A DNA stretch of 64,000 nucleotides, taken from positions 1 to 64,000 of the IMG/VR virus record IMGVR_UViG_3300025853_000048; one strand, given 5' to 3'. Shown here piece by piece: positions 1-64,000 of this stretch (positions within the stretch are counted from its first letter, which is position 1; each line of letters begins with the position of its first letter). The notes beneath the pieces are model-generated. The model was not told the origin of the DNA and did no database searches. It saw only the letters and a program-made list of their open reading frames with translations. Source of the stretch: a virus. The position numbers and the translations under genes were made by a program.

Positions 1-1144
1 GGGTATTTAGTTGCGCCCCGGTAACTGTTGTATCGAGGTCTGCTAAAGCATCTCCGGGTTGCATAGCTGAGTCGGCTAGCGTTCCCTGCGCCGCTGTTGC
101 ATAAGTCGCTGACAGATCGGGTATATTCCCGGAATGTATATCTGTCGCTCCTTGGTCACTTGTCCAATCAATGTGTTCGTTAGCAACAAAATTAAGCAGC
201 GTATCATGATCAATAGACCCTTCGTCGCCGGAAAACAAAAAGGTCCCGTCGGATAGCTCAGTATTAAATTGCGCTTTGGTTCCAGTTAATCCGACGATTG
301 ATGTCTGGTCTCCAGTGTTAGTTCCCGACAGATTGCCAAGATTAGTAACATCCGCCGCGGTCACATATTTGTGTGATGTAGAAGTATCATCAATGTCATC
401 CGCATCGAGGACCACTGCGCCGGTCTGGGAGTTGACGCTCTCGACGGCATCAGTCTGGTCATGCTTGGACCAGTTCGCCGCATAAGTGGCTGTGGAGGCG
501 TTGTCTGCAATAGCGACGATTTTATCTCCAATGGCGAAGGAGACACTATCAACAGTTCCGGCTACACTGACGTAATAAAACCAACCAATTTGAGCAGATC
601 CTCCTCCGGGGAATGTGCCCGCTGAGGCATCCCATACCCCTTTGTAGAGACCGCTAAGTTCCGAAGCTCCTCCACCATCAGCAAAGGATTTCACCCATCC
701 GGCAGTCACCAGTACTGTTTCTGCCGAACTGTCACCTGCCGCGGTATTCAGTATTGTCGTGACTCGAGCATCAGTACCACCAATCCGAATCCCGGAACTG
801 TTGATTGATACCTGCTCCGATGCGCTCGCCAGTATAGTAAGACCGCTGTCAGTGGTAACAATCGAGTTGTCTCCATCAGGTGAGAACAGCCCCGCTGATC
901 CAGCGACAAGTTTGACATATCCCGACGTTCCCGCATTCGTATAGATGTAAAGTTCGTCAGTTGCGGATGTCAGCGTTTTTAGCACATTGTCAAAAGTCAG
1001 GTCACTGGTTTTTAGCAACTTCCCGGTCGTGCCGTTGAACAAAGCCACTGCATTGTCAGTTGCGCTCGCTGGCGCAATGGCATAGACCGAGTTGTTCGAT
1101 GTGGAAGAAACAAGGGGTTGTGATCGAAAATTTAAATCTGGCAT
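1..1144 (-). CDS. tail fibre-like protein, partial (runs off the window start)
   Basis: Absent from the ORF track; translated manually from ATG at 1144: MPDLNFRSQP...ATDNAVALFNGTTGKLLK...YKGVWDASAGTFP...VESVNSQTGAVVL...GTNTGDQ. These motifs are typical of phage tail fibres. Confidence 0.75.
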   Translation of the reverse strand, partial: MPDLNFRSQPLVSSTSNNSVYAIAPASATDNAVALFNGTTGKLLKTSDLTFDNVLKTLTSATDELYIYTNAGTSGYVKLVAGSAGLFSPDGDNSIVTTDSGLTILASASEQVSINSSGIRIGGTDARVTTILNTAAGDSSAETVLVTAGWVKSFADGGGASELSGLYKGVWDASAGTFPGGGSAQIGWFYYVSVAGTVDSVSFAIGDKIVAIADNASTATYAANWSKHDQTDAVESVNSQTGAVVLDADDIDDTSTSHKYVTAADVTNLGNLSGTNTGDQTSIVGLTGTKAQFNTELSDGTFLFSGDEGSIDHDTLLNFVANEHIDWTSDQGATDIHSGNIPDLSATYATAAQGTLADSAMQPGDALADLDTTVTGAQLNT

Positions 1145-1145
1145 T

Positions 1146-1376
1146 TTATTCGGGGGTTGGACAACCCAGGGGACCGACCGATATGTGGGTGTCGTGGATT
1201 TTTAAAGTAAACTGTACCCGTATCTTCAGCGGCTCCTGGGATTCATTGGAGTCGGTTATTTCGGGTTTGGTGTTGGTCTGAGTTCGAACCACTCCGGGGG
1301 TTTCGGTCTTGGTGGTGGTCGAGGTTTGCCCTCTGCCTTCATCAACCTCAATTGTTTCTATTACGCTAGTAGCCAT
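1146..1376 (-). CDS. hypothetical protein (Thr-rich)
   Basis: 76-aa ORF tightly packed in the minus-strand structural operon. Confidence 0.55.
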   Translation of the reverse strand: MATSVIETIEVDEGRGQTSTTTKTETPGVVRTQTNTKPEITDSNESQEPLKIRVQFTLKIHDTHISVGPLGCPTPE

Positions 1377-1381
1377 TATGG

Positions 1382-1714
1382 TTATTTTATTGAGGATTCT
1401 GGAACCCTGCCGTAAGTAGTAGTTGAAAGATTGCCGCCACCCTGAACAGTAGTTGTCGTTCCCGTGTCCGACCCGGTTGTTTCGGTGACGATGGTATCAA
1501 TAACCTGTGGATTGGTGGACGATGCCGAACTGGTGATAATGAAATCATTGACGCCGTTCCAGGCGATCTCCATATCAAAATTGATTTCCGTGGGCAGTTC
1601 TATCTGCCGATTGTCATCAGTCAGCAATGTTTCGCCGGCTGCTTCCAGTTGCCTGACTAAGAACACGATAGCCTCGGAGACTCGGTTGTCATCGCCATCT
1701 TCAAAAATTATCAT
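1382..1714 (-). CDS. hypothetical protein, possibly virion-associated
   Basis: 110-aa ORF packed between operon neighbours. Confidence 0.6.
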   Translation of the reverse strand: MIIFEDGDDNRVSEAIVFLVRQLEAAGETLLTDDNRQIELPTEINFDMEIAWNGVNDFIITSSASSTNPQVIDTIVTETTGSDTGTTTTVQGGGNLSTTTYGRVPESSIK

Positions 1715-1735
1715 CTATTTAGGGGGATTAAAAGG

Positions 1736-2674
1736 TTACCAACCCCACGGGGTTCCTCGACTGGTTTGGGGTTTACCTCGGTCGGGCGCTTCCTGGTCAA
1801 GAATGCCCCGGGCGTGGCTGTAGTTTTGCTCAAGTTGCTGGGCTACTGCCTTGGCTTGCGGGCGGGTCCAGTCAAACAGAGATGAGGTTAGAAGTCGTTT
1901 TTCGGCAAACGGCATGATAACCGAAAGAATTTGCTGATCACTGTAGGGCAGGTCGATCGGGAAATGATTAATCTGGGTCCAACAGATAAAATCGCTTTCC
2001 AGTTCCAGGTCAAACCGAAGTGTAGTGGTTGATTCAGGTGAGGGGCCAACTTTGAGAATAAACCACTGTTCGCTGCCCGAACTATTGCCCGTCTCCATGA
2101 TCGAGTAATGGCGAGGTTCGCCAATGTTCCAGTCATCATACCAGTGCGATGCCCGGGAAGTCCATCGTTGCGAAGTGGAATGATAGGTGCCAAGTGGCGC
2201 ATGATCGGATGGAACTCGGTACAATTGATGAGTGCAACGGTACCCATCGAACACCCATGGGTCATTAGCGATCCGGCGAATCTTGCGGTTGTTAGCCATG
2301 TTGACCGCATCATAATAAAGCGTGGCGGTCTTGGTTCCGGTTTCGCCATGGTATTCGTCCATCAACGTTGCGGTCGTGTCTACTTCGTTTAACAGGCCGT
2401 CAATCTTGATCGTGCAACCGATCTCATCAGAGGCAAACGTGTAGTCAGTTACCGTTGTGCTGCCCTTGGTTACCCCTATGGTGACCGTTTTAGGCTCAGG
2501 CAGGGTCACGCTGGCAGTGGTCCGGGTCATGTGATCGGGGCAAAGCGTGGAAAACTCCATCAAAGCGAAAGATATGGCATCGGCCACTTCTTTACCCTGG
2601 CGCATGGTTAGCGCCGACAAATCGCCCGGATCGGTTTGGCGCATCAGGCGGTCAGCTAGTTCTTTAGTGGTCAT
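1736..2674 (-). CDS. putative head-tail adaptor/tail protein
   Basis: Likely start MTTKELADRL at 2674. Layout parallels 2900..3628 (N-terminal helix pair, GEPRHY / VGPSP / LPY motifs), typical of podovirus adaptor proteins. Confidence 0.55.
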   Translation of the reverse strand: MTTKELADRLMRQTDPGDLSALTMRQGKEVADAISFALMEFSTLCPDHMTRTTASVTLPEPKTVTIGVTKGSTTVTDYTFASDEIGCTIKIDGLLNEVDTTATLMDEYHGETGTKTATLYYDAVNMANNRKIRRIANDPWVFDGYRCTHQLYRVPSDHAPLGTYHSTSQRWTSRASHWYDDWNIGEPRHYSIMETGNSSGSEQWFILKVGPSPESTTTLRFDLELESDFICWTQINHFPIDLPYSDQQILSVIMPFAEKRLLTSSLFDWTRPQAKAVAQQLEQNYSHARGILDQEAPDRGKPQTSRGTPWGW

Positions 2675-2900
2675 GTCGGTCGGAATTAATGTAGGGTTTA
2701 CCAGCGTGATCAAGGTCGCTGATCTGGGTTTGGCAATGAGCGAGCATATCCATAACAACCTGCATCTCGGTGCGTGCGTGTCGTAACTGGGTGTGCCACT
2801 CAGTTGCAGCAACCAATTCCAGGGGTTGCGTCAACGTATGGACAGCCCTTACCAGGTTGCGGGCTTCGTTGACGATCTGCCTGACGGTTTGCTGCTCCAT
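2664..2900 (-). CDS. hypothetical protein
   Basis: 78-aa helical ORF overlapping both neighbours by a few nt. Confidence 0.55.
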   Translation of the reverse strand: MEQQTVRQIVNEARNLVRAVHTLTQPLELVAATEWHTQLRHARTEMQVVMDMLAHCQTQISDLDHAGKPYINSDRHDH

Positions 2901-3628
2901 TATGAGTCACTTGGGCGGGTTGAGTTAGCGGCTGCTGCAACGGTGGGTATAGTAACGCCAGCCCTTCTTAAAGCGTTGTTGGCCGCTTCCTGGAGTTTCG
3001 GAATCATCTGCACATCAAGGAGTTTGATCCGATTGGTGGACAAAGCCAGTTGATAGGCAGCGATTGGCAACAAGGTTGATTCCACGTATTTGTGGGGAAT
3101 AGGTAATACGGGTGATGGATCCGCGCAAAACGCATCAACCTCAATCCTGGGTGCCTCCAACTCTACCCTGACTGTTAGGGTTTCATCGGTATCTGGAGTT
3201 GGGGCGACCCAAAGATTGATTTGCGTGGCTTCTGCTGCATCGTCAATACCCTCTGCCTCATCGTAATACACGATAGGGCGGGACAGGGTTGTCTTACTGC
3301 TGGCCGTCAACGCGTCAAAGCCGTGGATGTCTGACAGGTAGGTTACCGGTTGTAGCGGTACATTATCGCTGGCCATAAATGGATTAGCGAGAACGCTTTG
3401 AACGTTGTCGGGTAGGGTGTATTTATTGGTGCCGTCCAGCAGCGAGACGGAGATCGTAGACCGGGAGTAATGCAACCGGTTAGCCCTCGGGATATCCGTC
3501 CACATGATCTGGAACGCCGCATTGGTGGCGTCGGTCACTTCCGAAAAGTAGTAACTATCGTAGGTGGTCGGATCGCCGGTTACGTTCACCCTCCGTAACA
3601 GTGCTTTGAGGAAGGCTTTAATGCTCAT
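2900..3628 (-). CDS. putative head-tail adaptor protein
   Basis: Motifs GTNKYTLP, RPIVYY, WVAPTPD, LPIPHKY; position downstream of the capsid gene. Confidence 0.6.
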   Translation of the reverse strand: MSIKAFLKALLRRVNVTGDPTTYDSYYFSEVTDATNAAFQIMWTDIPRANRLHYSRSTISVSLLDGTNKYTLPDNVQSVLANPFMASDNVPLQPVTYLSDIHGFDALTASSKTTLSRPIVYYDEAEGIDDAAEATQINLWVAPTPDTDETLTVRVELEAPRIEVDAFCADPSPVLPIPHKYVESTLLPIAAYQLALSTNRIKLLDVQMIPKLQEAANNALRRAGVTIPTVAAAANSTRPSDS

Positions 3629-3674
3629 GCTTTGGGAGAAAAGGAAATTCTAATGGAGTGGAAATTGACTGGGT

Positions 3675-4337
3675 TTAGATGCTGGTTAAATCGATAGTCC
3701 GCACGATCTCTTTGCCCTGCTTGGATCGCCGCTTCCCGGATTTGGTCAACGGGTAGCACCTGGCCGATTGCTTTTCAGAGTTCAACGATTTGATTTCAAA
3801 ATCTTTGTCATTCACGGTGATCGTGTCGCCTACCTCGTAGAGTTCAGTCAGATCGGACTGTTCCTCAACTGCAGGTTCTTCAGCGGTGGTTTCCACTTCG
3901 GCAGGTGCTTCGACAACCTTTACATCAACCGGCTCCTCAACAATAACCAATTCAGGTTCAGGCTGGACTACCGGGGCAGTTGTTTCTACCGGGGCAGTGG
4001 CATTGCTCAATGACAGGAGTTCTTTTTCTACTGCCAGCATATCGGAGCTTTGAACCTCTTTTTTGACCACTTCCACTCGAGGCATTGGGTAGCTGATCAC
4101 CTTGCGGTGGAAATCCAGAAATTCCTCTACCAGGCGCTCCCATTTCTTGTTGGCTTCGCTTTTGGTGAAGGTCTTCTTGCCTCTCTGCTCCTGGAATACA
4201 TGACGACCTTTCAACGGCCCTTTATCCTGGCGAATGTATTGGTGGCAGATTACCGGGGGTTCGTATTTACCCATCTCTGGGAAAGCGATATAGAAATCGC
4301 AGTCGGAAAAGTTAGCATCATCATTTTCAGTACTCAT
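3675..4337 (-). CDS. hypothetical protein
   Basis: 220-aa ORF with a Glu/Pro/Val-rich linker, directly after the capsid gene. Confidence 0.65.
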   Translation of the reverse strand: MSTENDDANFSDCDFYIAFPEMGKYEPPVICHQYIRQDKGPLKGRHVFQEQRGKKTFTKSEANKKWERLVEEFLDFHRKVISYPMPRVEVVKKEVQSSDMLAVEKELLSLSNATAPVETTAPVVQPEPELVIVEEPVDVKVVEAPAEVETTAEEPAVEEQSDLTELYEVGDTITVNDKDFEIKSLNSEKQSARCYPLTKSGKRRSKQGKEIVRTIDLTSI

Positions 4338-4411
4338 AAGGTAGTTGTAGTAATTGGTTTGATTTTTTCAGTCCGGAAACTTCCACTCTTTTATTGAAAA
4401 TCTCCGGGCTG

Positions 4412-4438
4412 AAAAGCTCCCGCGACTTGCGCGGGAGC
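4412..4438 (-). terminator. intrinsic terminator after the major capsid gene
   Basis: 9-bp stem GCTCCCGCG/CGCGGGAGC with a 5-nt loop, followed by TTTT on the minus strand. Confidence 0.7.
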
Positions 4439-4480
4439 CGATCAGTTTTTGTCACAGGGTCTTACAAGACCAGGGGAACA

Positions 4481-5932
4481 TTAGGCCATTTCAGGATCGA
4501 GATCCAAGCCTGGAATGTTGAGTGCGTGACAAACGGAAATAAATCCCGGTTTACGGTTTCTCGCATCTTCACGGGCTTTCTGGCCGAAGATCGAAGCGAG
4601 GTAAACCTGACGCTGGAAGCCGCCTTCCTGCTCGTCAACCATGCGCTTGTGCTTGAAGGAACCGTAACCGCGAAGCGCAGCGCCGGCACCCATCATGATC
4701 GACCAACCGTAAGGCACACAATCCTTGTTAACCAGGTAGATTGCAGCGCCCTCGGGGTGAGTGCGGGTGTTCTTGTCAGCATTCCAAGTCAATCCACCGA
4801 CATCCTGTCCCGATTTGAGGGCGCTATCGATAGTCAGTGTGGTACCGTCATTACTGGTATATTTGTAAAAACCGAACTTGCCGGGATCTGTCGCAGCGTG
4901 ACCAGGGTTGACAATAGCAACGTAGTAGTACGTTCCGCCATCAGTAGCCAACGTTTCGTCAGGACTCAAACGGTAAGCATAGTTCGGGAAATACCTGAAG
5001 AATTTAGCGCGAGTGTTAGTGGATGCATCAGCATAACCACCACCTTTGATCTCGTCAGCGTCATCAGCGTCAGTGAGTGCAACACCGAGTTCAGCTTTTG
5101 GAGACAAAACCGACCCAATGGCTCCTTGGCCATCGTGGTCGATTGGCGTGTACTCCTTGACTATATTTCCTCGCACGTTTGAGTACCCACCTTTGAAGAT
5201 GTAGTTCTCATTCTTGCTGCGCTCGGAAGCGTCACGCATGTTGCGGAGGTAATCCGGGTCACGCTCAAGCGAGTTCAAGGTTTCAGTTGTGGCAACCACG
5301 CAGTATTTTTTGATGGGTTGACCATCGTCGTAATACCCGACTTGAGCCGGCTTTCCATTCATCGTCTTGAGTTTTTGAGCAAACTCAGTGATGACATTGT
5401 TGCTCATCGTGTCAGTCTTCTTCAGGGTGTCAATCGAAGAGGCAGAACCGGCGAATTGCTGGTTACTGGACTGGGTGAGCTCTCGGAAAGTAAAGAAAAG
5501 GTTGTCTGTCTTAAGGCGCCCATTCCATTTGCCCTGCTCGAGTGGGAACTTGTCCTTGAACTCATTCAAGAGTGCGGACTGCTCCTCGGAACGAAGCGTG
5601 TAGGATGCACCGTGACGGAAGAAATCGACCTTCAGTTTGTAAGTGCCATTTTTCAGCGGCTCATACGCTGCGTCGGTGAATTTCTCGTCGCCAATCACTG
5701 GTTCATAATAAAATCCAGCGGTGGTCTTAAACACGACCTCGGAACCCTTTCCGGCTCCTGGTTCTTTCTTACACCAAATGAGGGCTTCCTCTGATGTCTT
5801 CTCAAACGGACGGAAAAAGTCCGTGCTTTGTTCGCCGACCTCGCAGTCATGCTGGTAGATAATCGGCATAAAGTCAGCCGCGTTAGTCCGGAGACTGTCT
5901 GCGGTGACGGCAATATGGTTGTTTAGTGCCAT
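4481..5932 (-). CDS. major capsid protein (DUF4043/N4-gp56-like)
   Basis: Follows portal and scaffold; motifs PVIGDE, LKVDFFRHG, SLERDPDY...A..R...NYIFKG, MGAGAAL; followed by a terminator. Confidence 0.8.
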   Translation of the reverse strand: MALNNHIAVTADSLRTNAADFMPIIYQHDCEVGEQSTDFFRPFEKTSEEALIWCKKEPGAGKGSEVVFKTTAGFYYEPVIGDEKFTDAAYEPLKNGTYKLKVDFFRHGASYTLRSEEQSALLNEFKDKFPLEQGKWNGRLKTDNLFFTFRELTQSSNQQFAGSASSIDTLKKTDTMSNNVITEFAQKLKTMNGKPAQVGYYDDGQPIKKYCVVATTETLNSLERDPDYLRNMRDASERSKNENYIFKGGYSNVRGNIVKEYTPIDHDGQGAIGSVLSPKAELGVALTDADDADEIKGGGYADASTNTRAKFFRYFPNYAYRLSPDETLATDGGTYYYVAIVNPGHAATDPGKFGFYKYTSNDGTTLTIDSALKSGQDVGGLTWNADKNTRTHPEGAAIYLVNKDCVPYGWSIMMGAGAALRGYGSFKHKRMVDEQEGGFQRQVYLASIFGQKAREDARNRKPGFISVCHALNIPGLDLDPEMA

Positions 5933-6036
5933 AATATTTAGTTGTTTTTAAGTATCAATTTTTGGGTTTAATAGTGTGATCCCTGTTGATCCCTTAAAAT
6001 CAGGTTGTGCGAGGTTTTCCGGCTAAGTTCGGTTGG

Positions 6037-7482
6037 TTAAAACGAGGTGTAACCGAGCGACTCTTTGAGACGTGCCCATTCGGCTTCGTCTACGGGAAGG
6101 TTGGCTAAATCGATATTGGGAGTTGAGGGTGTTTGAGCTCCGTTGCCTGCTCCCCCAGGAGCGGGTGCGGGTGCTGCCGCCCGTTGCCCGGGCATGGTTG
6201 ACAATGGTCGTTGAGACACCGGCACGGGCTGTTTAAGCGGGCTGGCCGGTTGTTGCTGCTGAACGGGTGCTGGGTTGGTTGGTGGCGCAGTCCTTGGCTC
6301 ATTACCCAGTTGCATGGCTACCATTCCCGCTATTTTCTGCGACCGCTGCGGGTCGTTCAAAAGCGGGTCGTTGGCCATGGCTAATCCTTGCGCGACTCGA
6401 TCGAATCGCGCCCGGAATTCACTACCGTCATCATCCAGTTCAGGATAGAGCTCGAATGTTTTGGCCTCATCAGTGTTGAAAGCAATCTGCTGCTGCTGTA
6501 CGACTTCAATTTGTCGGCGGGCAGACAGGGATTTTTCCAACGCTTCTTCAGCGGCTTTCATTTTCGCATCCACCTCGTCCTCATCCTCGAAATCCCGAGT
6601 CATCCGGTTGGCTTCATTTTGAAGTCGAACCGATTCGAGTTGGAATTCGTCAGCCTTGGATGCCAACTGATCGGGACTTAAGCCGTCAAAGTCGGGGTAG
6701 GGCTGAATAGAGATTGATTCATCGTGGGCCGTGCCGTCACCGTCCGTCCCGGTTTGCACCTGGTCCGGGTCAAGTTCTGCTTTAGCCATGGCGATAAGTT
6801 CCTCCATGGGTTTGAATTCATTGCCTTCTTCATAGCGAAGTTCGAATGCTCTCGCATCGACCTCGTTGTTCGGGCGAATCCGGTACCGCTTGTTGCCTGG
6901 TTCCCTCTCCTCTTCAGGAGGTGCGGGTTCAGCAGGGGTTTCAGCCGTTTCGGTCGCTGCCTCGTTTGCTGCCGCGGATTGCTCCTGCGGTGCTGGTTCT
7001 GGCTGCTGTTGTTGGGCCTGTTGTTGCTGTTGCTGCAGGATTTCGAGCGGATGCGGTATGTTCTTTGGAGGTCCAAAGGTATTAGAAAAACGGTCGTCGA
7101 AGGCGTAAGGATCGATCCCGTTGCTTTCTGCCATAGCTTTTTCATAAGCGTCCGGTTCAGCATCAGGGGATGTTCCCTGCGGTTGAGGTTGAGTTTCAGC
7201 CGTCGTCTGGGCGACTTCGGCTGGAGTGGTAGCGGTCACCGTCGTTTCTTCAACAGGGGCAGGAGCGGGATCCGGTTCAGGAGCAGGGGCAGGAGAAGCA
7301 TCAGCGTTAGCCAATGCCTGGTCGAGCATCATTTCCAAACCAGCACGCTGGTCTTCCCATTTGTTGGACTCCATTTCCAGGCCGGAAACAGAGGACGGGT
7401 CATAGTGATCAGCAGTGAGTGAGTCACCGCCATTGTCGTTAGTTGTTGTTTGAGCAGGAGATTTATCCATGATCTTAGTCAT
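6037..7482 (-). CDS. capsid scaffolding protein
   Basis: Acidic, Pro/Ala/Gln-rich low-complexity protein with a central helical region, immediately upstream of the capsid gene; AAGGAG SD upstream. Confidence 0.7.
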   Translation of the reverse strand: MTKIMDKSPAQTTTNDNGGDSLTADHYDPSSVSGLEMESNKWEDQRAGLEMMLDQALANADASPAPAPEPDPAPAPVEETTVTATTPAEVAQTTAETQPQPQGTSPDAEPDAYEKAMAESNGIDPYAFDDRFSNTFGPPKNIPHPLEILQQQQQQAQQQQPEPAPQEQSAAANEAATETAETPAEPAPPEEEREPGNKRYRIRPNNEVDARAFELRYEEGNEFKPMEELIAMAKAELDPDQVQTGTDGDGTAHDESISIQPYPDFDGLSPDQLASKADEFQLESVRLQNEANRMTRDFEDEDEVDAKMKAAEEALEKSLSARRQIEVVQQQQIAFNTDEAKTFELYPELDDDGSEFRARFDRVAQGLAMANDPLLNDPQRSQKIAGMVAMQLGNEPRTAPPTNPAPVQQQQPASPLKQPVPVSQRPLSTMPGQRAAAPAPAPGGAGNGAQTPSTPNIDLANLPVDEAEWARLKESLGYTSF

Positions 7483-7555
7483 GGTGCATAATCTCCTTTT
7501 AAGGGATCACAACGGGACGGTCAAAGGTGGTTGAGTATGGGAGGGGTGAAGGCAC

Positions 7556-7753
7556 TCACTCCTTATTGAGGCCCTCCAACTGCTCTGAAATCCGGTCCAG
7601 GCGAGCCATCTTTTTCTTTACCGAGATGGATGATGGAATCAACCCAATCAAAAAGCCCATCACCAACCCTGACATGAAAAACAAGGCTACGAACAATTCT
7701 ATTCCGGATGTGGATTGCCGGAACTCTTCCATGAGTGTTTGTAGTGTTGTCAT
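7556..7753 (-). CDS. small membrane protein
   Basis: One hydrophobic segment (LFVALFFMSGLVMGFLIGLIP). Confidence 0.55.
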   Translation of the reverse strand: MTTLQTLMEEFRQSTSGIELFVALFFMSGLVMGFLIGLIPSSISVKKKMARLDRISEQLEGLNKE

Positions 7754-7911
7754 TTCTTAGGATCTCGAACATAGAGGCGGAACCATAACGAACACCAGAA
7801 AATGGATGCAAACAATGCAACCGAATAACAGTAGTCGTTCAGGTTAGTGAAAAACAGGAACATGGCAATACTGATATAAACCAGGCCAAAAACAATTTGA
7901 AACGTCCTCAT
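7750..7911 (-). CDS. 53-aa two-TM membrane protein (holin-like candidate)
   Basis: Manual translation MRTFQIVFGLVYISIAMFLFFTNLNDYCYSVALFASIFWCSLWFRLYVRDPKK; ATGA overlap with the next gene. Confidence 0.55.
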   Translation of the reverse strand: MRTFQIVFGLVYISIAMFLFFTNLNDYCYSVALFASIFWCSLWFRLYVRDPKK

Positions 7912-7914
7912 TTT

Positions 7915-8346
7915 TTATAACGGCGGGTAGACACAAGGTCCAAGTGAAACCGATACATCATAATCCCCGGTGAAATCAACATCATGCAGGTAATCGCCCA
8001 ACACGTAATACGGATCATCTTCAATGCCGTCATGGGTCCAGCTATCCCCGGTAAGATTGTCAAAAATCCAACTCACCCCAAGCAGCGAGGAAATATATAT
8101 CCCGTCCGGATCGTAATCAATCCAGATACAATCTGTCGGGTCGCCAGGGATCTCAAGAATCCATTGCACGGTCGGTTTGCGAACATAGGTGAGTGTTTCG
8201 CCCCCGGGATGCAGACCGGGGTCGTAGTTAGTCCATTTGATCTCCAGGCAATCCCACGGGATATCACACCCGTTGATCGGACAGGAACAGCAGTCCTCCA
8301 ACATGGTATCCCGGTCCTGGGTAGTCGCTGCCATCAGATGCTGCAA
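7915..8346 (-). CDS. hypothetical protein
   Basis: 143-aa Asp/Cys/Trp-rich ORF in the operon. Confidence 0.55.
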   Translation of the reverse strand: MQHLMAATTQDRDTMLEDCCSCPINGCDIPWDCLEIKWTNYDPGLHPGGETLTYVRKPTVQWILEIPGDPTDCIWIDYDPDGIYISSLLGVSWIFDNLTGDSWTHDGIEDDPYYVLGDYLHDVDFTGDYDVSVSLGPCVYPPL

Positions 8347-8972
8347 ACGTGACTGACGCGTATATCATCCGGCTGGCACATGATCAGGATGATCCCACCA
8401 CCAAAACTGTAATCCAAAACGCGATCGGTTATTTTTGCCCATTCGGTATGCACCGTTCCAGTTGCGGCATCCCACTCGGGAACGCCTGTATCCCACTCGG
8501 GGATTGTGTCGGTCGGTTCTGAGGCAGACAGGATAAACTCGAAATCATCCAGTTCCCAGGATGTACCCCATTCCGACTGATTGGTCGGTGAAAAAGTGAT
8601 CTTGGTATAAACCTTGGTAACGCCAGATGACGGGGCTGTATTAGATCCCGAATCCTGAACCAAAACCGGACCCGTGTAAGACGGTTTCGGTCCACCGTAA
8701 GAAACTGCTGATTCATCCTGGGTAACCGCTCCGGTACTCGCGTTAACTGAAACAGTAAACCCTGAACAAGTGGAAACCGCATCACCGGTGCCGGTCGGTT
8801 TCACCAAAACAAAACCAGTTTTTCCATCGGCAAAGGTGTGTTCCAATTCCTCAAACTGACGCAGGAATTCAAGGGTTCGGTATAAGTCTTCCTGGAATTG
8901 CCGATTGCCAAGAGTCTGGGAATCAATTCCGGTTCCGGTTTCGGGGTGATCGGGGGATGTGTTGAAGATCAT
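8334..8972 (-). CDS. hypothetical protein, possibly virion-associated
   Basis: 212-aa Ser/Thr/Gly-rich ORF in the operon. Confidence 0.6.
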   Translation of the reverse strand: MIFNTSPDHPETGTGIDSQTLGNRQFQEDLYRTLEFLRQFEELEHTFADGKTGFVLVKPTGTGDAVSTCSGFTVSVNASTGAVTQDESAVSYGGPKPSYTGPVLVQDSGSNTAPSSGVTKVYTKITFSPTNQSEWGTSWELDDFEFILSASEPTDTIPEWDTGVPEWDAATGTVHTEWAKITDRVLDYSFGGGIILIMCQPDDIRVSHVCSI

Positions 8973-8975
8973 TTT

Positions 8976-9293
8976 TTACTCCCAACTTTCTTTCGCCATC
9001 TCAGCGGATTTCTTCTGCCAAACATCCACCCGCTTTTCGCAACCATCGACATGGCCGAGAAATTTCAGGATGGCTGCTCGAACCCGGGTTTCCACCTTGT
9101 ATTCCAGTTCATCAAGTTCACCGCCAAAAATCCGGTCATTCAACCGTGCCACTTCCCATTCTAAAAACGGTCGAAACGCTTCTGTCCATGCTTCCGAAGC
9201 ACGCCACTCGTTGACGTGTTCTTGCATTTTCTCCAGGCTTTCGATCTGCTCGGCAGTGAACGAAAGCGGTTCGTTATCGATTGGTGTTGTCAT
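8976..9293 (-). CDS. hypothetical helical protein
   Basis: 105-aa ORF in the operon downstream of the portal. Confidence 0.6.
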   Translation of the reverse strand: MTTPIDNEPLSFTAEQIESLEKMQEHVNEWRASEAWTEAFRPFLEWEVARLNDRIFGGELDELEYKVETRVRAAILKFLGHVDGCEKRVDVWQKKSAEMAKESWE

Positions 9294-9300
9294 ATAATGA

Positions 9301-9513
9301 TTAATCCTCGTTGTCTTCCAGGGCTTTCTCCATGCCCGCGATCCGCTCCTTTATACGATCTCGCAAATGCTTCCTTGCCGCTGCCTCGCTGTCACCGTGA
9401 CCGATTAGCAGGGTGTTGGGAACCGATAAGCCTTCGTGATCAATCAAGCGGGATACCCAGGTGTTGGCGTGGTGGGAATATTCGGGTTGTTCTGTGGTAA
9501 TTTCAAAGCTCAT
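9301..9513 (-). CDS. hypothetical protein
   Basis: 70-aa ORF with ATG start, packed in the operon. Confidence 0.5.
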   Translation of the reverse strand: MSFEITTEQPEYSHHANTWVSRLIDHEGLSVPNTLLIGHGDSEAAARKHLRDRIKERIAGMEKALEDNED

Positions 9514-9542
9514 CTACAAGTGATTTGACAGTCCCTGATTGT

Positions 9543-9746
9543 CTAAATCTTAACCCGTTTTCGGACCAAATAAACACATTTGTTAAAATCATCCGGAATA
9601 TCAACTTTTGGCGTGATATCCCGTCCCCAGAATCCGTTTTTAACTTTCACGATGTCAGCCCATACCCTGGCTCCTTCGATTCGGATGCGGCGTCTGCCCT
9701 CAATAGCAACCCGCATCGTTGTGTTTGGGATACGGGCAGCATTCAT
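9543..9746 (-). CDS. hypothetical protein
   Basis: 67-aa ORF with ATGA overlap to the upstream ORF. Confidence 0.45.
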   Translation of the reverse strand: MNAARIPNTTMRVAIEGRRRIRIEGARVWADIVKVKNGFWGRDITPKVDIPDDFNKCVYLVRKRVKI

Positions 9747-10027
9747 GAGGCTTTGGGGGTGGGCGGTTTAGGAGCACAGGCAGATTGAGGTGGGGGGTTG
9801 AAACCCGGATGATAAACAGCTAGTTGCCGCAACCATCTCTCCCGTCCAACCAATCGCGGCACCTCGCTCCGGTTAACCAGTGGTTCGGACAGGTTCTGGA
9901 CAGGTTCTGGCCGTCTGCCGGTCAGCATTTCAAACGCGTCTCCCATGCCCAAAGGTTGATCATTGTGGTTGTTGTTTTCTTGATTGGATGGTAGTGAATT
10001 TTCATTTTGGGGTGGGTTCATAAACAT
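9743..10027 (-). CDS. hypothetical protein
   Basis: 94-aa ORF following the portal gene. Confidence 0.45.
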   Translation of the reverse strand: MFMNPPQNENSLPSNQENNNHNDQPLGMGDAFEMLTGRRPEPVQNLSEPLVNRSEVPRLVGRERWLRQLAVYHPGFNPPPQSACAPKPPTPKAS

Positions 10028-10081
10028 GGCTCTATTGCAACCAGGGCTGCACCTGGCCGACTTGGTTTTGCCCTTTGGTAG

Positions 10082-12289
10082 TTAGGCAGTTAGTTCGGGG
10101 CGATTCGCCTGAGGCAGCAACATTTCCGGATCTCCGGTCATCATGTCGCCAGCCTGCCCTGGAATGGGTTGATCGGGGATCGGTTGAAAGTACTGTTCCG
10201 GATCGGGAATCTGGTAGGTGTTGAACAAGCGTTCAAAAAGTGGGGCAATCACGGCTTGGGCATGGGCAGGGTAAGCCATGAAGCGTTCCCAGGCGTCAAT
10301 TGCGGCCTGGGTCTGCACCAATTCCTGCTCACCCATGTAGGTCGTCAGGTTGATCTTGATGGTATATTCGAAGTCCCGGATGCTGGCCGGTTCCATCTCT
10401 TCGAACTGGTTGGAGCCATCCTTGAAAAAGGTAAATGTTTCTTTCTGGGAGAGGTTTGCAACGGTGATTTTGGCAAACATCTCGGTGGTATGCTGGAACC
10501 CGGGAATCAGGTGATCAATCAACGGCCCGATCATCTCTTGACCGGCCCTCTCGATATGTCGGATGCCTGTCGCCAGCTTGGCCGTATCCAGTCCTGCCAT
10601 TTGGGAATCATTGGCATTGGCCACTCCTCCCAGAGATTGCGCGTATTGCTGGGCGATTTCGACTATCTTCAGCAGGTAGTCATGCTTGATGTCGGTCAGG
10701 TAAACCCGCTGAATCACATCTTCGGCCTTGTAATCCTTTTTGAGAGTGTAGGTGTGATTATCGTTGAATCTCAGGAACGGGTTGTTATCTCCCTCGTACA
10801 CGCCATCTGGATTGAAGAAATCCACCCCACCTGAATCAGACTGGCTTTTGTTCATGCGATTGATGGACAAATCAATCAGTTCCTGCAATCCCCAAAACAA
10901 CCCAACTTGTGAACAGCCGTACCAACGGTTTTCCACAGGGTTGACTCGGATCACGCGGAATGGCCGGCGACCATCTGCCGTTACCCTGGCCGTGTAATCG
11001 TAGTAAATGGGACGGTTGTTGGTCAGGTCCATGACCAGCATGATTTCTTTTTCCTCGCCCGTGCCGAATACATCAAGACGCATGTAAAATTCGCCAACTT
11101 TGACCACGGGTGAACCCTGGTTTAGATCGGTTTCGTCCATCCTGTCGCCAGCCATGCCAGAGTGCGCCTTGGGCGTGCCGTCCGCTCCTGCCATGCTCTC
11201 CACCATCTCCAGGAAACGAGGATCGGAAATTGCTGCCCCTTCCGTGCCTCGCATGTGGCGTTGCACCAGGTCGGCAACGGCTTCGTCATAGACATGCAGC
11301 ACGCAATTGGCGGTGTCTACTGACTTGGCCTGCAGTGGGCAAAAGAAATTCTGGTAAGGAACCAGATCCACGTCAGCGCCCTCATAATGAACTTTCTGGC
11401 GTCGAACCAGTTGTGTTTCCCAAACCAAGTCCTCTGGTTTGAGAGTCATCGGCGACCGCTCGAGAACATAGACAATCTCGGAATTATCCGCAATTGGTTG
11501 TAAATCAGCGTTTAACAGGTCGCCGGTTTCAGGATCGTGTAAGGCAACCCAGATATCGTCATCAAATATGTAATCGCCATCCTCGGCAGTTAGCGGTTCC
11601 CGGGTAGCAGGATCCACGGCAACAGTAAATTCATCCTCATAGATATCATCGTCTACTTTATAGGTTCCTTTCAAGACTGCCTCACCATTGATAAAAATGC
11701 GGTCGATCGCCTGACCAAGCACGGTTTTGAGTTCGCTCTGCTCCGCTTTGAACTTCAGAAAGTGTTCCTGCAGTTCGGCAATCTCCTGACTCACCTGGCG
11801 CCGCGGGCGAGCCGAAAACCACGGATCGGTCTTGAGGAAATAGTTGTGGACCCGGGAAATCTGGTTTTGAACCTGTGTTCTCGCCGTGGGCAGGGTTATG
11901 TTTTGACTTTCGTAGATGTTCGGAGAGGGGTAGGCGTCTGACCGCCACTCCACATCCTGGTTGAAAAGTTTATCGTAAAGTTCGCGCTTAAGCATCCACT
12001 CCTCATTGAGCGCCATGAACCGACCAGGATCACTGGGAACCTGACCGAGACTGTGATAGCCCATCTCGTTCTCCATCTCCTTCTGACGGTCCAGAGCGAA
12101 CGCAATCATGAGTTGTTCCTGATGGCGATTCAGGCGCAGTGCCGGTCCCTGGAAAACCACCTCCGGGCGTTCGCTTTCGGGTAGACCGCGGGGATAGGCG
12201 CCCTCGTTAATCGGGAAATCATCTTCTCCAGGAAGGTGGGGTTTGCGGGCGCGTTCAAGAAATTCAGAAAGGTGCGAGGACGAGGACAT
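10082..12289 (-). CDS. portal protein (P22/podovirus-like)
   Basis: 735 aa; motifs DPWFSARP, FINGEAVLK, VPYQNFFCP, RRPF...NRWYGCS...LQELID, ATGI; upstream of scaffold and capsid. Confidence 0.8.
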   Translation of the reverse strand: MSSSSHLSEFLERARKPHLPGEDDFPINEGAYPRGLPESERPEVVFQGPALRLNRHQEQLMIAFALDRQKEMENEMGYHSLGQVPSDPGRFMALNEEWMLKRELYDKLFNQDVEWRSDAYPSPNIYESQNITLPTARTQVQNQISRVHNYFLKTDPWFSARPRRQVSQEIAELQEHFLKFKAEQSELKTVLGQAIDRIFINGEAVLKGTYKVDDDIYEDEFTVAVDPATREPLTAEDGDYIFDDDIWVALHDPETGDLLNADLQPIADNSEIVYVLERSPMTLKPEDLVWETQLVRRQKVHYEGADVDLVPYQNFFCPLQAKSVDTANCVLHVYDEAVADLVQRHMRGTEGAAISDPRFLEMVESMAGADGTPKAHSGMAGDRMDETDLNQGSPVVKVGEFYMRLDVFGTGEEKEIMLVMDLTNNRPIYYDYTARVTADGRRPFRVIRVNPVENRWYGCSQVGLFWGLQELIDLSINRMNKSQSDSGGVDFFNPDGVYEGDNNPFLRFNDNHTYTLKKDYKAEDVIQRVYLTDIKHDYLLKIVEIAQQYAQSLGGVANANDSQMAGLDTAKLATGIRHIERAGQEMIGPLIDHLIPGFQHTTEMFAKITVANLSQKETFTFFKDGSNQFEEMEPASIRDFEYTIKINLTTYMGEQELVQTQAAIDAWERFMAYPAHAQAVIAPLFERLFNTYQIPDPEQYFQPIPDQPIPGQAGDMMTGDPEMLLPQANRPELTA

Positions 12290-12371
12290 TCGGAATGAAT
12301 GACGTACAATGACATCGCCCGCAATCTGGCGGATACTTTTGGAAGGGTTTGAGAGGCTACACAGTTTAGGC

Positions 12372-12457
12372 TTGACTCCCTACCTGTCGAATTTGTTATA
12401 ATTGAGTTGGAGCGAAGGTCGCCTGATGCTCCCTCGCTCAACATTAACTGTTATGCC
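12372..12457 (+). promoter_or_regulatory. array A anchor site: sigma70-like promoter, L-box hairpin and R' core (attI-like candidate)
   Basis: TTGACT(12372)-N19-TATAAT(12397) with TGn extension, then a GTTGGAGCG...CGCTCAAC hairpin and GTTATGCC at 12450. Homologous to 47790-47877. Confidence 0.65.
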
Positions 12458-13272
12458 AAGAAAAGATCGAGTTGAGATAACTCCTTTTCGATTCTCTCTT
12501 TAGCAGTTTTAAAGTGTTCCGGGTCTTTTTCGATGCCGATGGCTTTCCGGCCCGTTCGGATTGCCGCGATAATGGTTGATCCACTTCCCATGAATGGGTC
12601 AAGCACGGTTTCCCCTTTTTTCGTATAAGTTTCAGTCATGTATCCGAGCAACGGAACTGGTTTTTCGGTCGGGTGATTCCTGCATTTAGGATCAACCACA
12701 TTATATTTCAGCACCGTCGAAGGCAGTCGCGTTGTATCTCCCCCTTTGTAATTTCGTGTATTCGTCCCGTGGTAGAGAACACCATCACTGCTGCCTCTCG
12801 CACTTTGCGTCGGGTTGTGCCCCCTCGTTCTCTGCGGGTAATATGACCCCGGATTTTGATAGAACACACAAATCTCTTCATGCTTCCTCAACGGTTGCCG
12901 TTTCCCGTGCAGGAAATTAGTAGCCATATTCTTTTCCCAAACCCACCAATATTTAAAGCGACCCTCTTGAGACATCACCAACCTGTGAGTAAACGGTTGA
13001 GAAGCAAACATGACGATTGGGAGTGTTTCGCCTCCAACTTTCCATAGGTCATCCCACGCACTCAGCCAATCTGTGTCATCCCAATCACAGGCGGTCGTGC
13101 CATACGGAGGATCAGTGATCACAGCATCTATACCGTTGAGATGCGGCAGGATTTCCAGACAGTCACCGTGATACAACTCCACACCATCAAAGGCATAACA
13201 AGGCGCAGCAGGTAAGGCCGTACCCTCTTGAGTCGGAGGCTGTACCCTGTTTGATCCTTTGTCCTGCTTCAT
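12451..13272 (-). CDS. N4-cytosine/N6-adenine DNA methyltransferase (beta class), cassette A1
   Basis: GDCLEIL, ITDPPYG, HPTEKP, VLDPFMGSGST, IGIEKD. Confidence 0.9.
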   Translation of the reverse strand: MKQDKGSNRVQPPTQEGTALPAAPCYAFDGVELYHGDCLEILPHLNGIDAVITDPPYGTTACDWDDTDWLSAWDDLWKVGGETLPIVMFASQPFTHRLVMSQEGRFKYWWVWEKNMATNFLHGKRQPLRKHEEICVFYQNPGSYYPQRTRGHNPTQSARGSSDGVLYHGTNTRNYKGGDTTRLPSTVLKYNVVDPKCRNHPTEKPVPLLGYMTETYTKKGETVLDPFMGSGSTIIAAIRTGRKAIGIEKDPEHFKTAKERIEKELSQLDLFLA

Positions 13273-13310
13273 TTGTTCCTCCCGGCCTACCTGTGCTCAA
13301 GCGTTATCTC
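13192..13310 (+). repeat. attC-like site A1
   Basis: GGCATAAC..GCAGCAGGTAAGGCCG...CGGCCTACCTGTGC..GTTATCTC, with two unpaired bases in the left arm. Confidence 0.85.
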
Positions 13311-14092
13311 TGAAATAATTCCTCCTGCACCTCATGGTGCGCCTTTGTTGGTTCGTTCAGCGGCAACACTTCCTGGAGCATCCTTTGAGCCGCTATCTCG
13401 CAGTATTTTTCCTGCATCTCGATTCCTACACATTTCACCCCGGCATCCTTACACGCTCGTAGGGTGGTTCCTGATCCCATCCACGGATCGAGGACGGTTT
13501 GCACGTCTCCAGCTTGCATTAGCGCCCACGCCATCACCGCGAGCGGTTTTTGCGTCGGGTGCCACCGGTCTTCGTTGCCTTTCCGCAACATCCCATGCCA
13601 TTGGTGCCGCTTCAACCTGACAGGACCATCAATATTAGTCCATGCGAGTTCAGCGTCCGCATAGTAATTTTTCCCGTTCTCCTTATCCCACACAAGCCAA
13701 CAACTTGTAACCGGAAGCGGGTAATAATTCCCGCCGAAAATAATTTGGGTTTTACATTTCTCCCTAGCTGTTCTCATGGTCAATTCATCAACAGGTTTCT
13801 CATCCCACTCATTACTCCCATAACTACCTCTAGGAGCTTTAGATTTACCGAACTGTTCTGCCTCTTGATCATCTCTTCGGCCTCGTCGAGCAAGTCCATA
13901 CGGAGGATCGCACAGCAGCAGATCGAACGGCCCCAGATGCGGCATGATCTTCCCGCAATCCCCGTGGTATATCGTCACGTAGTCGTCCGAATAGTAAGGA
14001 GATAACAAGTCGCAGCAGGTAAGGCCATTCAATAGGGTACAATCGTCCACTGTACCCTGTTGAGTCTGTCCTGTATCCTTTGTTTCCGTCAT
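13304..14092 (-). CDS. N4/N6 DNA methyltransferase (beta class), cassette A2
   Basis: YHGDC, LCDPPYG, HPTQKP, VLDPWMGSGTT. Confidence 0.9.
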   Translation of the reverse strand: MTETKDTGQTQQGTVDDCTLLNGLTCCDLLSPYYSDDYVTIYHGDCGKIMPHLGPFDLLLCDPPYGLARRGRRDDQEAEQFGKSKAPRGSYGSNEWDEKPVDELTMRTAREKCKTQIIFGGNYYPLPVTSCWLVWDKENGKNYYADAELAWTNIDGPVRLKRHQWHGMLRKGNEDRWHPTQKPLAVMAWALMQAGDVQTVLDPWMGSGTTLRACKDAGVKCVGIEMQEKYCEIAAQRMLQEVLPLNEPTKAHHEVQEELFQR

Positions 14093-14119
14093 GGCCTACC
14101 TGTGCTCAAGCGTTCTGCT
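13999..14119 (+). repeat. attC-like site A2
   Basis: GAGATAAC..GCAGCAGGTAAGGCCAT...ATGGCCTACCTGTGC..GTTCTGCT. Confidence 0.85.
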
Positions 14120-14360
14120 CGGAATAATTGAAGTCTTTCTCGTATTCTCGAAGGGCGAGCAACAGCCCCGTCGAAACATCTGCGATCCTCTGCGCCTCAC
14201 CCACTTCATTCCTCCGAATGCACAGATAGGCGCGGTGGTTGAGTTCGCGTAGGATTGCCCCGACTTCAGTAGGGTTGTAGATGTCATCCTCGGAAGCAGA
14301 ACAAGTCGTGGATGAACAAGGTTCATTCCTTCCTTCGTCAGTCATTTCACCTGTCATCAC
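14106..14360 (-). CDS. hypothetical protein, cassette A3 (paralogue of the N-terminus of 52533..52925)
   Basis: TEVGAILRELNHRAY...GEAQRIADV resembles ITVGQLLREIVHRCH...DRAKELAEI. Confidence 0.65.
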   Translation of the reverse strand: MMTGEMTDEGRNEPCSSTTCSASEDDIYNPTEVGAILRELNHRAYLCIRRNEVGEAQRIADVSTGLLLALREYEKDFNYSEQNA

Positions 14361-14374
14361 TCATACGTTCTCCC
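14295..14374 (+). repeat. attC-like site A3
   Basis: AGCAGAAC..GTGGATGA...TCATCAC..GTTCTCCC. Confidence 0.8.
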
Positions 14375-14391
14375 ATGGCCTGCTTGGCGTT

Positions 14392-14805
14392 CTACATAAA
14401 CTCGATCAAAGCTTCCCCCGATGATGTGGCGTGCTTCATGTGGATGTTGGTTCCGGAATCCAGGGCAAATATAGCCTCTGTGCCGTCACCACCACGGATC
14501 ACGGACCCGATCTGGTTTTCTGCCTCAGTCGGCGTTGTATCTGCAGCCATCCCGGTATCGCCGGGAGTTTCATCGATTGCTACAGTTATTTCGCCAGCCG
14601 ATTCGTTGGTGATTCGCACCTGATGCGCTCCGGATGGGATCGGAACTGTCAATTCAGTATCTGCCGAAGCGTCAAACGCCACCCGAATATGCTGGTTGAA
14701 AGTCTTGCGGAGATCGGGAACACCGCGGGTAAACTGGAAAGAGGTGTCGCCAAGCGTTTCATTGGACCGTGCTGTCCCGCCGACCATTTTAAGTTCGTTA
14801 CTCAT
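14392..14805 (-). CDS. hypothetical protein, possibly virion-associated
   Basis: 137-aa ORF with a beta-rich composition. Confidence 0.6.
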   Translation of the reverse strand: MSNELKMVGGTARSNETLGDTSFQFTRGVPDLRKTFNQHIRVAFDASADTELTVPIPSGAHQVRITNESAGEITVAIDETPGDTGMAADTTPTEAENQIGSVIRGGDGTEAIFALDSGTNIHMKHATSSGEALIEFM

Positions 14806-14825
14806 AATTAGGGGATAAAGGGTTT

Positions 14826-14975
14826 CTATTTCTCGGTGATCACTTCCTTGGCCAAATAGGCGGCATCTCCAGCCACACGGATAGCGCGAAAGATTTGATC
14901 ATCTGACATGCGGGCGCATGAGGAAGTGGAAACCAGGGTGAAAACAACAAACAAGAGGGGTATCAGGTTCTTCAT
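14826..14975 (-). CDS. small lipoprotein (49 aa)
   Basis: Manual translation MKNLIPLLFVVFTLVSTSSCARMSDD...VITEK; signal peptide with a lipobox-like TSSC. Confidence 0.65.
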   Translation of the reverse strand: MKNLIPLLFVVFTLVSTSSCARMSDDQIFRAIRVAGDAAYLAKEVITEK

Positions 14976-14983
14976 TGGGCAAA

Positions 14984-15011
14984 AGATTAAGTCATCTTAA
15001 CATTTTGGCAA
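14984..15011 (-). promoter_or_regulatory. sigma70-like leaderless promoter of the lipoprotein gene
   Basis: TTGCCA-N16-TAATCT-N8-ATG. Confidence 0.6.
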
Positions 15012-15032
15012 TCATAAACTCTTCAGGGAACG

Positions 15033-15063
15033 AAAAACGGGAAGTCTTGCCCGACTTCCCGTT
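15033..15063 (-). terminator. intrinsic terminator after the giant gene
   Basis: 11-bp stem AACGGGAAGTC/GACTTCCCGTT with a 6-nt loop, running into a T tract on the minus strand. Confidence 0.75.
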
Positions 15064-15134
15064 CCCTGTTTGTGTTTGCTGCGAATTCGTGAATTGGATG
15101 TTTGGTGGAGCAAATTATTCACGAAAGTTTAGTT

Positions 15135-18100
15135 TTATCCCCGGGCATCCTGCCGTTTCTTAATCTCCGCATCGCTCGGTGGTCTGCCGCCCCTACGGAA
15201 GAAGGACTTCCTGGCTGCTGACTGGGCATCGCTGATGCGTTTTTTCAGCCTTTCCTTATCCCTCTCCTTGGGGTTTTTCGCGGCTGATTCGGAGACGCCG
15301 CGTAAAGCTCTTTTGACTGCCACTCCTCGCATCCGCTTCAGTTCATTTTGCTGCAAGGAGGTAAGTTTTACCGTCTCTCCAGTGCGCGGATCTTTGTAAG
15401 TCCTGGTGCTGGTCAAATATGGGTACCACTTCTCATTGGGGTTGGCGTCATTCCAGTTCTTGGCTAGGGTGTCAGCTCTGCGGGTTTCTTCGTTGGGCTT
15501 GATGCCCGCTGCCAAGAACTGGCGACTGAACCATTTGCCGGTCTTTTCAACCGGTTTGCCATCCAGATCAACCTTTTTAGGCGCTCTAACGCCTCCTGAG
15601 ACAGCATTGAGCGTTCTGGCCTTCCAATCCATACCCTTGGTGTCCCGCTTGTAGGGATCGGCGTTACGGATGGTCTGAGGGATGAAATTAGGCATGATCA
15701 TTCTGGACAGGTTTTCAGGGATTTCAGCCACCAAATCAGATGGTTCTTTTCTTCCCGCTCCTCCCAAAAGGCTAGTCAGGGCATTAACTCCGCTCAACGG
15801 CGTACCTTCAGAGATGTTGTATTGAGCTCGTCCAATCACATCATTGAAGATCGAAGCGATATCCTCACCGTTACGGAGTCCCGTAACGCTGCGGTTCAGA
15901 TCAACCAAACCGGCGATAATACCCGATACCGGATCCAGCTTTGCGTAAGAGAATACCGGTTTACCCTTCCAAAGAACCATCATTGGTCCGCCCTTCATGC
16001 GGTTGAGCAATTCCAGACTGTTTTTGTCCTCTACTCCAAAAGCCCGGGTGCCGGTGATGCTGATTAGTTTATCCTCGTCATCGTCCTCTCCTTCGCCTAA
16101 AGCACTGAGAATCAGAAGTCCAATGGCAGCGATAGCCTGATCAGCTACATCGCGCAAGAAAAGCCCTGGAGTGTCACCGTTGTATTGCTCGATGAACGTT
16201 TTGCCATTGCTGCCCTTAACCGTTGCTGCCCATCCCATCTTGCCGAGTACCGGCAACAGGTTGAACCCAGTTCTCCGCAAAGTTTTCTTAGTCAAGTTGT
16301 AGGGAGTCGAAACAAACGGGAATATGATCGTCAATCCGAGTTTGGCCATTGTCCCGGCCCCGGTATCCTGTTTGAAATCAAGTAACTTGCGGACTGCGTG
16401 ATCTGCCAGGTTGCCGCCGTCTTTTTTCCTCTTGATTTCATCCTGTGAGGTGATCGACTTGCCGAACTCATTAGCCAGCACCCATGCGTCACTGCCGAAG
16501 ATGCGGACTTCGCCAGCCATGAATTTCTCTAACGCGTTGCCAGTCAACCCTTTGGCTTTGCCGAGTCGGTAAGCTTGCGCCCAAACATCCAGGTGGTTGC
16601 CGAGTGACTGGAAGAACACATCCATCGTGGAAAGAATACGGAACGAGGTTCTTGCTATCTCACCCCATCTGCCGCCGATAGCGGTGCGAATCACATCCAC
16701 CTTGCCACCGTGCTCAACGTCGGACTGGGCTGTGATCTCACTCTCCAGGATATTGCCGTCTTGTGCCTGGACTGTTCGGGCAGCGAATGATATCGCTGCC
16801 TTGACCGCTTTCGGCCAAGCTTTCCGCATGTATTTGAATTCTCCAATCTGAGGCCCGGATGGGTCTTTGATGATCAGGTTCAATGCCGCTTCCATGCGCC
16901 TCTGGATAACGTGTTCCAGGCCGAAGTTGGCAACGTTGGCAAAGATGTTCATCGCCTGAGTTCCGACTCCTGAAAGCATCGCTGATTGCATGTACTCAGT
17001 AAACGAATCAATGATGTTGCCCATCGCGGCATTGGAGTAGTTGATCAGGCGGGTGATTTGCACCTCGTTTGTCGGATCGAACTTACTGCTGTCGAACACG
17101 TCCTGCATACCAGTTATCCCCGGCATCTTCGATACGGCTTTATTCATCAGCGCCAATCGCTCCCTGTTGATCCTCCTGGCGCGTCGTAACCGCTCATCCT
17201 GTGTGATGCCCCGGTCATTAATCTCGGCGCGTTGAGCGACCCGCGGGCGGGCTAGAATGCGAGCGTAGCGGTCTAACTGTCGTTCACGCTTATTGGTGTG
17301 TGGATCCCCCCTGTTCACCGCGTCACTGACTGAGTAGGCCAGTAGCATCGCATCGTCAATTGCTGCCTGGTTGCCGCTCGCCAGGGCATCTGCCATGACC
17401 TGCGGTAACAGGATTTGAGCCACCTTGATGTCAACCGGTTTGGTCAGGGTCAACTGGTTGGCCGCATCCTTGCCGACACTGGCCACTGGTTGTCTAATCG
17501 TGTCCAGCAATTCGGACAAGAGTTGGGCACGATCTCCTTGCGCTACCCGCTCCCGGGCAGCGTCATCCCATTTTTCGTGGGATTCGCGGTCATTGGCGGG
17601 CAGGTCGTCCAGATTGACCGGCTGGTTCATCTGGTTCGCGGCAGCGGTCGCCGCGGAGTAGAGGCTTAAATTAGGCTCGGTCGATTCAGCTATTTCTTTC
17701 AATGCTGCCGAAACTTCGGGATCGTTGACGTGTTGAGCAAATTGCCCAGCCGCCATTTTGGCATCATCCAGTTCCTCTACTTCGTGTTCCTGTAGCTCGA
17801 AAACCATGCCATCTTCATCTCGGTGGCGAAATGTCAGTCGATTGATTTGCTGAATCAGGTTACTTAACCGCTGTCCCTGGTCCTCGTCCTCAATATCAGA
17901 CATCAGGTTTTCATCCGGTTCGCCAAACGATGCAACAATCAAACCCGTGTGGCCGCTGGTGGAAATCCTTTGAAAGGTGGAACCCTTGGCCATATTATCC
18001 TCGACGAACTTCTCAGCTTCCTCCCTAGTGTTAAATCGCTTGGCCCATACGATCGGCTTAACTCCATCCACCTCAGTGGAAAACCGGATAGTTACCAAAT

Positions 18101-21100
18101 CAGAAGTAGTCCAAAGACGGGATGAAGGTGATATAGGCATTGTAAATAACTCATAACTCATCTCAATCGGGTCATGCGGCCTTGGCTCGGTTTGCGTGGG
18201 AGCGGCAGCGGAAAACAGAATTGATTCGCTCTGGTCGTTGAAACGCTCGGATAGCGGGACTCCAGTGAACGGATCGGCGGATTTGATCTGGTTGGGGGAA
18301 AGAACAAAGACAGATTCATCCCCGATAGATTCCACTTCGTTTTCGTAAATTACCCCGTCAATACCTTTTGCAAGCAATGCCCTTTGCAATTCTTGGTATG
18401 TGAAATCGGCATCCATTATCTGATCGATTTCAGAATCGGAAAGCGTTCCTTCTGGGAGGTTCTGAATAATGTCCCACGCTCCCCATGTCCCAAGATCCGG
18501 CATTCTTACGAGATTATCAGTCTTCAGGAAAACCTTGAGAGGGTCTAACGTTTTGGGTTGTTTATCGACAAATTCCTGAGCCTCTTCTTCAGTCTTAAAA
18601 GGCCCCCTGCCGTCGTTGTCTTCACTGGACCAAACCCAATAAGTGTTGTCCTCTGTATCATGTTCGATCTCGAATTCAACATTATCACGACCTTTGGCAA
18701 TGTCTCTCGCCGCTGAAAGGTTGCCGAAATGGGCGCCTTCGACATCCCTTAGATCAAAAGTATCGAAATCATAATCTGACCAATGATACCACGGACCGTT
18801 CGTAAATCCCGCATCCTTCGCCGCTTCATCCACCAACCTCTGGGACTCTGCGGTTTCCTCTTCGGTGATGGTCCCGGCGTTGTGCTTGGCTTCCAGTTCG
18901 GCGTGGCGGGCGTTGCGGTCGCGGGCTGGGACCGATGCAGCGGAGTAGAGTTGCGGGGATTGGTCTGGTGTCTTGAGCGAATCGTAAACTTCGCGGATGT
19001 TCTGAAAATCACCCCAGGTTCCTTCAGGAACATAAACCCATTCGTCCTCTCCCGCTAAATCGCTGTAGACTTCTGAGCCGTCCACTTCAAGACTTGTGGT
19101 TTGAGAATTTTCTGAGTTGGATTCATGCGATCCTGCGTATTCTTTCTTGAAAGATACCCAATCACCAGCTTCAATCTCGACTCCCTGCGGAGCGGCACGG
19201 TAAATAGTAACTTCACCGCTGCCCGCATTGTAGTAATCATCACGCTCGCCAGGCAGTCCCATTCTTGCGCGTCCCAGTCGGGTTAAGTTGCGTCGGGAAA
19301 TATCGAATAGGCTAGGCGAAAGAGCTTCATCGAACTCATCAAAACTTTCAGCCCAATCTACCAGTTCCTGTAAAGCGGTATCAAAATCATCTGATAGTTC
19401 TGGAATATTGGCTAATCTAGTTTGGCGATGCCTCAAGAAGTCCCGCCTTTCTTTCTCTTCGGCTTTTCTTTTTACCTGCTCTGGGTCGCGATTGTTGATG
19501 TCCTGAAAGACTTCACCGATGACGCGCCCTTCTGCAGTGGATGCGCTATTATCAACTGAATCGGTAATGTCAATGCCTCCGAAGAAAAAGTGAGGCTTGT
19601 ATTCAATATCCCAAACCACCGCTCGTTTCTTGTTCTTGTAGATAGCAACTGCGAATGGGTCACCGAGAAACTTTTCGCTGTTTTCCATCGTTGGCCTAAT
19701 CATATTGGGATGATCGCGCCAGAGTGAGGCAAACTGATCAATTACTGATTCTCTGTCATCGGATCGAAGGCGCATCAGTAAATCTTGACCTTCTGGTAAC
19801 GGCTCGGTTTCCTGATCCCTCTCATTCGCCGCCCGCGAAGGATCAACTTCGCCGCGGGCGGCGTCGTTATTACTCATCTGTGGGGAACTAACGCCAGGAT
19901 TGGCAGGTTGTCCACTGCTTGCCGCGGAATAGAGGGCAGGGTTGGTTCGTTTGGATCTTTCTTGAATAAAGATACGATGCTCATACTCTGACTTGGCGTC
20001 ATTTTGAGCCATTTTCAAAGTGTCGTTATAGTAATCGGGGAATTCCACAACTCCATCAAAAGCGACCTGGTATCCCTTATCGCTCTTAATGATCTCTATT
20101 ACAGGTTCTTTATCCAGCAAAGATTCAGTATCTTCAAAATTGAACTCAGGATAATTCCCTGATTCGGCTAAAGCGTCTCCACCTAATTCCTCTTCTATTC
20201 CCAAAGTGGACGGGTCGAGAAGAATTTCATTATCCGCTCCAGAGTTGCTCAATGGGATTCCGCTTACTCTGTAAATAGGTAAATCGGAACCCGATAAATA
20301 ATCCTGAGTTACAATCACTTCTCCCATATCAGTCTCCTCTCCCTGCCCGTCCAAAAGGAATAGTTCACCATCCGCGTCACGAAAACCTTTGTAAACCGAT
20401 ACTCCTTTTTCAGACTTCTGAGAAAGGTGATTGAAAGACGCTTTTCCTTTTTTTGGTTTACCAAACCTGTAATAACCGACTTCAATTTTTCTTTTGGCCT
20501 GAAATCCCGAGGGGTGCTCAACCCATACTTCATGCATTGGCGTTTCCCGCGTGCTTGCGGCGGAGTAGAGAGCGGCACCCTGGTTGCCGCTACCCCTCGC
20601 CACAAACTCGTCATCCCGGTCAAACACCGCTTCTTCCTCGCGGTCACTGATGATGATCGGATCGATGAAGTGTAACTGCCCATCAATCAGGAACACGTTG
20701 TCCCGCTTGATGTCGCGGATTTGCAGGTCGCCTTTGCGCCAGCGGCCTTCACCTTCAGAAGTAAACCCAATTTCGGCCATCTTTGCCGCAACTGCTTTCT
20801 CCCAGTCGGCTTTCTTCGACTTACGGGCAACCCTGGGGTCGTGTGCCGGCTGGCTGATCACCACCCGATAACCACCGTCATGCAAGATCACTCCTTCGAA
20901 CCGGAAACCCGAACCAAGCAAGGTGTTAGCCGCTTCCAGTCGATCGAAGTATCCGATCAAGTCCTGGAAGTTATTCAGCCCGAACCCGAATCCGGGAGCG
21001 TGGGCAATCTTCAATACGCGACTGGAATCATTAGGATCAACCCCGACCTGGTGCTCTGCACCTGCCATGCTCGGATCATCAAACAATTCCTCGTATCGTG

Positions 21101-24100
21101 AGCTCAGATCGTCTCTTACGCGGATTTGTCCGCTTTCTGCCGCGGCCCTGAGGACTCGCTGGTCTTCCGCTCGCTCGGCCTTGCGTCTGGCTCGGAACGT
21201 TTCCTCCGGTGTTCGATCCTGGCGAGGTGTTTCGCGAAGGGTTTGCCGTGCTTGGCGGATGGTTTGGGTGTCTTGTCCATGGTTTGATAGTTTATCATTA
21301 GTTTGAGTGCCACGCAACGGGGTTGCTGCGGAGTAGAGTTGCGGTGAAGATTCTGGATCCCATATCATTGACTCCATAGTCCTGAAATCTTTATTCCTCC
21401 CAGTATTCCTCACGAACCCTAAATTCTTGTAGAATGTTTCTAATCTCTTTTTTGAAGAAGCTCCATGAACCGTATCTGGTGTAAGAGCAATCGTCATGCC
21501 CATAGAGGATGCTAATCCTTGCAACTGTTCCATTTTTGCAGTCCCTATTCCTTGCCCTCTTTGGTTCTCAGGGACTACTATTTTAGACAGCGTGATAATT
21601 CCACGATGTTCTGAAATATAAGAATCTATACCTTCTTTCTCCCATTCATTCATCAATTCCTGAAGATGAATATTCGCATCAATGTCCTGAGGATCGGCAT
21701 TGGGATAGCCAAACAACCTAGAAAACTCGTTTGATAGTTCCCCTTTTTTGTTTTTGAAAACCGGAGCAGAGGTGTCTTTGAAGTCGAAATATAAGTCATC
21801 TCCTTTGGTGTAGAAGTCTACATCGTCTCCCTTGAAGGACGACTCAAGATTTCTGGCACTAACCTCGTTACCTGAAACCTCCAATCCAAACCCCGTACCC
21901 GCAACCGGTTCAAGGGTAAATTCAGGGTGTAGCAACATATCAACGTGCTTCAACCCCAATATCCCCATTTGCTTTAGAAAATTACCTTGCTGGTAAAGTT
22001 CTTCACCTATATCGTTCCGGTTTGATCCCGATCCACCAAAAATCTCTGAAAACGATTCGCTCATCCCGCCGTTTTCATCGAAGACTTCTTCACTCCATAA
22101 GTCCAGACCTTGATGGGTGAACGTGAATGGGAATGGGTCGTTTTTACCAGCGTTGTAACTCATTAGCAACTCAACCGGCTCGCCATCAAAGTAAAATCTT
22201 GTGGAAGCGTCGTACATTTCTCCAGACTCACTTAAGGCAGGCGTAAAATCACCGCTATGATCAATAACAAATCGATCGGATAGCATCCCTCGGTTCTGCC
22301 AATCAGCAATCTTACCCATCAGTGTGAGGAGTTTGCTTTCATTAAAGAAATCTCGCGGTATTACCCGCTCGTACGATTCGTCATTCCATCCTGCCATTGG
22401 TGCTGCCGCGGAGTAGAGTTGCGTTCCCTGCTCGGTTTCTTCCAGTTGATTAGTGTCGGTCTTGGTTGAATTCCAGACGGTTCCAGGTTTGAACTTAGTT
22501 GGCTCACTCTCCTTTTTGGACGGTTTTGTGATTTCAACCAAATAAGTATTCACTCCGGTTTGGCGGAAACTTTCCTGTCCCTTGAAAGAGCCTTCTGGTA
22601 ATTGTTCGTATTCACCGCCTACCGAATCTAGCCATTCGCGAAATTCTTTCTTGGATTTTGTCTCGCCGAAGAACGGACTGGCACTCATCACTGCCACAAC
22701 TTTGCCTCCAGGTTTAACCATTTCGTAAGCCCTTTGGACGTGTTGCATATCCTGCCCGTTCTCAAACGGCGGATTCATGATCACCGCATCATAAGGCTGA
22801 TCGGTTTCGAAGGTGGTAAAGTCTCGGGATACCAAATTGATCTCCTTGTCCTCCAGGATATCGCGAAGGGTGGAATCAATCTCGATCGCGTCCACCTCGG
22901 CACCGGCTTCAACCAGTGATTCAGCAATGTCTCCTTTACCTGCGGATGGTTCGAGAACTCGATCACCTCCGCCGATTCCCGCCCTCTCAATCATATCTTC
23001 AATGATTGGCTTCGGAGTAGGGAAGAATCCGTCTATCTTTCTGCCTATCAGGGCGCGTTCTCTGGCCTTCGCGGGGTCTTCCTGTGTCTTCGCACCCTTA
23101 TACTCCAAAAACTCTCTCAGGGCGGCTCTTAGGGCCACCAGATCATCGATTCCCATGCGCTTGGTGCGGTCATAGTCCTCAAACTTCCAAGCGATGTCAT
23201 CCCAGTAGGTTTTACCCCGGTCGTTGCGAGTCTTTTTGGCCAGTTCGCGGATATTTTCGATGTCTTGAGCGTTGGAAGTCTCCAGTGATTGTCCATCATG
23301 GCGATTCATGGATATCTTGGCCACTTTGTTGGCGAGCATCTTCGCGCCCTTGGTGTTTCGGCCAGCTTCGACCATTTGCATCAGCGTGCTTTTATCAATG
23401 TATACGGTTGGGTACTTGGCTTTCGCCATTTGATCCGGTGTGGCGGGTTCGTTGCTGTGGTCCTCTTTCCATCCGCCGTCTCTTTCGCGTTGGGCTTCCC
23501 CTTTGGCTTGCTCGGCCAGTTTGTAGAGCGTTTCGATGTGGGATGCCGCTTTGATGCCGTCCAGGTGTGTAGCTTTCCCGCTTTCAATCGCATCCGCCAA
23601 ATTTCGCAAGGTGGTTGCGAATGCTTTCTGACCTCGGGCCTTGCTCTCCGCTCCTGCTGCCATTCTGGCCTGGCGAGCGGTATTCTGGCGACGATCTTGA
23701 TTCAGTGCCTCATCAGCGGTCTTGTCCATCCGGTCAGCCATGCTGCGGAATCGCTCGGCAGTCTTACTGTTCGCGGCAGTTTCCTTTTCCTGCTCCTGCT
23801 CAGTGGCATCGACGGTTTCACCTTTCACAACTGCCTCAAACTGTCGTGCTGCTTCCATGGTCTTGAACTGAAACCCTGGGATCGCGCCGTCTTTGCTGTA
23901 GCGACTGTAGTATCCACCCAATTTCTTGGCAGCGGCATTCAGGCTGCGGTAAACATCTTTGTCTACTCGGTCTGCCAACTTCACAACAAACAGATCATGG
24001 CCATGCTTGGTATGCACGGTTTTCTCGATCGACGTTTCGGTATCAGTTTTAACGCCCGTGACCGAAACTTTGGATTCTTTCTGTGCCTGCTCCAATTCCT

Positions 24101-27100
24101 TTCGGTTGATGCCTCTAATCTCGTCAAATTGGACGAGTTGCTCAGGAGATAAGCGGTTTTCGCCACGGTCCATGATCCGCTTACGGGCCTCATACGGACT
24201 ACGAATCGCGTTCAGTTCCTTGATTTCATCCTGGGTAAGTTCGGCTGTGCCTTGCTTGTAAACGAACTGCTCCCACTCATCCAGGGTTTCAGGATTGGTC
24301 AGAGCTTTTTCTTTTGCTGCTTTCTTCTCTTGGCGTTCCTGGAAGTCGGATTGGATCTTTTCATCGGTCCATTTCTCAACCGCTTTGTCCATCTGTTCGC
24401 GGCGGGCTTTCTTCCAGTCGCTTCCAAAAGAATAACTCAACGATTCACCGGGGTTGAATATACCCTGCAAGTTTTCGTGAGCGGTTCGCACTGCGTCGGC
24501 TTTATTGTCGGGTTTGCGATAGCCTTGGAACCTGGCCAGTTTCTTCATGGTCAGTTTGGCAAGTTCCGCCTCTATGGCATCCTCGTTTTCCTTGTATTGG
24601 CTCCATGCTTCGCGGACTTGATCCGCAGTCACTTTGCCATCGATAATTTGACCGTTGAACTCAAGCAAGTTTTCAAGGGAGTCTACAGCAGGAATTGAAT
24701 CCGCCTGTTTCGATGCTTCAGGCGTTTGGCTTTCTGCCACTTCAGCACTCTTTTGCTGGATCTTCTGATCAACCATGTGAATCCGCTCTTTAATATTGCG
24801 GATATCCCGACGCAATTTGTCGGTTTCCATGTTGTATCCACCACTGATCAAAGACTTGCCATTTGCAATCGCTTCCTCGCGAGTATCAGGACCGAAACCG
24901 GTGCCGTAATTAACCCATTGCTTGCGGCCATTGATGTCAGTAACTTCAAGTGCCTTGCCTCCCTCTTTCTTCACCGGCCCAAACGGTTCTTTTTCCTCGA
25001 CCTGGTATTCAGCTTTTCTGGCAGCATCGCGCTCCGTCTCTAACTGATCCATCTGAGCTTCAAGCAACTCGGCTTTCATCTTGTTCTTTGCCCGAGTCTT
25101 GATCATGCTGGCAATTGACTTGAAAGCCTTGTCCCCTTTGAGTAGCCCTAAAGCGTCCTCAAGAGAAACGATTTCAGTTTTACCGTCTTTGGTTTCCACG
25201 CTGAACAGGTGGACCAGTTTTCGCCCTGTCCGGTCGGATAGTTCGGCGTTGTCGAAATCTGAAACCCTGGCGTCTACCAGACCACCTTCATAAGCATCGT
25301 ACTTGACGCCTCCAGTCCATCGCCATTCGTAAGAAACGATCTTGCTGCCATCGCTAACCGGAATTGGTTTGGCGAAAATGATGGTTTCAGTAGGTTTTGT
25401 CCTGCCTGGGGGCGCCTGCTTGCTTTCGCTCTCAGGCAAACCTTTGCTTTCTGTTTTATTAGAATTTTGATCCTTCCTCTTCCGATCCTGCTCCCGCTGT
25501 TTATCCGGAGTCATTCCGGGTTTAAACACTTCGATCTCAGCGTTAGGAAGCATTGGTACCCACTCGGTTGTGGGGTTATCTCCGATTGAGCCGATTAGCA
25601 CGTTAACAAACTTGCTTCCCTTCCTCTCTCTTACCTCGTAAACTCGCTTGCGACCATCTTTGAAATAATCGACTGCGGGAATGTCCCGCCCAACAGCATC
25701 CTTGACGGAAATATTCTCGGTAACGCTGGTATCCAAAACCTGCCATTCGCCGTTCTCTTTGCGGACGTGGTAACCTTGGGATTTCATTCCCGCCTTATCA
25801 GTTCGCCACGCTTCCCAAAATGAATTATTCGGTTCGGCGATGCGGGCGTTTTGGGGCATCCCCTTGATTTCGACCATCTCAGTTTTGCCCCACTTCAATC
25901 CGAAGCCTTCGCGACCTCGCTGGCGCTTCAAGTCAACCCACATCGTCTTACCTGCTGATTCAGGTAGGCCGACCTGACTTTGGATAGATTGCGTCGGATC
26001 AAAACCAATCTCTTCGAAGTATTCTCCTTTGTCGTAGGGTTCTGACACCCTCTGAACTCCTGCCGTCCAATATTGCTTGTTGCGCGGAGTGTTCTTCAAC
26101 CCGAGAACGAAAAGCGGGGTATCCCAACCTTTTTCGCCATAGGTTTCGACCACTGCCACGGCAAGATCAAGATCGATATCAGACTTCGCTATCAAGCCTG
26201 ATTGCCGCTTGGTTTCGTTCTGAATGATATCAATTTCTTCCTGTCTCTGCTCGTCGGTTGTCACCGCGTCCAGGAACTTCTGGCGACCACTGAGAAAAGC
26301 GGCATCGAGTGCCTTCTTGCGGTCTTCAAAGATTTGTTTCTTAGTCTTTGGTTTTTCATCGAACAACTGTTCCTGCCCGACCTCTGCATCCTTCTCGGCA
26401 TCGGTGCGGGTGTCGGGAGCCTCGAATTCCGTTTCTACGGTCTGCTCTCCCACCAGGGAGAAGTCCTCTTCCACGCCCGCGACCTGGAACATGTCGGCGT
26501 TGTCATTGATTTCGGTCTGGTTGGTTTTATCCTTCCTAGTTGCAGCAACGATAGTCTTGACATTCTCCACGCTATCCAGGCTGGTCTTCATGCTCTTGAG
26601 CGCCTTGATGGTTTCGCTCATCGCTTCAAGTCCCCGCTTGAATTTGACCGGTTTGGCGATTAGATCGAGTTCAAAAGCACTCGCGATGCCCAGTAGAGCG
26701 CCGACTGGATCTCTCTGCTTAATGTCGATCCCTGTACCGATAGCGTCGGCAACCATGCCCACGGGTCCAGGAATCAACCCTACTGCGGAAGCGGTGAGCT
26801 CCGCGGCGTTAAGAAATAGTTCTTCCTCCAGTTTCGCGGCTTCCTCCGTGCCAAGGGTTTCCAGTTCCCGGATCGCATCAGGAACGGTCTTTGTAAGCAT
26901 TTGCTTGCTCAAAGTTACCAGCTTCTTGCGGGCTTCCTTGCGTTGCTCGTTGGTGATCGCCTTGGACCGGGAAACCGCTATTTTGATTTCAGCCTCGATC
27001 GCATCAAAGTCATCGCTAAGTTTTTGGAAGGGTGACTGTTGACTTAATTCTCCTTCTTCGCCTTCCTTCGTGCTTTCTGCCAGAGTCTTTTCGGCGGCAC

Positions 27101-30100
27101 CGGTTTCCGGGAAGCCTGCGATTCGGTTGATTTTGGCGAAGTAGGTTTCTGGGCTTTGGTCTTGTCGTTCATCGTTAAATATATCCTCGGTTTGGGATGC
27201 GTCATCACGGTTTTTCTGTTCGCGTTGTGCGAACGTTAAATATTCCCGAAGCGTCTCATCGAACGGGAATTCGTTAGAACTCCGGTCTTTCTTCAGCTTC
27301 GTTGAAGTCACCAGGTCATCCAGTAACAGTTGACCGATCTCAGAGAGTGGTTCGCTGACCAGTTCGGCTTTACGGTTGGTCAGCCAGTCGGACAGGTTGC
27401 GGAAGTTGCCCTGCTCGACTGCGTGCATTCCCGACCGCAGGGAAAGGATCGCTTCGACCACATCGCCTGCCAGGGACAAATCATCGTCGAGTTTCGCCAG
27501 TTCCGGCGCTACCTTGGCAACTGCGGAGACGATGCGCTTGCCGCCGTCGCTCTCCAGTATAGCGGTAACATCAGCGGAGTCTTTCCCTGCCTTTTCCACT
27601 AGACGAGTCACAAATGCTGCCATGACTCGACGGGATGCTTCGGCCTGGTCAAATTCTCCCGATTGGGTCCGGGTGATTCCCCTGGCAGATTGTTCCAGTT
27701 TGGTGGCGACTGCCCGCAGAGAATCGGCGGTGAGTTGATTATTGACGTTGAACCGCAGCCCGGACAGGGTGCTGTAGCCGATGGCTTCGGCATCAAGTAA
27801 CGCCTGCTCGGAAACGGATTCGCCGAGTCCGCCCTGTTTCGGGTTGCTTTCGACCACGAAAGATCGTTGATCGCCACTGGTGAACTCAATCACTTCGCGG
27901 ATAAGGACCGGTTGTTTGACCCCGGCAAGATTAATGCCTTCTTCCTGCGCAAAATCGCGAACCGCAGTTTCGTAGGCCATGGCGTTGCCCCGTTCGTAGG
28001 CGAGGCGTATTCCGCTCGATCTTCCGTTTCCGGCGATAACGCTTCCGCCTGAAACAACCGGAGCGCCATCGTTGGCCTTGCGAGAATCTAGCAGGAAGTC
28101 GGGATCGATGGATGAAGCGATTCGCTCTATCTGCTCCATCGAAGAACGATTCCCGCTTCTCTGTCGGGTCTGATCAGCATTGATCTCTGCCTCGATCATC
28201 CCGTCTAAATCTGTGGCATCAACCACCCTGTAACGGAAAGTCGCCTTGGCCCCGTTCGGGGTTCCGGTTGAAATAGTGCCGTCAATATCGGCCACATCCG
28301 GGCTTTTCGCGCCATCTGCGGGGCTTTTCTGTCCGGTATTAGGTTTCCTGACAGTTACTGCCGGTTTCTTGTAGTTGATTGGTGTATAAACTGTTCGACC
28401 GGATTTGGTGCCCTTCTGAGCGTTGGAAAGATCAACGTCGTAACCTCTCCTTGAGAGTGCTTCGTAAACCCTGTAGGCAGGCTCCGAAACATAGTTGTCT
28501 GACATAACATCTTTCCCATCCTCATGCGCCTTGTCAATAATCGCCTGGTAAGCCTTAATTCCCAACTTCTTGCCCTGATGTATTCCTTGCAGGGTGGATT
28601 TATGGATTCTTACTTTACCTTCATACTCACCGGCAGTCACGTACCCGACTTCTACGTCTTTTTCATCCCGTATCGAAGCTCTAAAACCATCCTCAGAAAG
28701 TTTAATTGACCCTTCTTCCTCGAAAACGCTCTCGTCCAGGTCGAAGACTCCGGTGTTGCCGGGGTGCTTGCCTGCCTTCGCGGTCTTCTTCGATTTGGTT
28801 TGCGCGAATTCCTCCAACCGTTGCACTTGCTCTTCGGTGATCGGAGCCAGTTTATTTGGAGCATTAACGTCATCCCAATCAGCCTCCCGCTTCTGGCCTT
28901 TATCGACCATGAAGACCTTGGAAATGAAATCTTGCGCTTCCACCCCTTCTTTACCGATGCTCGCCTCGCTGTAGCCGAGCAACTCTTCAATCACTCTGTC
29001 TTTGTCATTGCGAACCGATACAACATCGCCAACTTGCGTCCTTCTCAGGGCGAACATGACTTCAGCAACCCGGGAAAAGAATGCGCCTTTTAGACCTTCA
29101 TCCTTGCTCGCTTCTTGATGGGAGAGATCTGCGATTCGTCCCGCTTCCTTCTGCAACTTCAAGCTTCCGGCGTAGGTTTCGATGGCTTGCTCTGCCAATG
29201 CAATAGGATCGGTTTTCTTCGCTGCGGTCTTCTTCTTGGGGGTTTGCACAGCAACCTCTGAGAGGTCCATTTCCACTATTTGCCCTATCAACTCCTTTGG
29301 CCCCGGCTCGACAATTGTTCCTGAGAAAATACCGTTACCCAAATCATTAGTGACCTCAACACTCCTGAAAATACTGCTACCGGTTGGGTCGTAATAAATA
29401 ACCTCACCTACGTTGGGGTATTTTGTGACACCTGGATGAGGTCCGGGGTGTCTTTTTGAATCTTCTGAAAGGTCTACTCCTGTTATGTTTACCAGGCGGT
29501 CTTTATAGGATTCTATCGCTGCCTCAACCTCGTAGATTGACAACCATCCACCCGTTTTTTTCAACAACTCAGATTTAGCCTTATCGGTCTTGAGTTCATT
29601 GTAGCGACTTGTAATACTGAAAAGATCACCAAGGCGTTTGCGGTGCGCAACTTCTGAAGCTGATTTGGGAAGTGCTTTTCTGGGGTTATCACTCCACAAT
29701 TCAAGTTTCTTGCCTGGGGCTGACTTTGCAAAAATAGCAGCGCCTTCCCCTAGACGTTTCTCTTCCGCATCTTCAAAGTCTTTGCCGGTTTCGCCTTTGA
29801 TTTCATTGATCTTATCCTGATAGGATTTACCATCCCTCCGTTCTTTTTCTTCCCAGAACTGAACGGCGTCTTCAATTCGTTGAGACTCAACTGGAAGAGC
29901 GTTGTACCGTTCACTTTCGGCGCTTATATCAGCAAGAAGTTTAGACTCAACATTATCAAGATAATCTTTCACCCCGACCCAGAAAAACAGATTCTTATTT
30001 GGGCGGACATTGGCACTTGATGAGAAATTACGAACTTTCTCTCTAACCATGTTAAGCATGGAATTCACCTTATCCAGATCCCTATTTAATCCTTCAACAT

Positions 30101-33100
30101 AATGAGATCCAACCCCCGTGGTTCTGGCAGTATTTTTCCATTCCGGTAATTGTTTCTCTGCGTATTCAACCCCCCTCTTCCATTGTTCATCTGACTGGCT
30201 ATGTTTATCCCATGCGATCAGTTTTGTGTTACCAGCTGAATCCGTGGTGCGTTTTGATTTGGTTAGCGTGTCAGGTTTCTCTTCAGCAACTTTCTTCTTA
30301 GCCTTCGGCTTCCGGGTTTCAGCTTTCGGGGGTTCCCCTTCCAGCGCCCTTTTCTGAGCTTCAAACTTCTTCCGGCCCTCCGCGGTCAACTCCTGAGTAC
30401 CATCTTTCTCGAACTTCTTCTTATAGATGATGCCGTTATTGGCCAGCACCTTGGCGCTGCCGGGGTGACCTTTCTTGCCTTCGCCGATGGCCATCATGGC
30501 GCGGACCTGGGCGGCATTTAAACCGTCTGGACGCTCGCTCTTGCCGGTCTTGGCGGCGTGGATGGAGTAGCCGGTTTTGAGAAGTTTCAGCTCATTACTC
30601 ACCACTTCCATGGTTTCCTGGCTGCGGTCACCGAGGATGAATTTCTCCAGTGCCGGATTGATCATCAACCCGTCCGCTTCACCTTCCTTGGAACGTTGCA
30701 ACTGGCTAGGCGTATCGGCGTCGCCCATATCAACCACCAGGATACGCAGATCCAGAAGTTGGTCGTATTCCTCCGGTGACAAATCCTCGCCGTTGATCCA
30801 TTTTTTCAGCTCTTCAGCGTGGCGGATATCGACTGTTTTCTCAGTGGTGTCCTGTGGATCCTGGGCGAGCGGTTTGCCCTGCCAGTCGAGCGGGAGTAAA
30901 GATCCCCGTTCTTCGTTCTTGGTTCCTGGTTCTTCGTTGGTTGCTGGCCCCATCGGGATGTTGCGACCGTCCACCTTGCGGTGGAATTCCTCGTACTGGC
31001 GCAACTCTTTGTCGCTTGGCTTTTTAGCTCTGCGACCAATGGCGAATAGGTGCATATCGTCTACTCCCAGCTTGAGAGCAAACTCCCGCTCACTATCCGA
31101 AATGTAGGATTGTTGATCGTGTAGAGTCAGGTTGCCTTCGCCTCTTTGGTAAATGCGATACAAACCGTCTTCGACTTCCCGTTTCGAGAATCCCTGATCC
31201 ATCACGATGGGGACCAGTTCTCCCAAGGAAACCATGCTGCCGGGGTTGTCTGATAGCCGCGTTGCCACCTTGGCAATTTCAGCGTCCACGGCGGGGCGGT
31301 TCGGGTAATCGGCTATTCCGTTTTCAGTCGGGAAGGATTCTTGAGTTTCTCCGCCCTCATAAACCGCGAATCCCTCATCGATCAGGTATTGCTTGTCAGC
31401 TTCATCGAGCGATTCCTCGCCCTCATGGACTAGGCGTTGCAATACCTCGTCGTCCTTGCCCTTGAGTAGGCCGGTGTAGACGTTGATCGGTTTGAACTTC
31501 TGGCGCAATTCATCGAGATCTTTATCGACAACCGAGTAGGTGCCCTGCGATGGGTCGTAGTTGTCATCGATATCGCTCTTGCTGAATCCGGCTTGCTCGG
31601 CCTGCTCGATCAGCTCCAGCTTCATTTCGCTGGTCTTGGCCTTGGCGTATTTCCGGCGCAACCCGGCCAGTTTCTTGCGGCGCGGAGCCTCTTGCTTGTC
31701 CCGCTCGATGGCTTCGGCGTGTCTTTCTGCCCGTTGCTGGTCCTCGGACTTGGCCTTCTTCTGTCGTTCGCGGGTGGTTGCTGCCCGGGCCTTGTCGCGC
31801 TCTGCTACGTATTCCTTGGAGTTGCCAGCTTTGATATCGTTCACGCTGCGGCGCTCCATGTGGTCGCCAGATCCAGCAATGATGATCTCATCGAAGATGT
31901 CCCGGATTTCGTTGGGCAACTCGCCCTTCAGGTGAGCATACAGGTTCCTGGCAATCTCTTTGACCACCCGGAACGCTTCCTTAATCTTGTCGCTGGCTCC
32001 CTGGGGGAATTTACCTCTGCGGAAATATTCCTCGGCGTGTTCCGCGAATTTCTCTTCTGACTCCGGACTCCAATCGTCGGTTGCTTCACCGTAAAATTCA
32101 TTGAGTCGATTACCGATTTCAGTTCCCTTAAGCAGTTCACGGTCGAGGTGAATGATTTCGTGAAGCAAGGTGATGGCGTCGGCCTTGCCCTCGATCAGGC
32201 CGATGAGGTTATCGGCGCGACGGTAGAAGCCCTTGATTGCGCGGCCCTTGCCGCCACGCTGAAGCAGGATCGCGTCTTCCGGTGCGATGTTTTCGCTCGA
32301 ATACGGCGCGATGGCGGCGCGTTGCTCGGCGGTGAGGTTCGCCCGGGACTGGACGTCGCGGGCCTCGATCTCGCCTGCGGTGCGACGGTAATCCCTGTCT
32401 GGTGCAAAAATTCTCTTCTCACGTTCTTTTTCGTATTTCTCTTTTTCGTGTTGATACCATTCCCGCGCCTCATCGATGTCTGACATCATTTCCGTCAGTT
32501 CCAATTCACGTGGATCTATCTCCCTGTCTGCTAACCGAGAATACTTCTTCGCCGCCAGTTGTGCATTTTCAGCATCCAGTTGTGCCGCCGATCTGCGCTT
32601 GTATTTCTCAGCTAGTTCTTCCGCGTGCTTGATCCGCAGTTCGTGCCGTTTACGAAGTTCTTCTACCGGTGTTGTTCCGTTCTCTTCGGCAGATTCAAAA
32701 TATTTGGTCACCATGAACTTTCGACTGACTTCTTTGTTCAATCGGTCGAAATCTTCATCAGCCATTTGCATACCTTGGCGATGCTCTAGCGGAGAACTCC
32801 CTCTTGCGAATCCTTCTCTATGCTGAATAGCGTGTTGAATTTCGTGCAGGAGAGAACTCAACCCCCTTCCTTGTGCGCCTATCGAAATTCTCTCTTTTCC
32901 TCCAATGTTAATATAAACCGCATCTATTCCGTCTTTCAACGAAACTGGAATCTTGCCAATCTCAGGATATGCCTCAAACAAAGCCGTATGATCCAGCAAA
33001 TCGCGCAACTCAACTTCTTCAGTGTCGCCGTTTTTCAACAGATCTAGAACCTCATCGTAAATCTTCGCACCCTCGTCAGGAATCTCCCAACGCATCTTGC

Positions 33101-36100
33101 CGTCGTACTTCCCAGGGAACCAACCCGTAGCGGCGCGGATCGTCTCGCTGTCCCTGCCTGCCGCCGCCATCGCCTTGGCTGTTTCCAGGCTGTCGGCCAT
33201 GAACTGCGGCACCTCGGCGTTCTCGCCCGCGAACTGGTAGAGGATCGAGTCTTTGTCGGAGTCGAAGCGTTGGGAGAGCGGGATGACTTCGCCGTCTTTG
33301 TCGTAGGTGACAGGATCGGCTGATTTGATCTGGTTGGGGTTCGTTGTCACATAAACAGTAGATGAACCAGCTTCCGCGTCATCCATCCAACTATCACCTA
33401 TGTCTTCAAATATAATACCATCGTATTTTGTGTCATCAAAATTCCTTACTACATCTTGAGTGCTGCTACCGTGCTCCGAACTCAACTCATCCCATTTTTC
33501 TCCTTTGGCATCTATAACCAAAGGTGTTTCCATTTTTAAATAGACATCGTATACTCTTTCCCCACTTGCATATCCATCGGCGTTCCACCAATCATCAGTG
33601 AAGTAGGAAAAATCGTTGAAAACCTCGATGTTTTCCGCATGGCTAGTTCCATGATAAGCAGGGCCAATATTATATCCTGCCTCTTTTGCTGCCTCATCAA
33701 TCAACCTCTCCACAGTGTTTAGATCCCCAGCCTCAACAGCCGCCAGATACTCCCTATCGCGCTCCTCATCCACCTGCTTGAGCGTATCCCGGCCCCGCGC
33801 CTTGCGAACCTTATCCGGCACCTGCGCCAACGCCTCAATCGAGAATTCAGCCTCGCTCAATCCGGCCTCTTTACGCAGCTTTTGCGCCCCGGCGATCAGT
33901 GCGCCGGCCAGGTCGGTCAGGGCGTTGATTTCGTCGTCGGTCTTGGCTAGTCCGAGCTTGCGGCTCAGTTCGGTCAGTCCGGCTGAGATTCTTTCGTATT
34001 CCTGCTGCTGCTTCGGCGTGAATTTCTTTTTGGAGAGGGTGTCGGTGATGGTTCCGGCAGTTGATGATGCATCTTTCGCTTTCGCTTTCTTCCGCTTGGG
34101 CTTCGATAGCGTGTCCAGGTCCAGATCACCACTGGCGAAATCATCGGGATTGGCATCGGTCTTGGGCTTCGGAGTGGGTGCAGCTTGCTTACCACCTGTC
34201 AAATACTCAGCCAATGCAGCGGGCGCTTTATTCAAGTTACGCTTGGCTTGCGCGATCTGCTTGCTTTCTCCAGGCAGAGCGAGACGAGTTTTACCTTTCT
34301 CATCAGTCGGGACGTACCCTTGATCAATCATATCCAGCAGGTAGGTCAACTGACTGGCCTTTTCGCCGGGACGTTGTTTCTTAAGGGCATCCTCGATGGC
34401 ACCCTTGTCCCTCGGTGTGGCATCCAGTGAACTCAGGTAATCAATCAGGACTTCGGCTTCCCGAGCGGGCATTCCCTCAATATCAGGCTGGAAATCACGG
34501 CCCGCTGCCTTGCGCTGGTTCATCCAGTTTTCATCGTAGTAAGCATCAGTTCTGCTCACCGCATCGTAGAAGTAGGAACCGATGCTGTTGCTCTGAATGA
34601 TTGCCACTTCCTCAATGATCAATTGCTGGCGCATATCCTCGGGCAGGAAATCCAAAGCTTTGTGCAACCTGCCAACCAGGTCCGGTTTGGAAATCTGGTG
34701 GTGATATTCTTCTTCCAGTGCCTTGATGTTATTCTTGGCCTGACGTTTCAGTTCCTCGGGACTGGTCTTATTGCGTCGGAACAGGTTAGCCATCTTGTCC
34801 ATGATTGAATCAAGCTTGGCTTTGGCTTCGGCGATGATCGGCAGATTCTTGACCGAATCCCAGATACTCTTCTCAACCCCTTTCAAGGTGTCTTCCGCTT
34901 TCGCCCGTGTGGTTGGGTCTAACTCGGCGAGAATCGCGTTGCGGCGTTCTATCGCTTCGTTTCGGTTCGCCTGCTTCTGACGCAAGTTCTGCATCAGTGT
35001 CGGCGGGATATTGACATAGGAATAGGTCTGATTGCGGTCGGATTCGTAAACCACCCGCATAGCGCCTGTTACAGGATTCCAACCGATCTTGGTGATAGTC
35101 CGCGATCCGTGCTTGAGTCCCGACGTGGCAATCCACTCCATATCCGGGTCTTCCGGAAGTTGCGGCTCGAGCAGTTCAGCCCGCTCCCTGCCGGTCATCC
35201 CTGGTTGCACTTCAAGATCAGGCTTCGGTTCGGGTGCGGTGGCTTTTTCCTCACCCAAAAGCATGATTTCGTCCAGCACCTTGCGGACTTCGGCGGGAAT
35301 ATCGTTGTGGATCGGTGATCCGGCCAGTTGCGCGTAGATGCCGCGTATAACTTCTGCTACCTTGGCCAGTGCTGCCTTCAACCTGTCCGGTAACCCATCA
35401 GGGAAGTCTCCGTCCCGCATATAGCGTTCGACGTGACGGGCAAAGACTTCTTCCTGGTCATCGGTCCATTCGTCGGTAGCGATGCCGTACGCGGCGTTCA
35501 GTTCGCTACCGAGATCAGTGCCCTTGAGCAGTTCCCGGGACATGTGCGCCACCTCATGCATGATGGTGGATTCGTTGGCCTTGCCCTGGATTAGCCCAAT
35601 CAGGTTCTGTGATCGGTCGTAAAAGCCCTGAGGGTCGCCATGCTCATCCTTGGAGAAGAGGATGATTGCCTCTTCCTTGGCAATGTTCTCGATATCGTAA
35701 GGTTCGACCAATGCGCGGACCTTGGCGTCGTAGGTGAGTCTGCCCTGAGTGTCGCGGGCTTCGATCTCGCCCGCCGTGCGCTGGTAGTCGGCAAAACCTT
35801 TCTCAGCGGCGCCTATCCCGTCCGGTCCTTCAATTTCCTGAATACGAGCAACATACTCGCTTCGTTCGCCCATCAGGTAGTCATACCTCTCTTTATTGCC
35901 CTCTTTGGACGCAAGGGACATCTCTTCATTGAGATACATGACGTACCGGTTGAGGTCGTCCACGGTTTCCTTGTAGTTACGAATATTATTTTGGAAGTTG
36001 CCACCCTTGGCGAAGCCTTCCTCTTCCTGAATCCAGTGCTGAATTTCATGAATCAGGGTAGATAGTGCGTCTTCCTTGTTCTTAGCCCTAACCGTGATTT

Positions 36101-39100
36101 GCGGCTGCAGGTCGAACAGTCCTTCCGATTCGCGGTTTTCGTAGGGTTGGAATTCTCCACCCTCATCCTTTACATCAGGGCCAATTGTGATAATCAGGTC
36201 CACGTTGCCTACATCGGGGTATGCTTCGTAAAGTTCTGGGTGATCAAGAATATCGCTGACAAAAGTTGCCCTGGTGTAATCAGATTGAACTGGTCGCACG
36301 GTGTATCCGGAATCCAGCTTGTTGAGTTTTGTCACTTCAGCATCCGCTCCTGCCTGGTCGTCATACCCGGAAACCTCGTTGCCTCTGGAGTCCACAACGT
36401 TGTAAACGGTTGCGGAATCGCTCACGCCATCCTTGAAGGAAGCGCCTTTATCCGGAATCTCCCACCGCATCTTGCCGTCATACCTGCCTGGGAACCAGCC
36501 GGTCACGGCCCGGATCTCCTTGGCCGACTTACCTGCCGCTGCCATGGCCTTGGCTGTCTCCAGTGTGTCCTGCATTACCTCTGGAATAGCGGCAGTTTCG
36601 CCAGCGTATTGGGTAAGCACGCCTTCCTTCTTGTCGGTCATCCGCTTCAACCGCTGGAAGACCGCTTTTTGCCGGTTCGGCTTCAGGCTGGCGACATTGT
36701 TCAGGAAGTGAGCGGTAACCATTCCCAGGGCTGCGTCATTTTCACGATCGCCAGTTTCCAGGAAAGTAACCATCTCGCGTACCGCTGCATTGACCGATTT
36801 CGGGTCATTCAGGTCGGCGGTTTGTGGAGTCTTGCCCCCCGCTTGCTCTTGGAGCTTCTTGCGTGCGGTTTCCCGCTTGTCTTGATCACTGACTTCCTTC
36901 TTTCCAAGGTTGCGCGGTGGCGTGTAGCTCGATTCGGCTTGGCTGCTCGCCTTGGCTATGCCGGTAGTCGTGGGGGGAACCGTTTCCGCCACAACACCCT
37001 TTTTCCCGGCAGTTGTGGCGGCTTCGACCGGCTCGACAATCGCCTTCATCGGCTGAAACTCGCCAACCCCATCGTGCATGTTCCAGCCGGGGCGGATCAC
37101 TCGCACTTTTTCACCGCGGACCACGTTGCTTTCGCCCGCGTGTAATCCAGGATCGGCAGAAACAACCTCGCCTTCTGCCCCGATCTCGATGAATCCAGCA
37201 TCGCGAAACATCTCGTTAATCAGCTCGCGGGTTTCATCGTTCTCTGCGTGCCTGTAGGCCGTCTGTAGCTGTATAAAAAACTTGCGTTGCACTTCTGCCG
37301 TGGAAGCATCGATGTGATTAATGCTCCTGCCGGTAATGCCTTTCGCCTCGTCCGCGAATACCGTTTTGATCAAACTGTTGAATGATGCACGCATGGACTT
37401 CATCACCGCTTTCGGAACGGTTTTACTCTTATCCATTTCGCGCATCTTCGCCTTGGCGTTGGCAACTGCTGTACGGAATTCTGCCGTCTTATCGTCCACC
37501 TGGGCTTCCTCCACCACCTCAGGGTTCCGCATCTCATCCAATCGGCGCTGAAAATCCTGGCGATTGCCAACTAAGTGCGTCGAGTAGTTGCGCTTGTAAG
37601 CATCAAACAGTTGATCGTCATCAGCCTTGCCGTCGAAACTCTCCTGCAGGAAGGTGATGTTCTTGGCGAAGGTTTCGGGGGTGATGGGAACTTGCTTGGA
37701 TTTCGGCTTCTTGGTGCTGGGCGCTTTACTCCCGGATTCCTCGCCCTTCCACTCATCGACCACCTTCTGCCCAGCCTCGGTAATCTCATACTCTCCGGCC
37801 TCGTTAAGCCTCGCGTAAGCCTCCGGGCGCTCTTTGGTGGTGTTGGTGAGGAAAGATAGATATCGCTTGCCAGCGGGCCTGTCCGTGTCTCCTGCGAGGT
37901 TTAGCAGGGCATCAAACATGGATGCGCTGGAAATACCTTTCGGAAACTTCGGTTTTGCGCCTTTCGCGGCGTGAATTTCGATATTTTCAGCCAACGACGG
38001 CGTTTTGGCGTCCAGATCCGGACCTGCCGCCTGCCGCATCTGGTTGAGACGTTTGACAATCCGTTTCCTCTGATCGATGGCCATTGCCTTGGTTTCCGGA
38101 TCCTTGATCTCGGTAATCATCCGGGATAGGTTTTGCGCCACCTGCTTGAGCCACCTGATAATGACCGGCATCATGTATTCGATACCCTCAATCTCTGTAA
38201 CCCGACCGGCAAACTCCTTGTCCTGGATGATCATCCGGTGGAATTCGTGAGCGCCTAGAAAGTCTCCTTTTTTCAGACTGGAGAAACGATCAACCGGTTC
38301 ATGCCCCAGGTACTGTTTCAGATATGTGATAATTTCCGGCGTACCCTTTGCTACCTGATCGATAAATTCATCGCTAATATCCAACGACTCGCTCCGAGCA
38401 ACTTCCTGATCGATTATTTCGACAGCTTCTAGGGCATCTTCCCGGTATTGTTTCGGGACGCCTTTTAGACGGGAAATAAAGTATGATCGCTCCACTTCTC
38501 GTTTGATATCTTCAGGCAAGGCTCGCCATAACTCTTTAGCCTCTCTTATCGACAACTCCTCTAGTGCCGCCTGGTGAATCAACTCCTCACTGAGTAATAC
38601 AGCAATCCTTTCCTGGGAGTAACCGCTCCTGGCCAGCCACCCCAGATCGACCTTCAGGGCAACATCGCCATTGGGTAACTTGCGGACGCTCATCGCCGTG
38701 CCGGAAGCGACTTCCTCAAGGCCAACTTGTTGAATTTCTTCAATCGGTCCGTAAACAATACCCCCTGGAAACGCACGCTCGCCATACTTGGCAACTTCCA
38801 ACTCGATCACCTCTGCAACTTTTTCAGCCTTTTTCTGGTAAGTGGGAGGGATTTCATCGATTGCCACGGCAAGATCATCGGTACCCTGGTCATTCGGCAC
38901 GATGTAATCCCTTTTCTCCGGCAACGGATCAGGAACCTTGTTGCCTTTAGGTTTCGGGTAGGCCTGCTTCTGCTTCGGACGCTTGCGCTCGGTCGGCTCC
39001 TTGCGCTTCGGCTTGATCACCGATTCAATGCCGTCAGTCAGTTCTCTCAGTGCCGGGTTTTCATCCAGGTTGTTGTAAATCCAGTTCAGGAACTTCTTCA

Positions 39101-42100
39101 GGTAGCGGCGGAAATGAGGCGATGAGGTGCGCCCGTTAAACTTGCCCTCGATAATTGCACGGGTTGCTTCGGAAACCTTCTTTGCCGGGGTCAACCCATC
39201 GAATCCATTGTATTCCTTGAGCATCAGCCCGTGCAAAACTTTGTCGTACTGCGGGGAACGCGGGTCGAACGCCTTGGATGCGGCATCGATCAGCTCCGGA
39301 TTATCGGCGGCAAACACCCGTTGCGCGGCGTGAACTCCCTCGTGGAAGATGGTTCGCTCGATCTGGGCAACGGAGCGACGCTTGTTCTGGTCTTCGAAGA
39401 TCACAATCGCCGGATTGCCGTCGCTATCAGTGACGGTTACGCCAGTTCCCTTGCGGGATAGGCTCCTACCGAGCAATGCTTCGCCGTGCGCCTTGTTCTG
39501 CGCCACGATAACGCGTACCCCGCTGGCCTTCAGGGTGTCCAGCATCGCCGACTGGTTGCCGATCGCCCGGTTGATCTTTTTGATACTGGATAAGGTTTCA
39601 TCCTTTTGTGGGGCAGGAGTCTTCGGCTTCTTGGCTTTCGGTTTCTTTTTTGCAGGTGCCGCTACCTGGTCAGCCCTGACCAAGGTGATATCGTAATCAT
39701 AGGGATTGATCGTTTCATCCCCCGGAATCTGGGGGGCTACCTTGCGCAACGCTTCTTTGGAAGAAGAGGCGATGGAGGTGGGCACAGTAAACGTTTGATC
39801 ACCGGTGAGAGATGAGACACTCCAGTAATCACCACCCCCATCGCTGCTTAGAGATTCACCACCGGTCGAAACTTCTTCCGGTGATGCTATTGATGAGTTT
39901 GCGTCATCAGCATCTTGTTCCAAAGTAGAGTCCGCAACTGTTTTTTCTTCTTCCTCGGTCGATTTAGGGTCAGTTTCAGGTTCTGCTTCAACTTCTTGCT
40001 CTGCGGGAGCGGAAAACTTGGCCTTGGCCGTCTCGTAATCCATCGTGAGGAACGCTTCTGCCGCTTCAGGGAATATTGCCTTTGCCTGATCATGCGCTTC
40101 TTCGGTGATAACTGGGACCGGTCCTTCCGGGCTATCAACTATTTCATAAACTGGTGAGTTCAGGTGTCCAACGGGAGACTTGAGTGCAGGATGGTCAAGG
40201 TTCACCGCTTTGTTGTCTGCCCCTATCCTGACCGCTGCCGCTGCCTGAAGGGTGGCTATGTAGTTAGCCATCGCCCTTTTGTAGGCTCCCGCATTACCCT
40301 CCGGGTCAGCTTCCTCTGCCTGCTTTGCCTCAGTTGCCGCGTCTTTGGCCGCGTTGATAGCGCCTTCAATCTCGGCGGAAAAGCCTGCCGCCATTTTGAC
40401 GCTCTGGCGAATCTGGGTCAACCGGTCAGCTTCGATTTCCTCGATCCTCTCCACAACCGCCTTTTTGCCTTCGATGTCGTCCTCTGCCTTGCCCTGGTAT
40501 TCCTGCAAGAGTTTATCGATCTCTGCTTCTGCGTCCCGGGAACCGTAAGAAGCAATATCGCCAACCAGTCTTTGCGCGGCTTCGATTTCCTCCTGCTGGA
40601 TAAATTCATCGGGTTCCACATACTCATTGATCCGGTCAAACACATCTCCCGGGTCGCCCGACAATTCGCTTTTAAGCTGCTCTCCGGAAAGCATGGCCTG
40701 CTTGACCATTTCAGCAATGCTTCTTGCTCGCTCATTGATTTGTTGTTCACGAATTTGCGGAGCATCCCCGATGATGCTGCTAATCCCGGACAATCCAGCA
40801 GCCCCGGAACCAATGGCACCACCAATCCCGGCACCCATCCATACCCCGTCGATGACTTGATCCCAATTAACTCTTCCGTCATCCATGAATCCCTGGATGG
40901 CCTCTTCTTTTCCTTCATCAAAGCCTTCCTCGATTATTTCAGGGAAACCATGCTTGGCGAATCCTTCGGCTGCTGAATCCCAAAACTCCGGTGACCGAAC
41001 ATAGTTAAGAAATTTGGCATCCACATCCGGGTTGTTTTTCGCCCATTTGGCAAATGCTGGCATATCCAAGTCGCCAGCCTTGCGCTTGAATTTATTCAGG
41101 ACGGCCAGTTCACCAGTCGCTCCAAATGCGCCAACAATGGCCGATGAAGTCAACCCTTGTACTACTCCAACCCCAACCGCATGATCCAGCGCATCCGCGT
41201 GGGACATCCCTTTTTCAATGCCCTGCTTGTAGCTTCGACTCACGGCAATACCGAAACTTGCCGATCCCGCTTCACCCATTGCTGTCGCAAAACCAGACCT
41301 GGCTGCCCATTTCGAAACTTGTTTCTCAATCTGTTCTTCGGCGGCATCTTTGCCTATCTTCTTGGTCAGTTCGCTGCCTATCTTTTTCTTGAGTACTTTT
41401 TTCCCAACGGAACTTACCGCTGTGGCTGCACCCAATGAAAAAATCATGGAGGGGAGTTCTGAAAACACTTCTGAGACAAATTCGTTGGCCACTTGTGATA
41501 CACCACCTCCGATTGCCCCTGACTGGACAAGTGCAGAAAATTCTTCACTTGTTTCGTTTGCTCCCGTTAACCACTCCTCTTTGCCTGTGATACCCCCGGC
41601 AACCCCTCTCAGGATCATTTCGAATTCGCCCACAGCACTGCCAGCAGCAGCGAGAACCCATTGGATGGCTTTCTCTGAAAGGTTCTGCTGATCCAGGTAG
41701 GCTTCAATCAATTCTGCCTCGCTCTCGTGCGGGTTATTCTGCTCGAATTTAAGGAAACCTGTCAACCCTATGGGAACATCTGTGTTGACGCCCCGTACGG
41801 AGATTTTGCGTAAAGCTTCTGCCACCTTGGGTGCTGAAATGTTTCGAGCGTGTTCAAATTCTGCCTTTGCTTGCTCTATCTTCTCAGGGTCATCAGTAAG
41901 CTTGGATAACTCGGCATCTAGGGCAGGGGTATCGAAAAGGTTTAACGATCCCACATTTAGTTGCAAATTTCCCGATTGCAGTTCCCGGACCTTCTGCCCC
42001 GGCAACCATCCGGAATGCCTTTCTTGCAAATCGCGAACGATGCGATCTTTCTGAGTTCTGGGGATGTTGTATTTCTCAGCTAGTTCTTCCGCGTGCTTGA

Positions 42101-43922
42101 TCCGCAGTTCGTGCCGTTTACGGGCTTTTTCCTGCTCTTTCTCATCATCCCGGGGTTTAAAGTTATCAACCAGTGCTTTTGCCGTCCGCTTGACTTCCTC
42201 CTGCCAGTCTTTAGCTTCCTTTTGGTCGTAATTGCCTTCCGTTTCTCTAAATTTCTTGTAGAGATCCTTGGTGAAATCCTGCTGGTTGGAGATTGATTTT
42301 TGGAATCTTTCCCAATCTTTCTTGCTGGAAAGCTTACGCCGCTCATCCAGTTTTGATTGCTCGGCTTTGGTTTGCTTGTCAAACTTGGTTAGCTTTTCGT
42401 TTGCCTGCTTCTGTCTTGCCTTGAGCTCTTCCTGCTTCTGGAGTTGGAAATCGCGAATCATCGCGTTCTTTTTATCCAGGTCTGCCTGATCTGTGGCTTT
42501 GCCTAAAGAATCGGCAAATTCGGAGACTTCCTTTTTTGCTTCGGCCCCGAAAGCTTCCAACTCCTCGTTGACTGTTTTCAGCATAGCTTCCCGCTTGCTG
42601 TTCCGACCAAGGGCGAATTCGTTAATATTCTTCAGGTTCTCATCCTGCTGAATATACATTTCCCGCAAATCGTCAGCCAGGTTGCTGGATAAAGGATCTT
42701 TTCTCAGATTGGCAATCGCCTTGTCTCGTTGCTCCTCAACCTGATCAATTTTGAGTTGTTCTTTGGTCTTCGATCTACGCTCATTTTGCGCCTTGATCTC
42801 GCCTTTCTCCCGCTCGAGTCTCGCTTTGTTGCGCTCGATCTGGGCAGTTACTTTCTGCCGCTTCGCCGCCAGTTGTGCATTTTCAGCATCCAGTTGTGCC
42901 GCCGATCTGCGCTTGACAGCAGTTTCACGCTCCTCTTTTTCCAGTGCCGCCAACTCAGCCTCCGCAGCTTCGTTTACTGCTGCCTCCCGCTCTCGCAAGT
43001 CGGCCATCCTGGCGGCAGTTTCAGCCCTTCCCGCTTTCTCTATTTCCTTGCGGTCGGTTTCGGTTGTGGCGCCATCCCGGCGAGTACGGAAAATATCGTC
43101 CTCAATCTCCCAGGCTTCTCCCTTTAGTTTCTGGTAACTGGGCTTTAATTTACGATACGCTTCCAGCTTTTCCTTTAGTCGGATGACATCCGGGGTGTAT
43201 TCCTCAGGAGTCCACTCGCCATAGCCTTCATCTTGCCATTCCGCTTCGGAGTTTTCGTGATCATCCTCATCGTAGACAACCCCAAACTCATTGTACCCGA
43301 GTCGTTCAAGTTTGGTCGCCACTTCATCCTTGCGTAGGCGCAACTCCTCCAACGACGCCTTGCTGGCTTCCTCGGCCTTTTTCCGCTGCTCTTCCTGGGC
43401 TTTTTCTGCCTCTAGTTTCTTCCATTCCTTGTCAGTATGTAACCACCTGGAGACTCCATCCACGTCCTTATAGGTTTCGCGCCCGATCTTCTTTGCCTTG
43501 CGCTCAAATTCAATGTTGTAGTGGTCTTTCTCGCGCTTCGCCTTTGCTTTGGCTTCATCTTCTGCAGCTTTGCGTTTGGCTTCCTCTGCCTTTGTTTTAG
43601 CCGCCTGTTTTGACGCCTGTTCGCGCTTCTTGTCTTCCTGCTGCTTGTACCATAGCGAATCATCTGCTGCGTCCTGGCGCTGTTCTCGCGCTATCTCATC
43701 CTGGTAACCGCTCCTGACAAATGAGTTTTGCAGGTCGGAATAGCGAAACGGCATCCCGGAGGCTGCTTTGCCGCTCGGTCTGGTCGTAGAGTTTCCGAAC
43801 AGGGGTTTATGCCCCGTCGTGGATGCTGGTTGGATCGGCTCGGTATCAGGTTGAGATTGCTGATCAAATTTGTCGTCATTGATCAGTCGTTTCTTCGGCT
43901 TGTCGTCGTAGTCGTTGCCCAT
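15135..43922 (-). CDS. giant polyvalent protein (9,595 aa), probable internal virion/ejection protein
   Basis: Uninterrupted 28.8-kb ORF. N-terminal coiled coil; Gly/Ala hydrophobic segments; five HExxH motifs; two LPD23-like units (TGWF...DGKMRWEIPD); two ART-PolyVal-like domains (YH...DG.I...PNQIKSA); two GNATs; DdrB/ParB-like domain (GNGR); N6-MTase (LEPSAGKG, MNPPF); kinase-like domain (GAEH, DIKRDN, FIDP); C-terminal FPFV.TP.N region. Confidence 0.9.
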   Translation of the reverse strand: MGNDYDDKPKKRLINDDKFDQQSQPDTEPIQPASTTGHKPLFGNSTTRPSGKAASGMPFRYSDLQNSFVRSGYQDEIAREQRQDAADDSLWYKQQEDKKREQASKQAAKTKAEEAKRKAAEDEAKAKAKREKDHYNIEFERKAKKIGRETYKDVDGVSRWLHTDKEWKKLEAEKAQEEQRKKAEEASKASLEELRLRKDEVATKLERLGYNEFGVVYDEDDHENSEAEWQDEGYGEWTPEEYTPDVIRLKEKLEAYRKLKPSYQKLKGEAWEIEDDIFRTRRDGATTETDRKEIEKAGRAETAARMADLREREAAVNEAAEAELAALEKEERETAVKRRSAAQLDAENAQLAAKRQKVTAQIERNKARLEREKGEIKAQNERRSKTKEQLKIDQVEEQRDKAIANLRKDPLSSNLADDLREMYIQQDENLKNINEFALGRNSKREAMLKTVNEELEAFGAEAKKEVSEFADSLGKATDQADLDKKNAMIRDFQLQKQEELKARQKQANEKLTKFDKQTKAEQSKLDERRKLSSKKDWERFQKSISNQQDFTKDLYKKFRETEGNYDQKEAKDWQEEVKRTAKALVDNFKPRDDEKEQEKARKRHELRIKHAEELAEKYNIPRTQKDRIVRDLQERHSGWLPGQKVRELQSGNLQLNVGSLNLFDTPALDAELSKLTDDPEKIEQAKAEFEHARNISAPKVAEALRKISVRGVNTDVPIGLTGFLKFEQNNPHESEAELIEAYLDQQNLSEKAIQWVLAAAGSAVGEFEMILRGVAGGITGKEEWLTGANETSEEFSALVQSGAIGGGVSQVANEFVSEVFSELPSMIFSLGAATAVSSVGKKVLKKKIGSELTKKIGKDAAEEQIEKQVSKWAARSGFATAMGEAGSASFGIAVSRSYKQGIEKGMSHADALDHAVGVGVVQGLTSSAIVGAFGATGELAVLNKFKRKAGDLDMPAFAKWAKNNPDVDAKFLNYVRSPEFWDSAAEGFAKHGFPEIIEEGFDEGKEEAIQGFMDDGRVNWDQVIDGVWMGAGIGGAIGSGAAGLSGISSIIGDAPQIREQQINERARSIAEMVKQAMLSGEQLKSELSGDPGDVFDRINEYVEPDEFIQQEEIEAAQRLVGDIASYGSRDAEAEIDKLLQEYQGKAEDDIEGKKAVVERIEEIEADRLTQIRQSVKMAAGFSAEIEGAINAAKDAATEAKQAEEADPEGNAGAYKRAMANYIATLQAAAAVRIGADNKAVNLDHPALKSPVGHLNSPVYEIVDSPEGPVPVITEEAHDQAKAIFPEAAEAFLTMDYETAKAKFSAPAEQEVEAEPETDPKSTEEEEKTVADSTLEQDADDANSSIASPEEVSTGGESLSSDGGGDYWSVSSLTGDQTFTVPTSIASSSKEALRKVAPQIPGDETINPYDYDITLVRADQVAAPAKKKPKAKKPKTPAPQKDETLSSIKKINRAIGNQSAMLDTLKASGVRVIVAQNKAHGEALLGRSLSRKGTGVTVTDSDGNPAIVIFEDQNKRRSVAQIERTIFHEGVHAAQRVFAADNPELIDAASKAFDPRSPQYDKVLHGLMLKEYNGFDGLTPAKKVSEATRAIIEGKFNGRTSSPHFRRYLKKFLNWIYNNLDENPALRELTDGIESVIKPKRKEPTERKRPKQKQAYPKPKGNKVPDPLPEKRDYIVPNDQGTDDLAVAIDEIPPTYQKKAEKVAEVIELEVAKYGERAFPGGIVYGPIEEIQQVGLEEVASGTAMSVRKLPNGDVALKVDLGWLARSGYSQERIAVLLSEELIHQAALEELSIREAKELWRALPEDIKREVERSYFISRLKGVPKQYREDALEAVEIIDQEVARSESLDISDEFIDQVAKGTPEIITYLKQYLGHEPVDRFSSLKKGDFLGAHEFHRMIIQDKEFAGRVTEIEGIEYMMPVIIRWLKQVAQNLSRMITEIKDPETKAMAIDQRKRIVKRLNQMRQAAGPDLDAKTPSLAENIEIHAAKGAKPKFPKGISSASMFDALLNLAGDTDRPAGKRYLSFLTNTTKERPEAYARLNEAGEYEITEAGQKVVDEWKGEESGSKAPSTKKPKSKQVPITPETFAKNITFLQESFDGKADDDQLFDAYKRNYSTHLVGNRQDFQRRLDEMRNPEVVEEAQVDDKTAEFRTAVANAKAKMREMDKSKTVPKAVMKSMRASFNSLIKTVFADEAKGITGRSINHIDASTAEVQRKFFIQLQTAYRHAENDETRELINEMFRDAGFIEIGAEGEVVSADPGLHAGESNVVRGEKVRVIRPGWNMHDGVGEFQPMKAIVEPVEAATTAGKKGVVAETVPPTTTGIAKASSQAESSYTPPRNLGKKEVSDQDKRETARKKLQEQAGGKTPQTADLNDPKSVNAAVREMVTFLETGDRENDAALGMVTAHFLNNVASLKPNRQKAVFQRLKRMTDKKEGVLTQYAGETAAIPEVMQDTLETAKAMAAAGKSAKEIRAVTGWFPGRYDGKMRWEIPDKGASFKDGVSDSATVYNVVDSRGNEVSGYDDQAGADAEVTKLNKLDSGYTVRPVQSDYTRATFVSDILDHPELYEAYPDVGNVDLIITIGPDVKDEGGEFQPYENRESEGLFDLQPQITVRAKNKEDALSTLIHEIQHWIQEEEGFAKGGNFQNNIRNYKETVDDLNRYVMYLNEEMSLASKEGNKERYDYLMGERSEYVARIQEIEGPDGIGAAEKGFADYQRTAGEIEARDTQGRLTYDAKVRALVEPYDIENIAKEEAIILFSKDEHGDPQGFYDRSQNLIGLIQGKANESTIMHEVAHMSRELLKGTDLGSELNAAYGIATDEWTDDQEEVFARHVERYMRDGDFPDGLPDRLKAALAKVAEVIRGIYAQLAGSPIHNDIPAEVRKVLDEIMLLGEEKATAPEPKPDLEVQPGMTGRERAELLEPQLPEDPDMEWIATSGLKHGSRTITKIGWNPVTGAMRVVYESDRNQTYSYVNIPPTLMQNLRQKQANRNEAIERRNAILAELDPTTRAKAEDTLKGVEKSIWDSVKNLPIIAEAKAKLDSIMDKMANLFRRNKTSPEELKRQAKNNIKALEEEYHHQISKPDLVGRLHKALDFLPEDMRQQLIIEEVAIIQSNSIGSYFYDAVSRTDAYYDENWMNQRKAAGRDFQPDIEGMPAREAEVLIDYLSSLDATPRDKGAIEDALKKQRPGEKASQLTYLLDMIDQGYVPTDEKGKTRLALPGESKQIAQAKRNLNKAPAALAEYLTGGKQAAPTPKPKTDANPDDFASGDLDLDTLSKPKRKKAKAKDASSTAGTITDTLSKKKFTPKQQQEYERISAGLTELSRKLGLAKTDDEINALTDLAGALIAGAQKLRKEAGLSEAEFSIEALAQVPDKVRKARGRDTLKQVDEERDREYLAAVEAGDLNTVERLIDEAAKEAGYNIGPAYHGTSHAENIEVFNDFSYFTDDWWNADGYASGERVYDVYLKMETPLVIDAKGEKWDELSSEHGSSTQDVVRNFDDTKYDGIIFEDIGDSWMDDAEAGSSTVYVTTNPNQIKSADPVTYDKDGEVIPLSQRFDSDKDSILYQFAGENAEVPQFMADSLETAKAMAAAGRDSETIRAATGWFPGKYDGKMRWEIPDEGAKIYDEVLDLLKNGDTEEVELRDLLDHTALFEAYPEIGKIPVSLKDGIDAVYINIGGKERISIGAQGRGLSSLLHEIQHAIQHREGFARGSSPLEHRQGMQMADEDFDRLNKEVSRKFMVTKYFESAEENGTTPVEELRKRHELRIKHAEELAEKYKRRSAAQLDAENAQLAAKKYSRLADREIDPRELELTEMMSDIDEAREWYQHEKEKYEKEREKRIFAPDRDYRRTAGEIEARDVQSRANLTAEQRAAIAPYSSENIAPEDAILLQRGGKGRAIKGFYRRADNLIGLIEGKADAITLLHEIIHLDRELLKGTEIGNRLNEFYGEATDDWSPESEEKFAEHAEEYFRRGKFPQGASDKIKEAFRVVKEIARNLYAHLKGELPNEIRDIFDEIIIAGSGDHMERRSVNDIKAGNSKEYVAERDKARAATTRERQKKAKSEDQQRAERHAEAIERDKQEAPRRKKLAGLRRKYAKAKTSEMKLELIEQAEQAGFSKSDIDDNYDPSQGTYSVVDKDLDELRQKFKPINVYTGLLKGKDDEVLQRLVHEGEESLDEADKQYLIDEGFAVYEGGETQESFPTENGIADYPNRPAVDAEIAKVATRLSDNPGSMVSLGELVPIVMDQGFSKREVEDGLYRIYQRGEGNLTLHDQQSYISDSEREFALKLGVDDMHLFAIGRRAKKPSDKELRQYEEFHRKVDGRNIPMGPATNEEPGTKNEERGSLLPLDWQGKPLAQDPQDTTEKTVDIRHAEELKKWINGEDLSPEEYDQLLDLRILVVDMGDADTPSQLQRSKEGEADGLMINPALEKFILGDRSQETMEVVSNELKLLKTGYSIHAAKTGKSERPDGLNAAQVRAMMAIGEGKKGHPGSAKVLANNGIIYKKKFEKDGTQELTAEGRKKFEAQKRALEGEPPKAETRKPKAKKKVAEEKPDTLTKSKRTTDSAGNTKLIAWDKHSQSDEQWKRGVEYAEKQLPEWKNTARTTGVGSHYVEGLNRDLDKVNSMLNMVREKVRNFSSSANVRPNKNLFFWVGVKDYLDNVESKLLADISAESERYNALPVESQRIEDAVQFWEEKERRDGKSYQDKINEIKGETGKDFEDAEEKRLGEGAAIFAKSAPGKKLELWSDNPRKALPKSASEVAHRKRLGDLFSITSRYNELKTDKAKSELLKKTGGWLSIYEVEAAIESYKDRLVNITGVDLSEDSKRHPGPHPGVTKYPNVGEVIYYDPTGSSIFRSVEVTNDLGNGIFSGTIVEPGPKELIGQIVEMDLSEVAVQTPKKKTAAKKTDPIALAEQAIETYAGSLKLQKEAGRIADLSHQEASKDEGLKGAFFSRVAEVMFALRRTQVGDVVSVRNDKDRVIEELLGYSEASIGKEGVEAQDFISKVFMVDKGQKREADWDDVNAPNKLAPITEEQVQRLEEFAQTKSKKTAKAGKHPGNTGVFDLDESVFEEEGSIKLSEDGFRASIRDEKDVEVGYVTAGEYEGKVRIHKSTLQGIHQGKKLGIKAYQAIIDKAHEDGKDVMSDNYVSEPAYRVYEALSRRGYDVDLSNAQKGTKSGRTVYTPINYKKPAVTVRKPNTGQKSPADGAKSPDVADIDGTISTGTPNGAKATFRYRVVDATDLDGMIEAEINADQTRQRSGNRSSMEQIERIASSIDPDFLLDSRKANDGAPVVSGGSVIAGNGRSSGIRLAYERGNAMAYETAVRDFAQEEGINLAGVKQPVLIREVIEFTSGDQRSFVVESNPKQGGLGESVSEQALLDAEAIGYSTLSGLRFNVNNQLTADSLRAVATKLEQSARGITRTQSGEFDQAEASRRVMAAFVTRLVEKAGKDSADVTAILESDGGKRIVSAVAKVAPELAKLDDDLSLAGDVVEAILSLRSGMHAVEQGNFRNLSDWLTNRKAELVSEPLSEIGQLLLDDLVTSTKLKKDRSSNEFPFDETLREYLTFAQREQKNRDDASQTEDIFNDERQDQSPETYFAKINRIAGFPETGAAEKTLAESTKEGEEGELSQQSPFQKLSDDFDAIEAEIKIAVSRSKAITNEQRKEARKKLVTLSKQMLTKTVPDAIRELETLGTEEAAKLEEELFLNAAELTASAVGLIPGPVGMVADAIGTGIDIKQRDPVGALLGIASAFELDLIAKPVKFKRGLEAMSETIKALKSMKTSLDSVENVKTIVAATRKDKTNQTEINDNADMFQVAGVEEDFSLVGEQTVETEFEAPDTRTDAEKDAEVGQEQLFDEKPKTKKQIFEDRKKALDAAFLSGRQKFLDAVTTDEQRQEEIDIIQNETKRQSGLIAKSDIDLDLAVAVVETYGEKGWDTPLFVLGLKNTPRNKQYWTAGVQRVSEPYDKGEYFEEIGFDPTQSIQSQVGLPESAGKTMWVDLKRQRGREGFGLKWGKTEMVEIKGMPQNARIAEPNNSFWEAWRTDKAGMKSQGYHVRKENGEWQVLDTSVTENISVKDAVGRDIPAVDYFKDGRKRVYEVRERKGSKFVNVLIGSIGDNPTTEWVPMLPNAEIEVFKPGMTPDKQREQDRKRKDQNSNKTESKGLPESESKQAPPGRTKPTETIIFAKPIPVSDGSKIVSYEWRWTGGVKYDAYEGGLVDARVSDFDNAELSDRTGRKLVHLFSVETKDGKTEIVSLEDALGLLKGDKAFKSIASMIKTRAKNKMKAELLEAQMDQLETERDAARKAEYQVEEKEPFGPVKKEGGKALEVTDINGRKQWVNYGTGFGPDTREEAIANGKSLISGGYNMETDKLRRDIRNIKERIHMVDQKIQQKSAEVAESQTPEASKQADSIPAVDSLENLLEFNGQIIDGKVTADQVREAWSQYKENEDAIEAELAKLTMKKLARFQGYRKPDNKADAVRTAHENLQGIFNPGESLSYSFGSDWKKARREQMDKAVEKWTDEKIQSDFQERQEKKAAKEKALTNPETLDEWEQFVYKQGTAELTQDEIKELNAIRSPYEARKRIMDRGENRLSPEQLVQFDEIRGINRKELEQAQKESKVSVTGVKTDTETSIEKTVHTKHGHDLFVVKLADRVDKDVYRSLNAAAKKLGGYYSRYSKDGAIPGFQFKTMEAARQFEAVVKGETVDATEQEQEKETAANSKTAERFRSMADRMDKTADEALNQDRRQNTARQARMAAGAESKARGQKAFATTLRNLADAIESGKATHLDGIKAASHIETLYKLAEQAKGEAQRERDGGWKEDHSNEPATPDQMAKAKYPTVYIDKSTLMQMVEAGRNTKGAKMLANKVAKISMNRHDGQSLETSNAQDIENIRELAKKTRNDRGKTYWDDIAWKFEDYDRTKRMGIDDLVALRAALREFLEYKGAKTQEDPAKARERALIGRKIDGFFPTPKPIIEDMIERAGIGGGDRVLEPSAGKGDIAESLVEAGAEVDAIEIDSTLRDILEDKEINLVSRDFTTFETDQPYDAVIMNPPFENGQDMQHVQRAYEMVKPGGKVVAVMSASPFFGETKSKKEFREWLDSVGGEYEQLPEGSFKGQESFRQTGVNTYLVEITKPSKKESEPTKFKPGTVWNSTKTDTNQLEETEQGTQLYSAAAPMAGWNDESYERVIPRDFFNESKLLTLMGKIADWQNRGMLSDRFVIDHSGDFTPALSESGEMYDASTRFYFDGEPVELLMSYNAGKNDPFPFTFTHQGLDLWSEEVFDENGGMSESFSEIFGGSGSNRNDIGEELYQQGNFLKQMGILGLKHVDMLLHPEFTLEPVAGTGFGLEVSGNEVSARNLESSFKGDDVDFYTKGDDLYFDFKDTSAPVFKNKKGELSNEFSRLFGYPNADPQDIDANIHLQELMNEWEKEGIDSYISEHRGIITLSKIVVPENQRGQGIGTAKMEQLQGLASSMGMTIALTPDTVHGASSKKRLETFYKNLGFVRNTGRNKDFRTMESMIWDPESSPQLYSAATPLRGTQTNDKLSNHGQDTQTIRQARQTLRETPRQDRTPEETFRARRKAERAEDQRVLRAAAESGQIRVRDDLSSRYEELFDDPSMAGAEHQVGVDPNDSSRVLKIAHAPGFGFGLNNFQDLIGYFDRLEAANTLLGSGFRFEGVILHDGGYRVVISQPAHDPRVARKSKKADWEKAVAAKMAEIGFTSEGEGRWRKGDLQIRDIKRDNVFLIDGQLHFIDPIIISDREEEAVFDRDDEFVARGSGNQGAALYSAASTRETPMHEVWVEHPSGFQAKRKIEVGYYRFGKPKKGKASFNHLSQKSEKGVSVYKGFRDADGELFLLDGQGEETDMGEVIVTQDYLSGSDLPIYRVSGIPLSNSGADNEILLDPSTLGIEEELGGDALAESGNYPEFNFEDTESLLDKEPVIEIIKSDKGYQVAFDGVVEFPDYYNDTLKMAQNDAKSEYEHRIFIQERSKRTNPALYSAASSGQPANPGVSSPQMSNNDAARGEVDPSRAANERDQETEPLPEGQDLLMRLRSDDRESVIDQFASLWRDHPNMIRPTMENSEKFLGDPFAVAIYKNKKRAVVWDIEYKPHFFFGGIDITDSVDNSASTAEGRVIGEVFQDINNRDPEQVKRKAEEKERRDFLRHRQTRLANIPELSDDFDTALQELVDWAESFDEFDEALSPSLFDISRRNLTRLGRARMGLPGERDDYYNAGSGEVTIYRAAPQGVEIEAGDWVSFKKEYAGSHESNSENSQTTSLEVDGSEVYSDLAGEDEWVYVPEGTWGDFQNIREVYDSLKTPDQSPQLYSAASVPARDRNARHAELEAKHNAGTITEEETAESQRLVDEAAKDAGFTNGPWYHWSDYDFDTFDLRDVEGAHFGNLSAARDIAKGRDNVEFEIEHDTEDNTYWVWSSEDNDGRGPFKTEEEAQEFVDKQPKTLDPLKVFLKTDNLVRMPDLGTWGAWDIIQNLPEGTLSDSEIDQIMDADFTYQELQRALLAKGIDGVIYENEVESIGDESVFVLSPNQIKSADPFTGVPLSERFNDQSESILFSAAAPTQTEPRPHDPIEMSYELFTMPISPSSRLWTTSDLVTIRFSTEVDGVKPIVWAKRFNTREEAEKFVEDNMAKGSTFQRISTSGHTGLIVASFGEPDENLMSDIEDEDQGQRLSNLIQQINRLTFRHRDEDGMVFELQEHEVEELDDAKMAAGQFAQHVNDPEVSAALKEIAESTEPNLSLYSAATAAANQMNQPVNLDDLPANDRESHEKWDDAARERVAQGDRAQLLSELLDTIRQPVASVGKDAANQLTLTKPVDIKVAQILLPQVMADALASGNQAAIDDAMLLAYSVSDAVNRGDPHTNKRERQLDRYARILARPRVAQRAEINDRGITQDERLRRARRINRERLALMNKAVSKMPGITGMQDVFDSSKFDPTNEVQITRLINYSNAAMGNIIDSFTEYMQSAMLSGVGTQAMNIFANVANFGLEHVIQRRMEAALNLIIKDPSGPQIGEFKYMRKAWPKAVKAAISFAARTVQAQDGNILESEITAQSDVEHGGKVDVIRTAIGGRWGEIARTSFRILSTMDVFFQSLGNHLDVWAQAYRLGKAKGLTGNALEKFMAGEVRIFGSDAWVLANEFGKSITSQDEIKRKKDGGNLADHAVRKLLDFKQDTGAGTMAKLGLTIIFPFVSTPYNLTKKTLRRTGFNLLPVLGKMGWAATVKGSNGKTFIEQYNGDTPGLFLRDVADQAIAAIGLLILSALGEGEDDDEDKLISITGTRAFGVEDKNSLELLNRMKGGPMMVLWKGKPVFSYAKLDPVSGIIAGLVDLNRSVTGLRNGEDIASIFNDVIGRAQYNISEGTPLSGVNALTSLLGGAGRKEPSDLVAEIPENLSRMIMPNFIPQTIRNADPYKRDTKGMDWKARTLNAVSGGVRAPKKVDLDGKPVEKTGKWFSRQFLAAGIKPNEETRRADTLAKNWNDANPNEKWYPYLTSTRTYKDPRTGETVKLTSLQQNELKRMRGVAVKRALRGVSESAAKNPKERDKERLKKRISDAQSAARKSFFRRGGRPPSDAEIKKRQDARG
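21116..21280 (-). CDS. candidate nested 54-aa ORF in an alternative frame of the giant gene
   Basis: Preceded by TTGCGT(21317)-N17-TAAACT(21294, TGn-extended)-N8-ATG, the same geometry as other promoters in the window. Confidence 0.4.
   Translation of the reverse strand: MDKTPKPSAKHGKPFAKHLARIEHRRKRSEPDARPSERKTSESSGPRQKADKSA
32547..32654. repeat. 108-bp composite of exact copies of 42861-42915 and 42067-42122
   Basis: Direct nucleotide comparison: 55 bp and 56 bp identical, sharing TTG at their junction. Confidence 0.95.
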
Positions 43923-43950
43923 GGCTTGATTTCAGTGAATGGAAAATAGC

Positions 43951-43985
43951 GAAATACTCCGATCAAATTTTGACCGGAGTATTTC
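43951..43985. promoter_or_regulatory. 35-bp inverted repeat just upstream of the giant gene
   Basis: GAAATACTCCG-atcaaattttgac-CGGAGTATTTC. Confidence 0.6.
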
Positions 43986-44252
43986 TGAGGGGAGTTATGT
44001 GGGGAAATTGGAAATGTTTAGTGCGGTGAAAGGTGGAGCTCCGTGTCAAATTTCGTCGTCAGAGATTATCAGTTTGGGATCCCTGATCAAAGTTCGTCGG
44101 TTCTTGGCTTTCTTCTTGGCCATCGCTTTCTTTTTGCGCTTCTTCAGCGGCATTGGCAGCGGCAGGCCGAGGCGGGAAAAATGCTTCGGCATGAACTCCG
44201 GGTCGTTATCCCGGAGAGTGACAGCGTTGGTTCCTGTGTGGTTATCCATAAC

Positions 44253-45128
44253 TTACAGTTTTGCGAAAAGATCCCTCCGGGCGTTTACCTTCTTCTGTGA
44301 TTTAGGCGCATCTTTCTGACGTGAATCCATGGTCGAATCCCACACGCTGGAGAAGCGGTTTTCTGCGGTCGCGTAGTCTTTCTTTTTCTGGGCTTTCGCC
44401 TTATCGCGTTCAGCGATCTTTTTATATTCAGCGTCAATCTTGGCTTGCGTGCCGGCACTTACTCCGGACCGCTTGGCTAATACCCCCTGGTTGCCTTTTT
44501 TACCTGTGTCGGCGTCTCCAGGAGTTTCCATGAAACCTTCCTTTTTACCTGGCGGCAGGTCTTCGGGCTTTTCTTTCCCGGGTTGCGGTTTAGCGGCCTG
44601 ACCGGCTGCTGGTAAACCCAGCCTGCCATTGTTGTCCTGCATCTCGCGATTGGATCGCACATCCAGCATGTTGGCTCGATTCTCGTATTTCTTGCGAACC
44701 GAGTCATGCAGGTTTGCGTACATGCTCCGGGCCTTCTCCTCTGCCTGTCCCTGGTTCAACCCTTTAAATGGGCCTTCCCGGTAGATGAATCCAGGCTTCT
44801 TACTGCCGCCTTTCATCCGCGGGGTTCCGCTCAACGCCAATCCACGGGAAAGGAACGCCTCAAACCCGCCCGCACGGCGGTTTTGGGATGGTGGAATCAG
44901 CGGTTTTGCTGCCGCTGGCTTATCTGCCGCTGGCTTATCTGCCGCTGGCTTATCTGCAACGGCGGCTTGCTGACCCTGGCCTGTCGGCGCGTTCTGGCTC
45001 ATAGGCTTCGGGGCTTGCGGCGATCTGCCAGACGACATGATCGAAAAGCTGGTGCCGCCTTTGGGTTCTGAAATGCCCGATGCGGCCATTTCCTCAGGAG
45101 TCATTTTCTTTTTAGGGAGTTGATACAT
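44253..45128 (-). CDS. basic low-complexity protein, possible internal virion protein
   Basis: 291 aa, Lys/Ala/Gly/Pro-rich, ADKPA x3 (15-bp tandem repeat); upstream of the giant gene. Confidence 0.65.
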   Translation of the reverse strand: MYQLPKKKMTPEEMAASGISEPKGGTSFSIMSSGRSPQAPKPMSQNAPTGQGQQAAVADKPAADKPAADKPAAAKPLIPPSQNRRAGGFEAFLSRGLALSGTPRMKGGSKKPGFIYREGPFKGLNQGQAEEKARSMYANLHDSVRKKYENRANMLDVRSNREMQDNNGRLGLPAAGQAAKPQPGKEKPEDLPPGKKEGFMETPGDADTGKKGNQGVLAKRSGVSAGTQAKIDAEYKKIAERDKAKAQKKKDYATAENRFSSVWDSTMDSRQKDAPKSQKKVNARRDLFAKL

Positions 45129-45146
45129 AGTGGATGGGAGTAAAAT

Positions 45147-45536
45147 CTAACTTGCCGGGGCCAGTGATCCGCCGTTTTCCAGGGTTTCGCGGATATGAGC
45201 CATCAACGCGTCTGCCTGTCGGCGACCCATAGCACTCATCGATGCAATCTTCGCCCGGAGCTCCTGGATACGTGCTACACGGTTCTGCTGTTCGCTCCGA
45301 TTGCGTTCCAGGGCTTCCTGATCCCGCATGATGGCGTGGACCTGCTCCTGATTCTCGAGACGGGCAATCCGCTCTTGGTTGATTCGGATTTCCCAGGCCA
45401 TCTTCCGCTTATTGAACTTCGGCGGACCTTTGATAAACTTACTCCGAGTGGAGTAAGAATCAGTGTGGCGGATATGGAGCTTCTTCGCCTTTCGGCGGGC
45501 TTTATGACGGGCGCGGTATTGTTGGCTTTTCGACAT
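45147..45536 (-). CDS. hypothetical basic coiled-coil protein
   Basis: 129-aa ORF; TTGATT-N17-TAAAAA-N8-ATG upstream. Confidence 0.6.
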   Translation of the reverse strand: MSKSQQYRARHKARRKAKKLHIRHTDSYSTRSKFIKGPPKFNKRKMAWEIRINQERIARLENQEQVHAIMRDQEALERNRSEQQNRVARIQELRAKIASMSAMGRRQADALMAHIRETLENGGSLAPAS

Positions 45537-45769
45537 ACAACCGCTTTTTAGAGCGAGTTAGCCGAATAATCAAAACCGTGGCAACAGGTGGTTCAATATG
45601 AGAGAGTTAAATATTGCCCCCTTTGATTTTTGAAAGCAATAATGGAGGATTTGATATACCTACCTACCTATCATGATGGCTTGATCTATGCCTATGCCGC
45701 TAGTTTGAAAACAATTTCACTTCCTCGCCGTTGAAGATGTAAATTCCCTTCTCCGGCATCACTTTCTCA

Positions 45770-46336
45770 TTAATTCGCGAATCCTTCGGTTGCTCTATGC
45801 CCGCACCTTGCGTAACACTTTCGGACGTTCTCCCACGCTTCCCTGTCGCAATCCATACCCAGAGGGCGGAAACTGGAATCTCCTCTTTCTCTCTGATCGT
45901 CATCATGATTGAATGCTGCCTCCAATTCCTTTTCGATCAATGCTTGTGTGTTGGGGTTTATTTGATCCCAGTTTTCTGCCAGGGTTTCAGCGAACAGGAT
46001 GGTCGAACCCGTCATGCGTCCAAGATAGTAGCGGAACGAACAAAAGATCAGGTCATTGATATCCCAGCACTTCTTCTGAGGATTATCGTGTGATCTCAGG
46101 ATGGCTATTGCCTCATTCTCTGATAAACCATTCTGATCGAGGTAAACTCTTAGCAAATCAGCGAACTCGACTTGTTGGTACCGCTTGAGTCTGGCTCGGT
46201 CGGGTTGCGTGTCTAGCCAACTGGCTGAAACAGCGTAGCACCAGGCCAACGTGGTTGTAAGTTCTGATTGATCGAGTGCTGATACCCTCTTTGATTCCTC
46301 GGTAAGAAGATCGATCGCTGACTTTGACTTGCTCAT
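45770..46336 (-). CDS. hypothetical protein
   Basis: 188 aa; contains SFRYYLGRMT and GMDCD...W, seen in small phage proteins. Confidence 0.65.
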   Translation of the reverse strand: MSKSKSAIDLLTEESKRVSALDQSELTTTLAWCYAVSASWLDTQPDRARLKRYQQVEFADLLRVYLDQNGLSENEAIAILRSHDNPQKKCWDINDLIFCSFRYYLGRMTGSTILFAETLAENWDQINPNTQALIEKELEAAFNHDDDQRERGDSSFRPLGMDCDREAWENVRKCYARCGHRATEGFAN

Positions 46337-47445
46337 TATTCTTCAACCATGCTCACCTGGACTTCAACAGTGGGATCTTCTCCGTTAGTAACGACGGTGA
46401 AACTGGAAAACCCTGTTGGTTGGTCTCCGTCCTGTGCGTCTCCCATCGCTCCTGTATTGGCATGAGTTACGGTAACGACGGATCCTGAAGCACTGGCTGA
46501 ATAATCTGCATCCCCATTAATCGCTGCGGCAATGGTGGTTGCCAGGGTGTCATCATCCATTGTATCAGTCACTGTGGTTATCTCTACGCTTCTGGTTAAT
46601 GCTGCAGACCCTGATGGTTCTGCGGTCCCCGTGTCGCCAACGTCAATCCAAAACCCCACTGTTCCTGCATCATCACTGAGTTGGATGTAGGTGCCATCCA
46701 GAACGCCCTGATCAGCCCCGTTTGTCGTGACGGTAAAGTCGGTAAATCCTGTTGTTTGAGCTCCGTCTTCCCCGTCCGCTACATCTCCCTCGGTGGCGTG
46801 GGTTACGGTAACGACTGATCCGGAAACCGTAGCAGAAAATTTACTATCAGCATTAATCGCTGTGGCCATCTTGGCTGCTACAACTAAAGCCGTGTCGTCA
46901 GTGGCAATTGTTGTTACCTCAACACTTCTGGTCAGTGCCGCAGATCCTGCCGGTTCACTGGTTCCCGAGTCATCGGTATCAATCCAGAACCCTACGGTAC
47001 CGGACTCGTCACTGAGTTGGATATACTTACCATCCAGAGAATCTGAAACATCCGCAACAGCCGTGAACGTTTCGACCTGGGCGACCGCTCCGGTCCCCGT
47101 CACATCGAATGACTCGACCTGGGCAACGACATAACTTTTAAGATGTAACGCGTTGCCGTTTAACCGCATGATAAATGACTCGCCAGGGTTGATCCGGAGC
47201 GGGTAGTTGGTTCCGTCATCGCCGGCCCTGACGTAATTGGTTGCATCCAGGTTTTTGATCCGGGCAACTCCAATAGTTGCAAGATCTCCCTTATCAACTG
47301 ATATGCCAGAAGAGGTGGCGGATGCGATGGTTTCCAGGTACAGATCGCCAGAGACATCGATTTTTTGCTGCTCGGCAGTCCGTTTGAGACTGGCGCCGCC
47401 TTTATCAAATTCGAATGATGTGAGTAGGTTTATTTCGTCGGCCAT
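46336..47445 (-). CDS. putative virion structural protein with an internal duplicated domain
   Basis: Two ~120-aa repeats (LDG.YIQLSD..GTVGFWID....GSAALTRSVE.TT....SGSVVTVTHA). Confidence 0.7.
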   Translation of the reverse strand: MADEINLLTSFEFDKGGASLKRTAEQQKIDVSGDLYLETIASATSSGISVDKGDLATIGVARIKNLDATNYVRAGDDGTNYPLRINPGESFIMRLNGNALHLKSYVVAQVESFDVTGTGAVAQVETFTAVADVSDSLDGKYIQLSDESGTVGFWIDTDDSGTSEPAGSAALTRSVEVTTIATDDTALVVAAKMATAINADSKFSATVSGSVVTVTHATEGDVADGEDGAQTTGFTDFTVTTNGADQGVLDGTYIQLSDDAGTVGFWIDVGDTGTAEPSGSAALTRSVEITTVTDTMDDDTLATTIAAAINGDADYSASASGSVVTVTHANTGAMGDAQDGDQPTGFSSFTVVTNGEDPTVEVQVSMVEE

Positions 47446-47512
47446 GTTATTTGGGGGTTGGTGGTTTTAATAGGGGGTATTTATAACACCTTTATTTACA
47501 AAACTTAAGTAA

Positions 47513-47770
47513 TTATTTCACCTGGTAAAAGAAAACTCCCTCCCGGGAATCAAGATTGATTTCGCCGATGAACACCATGTTTTGAAGCAGGGTGATCCAC
47601 CATTCCAGGGATCGTTTGCGGTTTCGATAGAACTTGTTGAACTCAGTGGCGGTTTTCTCTCTGTGGAAATATTGCTTTAATTCTGCTACCTCTTCCGAGA
47701 AGGCCTTGATTTCCTTGCGGATCTCCTTCTTGCGTCGGGATATGCTTAGCTCTGCTGTTGAGTTCTTCAT
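47513..47770 (-). CDS. hypothetical protein
   Basis: Likely start MKNSTAEL at 47770 (85 aa). Confidence 0.5.
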   Translation of the reverse strand: MKNSTAELSISRRKKEIRKEIKAFSEEVAELKQYFHREKTATEFNKFYRNRKRSLEWWITLLQNMVFIGEINLDSREGVFFYQVK

Positions 47771-47789
47771 GATTGTGGTGGTTTTTGTC

Positions 47790-47877
47790 TTGACTGGGTG
47801 GGTTGCGGTTCTGTTAAAATGATGTTGGAGCGCGAGGTCGCCGAGGGCTCCCCGGCTCAACTAATTACTGTTCTCCT
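47790..47877 (+). promoter_or_regulatory. array B anchor site: sigma70-like promoter, L-box hairpin and R' core (attI-like candidate)
   Basis: TTGACT(47790)-N19-TAAAAT(47815) with TGn extension, GTTGGAGC...GCTCAAC, and GTTCTCCT at 47870. Confidence 0.65.
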
Positions 47878-48739
47878 GAGATAACTGCTCCTTAAGTTCC
47901 ATCAGTTCATCAATGATTTCATCCTGGCGCCAAGGGTCAATTTTTTCCCATTCCATTTTCGTGTCCAAGTCCTCTCTACCACAGGAATCCACGCGCATCA
48001 TGCAGTTCAGAATCTCTGCCGCCACCTGCGGCACTATCGCGTTTCCGAGTCCTCTAAGTCGGTCCAATGCTCGGGGTACCCCATCAAAATCTCGACAGAA
48101 ACAGGATCCCATTTCAATTTGGCGTATTCCGTTCCCCTCAATTTGTTTTGGCTCCCACCTGCTTCCTGGACTGTTCCGTTCCATTTTTCGCTTCCCGCGC
48201 ACGGCGTGGGCAAGAATCCAGACTCTATCTCTCCGATGTTGCGCCCCGATGGCACAAGCCGGAATAATGATTGCCTGCGCGGAGTAGCCAATCCCCTCCA
48301 AGTCAGAAAGCACTTCATCGAGGCCCATCGTGATGTGACCAGCAACATTTTCACACAATGCCCAACGGGGTCGGAGGTGTCCAAGAATTCGCAATAGTTC
48401 CGGCCAGAGGTGACGGTCATCTTCCGCGCCTCTTCGCTTCCCGGCGCTACTGAAAGGTTGGCAAGGGTATCCTCCGGTAATAAGCTCAATTGTTCCATAG
48501 TTATCAGGGTCTAAAGTTTTTACGTTGTCGTGGATTGGTACGCCGGGGAAGTTCTTCGCCAGCACCTTTTGCGCCCATGGGTCTACCTCGCAGAACCCCA
48601 CGGTTTCGATTCCTCCGACCATGCGAGCTGCCAGGGCGAAACCACCGATACCGGAGAACAGGTCGAGATGCCGCAAAGGAGAACAAGACGCAGCAGGTAA
48701 TGCTTCATCCCGTTGGTCTGTTCGCATACCTGTGCTCAT
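47861..48739 (-). CDS. C5-cytosine DNA methyltransferase, cassette B1
   Basis: LDLFSGIGG, GGYPCQPFS, ENV, QHRRDR, LGNAIVP. Confidence 0.92.
   Translation of the reverse strand: MSTGMRTDQRDEALPAASCSPLRHLDLFSGIGGFALAARMVGGIETVGFCEVDPWAQKVLAKNFPGVPIHDNVKTLDPDNYGTIELITGGYPCQPFSSAGKRRGAEDDRHLWPELLRILGHLRPRWALCENVAGHITMGLDEVLSDLEGIGYSAQAIIIPACAIGAQHRRDRVWILAHAVRGKRKMERNSPGSRWEPKQIEGNGIRQIEMGSCFCRDFDGVPRALDRLRGLGNAIVPQVAAEILNCMMRVDSCGREDLDTKMEWEKIDPWRQDEIIDELMELKEQLSQENSN
48034..48498 (-). CDS. alternative-frame ORF overlapping the C5-MTase
   Basis: 154-aa ATG-started ORF with MEQLSLLPED...EARKMTVTSG...LPTP...VEILMGYP..WTDL, a pattern I recall from overprinted frames of phage C5-MTases. Confidence 0.5.
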   Translation of the reverse strand: MEQLSLLPEDTLANLSVAPGSEEARKMTVTSGRNYCEFLDTSDPVGHCVKMLLVTSRWASMKCFLTWRGLATPRRQSLFRLVPSGRNIGEIESGFLPTPCAGSEKWNGTVQEAGGSQNKLRGTEYAKLKWDPVSVEILMGYPEHWTDLEDSETR

Positions 48740-48749
48740 ACGTTCTGCT
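48677..48749 (+). repeat. attC-like site B1
   Basis: AGGAGAAC..GCAGCAGGTAATGC...GCATACCTGTGC..GTTCTGCT. Confidence 0.85.
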
Positions 48750-48811
48750 AGTAAATCCCCATCATCATCTCATCCTCTCCTCCAGCACTTTCCACGAAGG
48801 AAATAGGGGCA

Positions 48812-49147
48812 TTAGGATTCCACTTTTCCGCTTTCTCTTGCTCTGATCCATCCGTCTTCCCAGACGTTGGCGATGATATTTTCGGCGTCTCCTTCTCCGA
48901 GTCCGTATTCGAGGAGGATGTTTCTGATTCTGTGGTAGTATTCATTGTCTGTAAATCCGAGCCAGTCGCGACCCCAAGGGGATCCTGTGCAATCTGTTCC
49001 CGAGAAGTCTATCTTGATATTGATGTCCACAACCCCGTCAGCAGAACAAGACGCATCAGCCAATGACTGTTCTTTAGGTTTTTTATCGTCTGATTCCGTT
49101 GGTTTATCGTTTTGATCACTCATCGTTTTTTGTGGTTGCGCCGTCAT
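48812..49147 (-). CDS. hypothetical protein, cassette B2
   Basis: 111-aa ORF starting inside attC B2. Confidence 0.6.
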   Translation of the reverse strand: MTAQPQKTMSDQNDKPTESDDKKPKEQSLADASCSADGVVDINIKIDFSGTDCTGSPWGRDWLGFTDNEYYHRIRNILLEYGLGEGDAENIIANVWEDGWIRARESGKVES

Positions 49148-49169
49148 GGCTGTGCTTCAGCGTTCTCTC
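49040..49169 (+). repeat. attC-like site B2
   Basis: AGCAGAAC..GCATCAGCCAATGAC...GTCATGGCTGTGC..GTTCTCTC. Confidence 0.85.
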
Positions 49170-49170
49170 T

Positions 49171-49995
49171 TTAAAATAACTCCGGTTGAGGTGGGGCGTG
49201 GTGCTCGGCTTTCGGCTCCGAGAAGTCGAGGACTTCCTGAAGCATCCTTTGGGCTGCTATCTCGCAGTATTTCTCCTGCATCTCGACCCCCACGCATTTA
49301 ACCCCGGCATCTTTACAGGCTCTTAACGTGGTCCCTGATCCCATCCACGGATCGAGAGCAGTTTTTACATCTCCCGCCTGTTGGAGTGCCCACACCATTA
49401 CGTCCAGAGGTTTCTGGGTTGGATGGTCCCGCTTTTCCGATCCTTTTCGAGCCATTCCATTCCACAGATGTTTTTTTATTCGCATCGCTCCATTGAGATT
49501 GTTCCACGCCATCTCACCATCAGCGAAGTTTCCATTCATTTCCTTATCCCAGACTAGCGGCCCTTTGCACGGCGGCAGATCGTAGTAATTCCCCCCGAAT
49601 ATGATTTGTTTTTCGCAGATATTCCGCGCCAGTTCCATTACCCATCTTGGGACTGGTTCTTTATCCCAGTCGGTCAGTTCGTAGGTTCGCTTCGCAACTC
49701 TCCGATGTCCGCTCCCTACTATATTCCCGCTTGCTTTGTGCATCGCTTTATCGGCTCCGATACCATAAGGTGGATCACACAGAAGCAGATCAAACCTCCC
49801 TAGATGCGGCATTATCTTCCCACAGTCGCCGTGATAGATCGTCACATAATCGTCCTGGTAGTAGGGACTGTACAGTGTACAGTCATCCGCTGTACACTGT
49901 ACAGTCGGCTCGTCTGGAGAGAACAAGACGGTGGAGCCAATGCTATCCTCTATGTCGTTTTTCGTGGTTTTCATCGTCGTTCGTTCGGATCGCAT
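49171..49995 (-). CDS. N4/N6 DNA methyltransferase (beta class), cassette B3; close paralogue of A2
   Basis: LCDPPYG, HPTQKP, LDPWMGSGTT; long stretches identical to 13304..14092. Confidence 0.9.
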   Translation of the reverse strand: MRSERTTMKTTKNDIEDSIGSTVLFSPDEPTVQCTADDCTLYSPYYQDDYVTIYHGDCGKIMPHLGRFDLLLCDPPYGIGADKAMHKASGNIVGSGHRRVAKRTYELTDWDKEPVPRWVMELARNICEKQIIFGGNYYDLPPCKGPLVWDKEMNGNFADGEMAWNNLNGAMRIKKHLWNGMARKGSEKRDHPTQKPLDVMVWALQQAGDVKTALDPWMGSGTTLRACKDAGVKCVGVEMQEKYCEIAAQRMLQEVLDFSEPKAEHHAPPQPELF

Positions 49996-50017
49996 GGCTC
50001 ACCTTTAGCGTTCTAAT
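49917..50017 (+). repeat. attC-like site B3
   Basis: GAGAGAAC..GGTGGAGCCAATGC...GCATGGCTCACC..GTTCTAAT. Confidence 0.85.
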
Positions 50018-50468
50018 TCAGTGCCTCTGGGTAACAAATATACTCGCCCAGCTTCTCCATACGATACTCCCAAATACCGCCTTCCACCCGCTTCTTATGG
50101 ACATCGTAGCGACTGCCTAAGACCTTGTGGACCTTATCCTTGCGGAGATCTCGCAACCTGGCTGATATACCAGCCGCGGACTCTGGCGGATAGCCTGCTT
50201 CCTGGGCGATGTCCCCTAAGGTGCGCCACTTGCCATCGGTCATCACCTCGTAAACGGCGGTCAGTTGTTTGCCTAGTCGTTTCGTGTCCTCCGCTTCGAT
50301 ATTCGGACCATCAAAATTGAACTCATCTTGCTCTATCATCTCTCTCTCTTGTCTTTTTAGGTTGTAGATACGGTTTTCCCACTTTTCGGCCCGCTTGGAA
50401 TCGCCCTTCTCCAGGGCGTTTTCCATGTAGATACCGGCCTTGCAAATTCTCTCGTCGATATCGGTCAT
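50013..50468 (-). CDS. winged-HTH DNA-binding protein
   Basis: VYEVMTDGKWRTLGDIA...ISARLRDLRK...WEYRM. Confidence 0.7.
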   Translation of the reverse strand: MTDIDERICKAGIYMENALEKGDSKRAEKWENRIYNLKRQEREMIEQDEFNFDGPNIEAEDTKRLGKQLTAVYEVMTDGKWRTLGDIAQEAGYPPESAAGISARLRDLRKDKVHKVLGSRYDVHKKRVEGGIWEYRMEKLGEYICYPEALN

Positions 50469-50821
50469 CTTTTAAAACTGGATAGTTTTTTGTCGCAGTA
50501 TATCTCTTTGTCATATTCTACATCGGGATCAAACCTCCATCCAGATCCGTGTGGTCTTTCGACGCTCCCTCTAACTACCCTTCCTGTTGCAAATTCAACG
50601 CATTGATACCACTGCATTTCATCTGCTTGCTGCCAAGTAGCGACGATTTCTTCAACGGATTCGAACGAGCCTACATAATCAGACCATCCACCACCTGCAT
50701 AGTAGCATTGTGGAGATCCAAACATTAGGTACGGTTTAGTTGTATTAGCTCTGAGAATGGCTACAGCTTGGCTTTCCGTTATGCCTATCTCGTCAATTGC
50801 TTGTGCTAGTATATCCATCAC
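50465..50821 (-). CDS. hypothetical protein
   Basis: 118 aa; 4-nt overlaps with both neighbours. Confidence 0.6.
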   Translation of the reverse strand: MMDILAQAIDEIGITESQAVAILRANTTKPYLMFGSPQCYYAGGGWSDYVGSFESVEEIVATWQQADEMQWYQCVEFATGRVVRGSVERPHGSGWRFDPDVEYDKEIYCDKKLSSFKR

Positions 50822-51036
50822 TTCACCCCAATCGCCTTTTTGATTTCTTCAGTCGATCCATCTCCTTCCAGCATCTCGATCACTTCGGAAAAAGGTTTGA
50901 AATGCGGGTTGCTCGATTTGCTCTCTTCCGCTCGCGACTGATTTGACAGTCCTTTATTCCGAAAAATCCGGTCGTAGTTGGCGCGAAACTGATCGCCGTT
51001 CACGGGTCGTGGTTTATCTCCTTTGCCTGCACTCAT
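50818..51036 (-). CDS. conserved small phage protein
   Basis: N-terminal GKGDKPRP...F..NYDRIF motif. Confidence 0.65.
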   Translation of the reverse strand: MSAGKGDKPRPVNGDQFRANYDRIFRNKGLSNQSRAEESKSSNPHFKPFSEVIEMLEGDGSTEEIKKAIGVK

Positions 51037-51195
51037 CTTAATCTCATCTCATCTTGCACGGAAGCCCGAGGCAGGATTAACCAAGGTAAAAAACACTCTG
51101 CCCCGGGTTTCGTGATCTTGGCGGCAGTCTTTTTGGAACGCCGCCCCAACAGGGCATTGTATGGAAAAATTGATTGTTTTCAAATGTTAATTTGC

Positions 51196-51489
51196 TCATT
51201 TTCGGCCCTCTTCAGCAACCCGGACTGCGTTGCGGACCAGGCTGGTGAATATTGACAACTGGGTCTTGGGGGGTGCGCTCCTGTGTCCCCGTTCCCGTGC
51301 CATGTGGAAATAGCCGCAGAATTCGCATTTGTAGACAATCAGCGGGGTTCCGGATTTCTTCTCTGATTGCGCTTTAGCGGTCAGTGCGAGTTTGCGCCTT
51401 TTGTAAGCGTGCTTGCCGCATTTTCGGGGTAGTTTGGCGACCTTTTCGTGTGCTCTGCGTTGCCTAGGTTTCTGTGTTCTTTTGCTCAT
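51196..51489 (-). CDS. small basic Cys/His protein
   Basis: CGK..Y...A...YKCEFCGYFHM. Confidence 0.6.
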   Translation of the reverse strand: MSKRTQKPRQRRAHEKVAKLPRKCGKHAYKRRKLALTAKAQSEKKSGTPLIVYKCEFCGYFHMARERGHRSAPPKTQLSIFTSLVRNAVRVAEEGRK

Positions 51490-52531
51490 CTTTTTCGCTC
51501 AATACGTTGGTTTCAAAAGCCCCGCTCATATTGGTGTGGTTGTAGGTCTGGTTCGTTATATCCAAACCGCTATGCCCTAGTTTGTAACTGATCTCCTCCA
51601 GCGTCATGCCTTTCTGATAGGCGTGCGTGGCGACCGAGTGACGCAACATGTGCGGTGTGCATTTCGGCAACTGGTGTGCCTTGCAAAGTTTGTTCAGAAA
51701 ATCATTTACCCAGTGCCGGGAGTAGCCCACCCATTGCCCATGTACCTTGTGCGAGAAGATCGGTTCAGTCTCATCGTCGCGGCCTTTGTCCTGGATGTGC
51801 TTTTCGATCCTGACAGCGATCCTGTACGGGATCTCCACTCTGCGTGTCTTCTTGCCCTTGGTGTTCTCTGATCGAAAAATGAAATAATGCTGCCCTGTGG
51901 CACCGTCTCTGCGGAAGTCCTGCGCCTGGAGTGATATGAATTCCGTTACCCTGGCACCAACTGAGTAGAGCGTGTAGAACGCCAACCATCGGATCTGATC
52001 GGCTGTTCCTGCCGTGCCTTTGTCCTTGCGTTCTTCGAGCACGTCCAGCCATCGCTCCACCTCCGGTTCACTCAGAACCTTGTCTTCGATGATTCTATCG
52101 GGCCGCTGCAGTTCGATTTCAACTCCGACGTTATACTGTAGATAACCCAGTCTTTGCGCGTATGACATCAGGGATTTAATCGGATCAATGCGAGTGCGGA
52201 TCGATGCGGGTTTGAGCGTCTGTCCGTTGGGTAACGTTTCCGCTTTGACCTGATCGACGTATTCAGTCATGTCTGCCAGGGTGACGGTTCGTAATGGTTT
52301 TTCCCAGCCGATAAAATCTCGGAACTTGCGGATATTGAGCGCGTAAGTCTCCTGCGTGTTCTCCGATGGACGGGAGCGGATAAACATTTCGATTAGGTGA
52401 TCGTCGTCCCGAGCTCCGGACATATCCGGTTTCGGCTGGTGCGGGTGGTCGATCGGGGTGCCGACTGCATACTGCTTCCGCTCTGCGATGTCGCCAGGTT
52501 CGGGGTCCAGGATTTCGAATTCTTCAGGCAT
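51464..52531 (-). CDS. tyrosine recombinase (XerC/D-like)
   Basis: SAM-like N-domain (SENTQETY); catalytic R (GARVTE), K (TKGKKTR), HxxR (HMLRH), H (LGH), Y (QTYNH). No IntI-specific insert visible. Likely start MPEEF at 52531. Confidence 0.9.
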   Translation of the reverse strand: MPEEFEILDPEPGDIAERKQYAVGTPIDHPHQPKPDMSGARDDDHLIEMFIRSRPSENTQETYALNIRKFRDFIGWEKPLRTVTLADMTEYVDQVKAETLPNGQTLKPASIRTRIDPIKSLMSYAQRLGYLQYNVGVEIELQRPDRIIEDKVLSEPEVERWLDVLEERKDKGTAGTADQIRWLAFYTLYSVGARVTEFISLQAQDFRRDGATGQHYFIFRSENTKGKKTRRVEIPYRIAVRIEKHIQDKGRDDETEPIFSHKVHGQWVGYSRHWVNDFLNKLCKAHQLPKCTPHMLRHSVATHAYQKGMTLEEISYKLGHSGLDITNQTYNHTNMSGAFETNVLSEKDEQKNTET

Positions 52532-52532
52532 T

Positions 52533-52925
52533 TTAAACTCTCTGCAATTCACCGGATAAAACATCGTGTTCAATACACGGATCAATAATTTCCCAGCCCA
52601 GTTCTCTTAAATCGTCCTGGACATCACACATTTCCGACCACGCTTCTTTTGGGTCTAGCTCGTAAGCATAGTCATATCGGAACCAGGGGCGACCACCTGA
52701 TTCCCCGATCGTCACGTTGGAGCGAACGCTGATCAGTTCGGATAGGGATTTCGGAGGGGGTTTCAGATCGCACATATTAAGAGCCTTGGAAATATTCTCG
52801 CCAATCTCTGCCAACTCCTTGGCGCGATCCTGATTGCCTTCTCTTGCCTCTTTATGACACCTGTGGACGATTTCGCGCAACAATTGCCCTACAGTTATCT
52901 CACTTAACAAATCTTCTTTATTCAT
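52533..52925 (-). CDS. hypothetical protein
   Basis: 130-aa ORF in the operon. Confidence 0.6.
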   Translation of the reverse strand: MNKEDLLSEITVGQLLREIVHRCHKEAREGNQDRAKELAEIGENISKALNMCDLKPPPKSLSELISVRSNVTIGESGGRPWFRYDYAYELDPKEAWSEMCDVQDDLRELGWEIIDPCIEHDVLSGELQRV

Positions 52926-53202
52926 CTTTTCCTCTCAGTTGCCCGATCACTGCCGCTTCTTGACTGCGGATGTAGGCATTGAAAACCTCGCCTCGCGAAA
53001 CCTTCTTTTCCTCCACGTATTGAGCAAGGATCGGGTTGAGCTCTAACAACCGGTTAATGATAGTATACGCAGGGCAGTAGTGGCCGGAATTGGGGATTTC
53101 CTCACCACAATCATCGCAGTCGCAGCGTTGCGATAGCGAAATCATTGTGCCGTCGTCGTCCCAAAAAACCAATTGCGCTGACTCTTCCTTTTCTTCACTC
53201 AT
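52918..53202 (-). CDS. hypothetical protein with Cys motif
   Basis: CDCDDC...HYC; 8-nt overlaps with neighbours. Confidence 0.55.
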   Translation of the reverse strand: MSEEKEESAQLVFWDDDGTMISLSQRCDCDDCGEEIPNSGHYCPAYTIINRLLELNPILAQYVEEKKVSRGEVFNAYIRSQEAAVIGQLRGKDE

Positions 53203-54055
53203 CTAACTTTGTTGCTCTCACATAGGTAGGAGCTACCCATTTGATGATTTTTTCTTTCCTTCCCTTCCCTGTTCTGAAGGTATGGAAATGGCCAATTCGG
53301 TAATGAGCCTTTCGGAAATCAACCGTTCCTCCACCTTCCCTTTCTCTGGTTTTGTAGTCCTTGGATGTGATCCTTGTGACCGAAAGCCCAGGGGATTCCC
53401 TTAGGCGCTTTCTTATAGGACTCATTTTTCTTGATCTTTCATGGATCTGCTTCTTTTCCATATCAAGATTCGATGTGAGTAGGCACATGATTGTAGCTTT
53501 AATTATTCGCAGTGGCTCGCAATTGTTGGTGAAATCAAAATTCTTACTAACCTCGGCAGTATATACCCCCCTGTAGTCTTTCTTGGTCTTAACCCATGAG
53601 ACTAATCTTATATATTCTTGATCATAAACAAAGCAAACCCCATGCAGGAACACCTTATCATCTTTTTCAACAACTCCCTGCTGGACCCAGCACGGATCTT
53701 CCGACTCCATTTTGACATTTATTGCAATGGGGATGTTTATTTGGAGATCGTAGGTTTTAAGATCTTCACGTGAAAAATATGATGTTTGTTGATAGATGTC
53801 CTTGAACAATTCGCGGTCCACATCAACAACTTTCCTCGTCGCTAAATAAGCCCCAGCCATATAACATGCCCTCGCATCATCTTTGCTTTGTTTATACGCG
53901 CCTTCGTAAGTCTCGCTTGCTGTCGCTATTTCCTCCTCAGTCATGTCTGGAAGGACTGGGCTAAAACTACGAAACCCGAATTTAATCAGTTCGCTAGCCT
54001 CATTAGATCTGCTTGCTTGACTCGCGTACTCGTTTATCACTGAATCGACCATCAT
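53195..54055 (-). CDS. hypothetical phage protein
   Basis: C-terminal H.R.GHF....G.GR.....KW..P..V motif. Confidence 0.7.
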   Translation of the reverse strand: MMVDSVINEYASQASRSNEASELIKFGFRSFSPVLPDMTEEEIATASETYEGAYKQSKDDARACYMAGAYLATRKVVDVDRELFKDIYQQTSYFSREDLKTYDLQINIPIAINVKMESEDPCWVQQGVVEKDDKVFLHGVCFVYDQEYIRLVSWVKTKKDYRGVYTAEVSKNFDFTNNCEPLRIIKATIMCLLTSNLDMEKKQIHERSRKMSPIRKRLRESPGLSVTRITSKDYKTREREGGGTVDFRKAHYRIGHFHTFRTGKGRKEKIIKWVAPTYVRATKLDE

Positions 54056-54132
54056 ATCTGCGAAGCCTTTCTATATCTTCTTTCTCATCTTTGTTAATGT
54101 TCTCTAATCTTATATACACCCATAATTACCAA

Positions 54133-54160
54133 ACTCAACATAAGTCGGGTTTTGTTAAGT
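54133..54160 (-). repeat. dif-like site D1
   Basis: Minus strand ACTTAACAAAA-CCCGAC-TTATGTTGAGT (11-6-11). Confidence 0.55.
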
Positions 54161-54164
54161 TTTT

Positions 54165-54353
54165 TCATGGTAATCCATCACTTCCTACCCAACCCATCGC
54201 TACCGGATCGGTTTCCTGCCAAAACTCCCCGATGTAATCAACCATTTCCAGTATGTCCTCTCTCGGTTTATCCTGACGGATCATTCGCAACAGTTCCATC
54301 GTGGCATCCTCGAAACTCGGTTGAGTCTCTTCCAGGTATTCAACTAAGCTCAT
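54165..54353 (-). CDS. hypothetical protein
   Basis: 62-aa acidic ORF. Confidence 0.5.
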   Translation of the reverse strand: MSLVEYLEETQPSFEDATMELLRMIRQDKPREDILEMVDYIGEFWQETDPVAMGWVGSDGLP

Positions 54354-54357
54354 GTCT

Positions 54358-54549
54358 TCAAATCTCGTTATTGCGCGGTATCTCCAAGCCTTTTTTGCGA
54401 AAGAACGCTTCCACCTTTGCTTCGTTCGATGCGATCCGCAGATCCGTTTCTATATCTCCACCCTGCATAGCTTTCTCCTGATTCTCCCGGTTGATCTGCT
54501 TTGCTGCTTCCAGGATGGCTGAAATATTCTTTTTTTCTTCTTCGGTCAT
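54358..54549 (-). CDS. hypothetical protein
   Basis: 63-aa ORF. Confidence 0.5.
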   Translation of the reverse strand: MTEEEKKNISAILEAAKQINRENQEKAMQGGDIETDLRIASNEAKVEAFFRKKGLEIPRNNEI

Positions 54550-54559
54550 AATTCAACGT

Positions 54560-55330
54560 TTAATTTTCTAACGCTTTTCGGTCGAGCAGGTCGTGCATCT
54601 CTTGCTTCATTTCCACTTCGCTAACCATCGTCCAACCCTTCCAGCTACCTCTGGAGTCTTTTTGGTGCAGTGAACAAAGCCCGTTAGAAGCTCGGCACCG
54701 ACCCGTTTTCTCGGGATGTGTCCAAACCATATCTTCGGGCTGGAAAAGGTGTTCGTGAGTCCTGACGAATTCGCTGATGTTTACAACTTTATAAACCACG
54801 TTTTCGGGCGACCTTAGATAGCACCGCTTCGACCTCTTGTTTTGTGGCCCCTTTGCTACTACGGGAGCCACCTGTGGTCTACCTCTCATTTTTTCCGCCC
54901 CTCGTTCGTATGATTCGTCATCGCGGAACTTGTTTCCCTTCATGAACTGCGAATGAGCTTCGTTCTGCTCTTTTGAGTGCTTCCGCCCCCTATGTGCTTC
55001 GCTGATCTTTTTAGCTTTTATAGCCGCTCCTTCGGGAGTTATTTTCCACCGTCCTTCCGCATGTGCTAGTTTGACAGACTTGCTCATCTTGTCGCGCATC
55101 TCCTGGGGTTTTTCCTTCCCTTTCCACGGCTGATAATGACCTTTGCAATATCTCGCTGTCTTAGCGATCGATTTTATGCGCTCGCCACAACCACAAGCGC
55201 ATAAAGGTTTTTCTTTTTTTCGCGCCCTTTGCCGATAGGCAGCAGCGTTGCATTTTGTTGAGCAGTATTTCTGCGCTTTGTATGGAACGAAAGGAGTTCC
55301 GCAAATTAAACATTCTTTTTTGCTTTCCAT
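54560..55330 (-). CDS. Zn-finger/NUMOD3-like DNA-binding protein (homing-endonuclease-related)
   Basis: CLICG...YCSTKC, CACGCGE, KISEAHRGRKHSKE, GSWKGW; no HNH or GIY-YIG motif seen. Confidence 0.65.
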   Translation of the reverse strand: MESKKECLICGTPFVPYKAQKYCSTKCNAAAYRQRARKKEKPLCACGCGERIKSIAKTARYCKGHYQPWKGKEKPQEMRDKMSKSVKLAHAEGRWKITPEGAAIKAKKISEAHRGRKHSKEQNEAHSQFMKGNKFRDDESYERGAEKMRGRPQVAPVVAKGPQNKRSKRCYLRSPENVVYKVVNISEFVRTHEHLFQPEDMVWTHPEKTGRCRASNGLCSLHQKDSRGSWKGWTMVSEVEMKQEMHDLLDRKALEN

Positions 55331-55351
55331 ATTCTCTTTAACTTTTCTATA

Positions 55352-55379
55352 GTTCAACACAAGTCTGCTTTTGTTAAGT
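55352..55379 (-). repeat. dif-like site D2
   Basis: Minus strand ACTTAACAAAA-GCAGAC-TTGTGTTGAAC. Confidence 0.5.
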
Positions 55380-56158
55380 TATTCGCCTGGTTTCCCGTGC
55401 GAGTCTGCCTCTGCCATACAGAACAGTCCGCATTGAATATTCGGGTCAGACCCTTTAGGTTCTCCCTCTTCTATTTCGTCCAGGAAGATTGATGCTCGAT
55501 CTCCATTCTTGGTGACTCGGTTAATTGTTATATTGAGCTCCCTTTCCAGTTTGGCCGTTCGCTCGAATTGCTCCGGAAAGTGTTTACGAACTCGCTTCCA
55601 GTAATCTATAGAATCGCGGGCCTTAACGCACCCGATGCAGTTATTATTGCGGAACCCCAGTTTATACATCTCTGGCAGTTCGATCCCCACCCGATCCAGC
55701 ATCCCGAAGCAATCTTCTTTGGTTAGGCACCGATCAATCAAAGGGCACTCGATAATCCTTTCGTTGTTGTCTCGTTGCCATCTTTTCAGTCGCCGGGATT
55801 CATCGGCTGTATAGCCAAAGATTTCCGTGTCCCCTAACTGCCAGACCTTATCACCTGGTTTTTTCTTCAGTTCCCCGGTGCATGGTGCGCCGTGATGGGA
55901 TACCAGAAATTTGCGTGCTTCAAATACTTCATAAATATTGTCGAACTTTTCGCTTTTCAGGATTCTGACCGGCTGGCCAAACCACTTCTCACAATCAACA
56001 ATAAACCGCTTGTTGTCTGGATGTTCGCTGCCAGTGTCGCAATACACCACCTCCACCTTGCTATACTTCTCAATAGCGATTTTCGTGGCTACAGCAGAAG
56101 CTGCTCCGCAACTAAAATGGGAGACTACACGTCCTGATGGTTTTACTTGTTGGTTCAT
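55379..56158 (-). CDS. PAPS-reductase-family (PP-loop) protein
   Basis: FSCGAASAVA, DTGSEHPDN.RF, PCT.ELKK, GF.NNNCIGCVK, CGLFC. Confidence 0.8.
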   Translation of the reverse strand: MNQQVKPSGRVVSHFSCGAASAVATKIAIEKYSKVEVVYCDTGSEHPDNKRFIVDCEKWFGQPVRILKSEKFDNIYEVFEARKFLVSHHGAPCTGELKKKPGDKVWQLGDTEIFGYTADESRRLKRWQRDNNERIIECPLIDRCLTKEDCFGMLDRVGIELPEMYKLGFRNNNCIGCVKARDSIDYWKRVRKHFPEQFERTAKLERELNITINRVTKNGDRASIFLDEIEEGEPKGSDPNIQCGLFCMAEADSHGKPGE

Positions 56159-56305
56159 TTAGATAGCTTTTAGAATCGCTTTCCCTCCAATCACCCCTAG
56201 AGCTATTGCAGCAATATGACTTAGTGGCTCAGATAACGGCAATGCCCAGATTATTAGTGCGCCGATCACGATATTAATTAGGGCATTGGATAATTTGTTG
56301 CTCAT
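56159..56305 (-). CDS. small two-TM membrane protein
   Basis: MSNKLSNALINIVIGALIIWALP...IAAIALGVIGG. Confidence 0.5.
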   Translation of the reverse strand: MSNKLSNALINIVIGALIIWALPLSEPLSHIAAIALGVIGGKAILKAI

Positions 56306-56310
56306 AAAAA

Positions 56311-56336
56311 ATTTAACAAAATTACTTGTGTTGAGT
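56311..56336 (+). repeat. dif-like site D3 (4-bp spacer, degenerate)
   Basis: ATTTAACAAAA-TTAC-TTGTGTTGAGT. Confidence 0.45.
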
Positions 56337-56513
56337 ATCGCTATCACTCAACGCTTCTAAAGCATCGTTAAGAACTTCAGTTAGATTGACGTTGTTTAGC
56401 CTCGCCCATTTCTTGAGATGGGGGTCAATCTTCACCTGAGTCCTCTTCCAGCCTTCTCGGCCTTTGGATGCGTTCGCTCGCCCTGTCATTCCGTGAGGTT
56501 TTCTTTTTGGCAT
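56322..56513 (-). CDS. ribbon-helix-helix (CcdA-like) DNA-binding protein
   Basis: 63 aa from MPKRKP; KRTQVKIDPHL...A...NVNLTEVLNDALE. Confidence 0.65.
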   Translation of the reverse strand: MPKRKPHGMTGRANASKGREGWKRTQVKIDPHLKKWARLNNVNLTEVLNDALEALSDSDTQHK

Positions 56514-56555
56514 ACCTATAAATACTGCATTTCTATCATACATACAAATGAATTG

Positions 56556-56583
56556 TTGACTTTTGTTCTTTTGGGTGTATAAT
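56556..56583 (+). promoter_or_regulatory. strong sigma70-like leaderless promoter
   Basis: TTGACT-N16-TATAAT-N8-ATG(56592). Confidence 0.8.
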
Positions 56584-56591
56584 TGGATTGT

Positions 56592-56999
56592 ATGAATAAC
56601 TCTAGTTCGTCTAAAGTTAGGCTTGTGCTTCGGGTTGATGAGGGAACTCAACAGACCGAACGGAAGCAGAGTGGTTGGAAGTGGGGAGATCCTGCTCCTG
56701 CCTTTCCTGGCGTTGTGACTGATCGTATGAAAGAAATCTACCCTCATGCGGTAGCTGGACTTGAATGCGATTGCCTTAGCAACAGTTGGGATTGTGCCTT
56801 GATTGTCACCCTCGCCGAGGGTGACAATGGGCGTTGGTTTATTGGTGGTGATGCCGTTGATTTGAAAGACGGAATTGCTTACGATGCGTGGTATGATTTC
56901 GACGAGTTTCTCACGGAAGAGGAACTTGACGAAGGATTCCCCTCGAAAGAGGCAGCGATAGCCAAAGCAAAGGATGCATGGGATTCCTCTTTTGACTAA
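56592..56999 (+). CDS. acidic hypothetical protein, own transcription unit
   Basis: Own promoter and downstream terminator; opposite strand to the bulk of genes. Confidence 0.7.
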   Translation: MNNSSSSKVRLVLRVDEGTQQTERKQSGWKWGDPAPAFPGVVTDRMKEIYPHAVAGLECDCLSNSWDCALIVTLAEGDNGRWFIGGDAVDLKDGIAYDAWYDFDEFLTEEELDEGFPSKEAAIAKAKDAWDSSFD

Positions 57000-57013
57000 A
57001 ATCATATCAACCC

Positions 57014-57041
57014 AAGCCCGGGCGGAAGCGTCCGGGTTTTT
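57014..57041 (+). terminator. intrinsic terminator
   Basis: AAGCCCGGGCG-GAAG-CGTCCGGGTT followed by a T run. Confidence 0.7.
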
Positions 57042-57054
57042 GGGGTACCTAGTT

Positions 57055-57237
57055 ATGGATAAAAACGAATACGATAAAATTGTCATGATCACTTACAACA
57101 ACCTTGCAATGGGCAACCTCATTCCGACGTTATCATTTTGCGAGAAATGGGTGGCTCGGCAGTTCAATCTTAAAGTCGGCGGAAAGGCTATGGAAGTAGC
57201 TTATGATGCACTCACTAAATTCGGAGTTACTCCTTAA
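57055..57237 (+). CDS. hypothetical protein
   Basis: 60 aa from MDKNEY, between two terminators. Confidence 0.5.
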   Translation: MDKNEYDKIVMITYNNLAMGNLIPTLSFCEKWVARQFNLKVGGKAMEVAYDALTKFGVTP

Positions 57238-57250
57238 CCTTAACCAACTC

Positions 57251-57284
57251 AAAAGCCCCGGTGTTCGCGCACTGGGGCTTTTTT
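57251..57284. terminator. bidirectional intrinsic terminator
   Basis: AAAAGCCCCGGTG-TTCGCG-CACTGGGGCTTTTTT between convergent genes. Confidence 0.75.
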
Positions 57285-57376
57285 GTGCTTGAGTTGATGC
57301 CATGCATTCCACGCATAACTCGCCTGACTCCGCTGTGTAAATCAGTCTACGACTGCACTCAAGACAGTATCTTTCT

Positions 57377-58309
57377 TTACTCATAATCTCCGTACACTTC
57401 GCAGGATTCCGAACACGATCCATCAGGAACATCAAGCACATCATCAAAGTCTATTTCTTTATCAGAGTATGGTTCAAATTCTGTGCTTTTAGCTTCCTGG
57501 ATCAGTTCATTGGTAGTTATATCTCCGCGGAAAAATCGCCGTACTCCTGTCTTGCCCGCGGCAGCCTTCACTTGCGAATATTTTTCGTCCATCTTTTTTG
57601 GGAAAGTGAAAATTGATTCGTCCTCAAGTACTAACGTCATCAACTTGCGCTTACTCTTCTTCCAGCACCACTGGCAGTTTCCCCAGTGATCGCCAGGGAG
57701 TTGTAAATCAAACGGCCAGGATAGGCATTCCTTTTTTACCATCTCCATAGTTACTCGCATGTAAGCAAGGGGATAAACAAACCTGTTCTTTTCTGCGTTG
57801 ATGCTTAGTCGGTCCCATTCGTCGGAGCGGATGCCGATCGCTGTATCATAGTTGAGTTTTGCGCCCCTCACCCAGTCGTGAATCTTCAAGTAACTCTCCA
57901 TCACTTCCGTTTTGAGCCTAGACGTACATTGCGGCAGTTCCCTATTCGGAATTCCATACTTTCGGATATAGTCCTCAAACGGTCGGCCATCTCTGGAAGC
58001 GGTTTCGTAATCTACGATCCTGTGCCTAATACCCACTCCCTCCGCTCCTACCTCGGCCTCCAACCACACTGTCTCGAAATCAAAGTGGTCATCGCACTGC
58101 TTGATGAAGTCCAACGTCCTCGGGTCTTCGCAACCTGTATTAGCAAAGGTGACAATAATATTCTGGTAGCGGTCGCGGAGGTGCTCGAAGATAAACTTGG
58201 TCATCACCGCAGACGTGCGGCCCCCGGAAAATGATATAGACAAATTGTCCGAATACTGAGGAACATCCCCCAAAGTGGGGGCCATAAAATTGAACTCGCG
58301 TTGGGTCAT
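57377..58309 (-). CDS. PAPS-reductase-family (PP-loop) protein
   Basis: ISFSGGRTS, FANTG.E...TL.F, CT..LK, IGIR.DE, GNCQWCWKKS, CSESCE. Confidence 0.85.
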   Translation of the reverse strand: MTQREFNFMAPTLGDVPQYSDNLSISFSGGRTSAVMTKFIFEHLRDRYQNIIVTFANTGCEDPRTLDFIKQCDDHFDFETVWLEAEVGAEGVGIRHRIVDYETASRDGRPFEDYIRKYGIPNRELPQCTSRLKTEVMESYLKIHDWVRGAKLNYDTAIGIRSDEWDRLSINAEKNRFVYPLAYMRVTMEMVKKECLSWPFDLQLPGDHWGNCQWCWKKSKRKLMTLVLEDESIFTFPKKMDEKYSQVKAAAGKTGVRRFFRGDITTNELIQEAKSTEFEPYSDKEIDFDDVLDVPDGSCSESCEVYGDYE

Positions 58310-58315
58310 TTTATA

Positions 58316-58343
58316 AGTCTACAAAATTGGACTTATGTTGAGT
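58316..58343 (+). repeat. dif-like site D4
   Basis: AGTCTACAAAA-TTGGAC-TTATGTTGAGT. Confidence 0.55.
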
Positions 58344-58770
58344 TTTTTGGAGGATGTATTTTGCTTCCTCCGAAAGTGGTGGGGTTTGTCCATTCTAAAT
58401 GATCGTCAACTTCCGGGGTGAACGCCAGGTAAGTCGCCACACCTCCTTCCGTTGCCCGGTCAGTTTTGATTTGCACTTTCCATAGTTGCTTCTCGATCTC
58501 CACAAACCTTAATCGATTGACAGAATCCATCTCTCGCACGGTTGGTTTTTCTAAAACATGAATAAAGCGCTTCCCTGATGATAATGAAATAACATGGAAG
58601 CCGGTTTTCTCGCTCCTGGTGAACGCAGCCGTCAGGATCAACTCGTCATCGCGCCTGGTTTGATCTTCGGTCATCCTCGGTGTTACTTTTGCTTTTAAAC
58701 TCTCCACACCACCAACCTTTTTGTACTTCGGGAAAATCGTCATCTCGATGCCCTTCGACAATGCCTCCAC
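58333..58770 (-). CDS. hypothetical protein (start uncertain)
   Basis: ORF overlapping 58646..58897; stop codon lies inside site D4. Confidence 0.45.
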   Translation of the reverse strand: MEALSKGIEMTIFPKYKKVGGVESLKAKVTPRMTEDQTRRDDELILTAAFTRSEKTGFHVISLSSGKRFIHVLEKPTVREMDSVNRLRFVEIEKQLWKVQIKTDRATEGGVATYLAFTPEVDDHLEWTNPTTFGGSKIHPPKNST

Positions 58771-58897
58771 TCTCCCCTATTGGAGAAACAGAAATGCTTG
58801 GCGGGAATCGGCGGCACTCGAAAGCAAGGTAGCCACCTGCATCCCAGTTAAAGCTGAATTCACAATTCTCGCAGGACTTTAATCTCGTTTCACTCAT
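58646..58897 (-). CDS. small Cys-rich phage protein
   Basis: CENCEF...CRRFPP...FP.V....WCGEFK; promoter TTGACA-N16-GACATT-N8-ATG at 58906-58933. Confidence 0.7.
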   Translation of the reverse strand: MSETRLKSCENCEFSFNWDAGGYLAFECRRFPPSISVSPIGESGGIVEGHRDDDFPEVQKGWWCGEFKSKSNTEDDRRSNQAR

Positions 58898-58937
58898 CTT
58901 TCTTGAATGTCAGAGATATTGAGAGACTGTCAAGTTA

Positions 58938-59291
58938 ATGAACCTTGACCTCCTATCCACCTACCTGGAAGAACAGCAGATTTCCGAATCCGAAGCGATT
59001 GGAATCTTGCGGGCCAACCTGGATTCATTTCGGGAGGCGACCGGCAGGAATATGAAGCGACTAGGTTGGTTCAGAATACCATTCATGGATGAGGCTGACT
59101 TTTTCCCTGCCGTTATTGCTCATTTGAGCATCCATAACAGGAAATTGACTGAAGGAGGGCATATGGTTGAATACCTGGCTGAACACCCGTCATTTGATCC
59201 AGTTGCAAAAGACGCGACTGTCCCACAATACAGGTTGCAGATCGACCGTGTGCCAAACGGCGAGACTGACTGCCTCTTCGTGCGGATCTAA
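58938..59291 (+). CDS. hypothetical protein
   Basis: 117-aa ORF divergent from 58897; shares an N-terminal motif with 45770 and 50465. Confidence 0.6.
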   Translation: MNLDLLSTYLEEQQISESEAIGILRANLDSFREATGRNMKRLGWFRIPFMDEADFFPAVIAHLSIHNRKLTEGGHMVEYLAEHPSFDPVAKDATVPQYRLQIDRVPNGETDCLFVRI

Positions 59292-59299
59292 AGTCGCCT

Positions 59300-59788
59300 T
59301 CACAGCGCGTTGCGCGGCGAATAAGAAGGTGGTCGATACTCGCTGGACCGATTTTCTTTCAACCATTTAAGCAACCCCTTCCGTGATTTTGGCTCAACCG
59401 CTGGTTCAGGCCTGGGTGTCGCCCGGGTTGTCGGTCTTGGACTCGCCTTGGGCTTTGGTTTCCTGGCGATCGGTTTCTCGATGGCTGGTTTGAATTCCTC
59501 AATCTCTTCCTCTGCTGGCAAGAGTTTGTGCATCTCCCAATCCCTGCTATCAACCGGCACAATGATCGGTGGTATTGTTATGGCTTCGGGAACCGGCTTT
59601 TCGATTGGCGGGAGCTCCGGGGTAAACCCTGCAGCGGTGACGATCCTGAGTTGTCGATCTTCCTCGCTTGCATCTGCGGGCGTTTCGACTGGATCAGGGT
59701 CAGTCCAGATGCGACTCCAGTTTTCATAAGTGTAAATGAGTAAAATCAGGGTCAAAAAAGTAATGATCGTGACGAAGTGTTTTTTCAT
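59300..59788 (-). CDS. membrane-anchored Pro-rich protein
   Basis: MKKHFVTIITFLTLILLIY N-terminal anchor. Confidence 0.55.
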   Translation of the reverse strand: MKKHFVTIITFLTLILLIYTYENWSRIWTDPDPVETPADASEEDRQLRIVTAAGFTPELPPIEKPVPEAITIPPIIVPVDSRDWEMHKLLPAEEEIEEFKPAIEKPIARKPKPKASPRPTTRATPRPEPAVEPKSRKGLLKWLKENRSSEYRPPSYSPRNAL

Positions 59789-59808
59789 GATAGGGGGATG
59801 GGGTAAGA

Positions 59809-61623
59809 TTAATTCCATTGTCCGCCTCGCTTGTCCTGCTGGTTCAGATCCTGCTCCAGTAACTGCAAGTCGCGGGGCAGTTCTTTCTTGATTACCTGGG
59901 CTACATACGGTGTTGCAAGACCGATAAAAGTGATCCCGATGGCTAACGCCATTACGTCGTCATCGTGTTTCCCGGGAGCGGCTTCGGCTTTGCCGGATGG
60001 ATGCACTATAAAATCTTCCAATTCCTGCACCAGTGGCCGGTCCAGGATTTCGAGTCCATCCATCGGGGTGTTGTATTCGCGGATCGCAGTCGCCAGCATT
60101 TCGATCATGCGGTTGCGGCTTCCGGTGCCAGCCTGCCCCCCGGTGGTCTGGATGCCATACATTCCGGTGGACTTCTCTTTTCTTGCGTTGCCTTTGCGAT
60201 CGGTGGTCATCTGCTCGTAAACGTCTGCCCCTTTTTTGAGCAGTCCCGCGATCAGTCCCCGCTCCTGGTTGGCTTCCGGAATGATCTTGCAGTTGCCGTA
60301 AAACTGGCTCATGCGCCAGATATCTTCGGTCAACAAATCGATGTCCAGCCTGCACTTGTAAGCGAGTCGGCACACCACCTTGGGCGGTTTCCACGCATGG
60401 GTAAATTCATCCATGTAACCCGAGCGGATCACCAGGGCTGAATGACAATCCATGTCATCCGGGTTGGTGTAGCGGGCAGTCATCGTATCAACTGCGATCA
60501 GATATCGGAGCGGCGCCACTGGTTGCTCATAGAGAACAAACTTGGCATATGACTCCTCGGTAGGAATGAATGCATAGCGGTTGTTTTGCCCTTCCAGGAG
60601 TCCAAATTCAGGATGCGCCAAAACGGATTGCTGGCGAAAGTGAGCCAGACCAACCGAGTTAAACCGCTGGTTGGATGTGCTGTGGAACGCCTCTTCCTCG
60701 GTTGCAGGAAACTCCCGCTTCATGGTGGCGGGTTCCTTCTTTGCGATTTGATGAAACGCACTGCGATACCAACGGATCTGGCTGGATTCGAGGTTGAACC
60801 GCTGCACCATGTCGCGCTCATCCGCGGTATAGGTTGTTTCAATGTGACGTTCCTGCTCGGGGATCGGGTGCAACTCCCTGTGCTGGTCGTGGACATACCA
60901 GGGAGAAAAGATCTTGATAAACCCACTGTCTGCCCACTCGCCCGCCTTGGCTTCCTCCAAACTGACGGCTGATTGGTAGTATTCGTAAAACGGACCAGTC
61001 GGGCCTCGAGCCGTTGACTCGAGCACAACGCAAGTTTCGGGCAGCATCGGGACGCATGACAGAATCCCGGCCAGCACCTGGTCAGCATCGCATACCCCAC
61101 CCTCTCTCCAGCGTGCAGCTTCCGTGCAAAGCACGAAATGGAAGGCGTTGCCTCGTCCCGCTTCCGGATCGCCAGCCGTTTCATGCAAGCACCTGGAACC
61201 GTTAGAGAATACCGCTTTCTCGGCCTGAACATCCTTGCTGATTCCCCAGTTCATTAGGTCGGTGGATGCGTACCGTTTAAAATATTCCCAGAGTGACTTT
61301 ACCTGGTCATCCTGCCCGCCAATCACGCAACCCTCAATTGAGCGAGTCAGCATAAACCAGTACAGAGCGGCAACAATAATGGTGGATAACCCGACCTGCC
61401 GGGGTTTCAAGATAACCAGTCGTATTGGCCGATTGTTAGTCAAACACCAACCGATCGCATCGCAGATTTCCTGCTGCATCGGGTTGAGGATCGGCTGGAC
61501 AATCTTACCCCGCTTGTCTTTAATCCGGGCATACGCCGAAAACCAGTTAGCGAAGCCATCACGCGGATCCGACACCATTACGCGTTCTACCGCTGCCGGA
61601 TCAAGGATTGCTTTCTGGGTCAT
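59809..61623 (-). CDS. terL: terminase large subunit
   Basis: LNPMQQ, ILKPRQVGLST (Walker A), LCTEAA (Walker B), VLESTARG, IAVD, IPEAN, HDDDVMALAI. Confidence 0.92.
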   Translation of the reverse strand: MTQKAILDPAAVERVMVSDPRDGFANWFSAYARIKDKRGKIVQPILNPMQQEICDAIGWCLTNNRPIRLVILKPRQVGLSTIIVAALYWFMLTRSIEGCVIGGQDDQVKSLWEYFKRYASTDLMNWGISKDVQAEKAVFSNGSRCLHETAGDPEAGRGNAFHFVLCTEAARWREGGVCDADQVLAGILSCVPMLPETCVVLESTARGPTGPFYEYYQSAVSLEEAKAGEWADSGFIKIFSPWYVHDQHRELHPIPEQERHIETTYTADERDMVQRFNLESSQIRWYRSAFHQIAKKEPATMKREFPATEEEAFHSTSNQRFNSVGLAHFRQQSVLAHPEFGLLEGQNNRYAFIPTEESYAKFVLYEQPVAPLRYLIAVDTMTARYTNPDDMDCHSALVIRSGYMDEFTHAWKPPKVVCRLAYKCRLDIDLLTEDIWRMSQFYGNCKIIPEANQERGLIAGLLKKGADVYEQMTTDRKGNARKEKSTGMYGIQTTGGQAGTGSRNRMIEMLATAIREYNTPMDGLEILDRPLVQELEDFIVHPSGKAEAAPGKHDDDVMALAIGITFIGLATPYVAQVIKKELPRDLQLLEQDLNQQDKRGGQWN

Positions 61624-61639
61624 TTAAAGGACTGTCAAA

Positions 61640-62113
61640 TCAGTTGAGTTTCAGGGCGGCGAAGCTGGTATCCTGGCCTTCGTATCCCTCAAACCATTCG
61701 GCCAGGTCGCCTTCCATGGACGGGCTGGGTAACGTGTAATTCTGGAGTTTGAAAAGATGTTTGAAAGGTTTCCCCGGCATTGGTTCGCGGTGATGAAATT
61801 CAACGATCTGCCCGTCTTCTTCCTCATCGAAAAACCGGCGAATAATATCCCGAATCTCCAGGGGTGTCGGTTCCCGCTCCTCAATCGTCGTAGTGCCATG
61901 CTTACGAACCTTTTCCATGGCCATGACTGCCAAATGATCCCAACCCATATGGAGTTCGCTGGCCCAAACACAAAGCCAAACTTTGGAGTCAAACGGGATA
62001 TAGTATCGTCCCTCAACCGAGTTTAAATCCAGGTCATCGGTGTTATCTTCATCGGCCTTCAGGTCGTTGCTATGCTTGAATTGGGTGATTACGTCGGATA
62101 GATCGTCTCTCAT
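61640..62113 (-). CDS. hypothetical phage protein
   Basis: WDHL.V...REPT..E...I.R.FF.EE...VEFH...HL motif. Confidence 0.6.
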   Translation of the reverse strand: MRDDLSDVITQFKHSNDLKADEDNTDDLDLNSVEGRYYIPFDSKVWLCVWASELHMGWDHLAVMAMEKVRKHGTTTIEEREPTPLEIRDIIRRFFDEEEDGQIVEFHHREPMPGKPFKHLFKLQNYTLPSPSMEGDLAEWFEGYEGQDTSFAALKLN

Positions 62114-62114
62114 G

Positions 62115-62504
62115 CTAATATTGAATGTAGGATTTTCTCTGTTGCAGTACGTCCACGTAGGAACGCATAATTTGCAGTTGTTTGCTCAAAAGCGACTTCA
62201 CTTCATCCGCTTTCGGATGTCGTTTGTGTGGCTTTTCCTGCTTGATAACTCGTTCCAGATCAAAGATTTCCTCTTTCATCCGGTTCTGTTCCGCGAAGAT
62301 CTTTTTATCCGAGTTCTGGACGCGGCCTTTAGTGAACTCAACGCACGCTTTGCGCGAGTAATAGCGTATCCCGGGAGCGGGCGACGTGCCCTCCGGTATC
62401 AGTCCTTTTTTAACGTATCTCCTTAGCGATGAATAGCTTCTGTTTAGAATAATCAGGGCTTCATCCTTGGTGATTTGATCAGTATCCCTCTCGTAATCAA
62501 TCAT
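62115..62504 (-). CDS. excisionase/MerR-like HTH protein with a helical C-terminal domain
   Basis: ITKDEALIILNRSYSSLRRYVKKGLIP...RYYSR; C-terminal LLSKQLQIMRSYVDVLQQR. Confidence 0.65.
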   Translation of the reverse strand: MIDYERDTDQITKDEALIILNRSYSSLRRYVKKGLIPEGTSPAPGIRYYSRKACVEFTKGRVQNSDKKIFAEQNRMKEEIFDLERVIKQEKPHKRHPKADEVKSLLSKQLQIMRSYVDVLQQRKSYIQY

Positions 62505-62611
62505 AATTAACCATGTCCAGTGAAAAAACTAGAATGGTTGATAATGGGAGAGGGGATGATTGTCAAGTAATACTTATTATTTTTATAGCTAATCTATTAA
62601 TTTAGCACGCG

Positions 62612-62662
62612 TTTTTCATCGTCTCTCGTTCGGATCGCATGGCTCACCTTTAGCGTTACGAA
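62612..62662 (+). repeat. truncated attC-like site (right arm only), copy of B3
   Basis: 62626-62657 is identical to 49981-50012 over 32 bp. Confidence 0.85.
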
Positions 62663-63486
62663 TTCACTTTAACTTCTGCCCCCCATGATGCCACCAAATC
62701 TCGCCCTTTCTCAGTCAAGTCCGCGTAGATTTTGCGACGATCTAGGGTGTTGCCGAACCGATCCTTGGTGCCAATAACCCCCGCTGAAACCTTAATGATA
62801 TAGCCATTTTCCAACAAGGTGTCCGTGATGCCCGTTGTCGCAGCAGTTGAGACATCCAGGAAAATTGTCAGGTCAGTCATCGATGCCAGACGATCGTAAT
62901 TGCTGGCAATGAAATCGCAGTAAATGAGACTTTTGACCGTGTTGACCGAGCGCATCGCATTGGCGTCAACCAGGGTGATATCCAGGTGGATCGAAACATC
63001 AACAATCGTCCCGAGTCGCCTCGCGTTGTCTTTGCGGATCGTGTGGGGCGCGAACAGTTTACGCATCTTCTGAGCGTATTCTGACGTTCGCCAACCCGTC
63101 ACCTCCATAATGTAATCATCCCCTCTGTCCCAATTTAAAGACGAAAAATCAATCTGGTTTCCAAATATCCGGCGTTGTTCCCGAACATAGTTAACGGCTC
63201 GATTGTTCTCTTCGGCCAATACATCGTCGCCTTTTGACCAGTCAAGTTTCGTCCAATCCAGACCCGAGCTGACAGTTTCCGGTGCGTCCTCGTTACGCCA
63301 ACGCGTGACGGTTGAAATAACAACGCCGGTTCGTCTGATAATGTCTTGGTTGGACTCCCGCTCCCAGTTGATCCCGGCTCGGGTTTTAGCGTAAAATTCT
63401 TTTGGTGGTCGGGGGTTACTAATACTCATCTCTTTCTTTATACCTTCTATTTTTTTACTAACAAACTCAGTCAAGACCTCACCCAT
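62656..63486 (-). CDS. DNA-binding protein with W-repeat HTH units and a C-terminal MarR-like wHTH
   Basis: Repeats INW/LDW/LNW...D; C-terminal DRRKIYADLTEKGR. Confidence 0.65.
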   Translation of the reverse strand: MGEVLTEFVSKKIEGIKKEMSISNPRPPKEFYAKTRAGINWERESNQDIIRRTGVVISTVTRWRNEDAPETVSSGLDWTKLDWSKGDDVLAEENNRAVNYVREQRRIFGNQIDFSSLNWDRGDDYIMEVTGWRTSEYAQKMRKLFAPHTIRKDNARRLGTIVDVSIHLDITLVDANAMRSVNTVKSLIYCDFIASNYDRLASMTDLTIFLDVSTAATTGITDTLLENGYIIKVSAGVIGTKDRFGNTLDRRKIYADLTEKGRDLVASWGAEVKVNS

Positions 63487-63648
63487 GCACTCCTAAATTA
63501 CTCTCTACCTCCTTTCTACACACATTCGAACAAACAACAACTCAAAACAAAGTGTGCCCGGATGGGGTCTTGACTGAAGCGGGATTGATTCACCCCGCCT
63601 GTCAGTGGCGGTTTGTTCTGGGAGGGGGACGGGCTTTGGCCATGGTTA

Positions 63649-64000
63649 CTAAGCAGCTTCCTTTACGTTGTCTACGATCTTGCTGGATTGCGGCTGGTAT
63701 AGTTTCATTATCTTTGCTTTTCTTTGTTCCTGAGCCTTCCACTTCGCGATGACTCTTTTGTCATTCTTGATCGTCGATAGGCTCACTTCAAAAATCTCTG
63801 CCAAATCGGGTGTTCGGCTAATGTTTTCCTCTTCCATCAGGAGTTGAACTTTCTGGCGCCGCTCCAGGGCTTCCAGCGAACTCCATGCCATGGGGATCAT
63901 GCGTTGCTTGTAATTCCCTACTTCGCATGTGTCGGCAATCATAACGCTACGTTCATCCTTATCGGGGATAGCGGTGCCGCCAAACAGTGGTATGACATTC
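63649..64000 (-). CDS. HTH protein, probably 5'-partial
   Basis: DLAEIFEVSLSTIKND HTH; frame stays open to the window end (NVIPLFGG...). Confidence 0.55.
   Translation of the reverse strand, partial: NVIPLFGGTAIPDKDERSVMIADTCEVGNYKQRMIPMAWSSLEALERRQKVQLLMEEENISRTPDLAEIFEVSLSTIKNDKRVIAKWKAQEQRKAKIMKLYQPQSSKIVDNVKEAA

What the first reader, a model, noticed from the sequence alone, without database searches (positions are those of the whole stretch)
47870..50017. Second inverted cassette array B obeying the same rules
Seen: attC-like sites at 48677-48749, 49040-49169 and 49917-50017, with end pairs GTTCTCCT/AGGAGAAC, GTTCTGCT/AGCAGAAC and GTTCTCTC/GAGAGAAC, all 8/8. Each left arm has two unpaired bases (G or T, then A). 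ORFs start in the right arm and read through the hairpin (ALPAASCSP, SLADASCSA, SIGSTVLFSP). Cargo: C5-MTase, unknown, N4/N6-MTase. All four stand-alone MTases in the window are in cassettes. Inference: a swappable anti-restriction methylation kit. Six of six perfect end matches with five different 8-mers make chance very unlikely.
Basis: partly seen in the sequence, partly recalled or inferred. Interest (0 to 1): 0.88.

Follow-up and report, generated by a model that had tools for sequence, protein, structure and literature searches.

The report
Phage integron-type methyltransferase cassette array
A freshwater phage carries arrays of small swappable gene units, built like bacterial integron cassettes but with the genes reversed, and mostly encoding enzymes that mark DNA, probably so that the phage escapes host restriction.

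Summary
At 47870-50017 three genes on the minus strand (C5 methyltransferase, unknown 111 aa, N4/N6 methyltransferase) are each bounded by GTTCTNNN...NNNAGAAC with perfect 8/8 complementarity. Each gene starts inside a 73-130 nt imperfect hairpin.

Ten related metagenomic contigs carry the same 57-nt "anchor", followed from G|TT onward by different cassettes. In 16 of 17 distinct cassettes the first 8-mer matches the cassette's own hairpin end; only 1 of 16 matches the adjacent one. The inner stem covaries (11 of 13 pairs) around two constant bulges.

The same cassette occurs in different arrays at different positions, and homology stops at GTT. Contigs with identical left flanks carry different arrays.

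A covariance model built only from the phage sites finds the aadA1 attC of plasmid R100 (E 1e-7) on the coding strand. The sites are therefore attC-type, and the phage genes are antisense to the canonical orientation.

No integron integrase is present. The two tyrosine recombinases in the 89-kb record are Xer-like or more distant.

Phage attC clusters with methyltransferase cargo are already published (Qi et al. 2023), so this is a well-supported new variant, not a new kind. The scan had already noted array A and this stretch on the same genome.

The parts
47813..47869 (+). Anchor B: invariant element heading the array. It is a hairpin (GTTG-G-AGC...GCT-CAAC) followed by 8 nt and then the G of the first GTT.
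   Evidence: Its 57 nt are 100% identical to 10 of the 11 anchor copies on the ten related contigs, and 52 nt are identical to the eleventh, L012_8139. Sequence diverges right after G|TT. It is homologous to anchor A. The fold is; its energy is not better than shuffles.
47871..48742 (+). Cassette B1 (872 bp, from TT to the G of the next GTT).
   Evidence: First 8-mer GTTCTCCT against its own AGGAGAAC, 8/8. A contig in run X11 joins 47869 to 48742, skipping exactly 872 bp. This matches the arrangement in L014/L016, where a B2-like cassette abuts the anchor.
47861..48739 (-). B1 gene: C5 cytosine DNA methyltransferase, 292 aa. The start and the first ~20 residues are encoded by its attC. The last residues and the stop codon lie in the anchor.
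   Evidence: PF00145 E 4.9e-40 and TIGR00675 105 bits. Translation. Only 2 of the best 120 homologues, the window's own protein included, carry the attC-encoded leader.
48677..48749 (+). attC-type site of B1 (73 nt).
   Evidence: Fold. CM R1 scores 70.8 bits, but this is a training member. Alignment and pair counts.
48743..49162 (+). Cassette B2 (420 bp).
   Evidence: GTTCTGCT/AGCAGAAC, 8/8. 92.5% identical over 322 nt to the first cassette of L014 and L016, which sits directly behind the anchor there.
48812..49147 (-). B2 gene: 111 aa, acidic, no known family.
   Evidence: No Pfam, PHROG or NCBIfam match. No usable ESM Atlas hit, and the Atlas model has pLDDT 0.46.
49040..49169 (+). attC-type site of B2 (130 nt).
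   Evidence: 87.0 bits, training member.
49163..50010 (+). Cassette B3 (848 bp).
   Evidence: GTTCTCTC/GAGAGAAC, 8/8. It is a paralogue of cassette A2 (61% protein identity). The end pair differs from A2 at one position, with a matching change at the far end: GTTATCTC/GAGATAAC versus GTTCTCTC/GAGAGAAC.
49171..49995 (-). B3 gene: N4/N6 DNA methyltransferase, 274 aa.
   Evidence: PF01555 E 1.2e-14 and phrog_67 E 1.7e-37.
49917..50017 (+). attC-type site of B3 (101 nt). Its right end, GTTCTAAT, contains the stop codon of the upstream phage gene 50013-50468.
   Evidence: 89.6 bits, training member. The same attC module at about 95% identity heads three other, different methyltransferase cassettes in L012, L013 and L015.
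49866..49906 (+). TGTACA-rich palindrome just inside B3, next to its hairpin end.
   Evidence: Conserved together with the attC in 4 cassettes, while the five bases before AAC differ and match each cassette's own far end. In A2 the homologous palindrome lies inside the attC loop.
12372..12449 (+). Anchor A, heading the sister array A.
   Evidence: Alignment with anchor B; fold.
12451..14374 (+). Sister array A: cassettes A1 (12451-13303), A2 (13304-14112) and A3 (14113-14367), with attC sites at 13192-13310, 13999-14119 and 14295-14374.
   Evidence: A1 and A2 are PF01555 methyltransferases; A3 holds an 84-aa ORF. The whole of A1 (853 nt, 95.1% identical) is the fifth cassette of L016.
51464..52585 (-). 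Xer-like tyrosine recombinase, 1.45 kb from the array. It is a candidate catalyst only and is not an integron integrase.
   Evidence: PF00589 E 2.9e-20. Best NCBIfam matches are XerA/XerD/XerC at 92-97 bits; TIGR02249 scores 46 bits against a cut-off of 265. It is 23% identical to IntI1 of R100, with 37 gap positions opposite IntI1 residues about 195-254.

Best explanation
Array B, together with sister array A, is a cluster of integron-type gene cassettes carried by a phage.

Layout. Each cassette runs from the TT of one GTT to the G of the next GTT on the + strand. It carries one gene on the - strand and, at its right end, an attC-type recombination site. When single-stranded, this site folds into a hairpin with four parts: an outer R box (NNNA[G/T]AAC paired with GTT[C/A]TNNN), an unpaired spacer of 5 versus 6 nt, an inner L box with two bases bulged on one arm, and a variable loop.

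Movement (inferred). A tyrosine recombinase cuts within the AAC/GTT triplet. Cassettes can then be excised as circles and re-inserted, most often at the invariant anchor that heads each array. In the circle, the first bases of the cassette complete its own R box. This is why the two ends of every cassette are complementary, while neighbouring ends are not.

Difference from bacterial integrons. Every gene is antisense to the attC top strand. The ribosome-binding region, the start codon and the first ~20-35 codons lie inside the attC. The genes are expressed by the phage's own leftward transcription.

Cargo and role (inferred). Half of the cargo is orphan DNA methyltransferases of three families. 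The likely pay-off is a quickly exchangeable set of methylation specificities, plus small unknown proteins, that protects phage DNA from host restriction.

Shown here: the site architecture, the covariation, the likeness to a canonical attC, cassette-level shuffling in nature, and the breakpoints at GTT.

Inferred here: ssDNA folding, the circular intermediate, the anchor acting as an attI analogue, and the anti-restriction role.

Unknown: the recombinase. It could be a host integron integrase acting in trans, or a phage enzyme.
For: (a) End complementarity. 15 of 16 distinct cassettes have 8/8 complementarity between their first 8-mer and their own hairpin end, and the sixteenth has 7/8. Only 1 of 16 matches the adjacent 8-mer. 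At the five variable positions, 79 of 80 match the cassette's own end against 43 of 80 for the adjacent end. None of 200,000 shuffles reached 15. A 17th cassette, found in L012 by the covariance model (70.5 bits, not a training site), also obeys the rule with GTTCTCTC/GAGAGAAC.

(b) Structure. Over 17 sites, the L box has 13 pairs, 11 of them with changes on both sides, and 93.7% of cells are paired. The whole structure is 87.7% paired, against 28.6-41.6% when the partners are slid by 1-3 columns. The covariation score is 0.453 against 0.140 in shuffles, and 0 of 500 shuffles reached it. The three outer R-box pairs are unpaired inside the array in 8, 5 and 10 of 17 sites.

(c) Likeness to a canonical attC. 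Model R1, built only from phage sites, finds the attC of aadA1 in In2 of plasmid R100 over the full model length. The hit scores 30.4 bits with E 1.1e-7 and lies on the aadA1 coding strand. No hit appears on the opposite strand. The spacer, 3 bp, bulge, stem and TCAAGC-GTTA layout are the same.

(d) Cassettes move as units.
- L013c2 and L016c4 are 99.7% identical over 794 nt, while their flanks are 58-65% identical. The cassette is second in one array and fourth in the other.
- A1 is 95.1% identical over 853 nt to L016c5, with flanks at 58-62%.
- L014 and L016 are 100% identical through the left flank and cassette 1 (413 nt), then diverge right after the next GTT.

(e) Anchor. The same element is followed from G|TT onward by at least seven different first cassettes in ten contigs. 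Contigs with 100% identical left flanks (201-600 nt compared; only 103 nt are available for L015) carry different arrays. L015 has 1 cassette and L016 has 6 between the same anchor and the same right-flank sequence.

(f) Compensatory change between the paralogues A2 and B3 at cassette ends about 800 bp apart.

(g) Cargo. PF01555 x5, PF00145 x1 and PF05063 x2 among the 16 distinct cassettes scanned. All four stand-alone methyltransferase genes of the record are in cassettes.

(h) Precedent. Phage attC clusters, including methyltransferase cargo, recombined with IntI1 in an assay (PMC9892861, section 3.4 read).
Against: - No integron integrase is present in the 89-kb record, which is estimated 86% complete. 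TIGR02249 is far below its cut-off for both tyrosine recombinases. None was found within about 4-6.5 kb of the arrays in the relatives. Only 1 of the 5 records asked for could be searched whole.
- No excised circle or empty site within one strain was seen. The 872-bp joint in run X11 has only 25 letters on its short side. It shows the same 24 differences in 322 nt as L014/L016, so it reflects a related phage, not an excision from this genome.
- The R boxes (GTTCT, GTTAT) depart from the printed GTTRRRY consensus, except GTTAGGCC in L012 and L015.
- The bulged base nearest the R box is C or A on the putative bottom strand, not G.
- Hairpin energies are not better than shuffles for 5 of the 6 window sites on the + strand.
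- One attC module is shared by four different methyltransferase genes, with homology on both sides of a differing hairpin-end pentamer. A single crossover at GTT does not explain this.
- The same hairpins lie in the mRNA around the start codon, so part of the covariation could serve RNA.
- The model did not find the published attC sites of Polaribacter phage P12002L. Its best hit was 15.5 bits, E 0.026, inside a structural gene.
Confidence: 0.8

Rival explanations
1. Modular shuffling by homologous recombination. The conserved hairpin arms would be short linker repeats between genes. General recombination between them would swap genes among co-infecting phages without any site-specific recombinase. 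Promoter/stem-loop cassettes of T4-type phages are said to work this way; that is recalled and not checked here.
For: - The arms share 11-25 nt between sites.
- One attC-plus-palindrome module of about 150 nt at 80-95% identity is attached to four different genes, which looks like exchange by homology.
- Assembly contigs break at these repeats.
- No cognate integrase was found.
Against: - Homologous exchange gives no reason for each cassette's variable triplet to match its own far end, as in 16 of 17 cassettes, and not its neighbour, as in 1 of 16.
- It gives no reason for the conserved bulges or for the compensatory changes in the L box.
- Breakpoints fall at GTT even where the adjoining arms differ: flanks are 58-65% identical next to 99.7% identical cassettes.
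Confidence: 0.07
2. The hairpins are RNA elements only, with no role in gene movement. They would be processing sites or translational-coupling structures that hide each start codon until the upstream ribosome arrives.
For: - The hairpin encloses the ribosome-binding region and the start codon of every cassette gene.
- The stop codon of the upstream gene lies in or next to the outer stem.
- Covariation would also fit an RNA structure.
Against: - It does not explain own-end complementarity across 300-870 bp.
- It does not explain cassettes found in different arrays with breakpoints at GTT, or different arrays behind identical flanks.
- It does not explain the strand-specific match to a DNA recombination site of a plasmid integron.
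- As a second function layered on the recombination site, it remains possible.
Confidence: 0.03
3. Dead relic. A piece of a bacterial integron array was once captured by an ancestral phage and is now only inherited, with no cassette movement in phages.
For: - There is no integrase in cis.
- The published phage examples are mostly clusters without an integrase.
- One array in L012 ends in a truncated attC.
Against: - Arrays differ behind 100% identical flanks, and within single metagenomes: Ga0208767 gives L012, L016 and L018; Ga0208899 gives L014 and L015.
- 16 of 17 cassettes keep perfect end pairing.
- All genes are oriented for the phage's own transcription and use the attC as their translation start. 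This indicates a long adaptation to phage life.
Confidence: 0.07

Closest known systems
Integron gene cassettes and their attC sites (example tested here: the aadA1 cassette of In2 on plasmid R100)
   Same: - An imperfect hairpin with AAC...GTT ends, an unpaired spacer, an L box with bulged bases on the arm opposite the cut, and a variable loop.
- Site length of 73-130 nt.
- Cassette ends complementary to the cassette's own site.
- One gene per cassette, arranged in tandem arrays.
- A model built from the phage sites scores the aadA1 attC at 30.4 bits, E 1.1e-7.
- The feature definitions come from passages of PMC5027507.
   Different: - There is no integron integrase next to the array or anywhere in the record.
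- Every gene is antisense to the attC top strand and starts inside the attC.
- The R box is mostly GTTCT or GTTAT and not GTTRRRY.
- End complementarity extends to 8 bp. In R100 it is 6 of 7 for aadA1, read by eye.
- The first bulged base is C or A on the putative bottom strand.
CALINs (clusters of attC sites lacking an integron integrase) in phage genomes, Qi et al. 2023, PMC9892861
   Same: - They are attC clusters without an integrase in virulent and temperate phages.
- Five methyltransferase cassettes were reported, and an anti-restriction reading was proposed.
- Five of six tested phage attC sites recombined with IntI1 (section 3.4 read).
   Different: - That survey covered 10,705 isolate genomes and describes the arrays of two phages as having the typical bacterial orientation.
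- In the passages I searched it reports no start codon inside attC and no opposite-orientation genes. I saw no shared anchor and no array differences between near-identical phages in the sections and passages I read.
- Model R1 did not find sites in one of its phages, P12002L, so the present sites form a separate subfamily.
- Its supplementary tables could not be seen.
Reversed cassettes of chromosomal integrons, such as toxin-antitoxin cassettes of the Vibrio superintegron (recalled, not checked here)
   Same: The gene is antisense to the attC top strand and so is not driven by the integron promoter.
   Different: - There they are a minority with their own promoters. Here all 17 cassettes are reversed and appear to depend on read-through phage transcription.
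- PMC5027507 states that cassettes inserted facing the promoter have not been observed (Discussion passage). That statement concerns the orientation of the site, which is canonical here relative to the anchor.
Promoter/stem-loop mobile cassettes of T4-type phages (recalled, not checked here)
   Same: Short structured repeats between phage accessory genes, associated with modular gene shuffling.
   Different: Those are thought to act through homologous recombination. They lack own-end complementarity, asymmetric bulges and likeness to attC.

Membership tests
attC site / integron gene cassette | Conserved AAC and GTT triplets at the two ends of an imperfect inverted repeat (R box) | tested here: met
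   The AAC/GTT pairs are invariant in 17 of 17 aligned sites.
attC site / integron gene cassette | Second stem (L box) kept by structure and not by sequence | tested here: met
   13 pairs, 11 with changes on both sides, 93.7% of cells paired. 0 of 500 shuffles reached the covariation score.
attC site / integron gene cassette | Extrahelical bases on one arm only, the arm opposite the cleaved AAC of the recombined strand | tested here: met
   There are two single-base bulges at constant positions on the + strand 5' arm, which is the - strand 3' arm, in all 17 sites. The bases differ from the usual G: on the - strand they are C or A, and T. The definition comes from PMC5027507 passages.
attC site / integron gene cassette | Unpaired central spacer and a variable terminal structure | tested here: met
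   A 5-nt versus 6-nt unpaired spacer. Loops vary, giving sites of 73 to 130 nt.
attC site / integron gene cassette | The first bases of the cassette complement the start of its own attC and not that of the neighbour | tested here: met
   16 of 17 cassettes match their own end exactly and the remaining one matches 7/8. Only 1 of 16 matches the adjacent end.
attC site / integron gene cassette | The cassette behaves as a discrete unit found in different arrays and positions | tested here: met
   Three cassette pairs at 95-100% identity with unrelated flanks, and breakpoints at GTT.
attC site / integron gene cassette | Recognised by an attC covariance model (IntegronFinder or HattCI) | not testable with these tools
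   Those models are not available here. The reverse test was positive: model R1, built from the phage sites, finds the aadA1 attC of R100 at E 1.1e-7. It finds nothing convincing in phage P12002L.
attC site / integron gene cassette | Gene on the attC top strand, upstream of the site | tested here: not met
   All 17 cassette genes are on the opposite strand and start inside the attC. The strand assignment follows from the strand-specific hit on R100.
attC site / integron gene cassette | Recombined by an integron integrase as folded single-stranded DNA | not testable with these tools
   This needs an attC x attI assay.
Complete integron | intI gene (a tyrosine recombinase with the IntI-specific extra domain) next to the array | tested here: not met
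   TIGR02249 scores 46 bits against a cut-off of 265. The recombinase is 23% identical to IntI1, with gaps opposite IntI1 residues about 195-254. The second recombinase is more distant still.
Complete integron | attI site and a Pc promoter reading into the array | tested here: inconclusive
   An invariant anchor sits where attI would be, and the first cassette varies behind it. It has TTGACT and TATAAT/TAAAAT-like hexamers pointing into the array, but with a 19-nt spacer in the window, counted by eye. The consensus scan does not report it. It shows no similarity to attI1 of R100, by eye.
CALIN (cluster of attC sites lacking integron integrase) | Two or more attC sites close together without an intI | tested here: met
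   Three sites lie within 1.35 kb in array B and three within 1.2 kb in array A. There is no intI in the record.

The most novel reading that the evidence does not exclude
This would be a phage-adapted integron platform, not a stray piece of a bacterial one. The attC sites have been co-opted as the translation-start and leader-peptide module of every cassette, and all cargo is antisense. A shared anchor that carries no integrase plays the part of attI. The cassettes would be moved by a recombinase that is not an integron integrase, such as the phage's Xer-like enzyme at 51464-52585. A community of related phages would then trade anti-restriction methyltransferases among themselves, independently of bacterial integrons.
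Probability: 0.22. Interest if true: 0.9.

Novelty: new variant of a known kind. Interest (0 to 1): 0.74.

Why it matters
Integrons are regarded as bacterial adaptation devices. Phage-borne attC clusters have so far been reported mainly as isolated predictions that work with a bacterial integrase in an assay.

Here natural sequence variation shows cassettes being gained, lost and re-ordered behind a fixed anchor in closely related phages. The cargo is dominated by DNA methyltransferases. This is the phage-side mirror image of the recent finding that chromosomal integrons store anti-phage defence cassettes (bioRxiv 10.1101/2024.07.02.601686, abstract seen in the listing).

The material raises four testable questions:
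- Which enzyme moves cassettes in a phage that has no integron integrase?
- Which DNA strand is used?
- How does a recombination site double as a translation start and a coding sequence?
- How do attC sites become attached to new genes? The paralogues A2 and B3 carry the left arm at different places in the same reading frame, and four different genes share one attC module with customised end bases.

Tried and rejected
- Megablast of 44000-54000 against 50,697 phage records found nothing.
- Relatives of the 151-aa right-flank protein: one IMG/VR locus at 40% identity (L001). It has no site for model R1.
- Relatives of the portal and of the recombinase in IMG/VR: none.
- The left-arm pattern in IMG/VR gave 3 loci. 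All are chance matches inside unrelated coding sequence, with no right arm.
- The anchor pattern in 185,579 species genomes gave one match, in a high-GC Acidimicrobiales MAG. It lacks the rest of the anchor and has no similarity to the phage, so it was rejected as chance. No host or prophage was found.
- A search for PF00589 in the records behind five loci: only one record is held, and it has no match.
- tblastn of all minus-strand ORFs of 60 aa or more from the record against the ten loci found no recombinase homologue.
- Pfam on ten large neighbour ORFs of the relatives found only collagen/CBM, amidase and a coiled-coil repeat.
- The ESM Atlas gave no lead for the 111-aa protein.
- PDB sequence search with the recombinase returned XerC-like, XerD, XerA and a transposon Int. 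No integron integrase was among the 8 hits.
- Model R1 on Polaribacter phage P12002L gave no convincing site.
- The promoter scan does not report the anchor's promoter-like hexamers.
- Literature searches turned up no paper describing attC sites that contain the cassette's start codon, or a phage array with a shared anchor. This holds only for those four searches, and the supplements of PMC9892861 are closed.

Rows dropped before the count:
- Duplicates of the same cassette: L010, L017 and L018 duplicate L009c1; L014c1 and L016c1 duplicate B2; L016c4 duplicates L013c2; L016c5 duplicates A1.
- L012c1, because its attC is truncated, although its hairpin end also matches 8/8.
- A spurious 68-bp 'cassette' that my script called in L015. 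It overlaps the array's right flank.

Depth and holes come from contigs and were not used as evidence.

The weak joints 48694->48805 and 50465->50816 (depth 2, one contig each) were not interpreted.

Full report
WHAT IS THERE

The window is part of an 89,449-base IMG/VR virus record, estimated 86% complete. It has an SU10-type portal, a 9,595-aa ORF, and essentially all long ORFs on the minus strand.

At 47870-50017 three minus-strand genes follow each other:
- 47861-48739, a C5 DNA methyltransferase (PF00145, E 4.9e-40);
- 48812-49147, 111 aa with no family;
- 49171-49995, an N4/N6 methyltransferase (PF01555, E 1.2e-14).

On the plus strand, each gene is preceded by GTTCTNNN and followed by NNNAGAAC, with NNN complementary in each case: 47870/48677, 48742/49040 and 49162/49917. 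Each NNNAGAAC opens a 73-130 nt imperfect inverted repeat that ends in the next GTTCT. The 11-mer after the triplet is identical in the three sites. It is translated in two different frames (ASCSP, ASCSA, VLFSP), so what is conserved is DNA, not protein.

A sister array with the same rules lies at 12450-14374 and has three cassettes, two of them PF01555 methyltransferases. A scan of the whole record with simple patterns and with a covariance model found only these six sites.

IS IT MORE THAN CHANCE?

The decisive material came from relatives. The 80-nt element to the left of both arrays (the "anchor") was turned into a pattern. It matched 2 IMG/VR contigs and 8 JGI metagenome contigs, one of them twice. 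A single match in a bacterial MAG was a chance hit.

Ten of the 11 copies are 100% identical to the 57 nt before 47870, and the eleventh (L012_8139) is identical over 52 nt. In all of them the sequence diverges immediately after the G of GTT into at least seven different continuations.

Walking along these contigs, every unit again has a first 8-mer that is the reverse complement of the 8-mer opening its own hairpin. After removing duplicates, 15 of 16 distinct cassettes match 8/8 and one matches 7/8. Only 1 of 16 matches the physically adjacent 8-mer. Eleven different 8-mers occur. Permuting the ends gives a mean of 2.07 matches, and none of 200,000 permutations reached 15. A seventeenth cassette, in inverted orientation in L012, was found by the covariance model without having been used to build it (70.5 bits). 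It also obeys the rule.

STRUCTURE

An alignment of 17 sites was scored against the structure read from the folds. The inner stem has 13 pairs, of which 11 show changes on both sides, and 93.7% of cells pair. Sliding the partners by 1-3 columns drops pairing from 87.7% to 28.6-41.6%. Two single bases are bulged at fixed positions on the plus-strand 5' arm: G or T after 3 bp, and A after 5-6 more. The three outermost R-box pairs are often unpaired inside the array, as expected if they pair only with the cassette's own start after circularisation.

Fold energies alone are unremarkable for most sites, so energy is not the evidence.

IS IT AN attC?

Passages of Nivina et al. 2016 (PMC5027507) define attC by the conserved AAC triplet, R and L boxes, extrahelical bases near L'' on the arm opposite the cleaved AAC, an unpaired central spacer and a variable terminal structure. 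All of these are present.

As an independent test I built model R1 from the phage sites only and searched 6 kb around the class 1 integron of plasmid R100. The record's own annotation shows intI1, aadA1, qacEdelta1 and sul1. R1 found exactly the aadA1 attC over the full model length, at 30.4 bits and E 1.1e-7. The hit lies on the aadA1 coding strand and not on the other strand.

The window's plus strand therefore corresponds to the canonical top strand, and the phage genes are antisense to the canonical arrangement. One cassette family in L012 and L015 even has the classical GCCTAAC...GTTAGGC ends.

R1 did not find the published sites of Polaribacter phage P12002L. This shows that the model is narrow. 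It says nothing about that phage.

DO CASSETTES MOVE?

- The same cassette is found in different places. L013c2 and L016c4 are 99.7% identical over 794 nt, at position 2 versus position 4, with flanks at 58-65%.
- The window's A1 is 95.1% identical over 853 nt to L016c5, where it follows four other cassettes.
- The window's B2 is the first cassette of L014 and L016.
- L014 and L016 are identical through the left flank and cassette 1, and then differ right after the next GTT.
- Contigs with 100% identical left flanks carry different arrays. L015 has one cassette and L016 has six between the same anchor and the same right-flank sequence.
- Different arrays co-occur in single metagenomes.

In Logan contigs of four freshwater runs, one contig joins 47869 to 48742, skipping exactly cassette B1. 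Its 24 differences in 322 nt equal those of L014/L016, so I read it as that related phage and not as an excision from this genome. Contig ends pile up at 47870, 48742, 49162 and 50010.

WHO CATALYSES IT?

This is not shown. The record has two tyrosine recombinases.
- The one at 51464-52585, 1.45 kb from array B, is Xer-like (XerA/XerD/XerC at 92-97 bits). It fails the integron-integrase model (46 bits against a cut-off of 265). It is 23% identical to IntI1, with gaps where IntI1 has residues about 195-254.
- The one at about 81.6-82.8 kb is more distant still.

No recombinase lies within the fetched 4-6.5 kb on either side of the arrays in the relatives, which sit among tail-fibre-like and lysis genes. 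Only fragments were available.

My split is about 40% for a host integron integrase in trans, 25% for a phage recombinase, and the rest unknown. That would argue against it acting on the attC sites.

PECULIARITIES

(1) All 17 cassette genes start inside their attC. The right arm carries the ribosome-binding region and the ATG, and the loop and left arm encode a 20-35 residue leader. Of the best 120 homologues of the C5 methyltransferase, only 2 carry the leader: the window's own protein and one other at 63% identity with a different loop-encoded N-terminus.

(2) The paralogues A2 and B3 (61% identical) carry the left arm at different places. In A2 it is a 27-nt in-frame insert relative to B3. 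Their end pairs differ by one compensated position.

(3) One module, made of a TGTACA-rich palindrome plus an attC, is shared at 80-95% identity by four different methyltransferase cassettes. The five bases before AAC differ between them and match each cassette's own start. A single crossover at GTT does not explain this.

(4) The anchor folds into a bulged hairpin. It carries promoter-like hexamers pointing into the array, antisense to the cargo. Their spacer is 19 nt in the window, and the consensus scan does not report them.

FUNCTION

Eight of the 16 distinct cassettes scanned are DNA methyltransferases: PF01555 x5, PF00145 x1 and MT-A70 x2. The other eight encode 84-111 aa proteins without a family. 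All four stand-alone methyltransferase genes of the record are in cassettes.

That orphan phage methyltransferases protect against restriction is established knowledge, and Qi et al. propose it for phage cassettes. It was not tested here.

NOVELTY

Qi et al. 2023 (PMC9892861; abstract, section 3.4 and passages read; supplements closed) report 17 attC clusters without an integrase in phage genomes. They report five methyltransferase cassettes and IntI1-dependent recombination of five of six phage attC sites. The kind is therefore known.

What I did not find in print is:
- the uniform antisense design with the start codon in the attC;
- the shared integrase-less anchor;
- direct natural evidence of cassette turnover between near-identical phages.

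I file it as a new variant of a known kind. The scan had already noted array A, the anchor and this stretch on the same genome, but not on other DNA.

Noticed in passing
window 49866-49906; also 14030-14062 inside the A2 attC loop; L012, L013, L015; 3' end of L016 cassette 3: A TGTACA-rich palindrome (two inverted copies of CTGTACAGTGTACAG-like sequence) travels with methyltransferase cassettes and is translated as TVQCT-like peptides. It could be an operator or the target motif of one of the methyltransferases.
   Followed up: partly
window 12372-12449 and 47790-47869: Both anchors keep TTGACT and an extended -10-like TGTTATAAT / TGTTAAAAT on the + strand, while the spacer between them has diverged. 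Transcription from here would run antisense into the cassettes. The spacer is 19 nt by eye, and the consensus scan does not report the site.
   Followed up: partly
window 54133-54160, 55352-55379, 56311-56336, 58316-58343: Four similar 26-28 nt sites (TTAACAAAA, then a 3-6 nt spacer, then ACTTATGTTGAG-like) lie at gene junctions next to the Xer-like recombinase.
   Followed up: partly
window 50465-50816: One low-depth contig in run X4 (depth 2, 26 letters on the short side) joins 50465 to 50816, removing almost exactly ORF 50465-50821. No attC-type site is found there.
   Followed up: no
L012 7300-8140: An inverted cassette with a full attC abuts a promoter-less copy of the anchor. Two arrays therefore meet head to head, and the next cassette's attC lacks its right arm.
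   Followed up: partly
G000 87542-89449 and 1-346; L010, L017, L018: Sequences homologous to the two ends of the 89-kb record lie 1.5 kb apart on the related contigs L010 and L018. The record is therefore probably a nearly complete, permuted genome with a short gap.
   Followed up: no
window 15135-43922: A single 9,595-aa minus-strand ORF occupies 45% of the window. Earlier notes describe it as a polyvalent protein.
   Followed up: no
L023 (Polaribacter phage P12002L) 29215-29232 and 37241-37258: An identical 18-nt palindromic AAAACAA|GTTTT element sits just downstream of a methyltransferase gene and of a Mom-like gene in this published phage.
   Followed up: no
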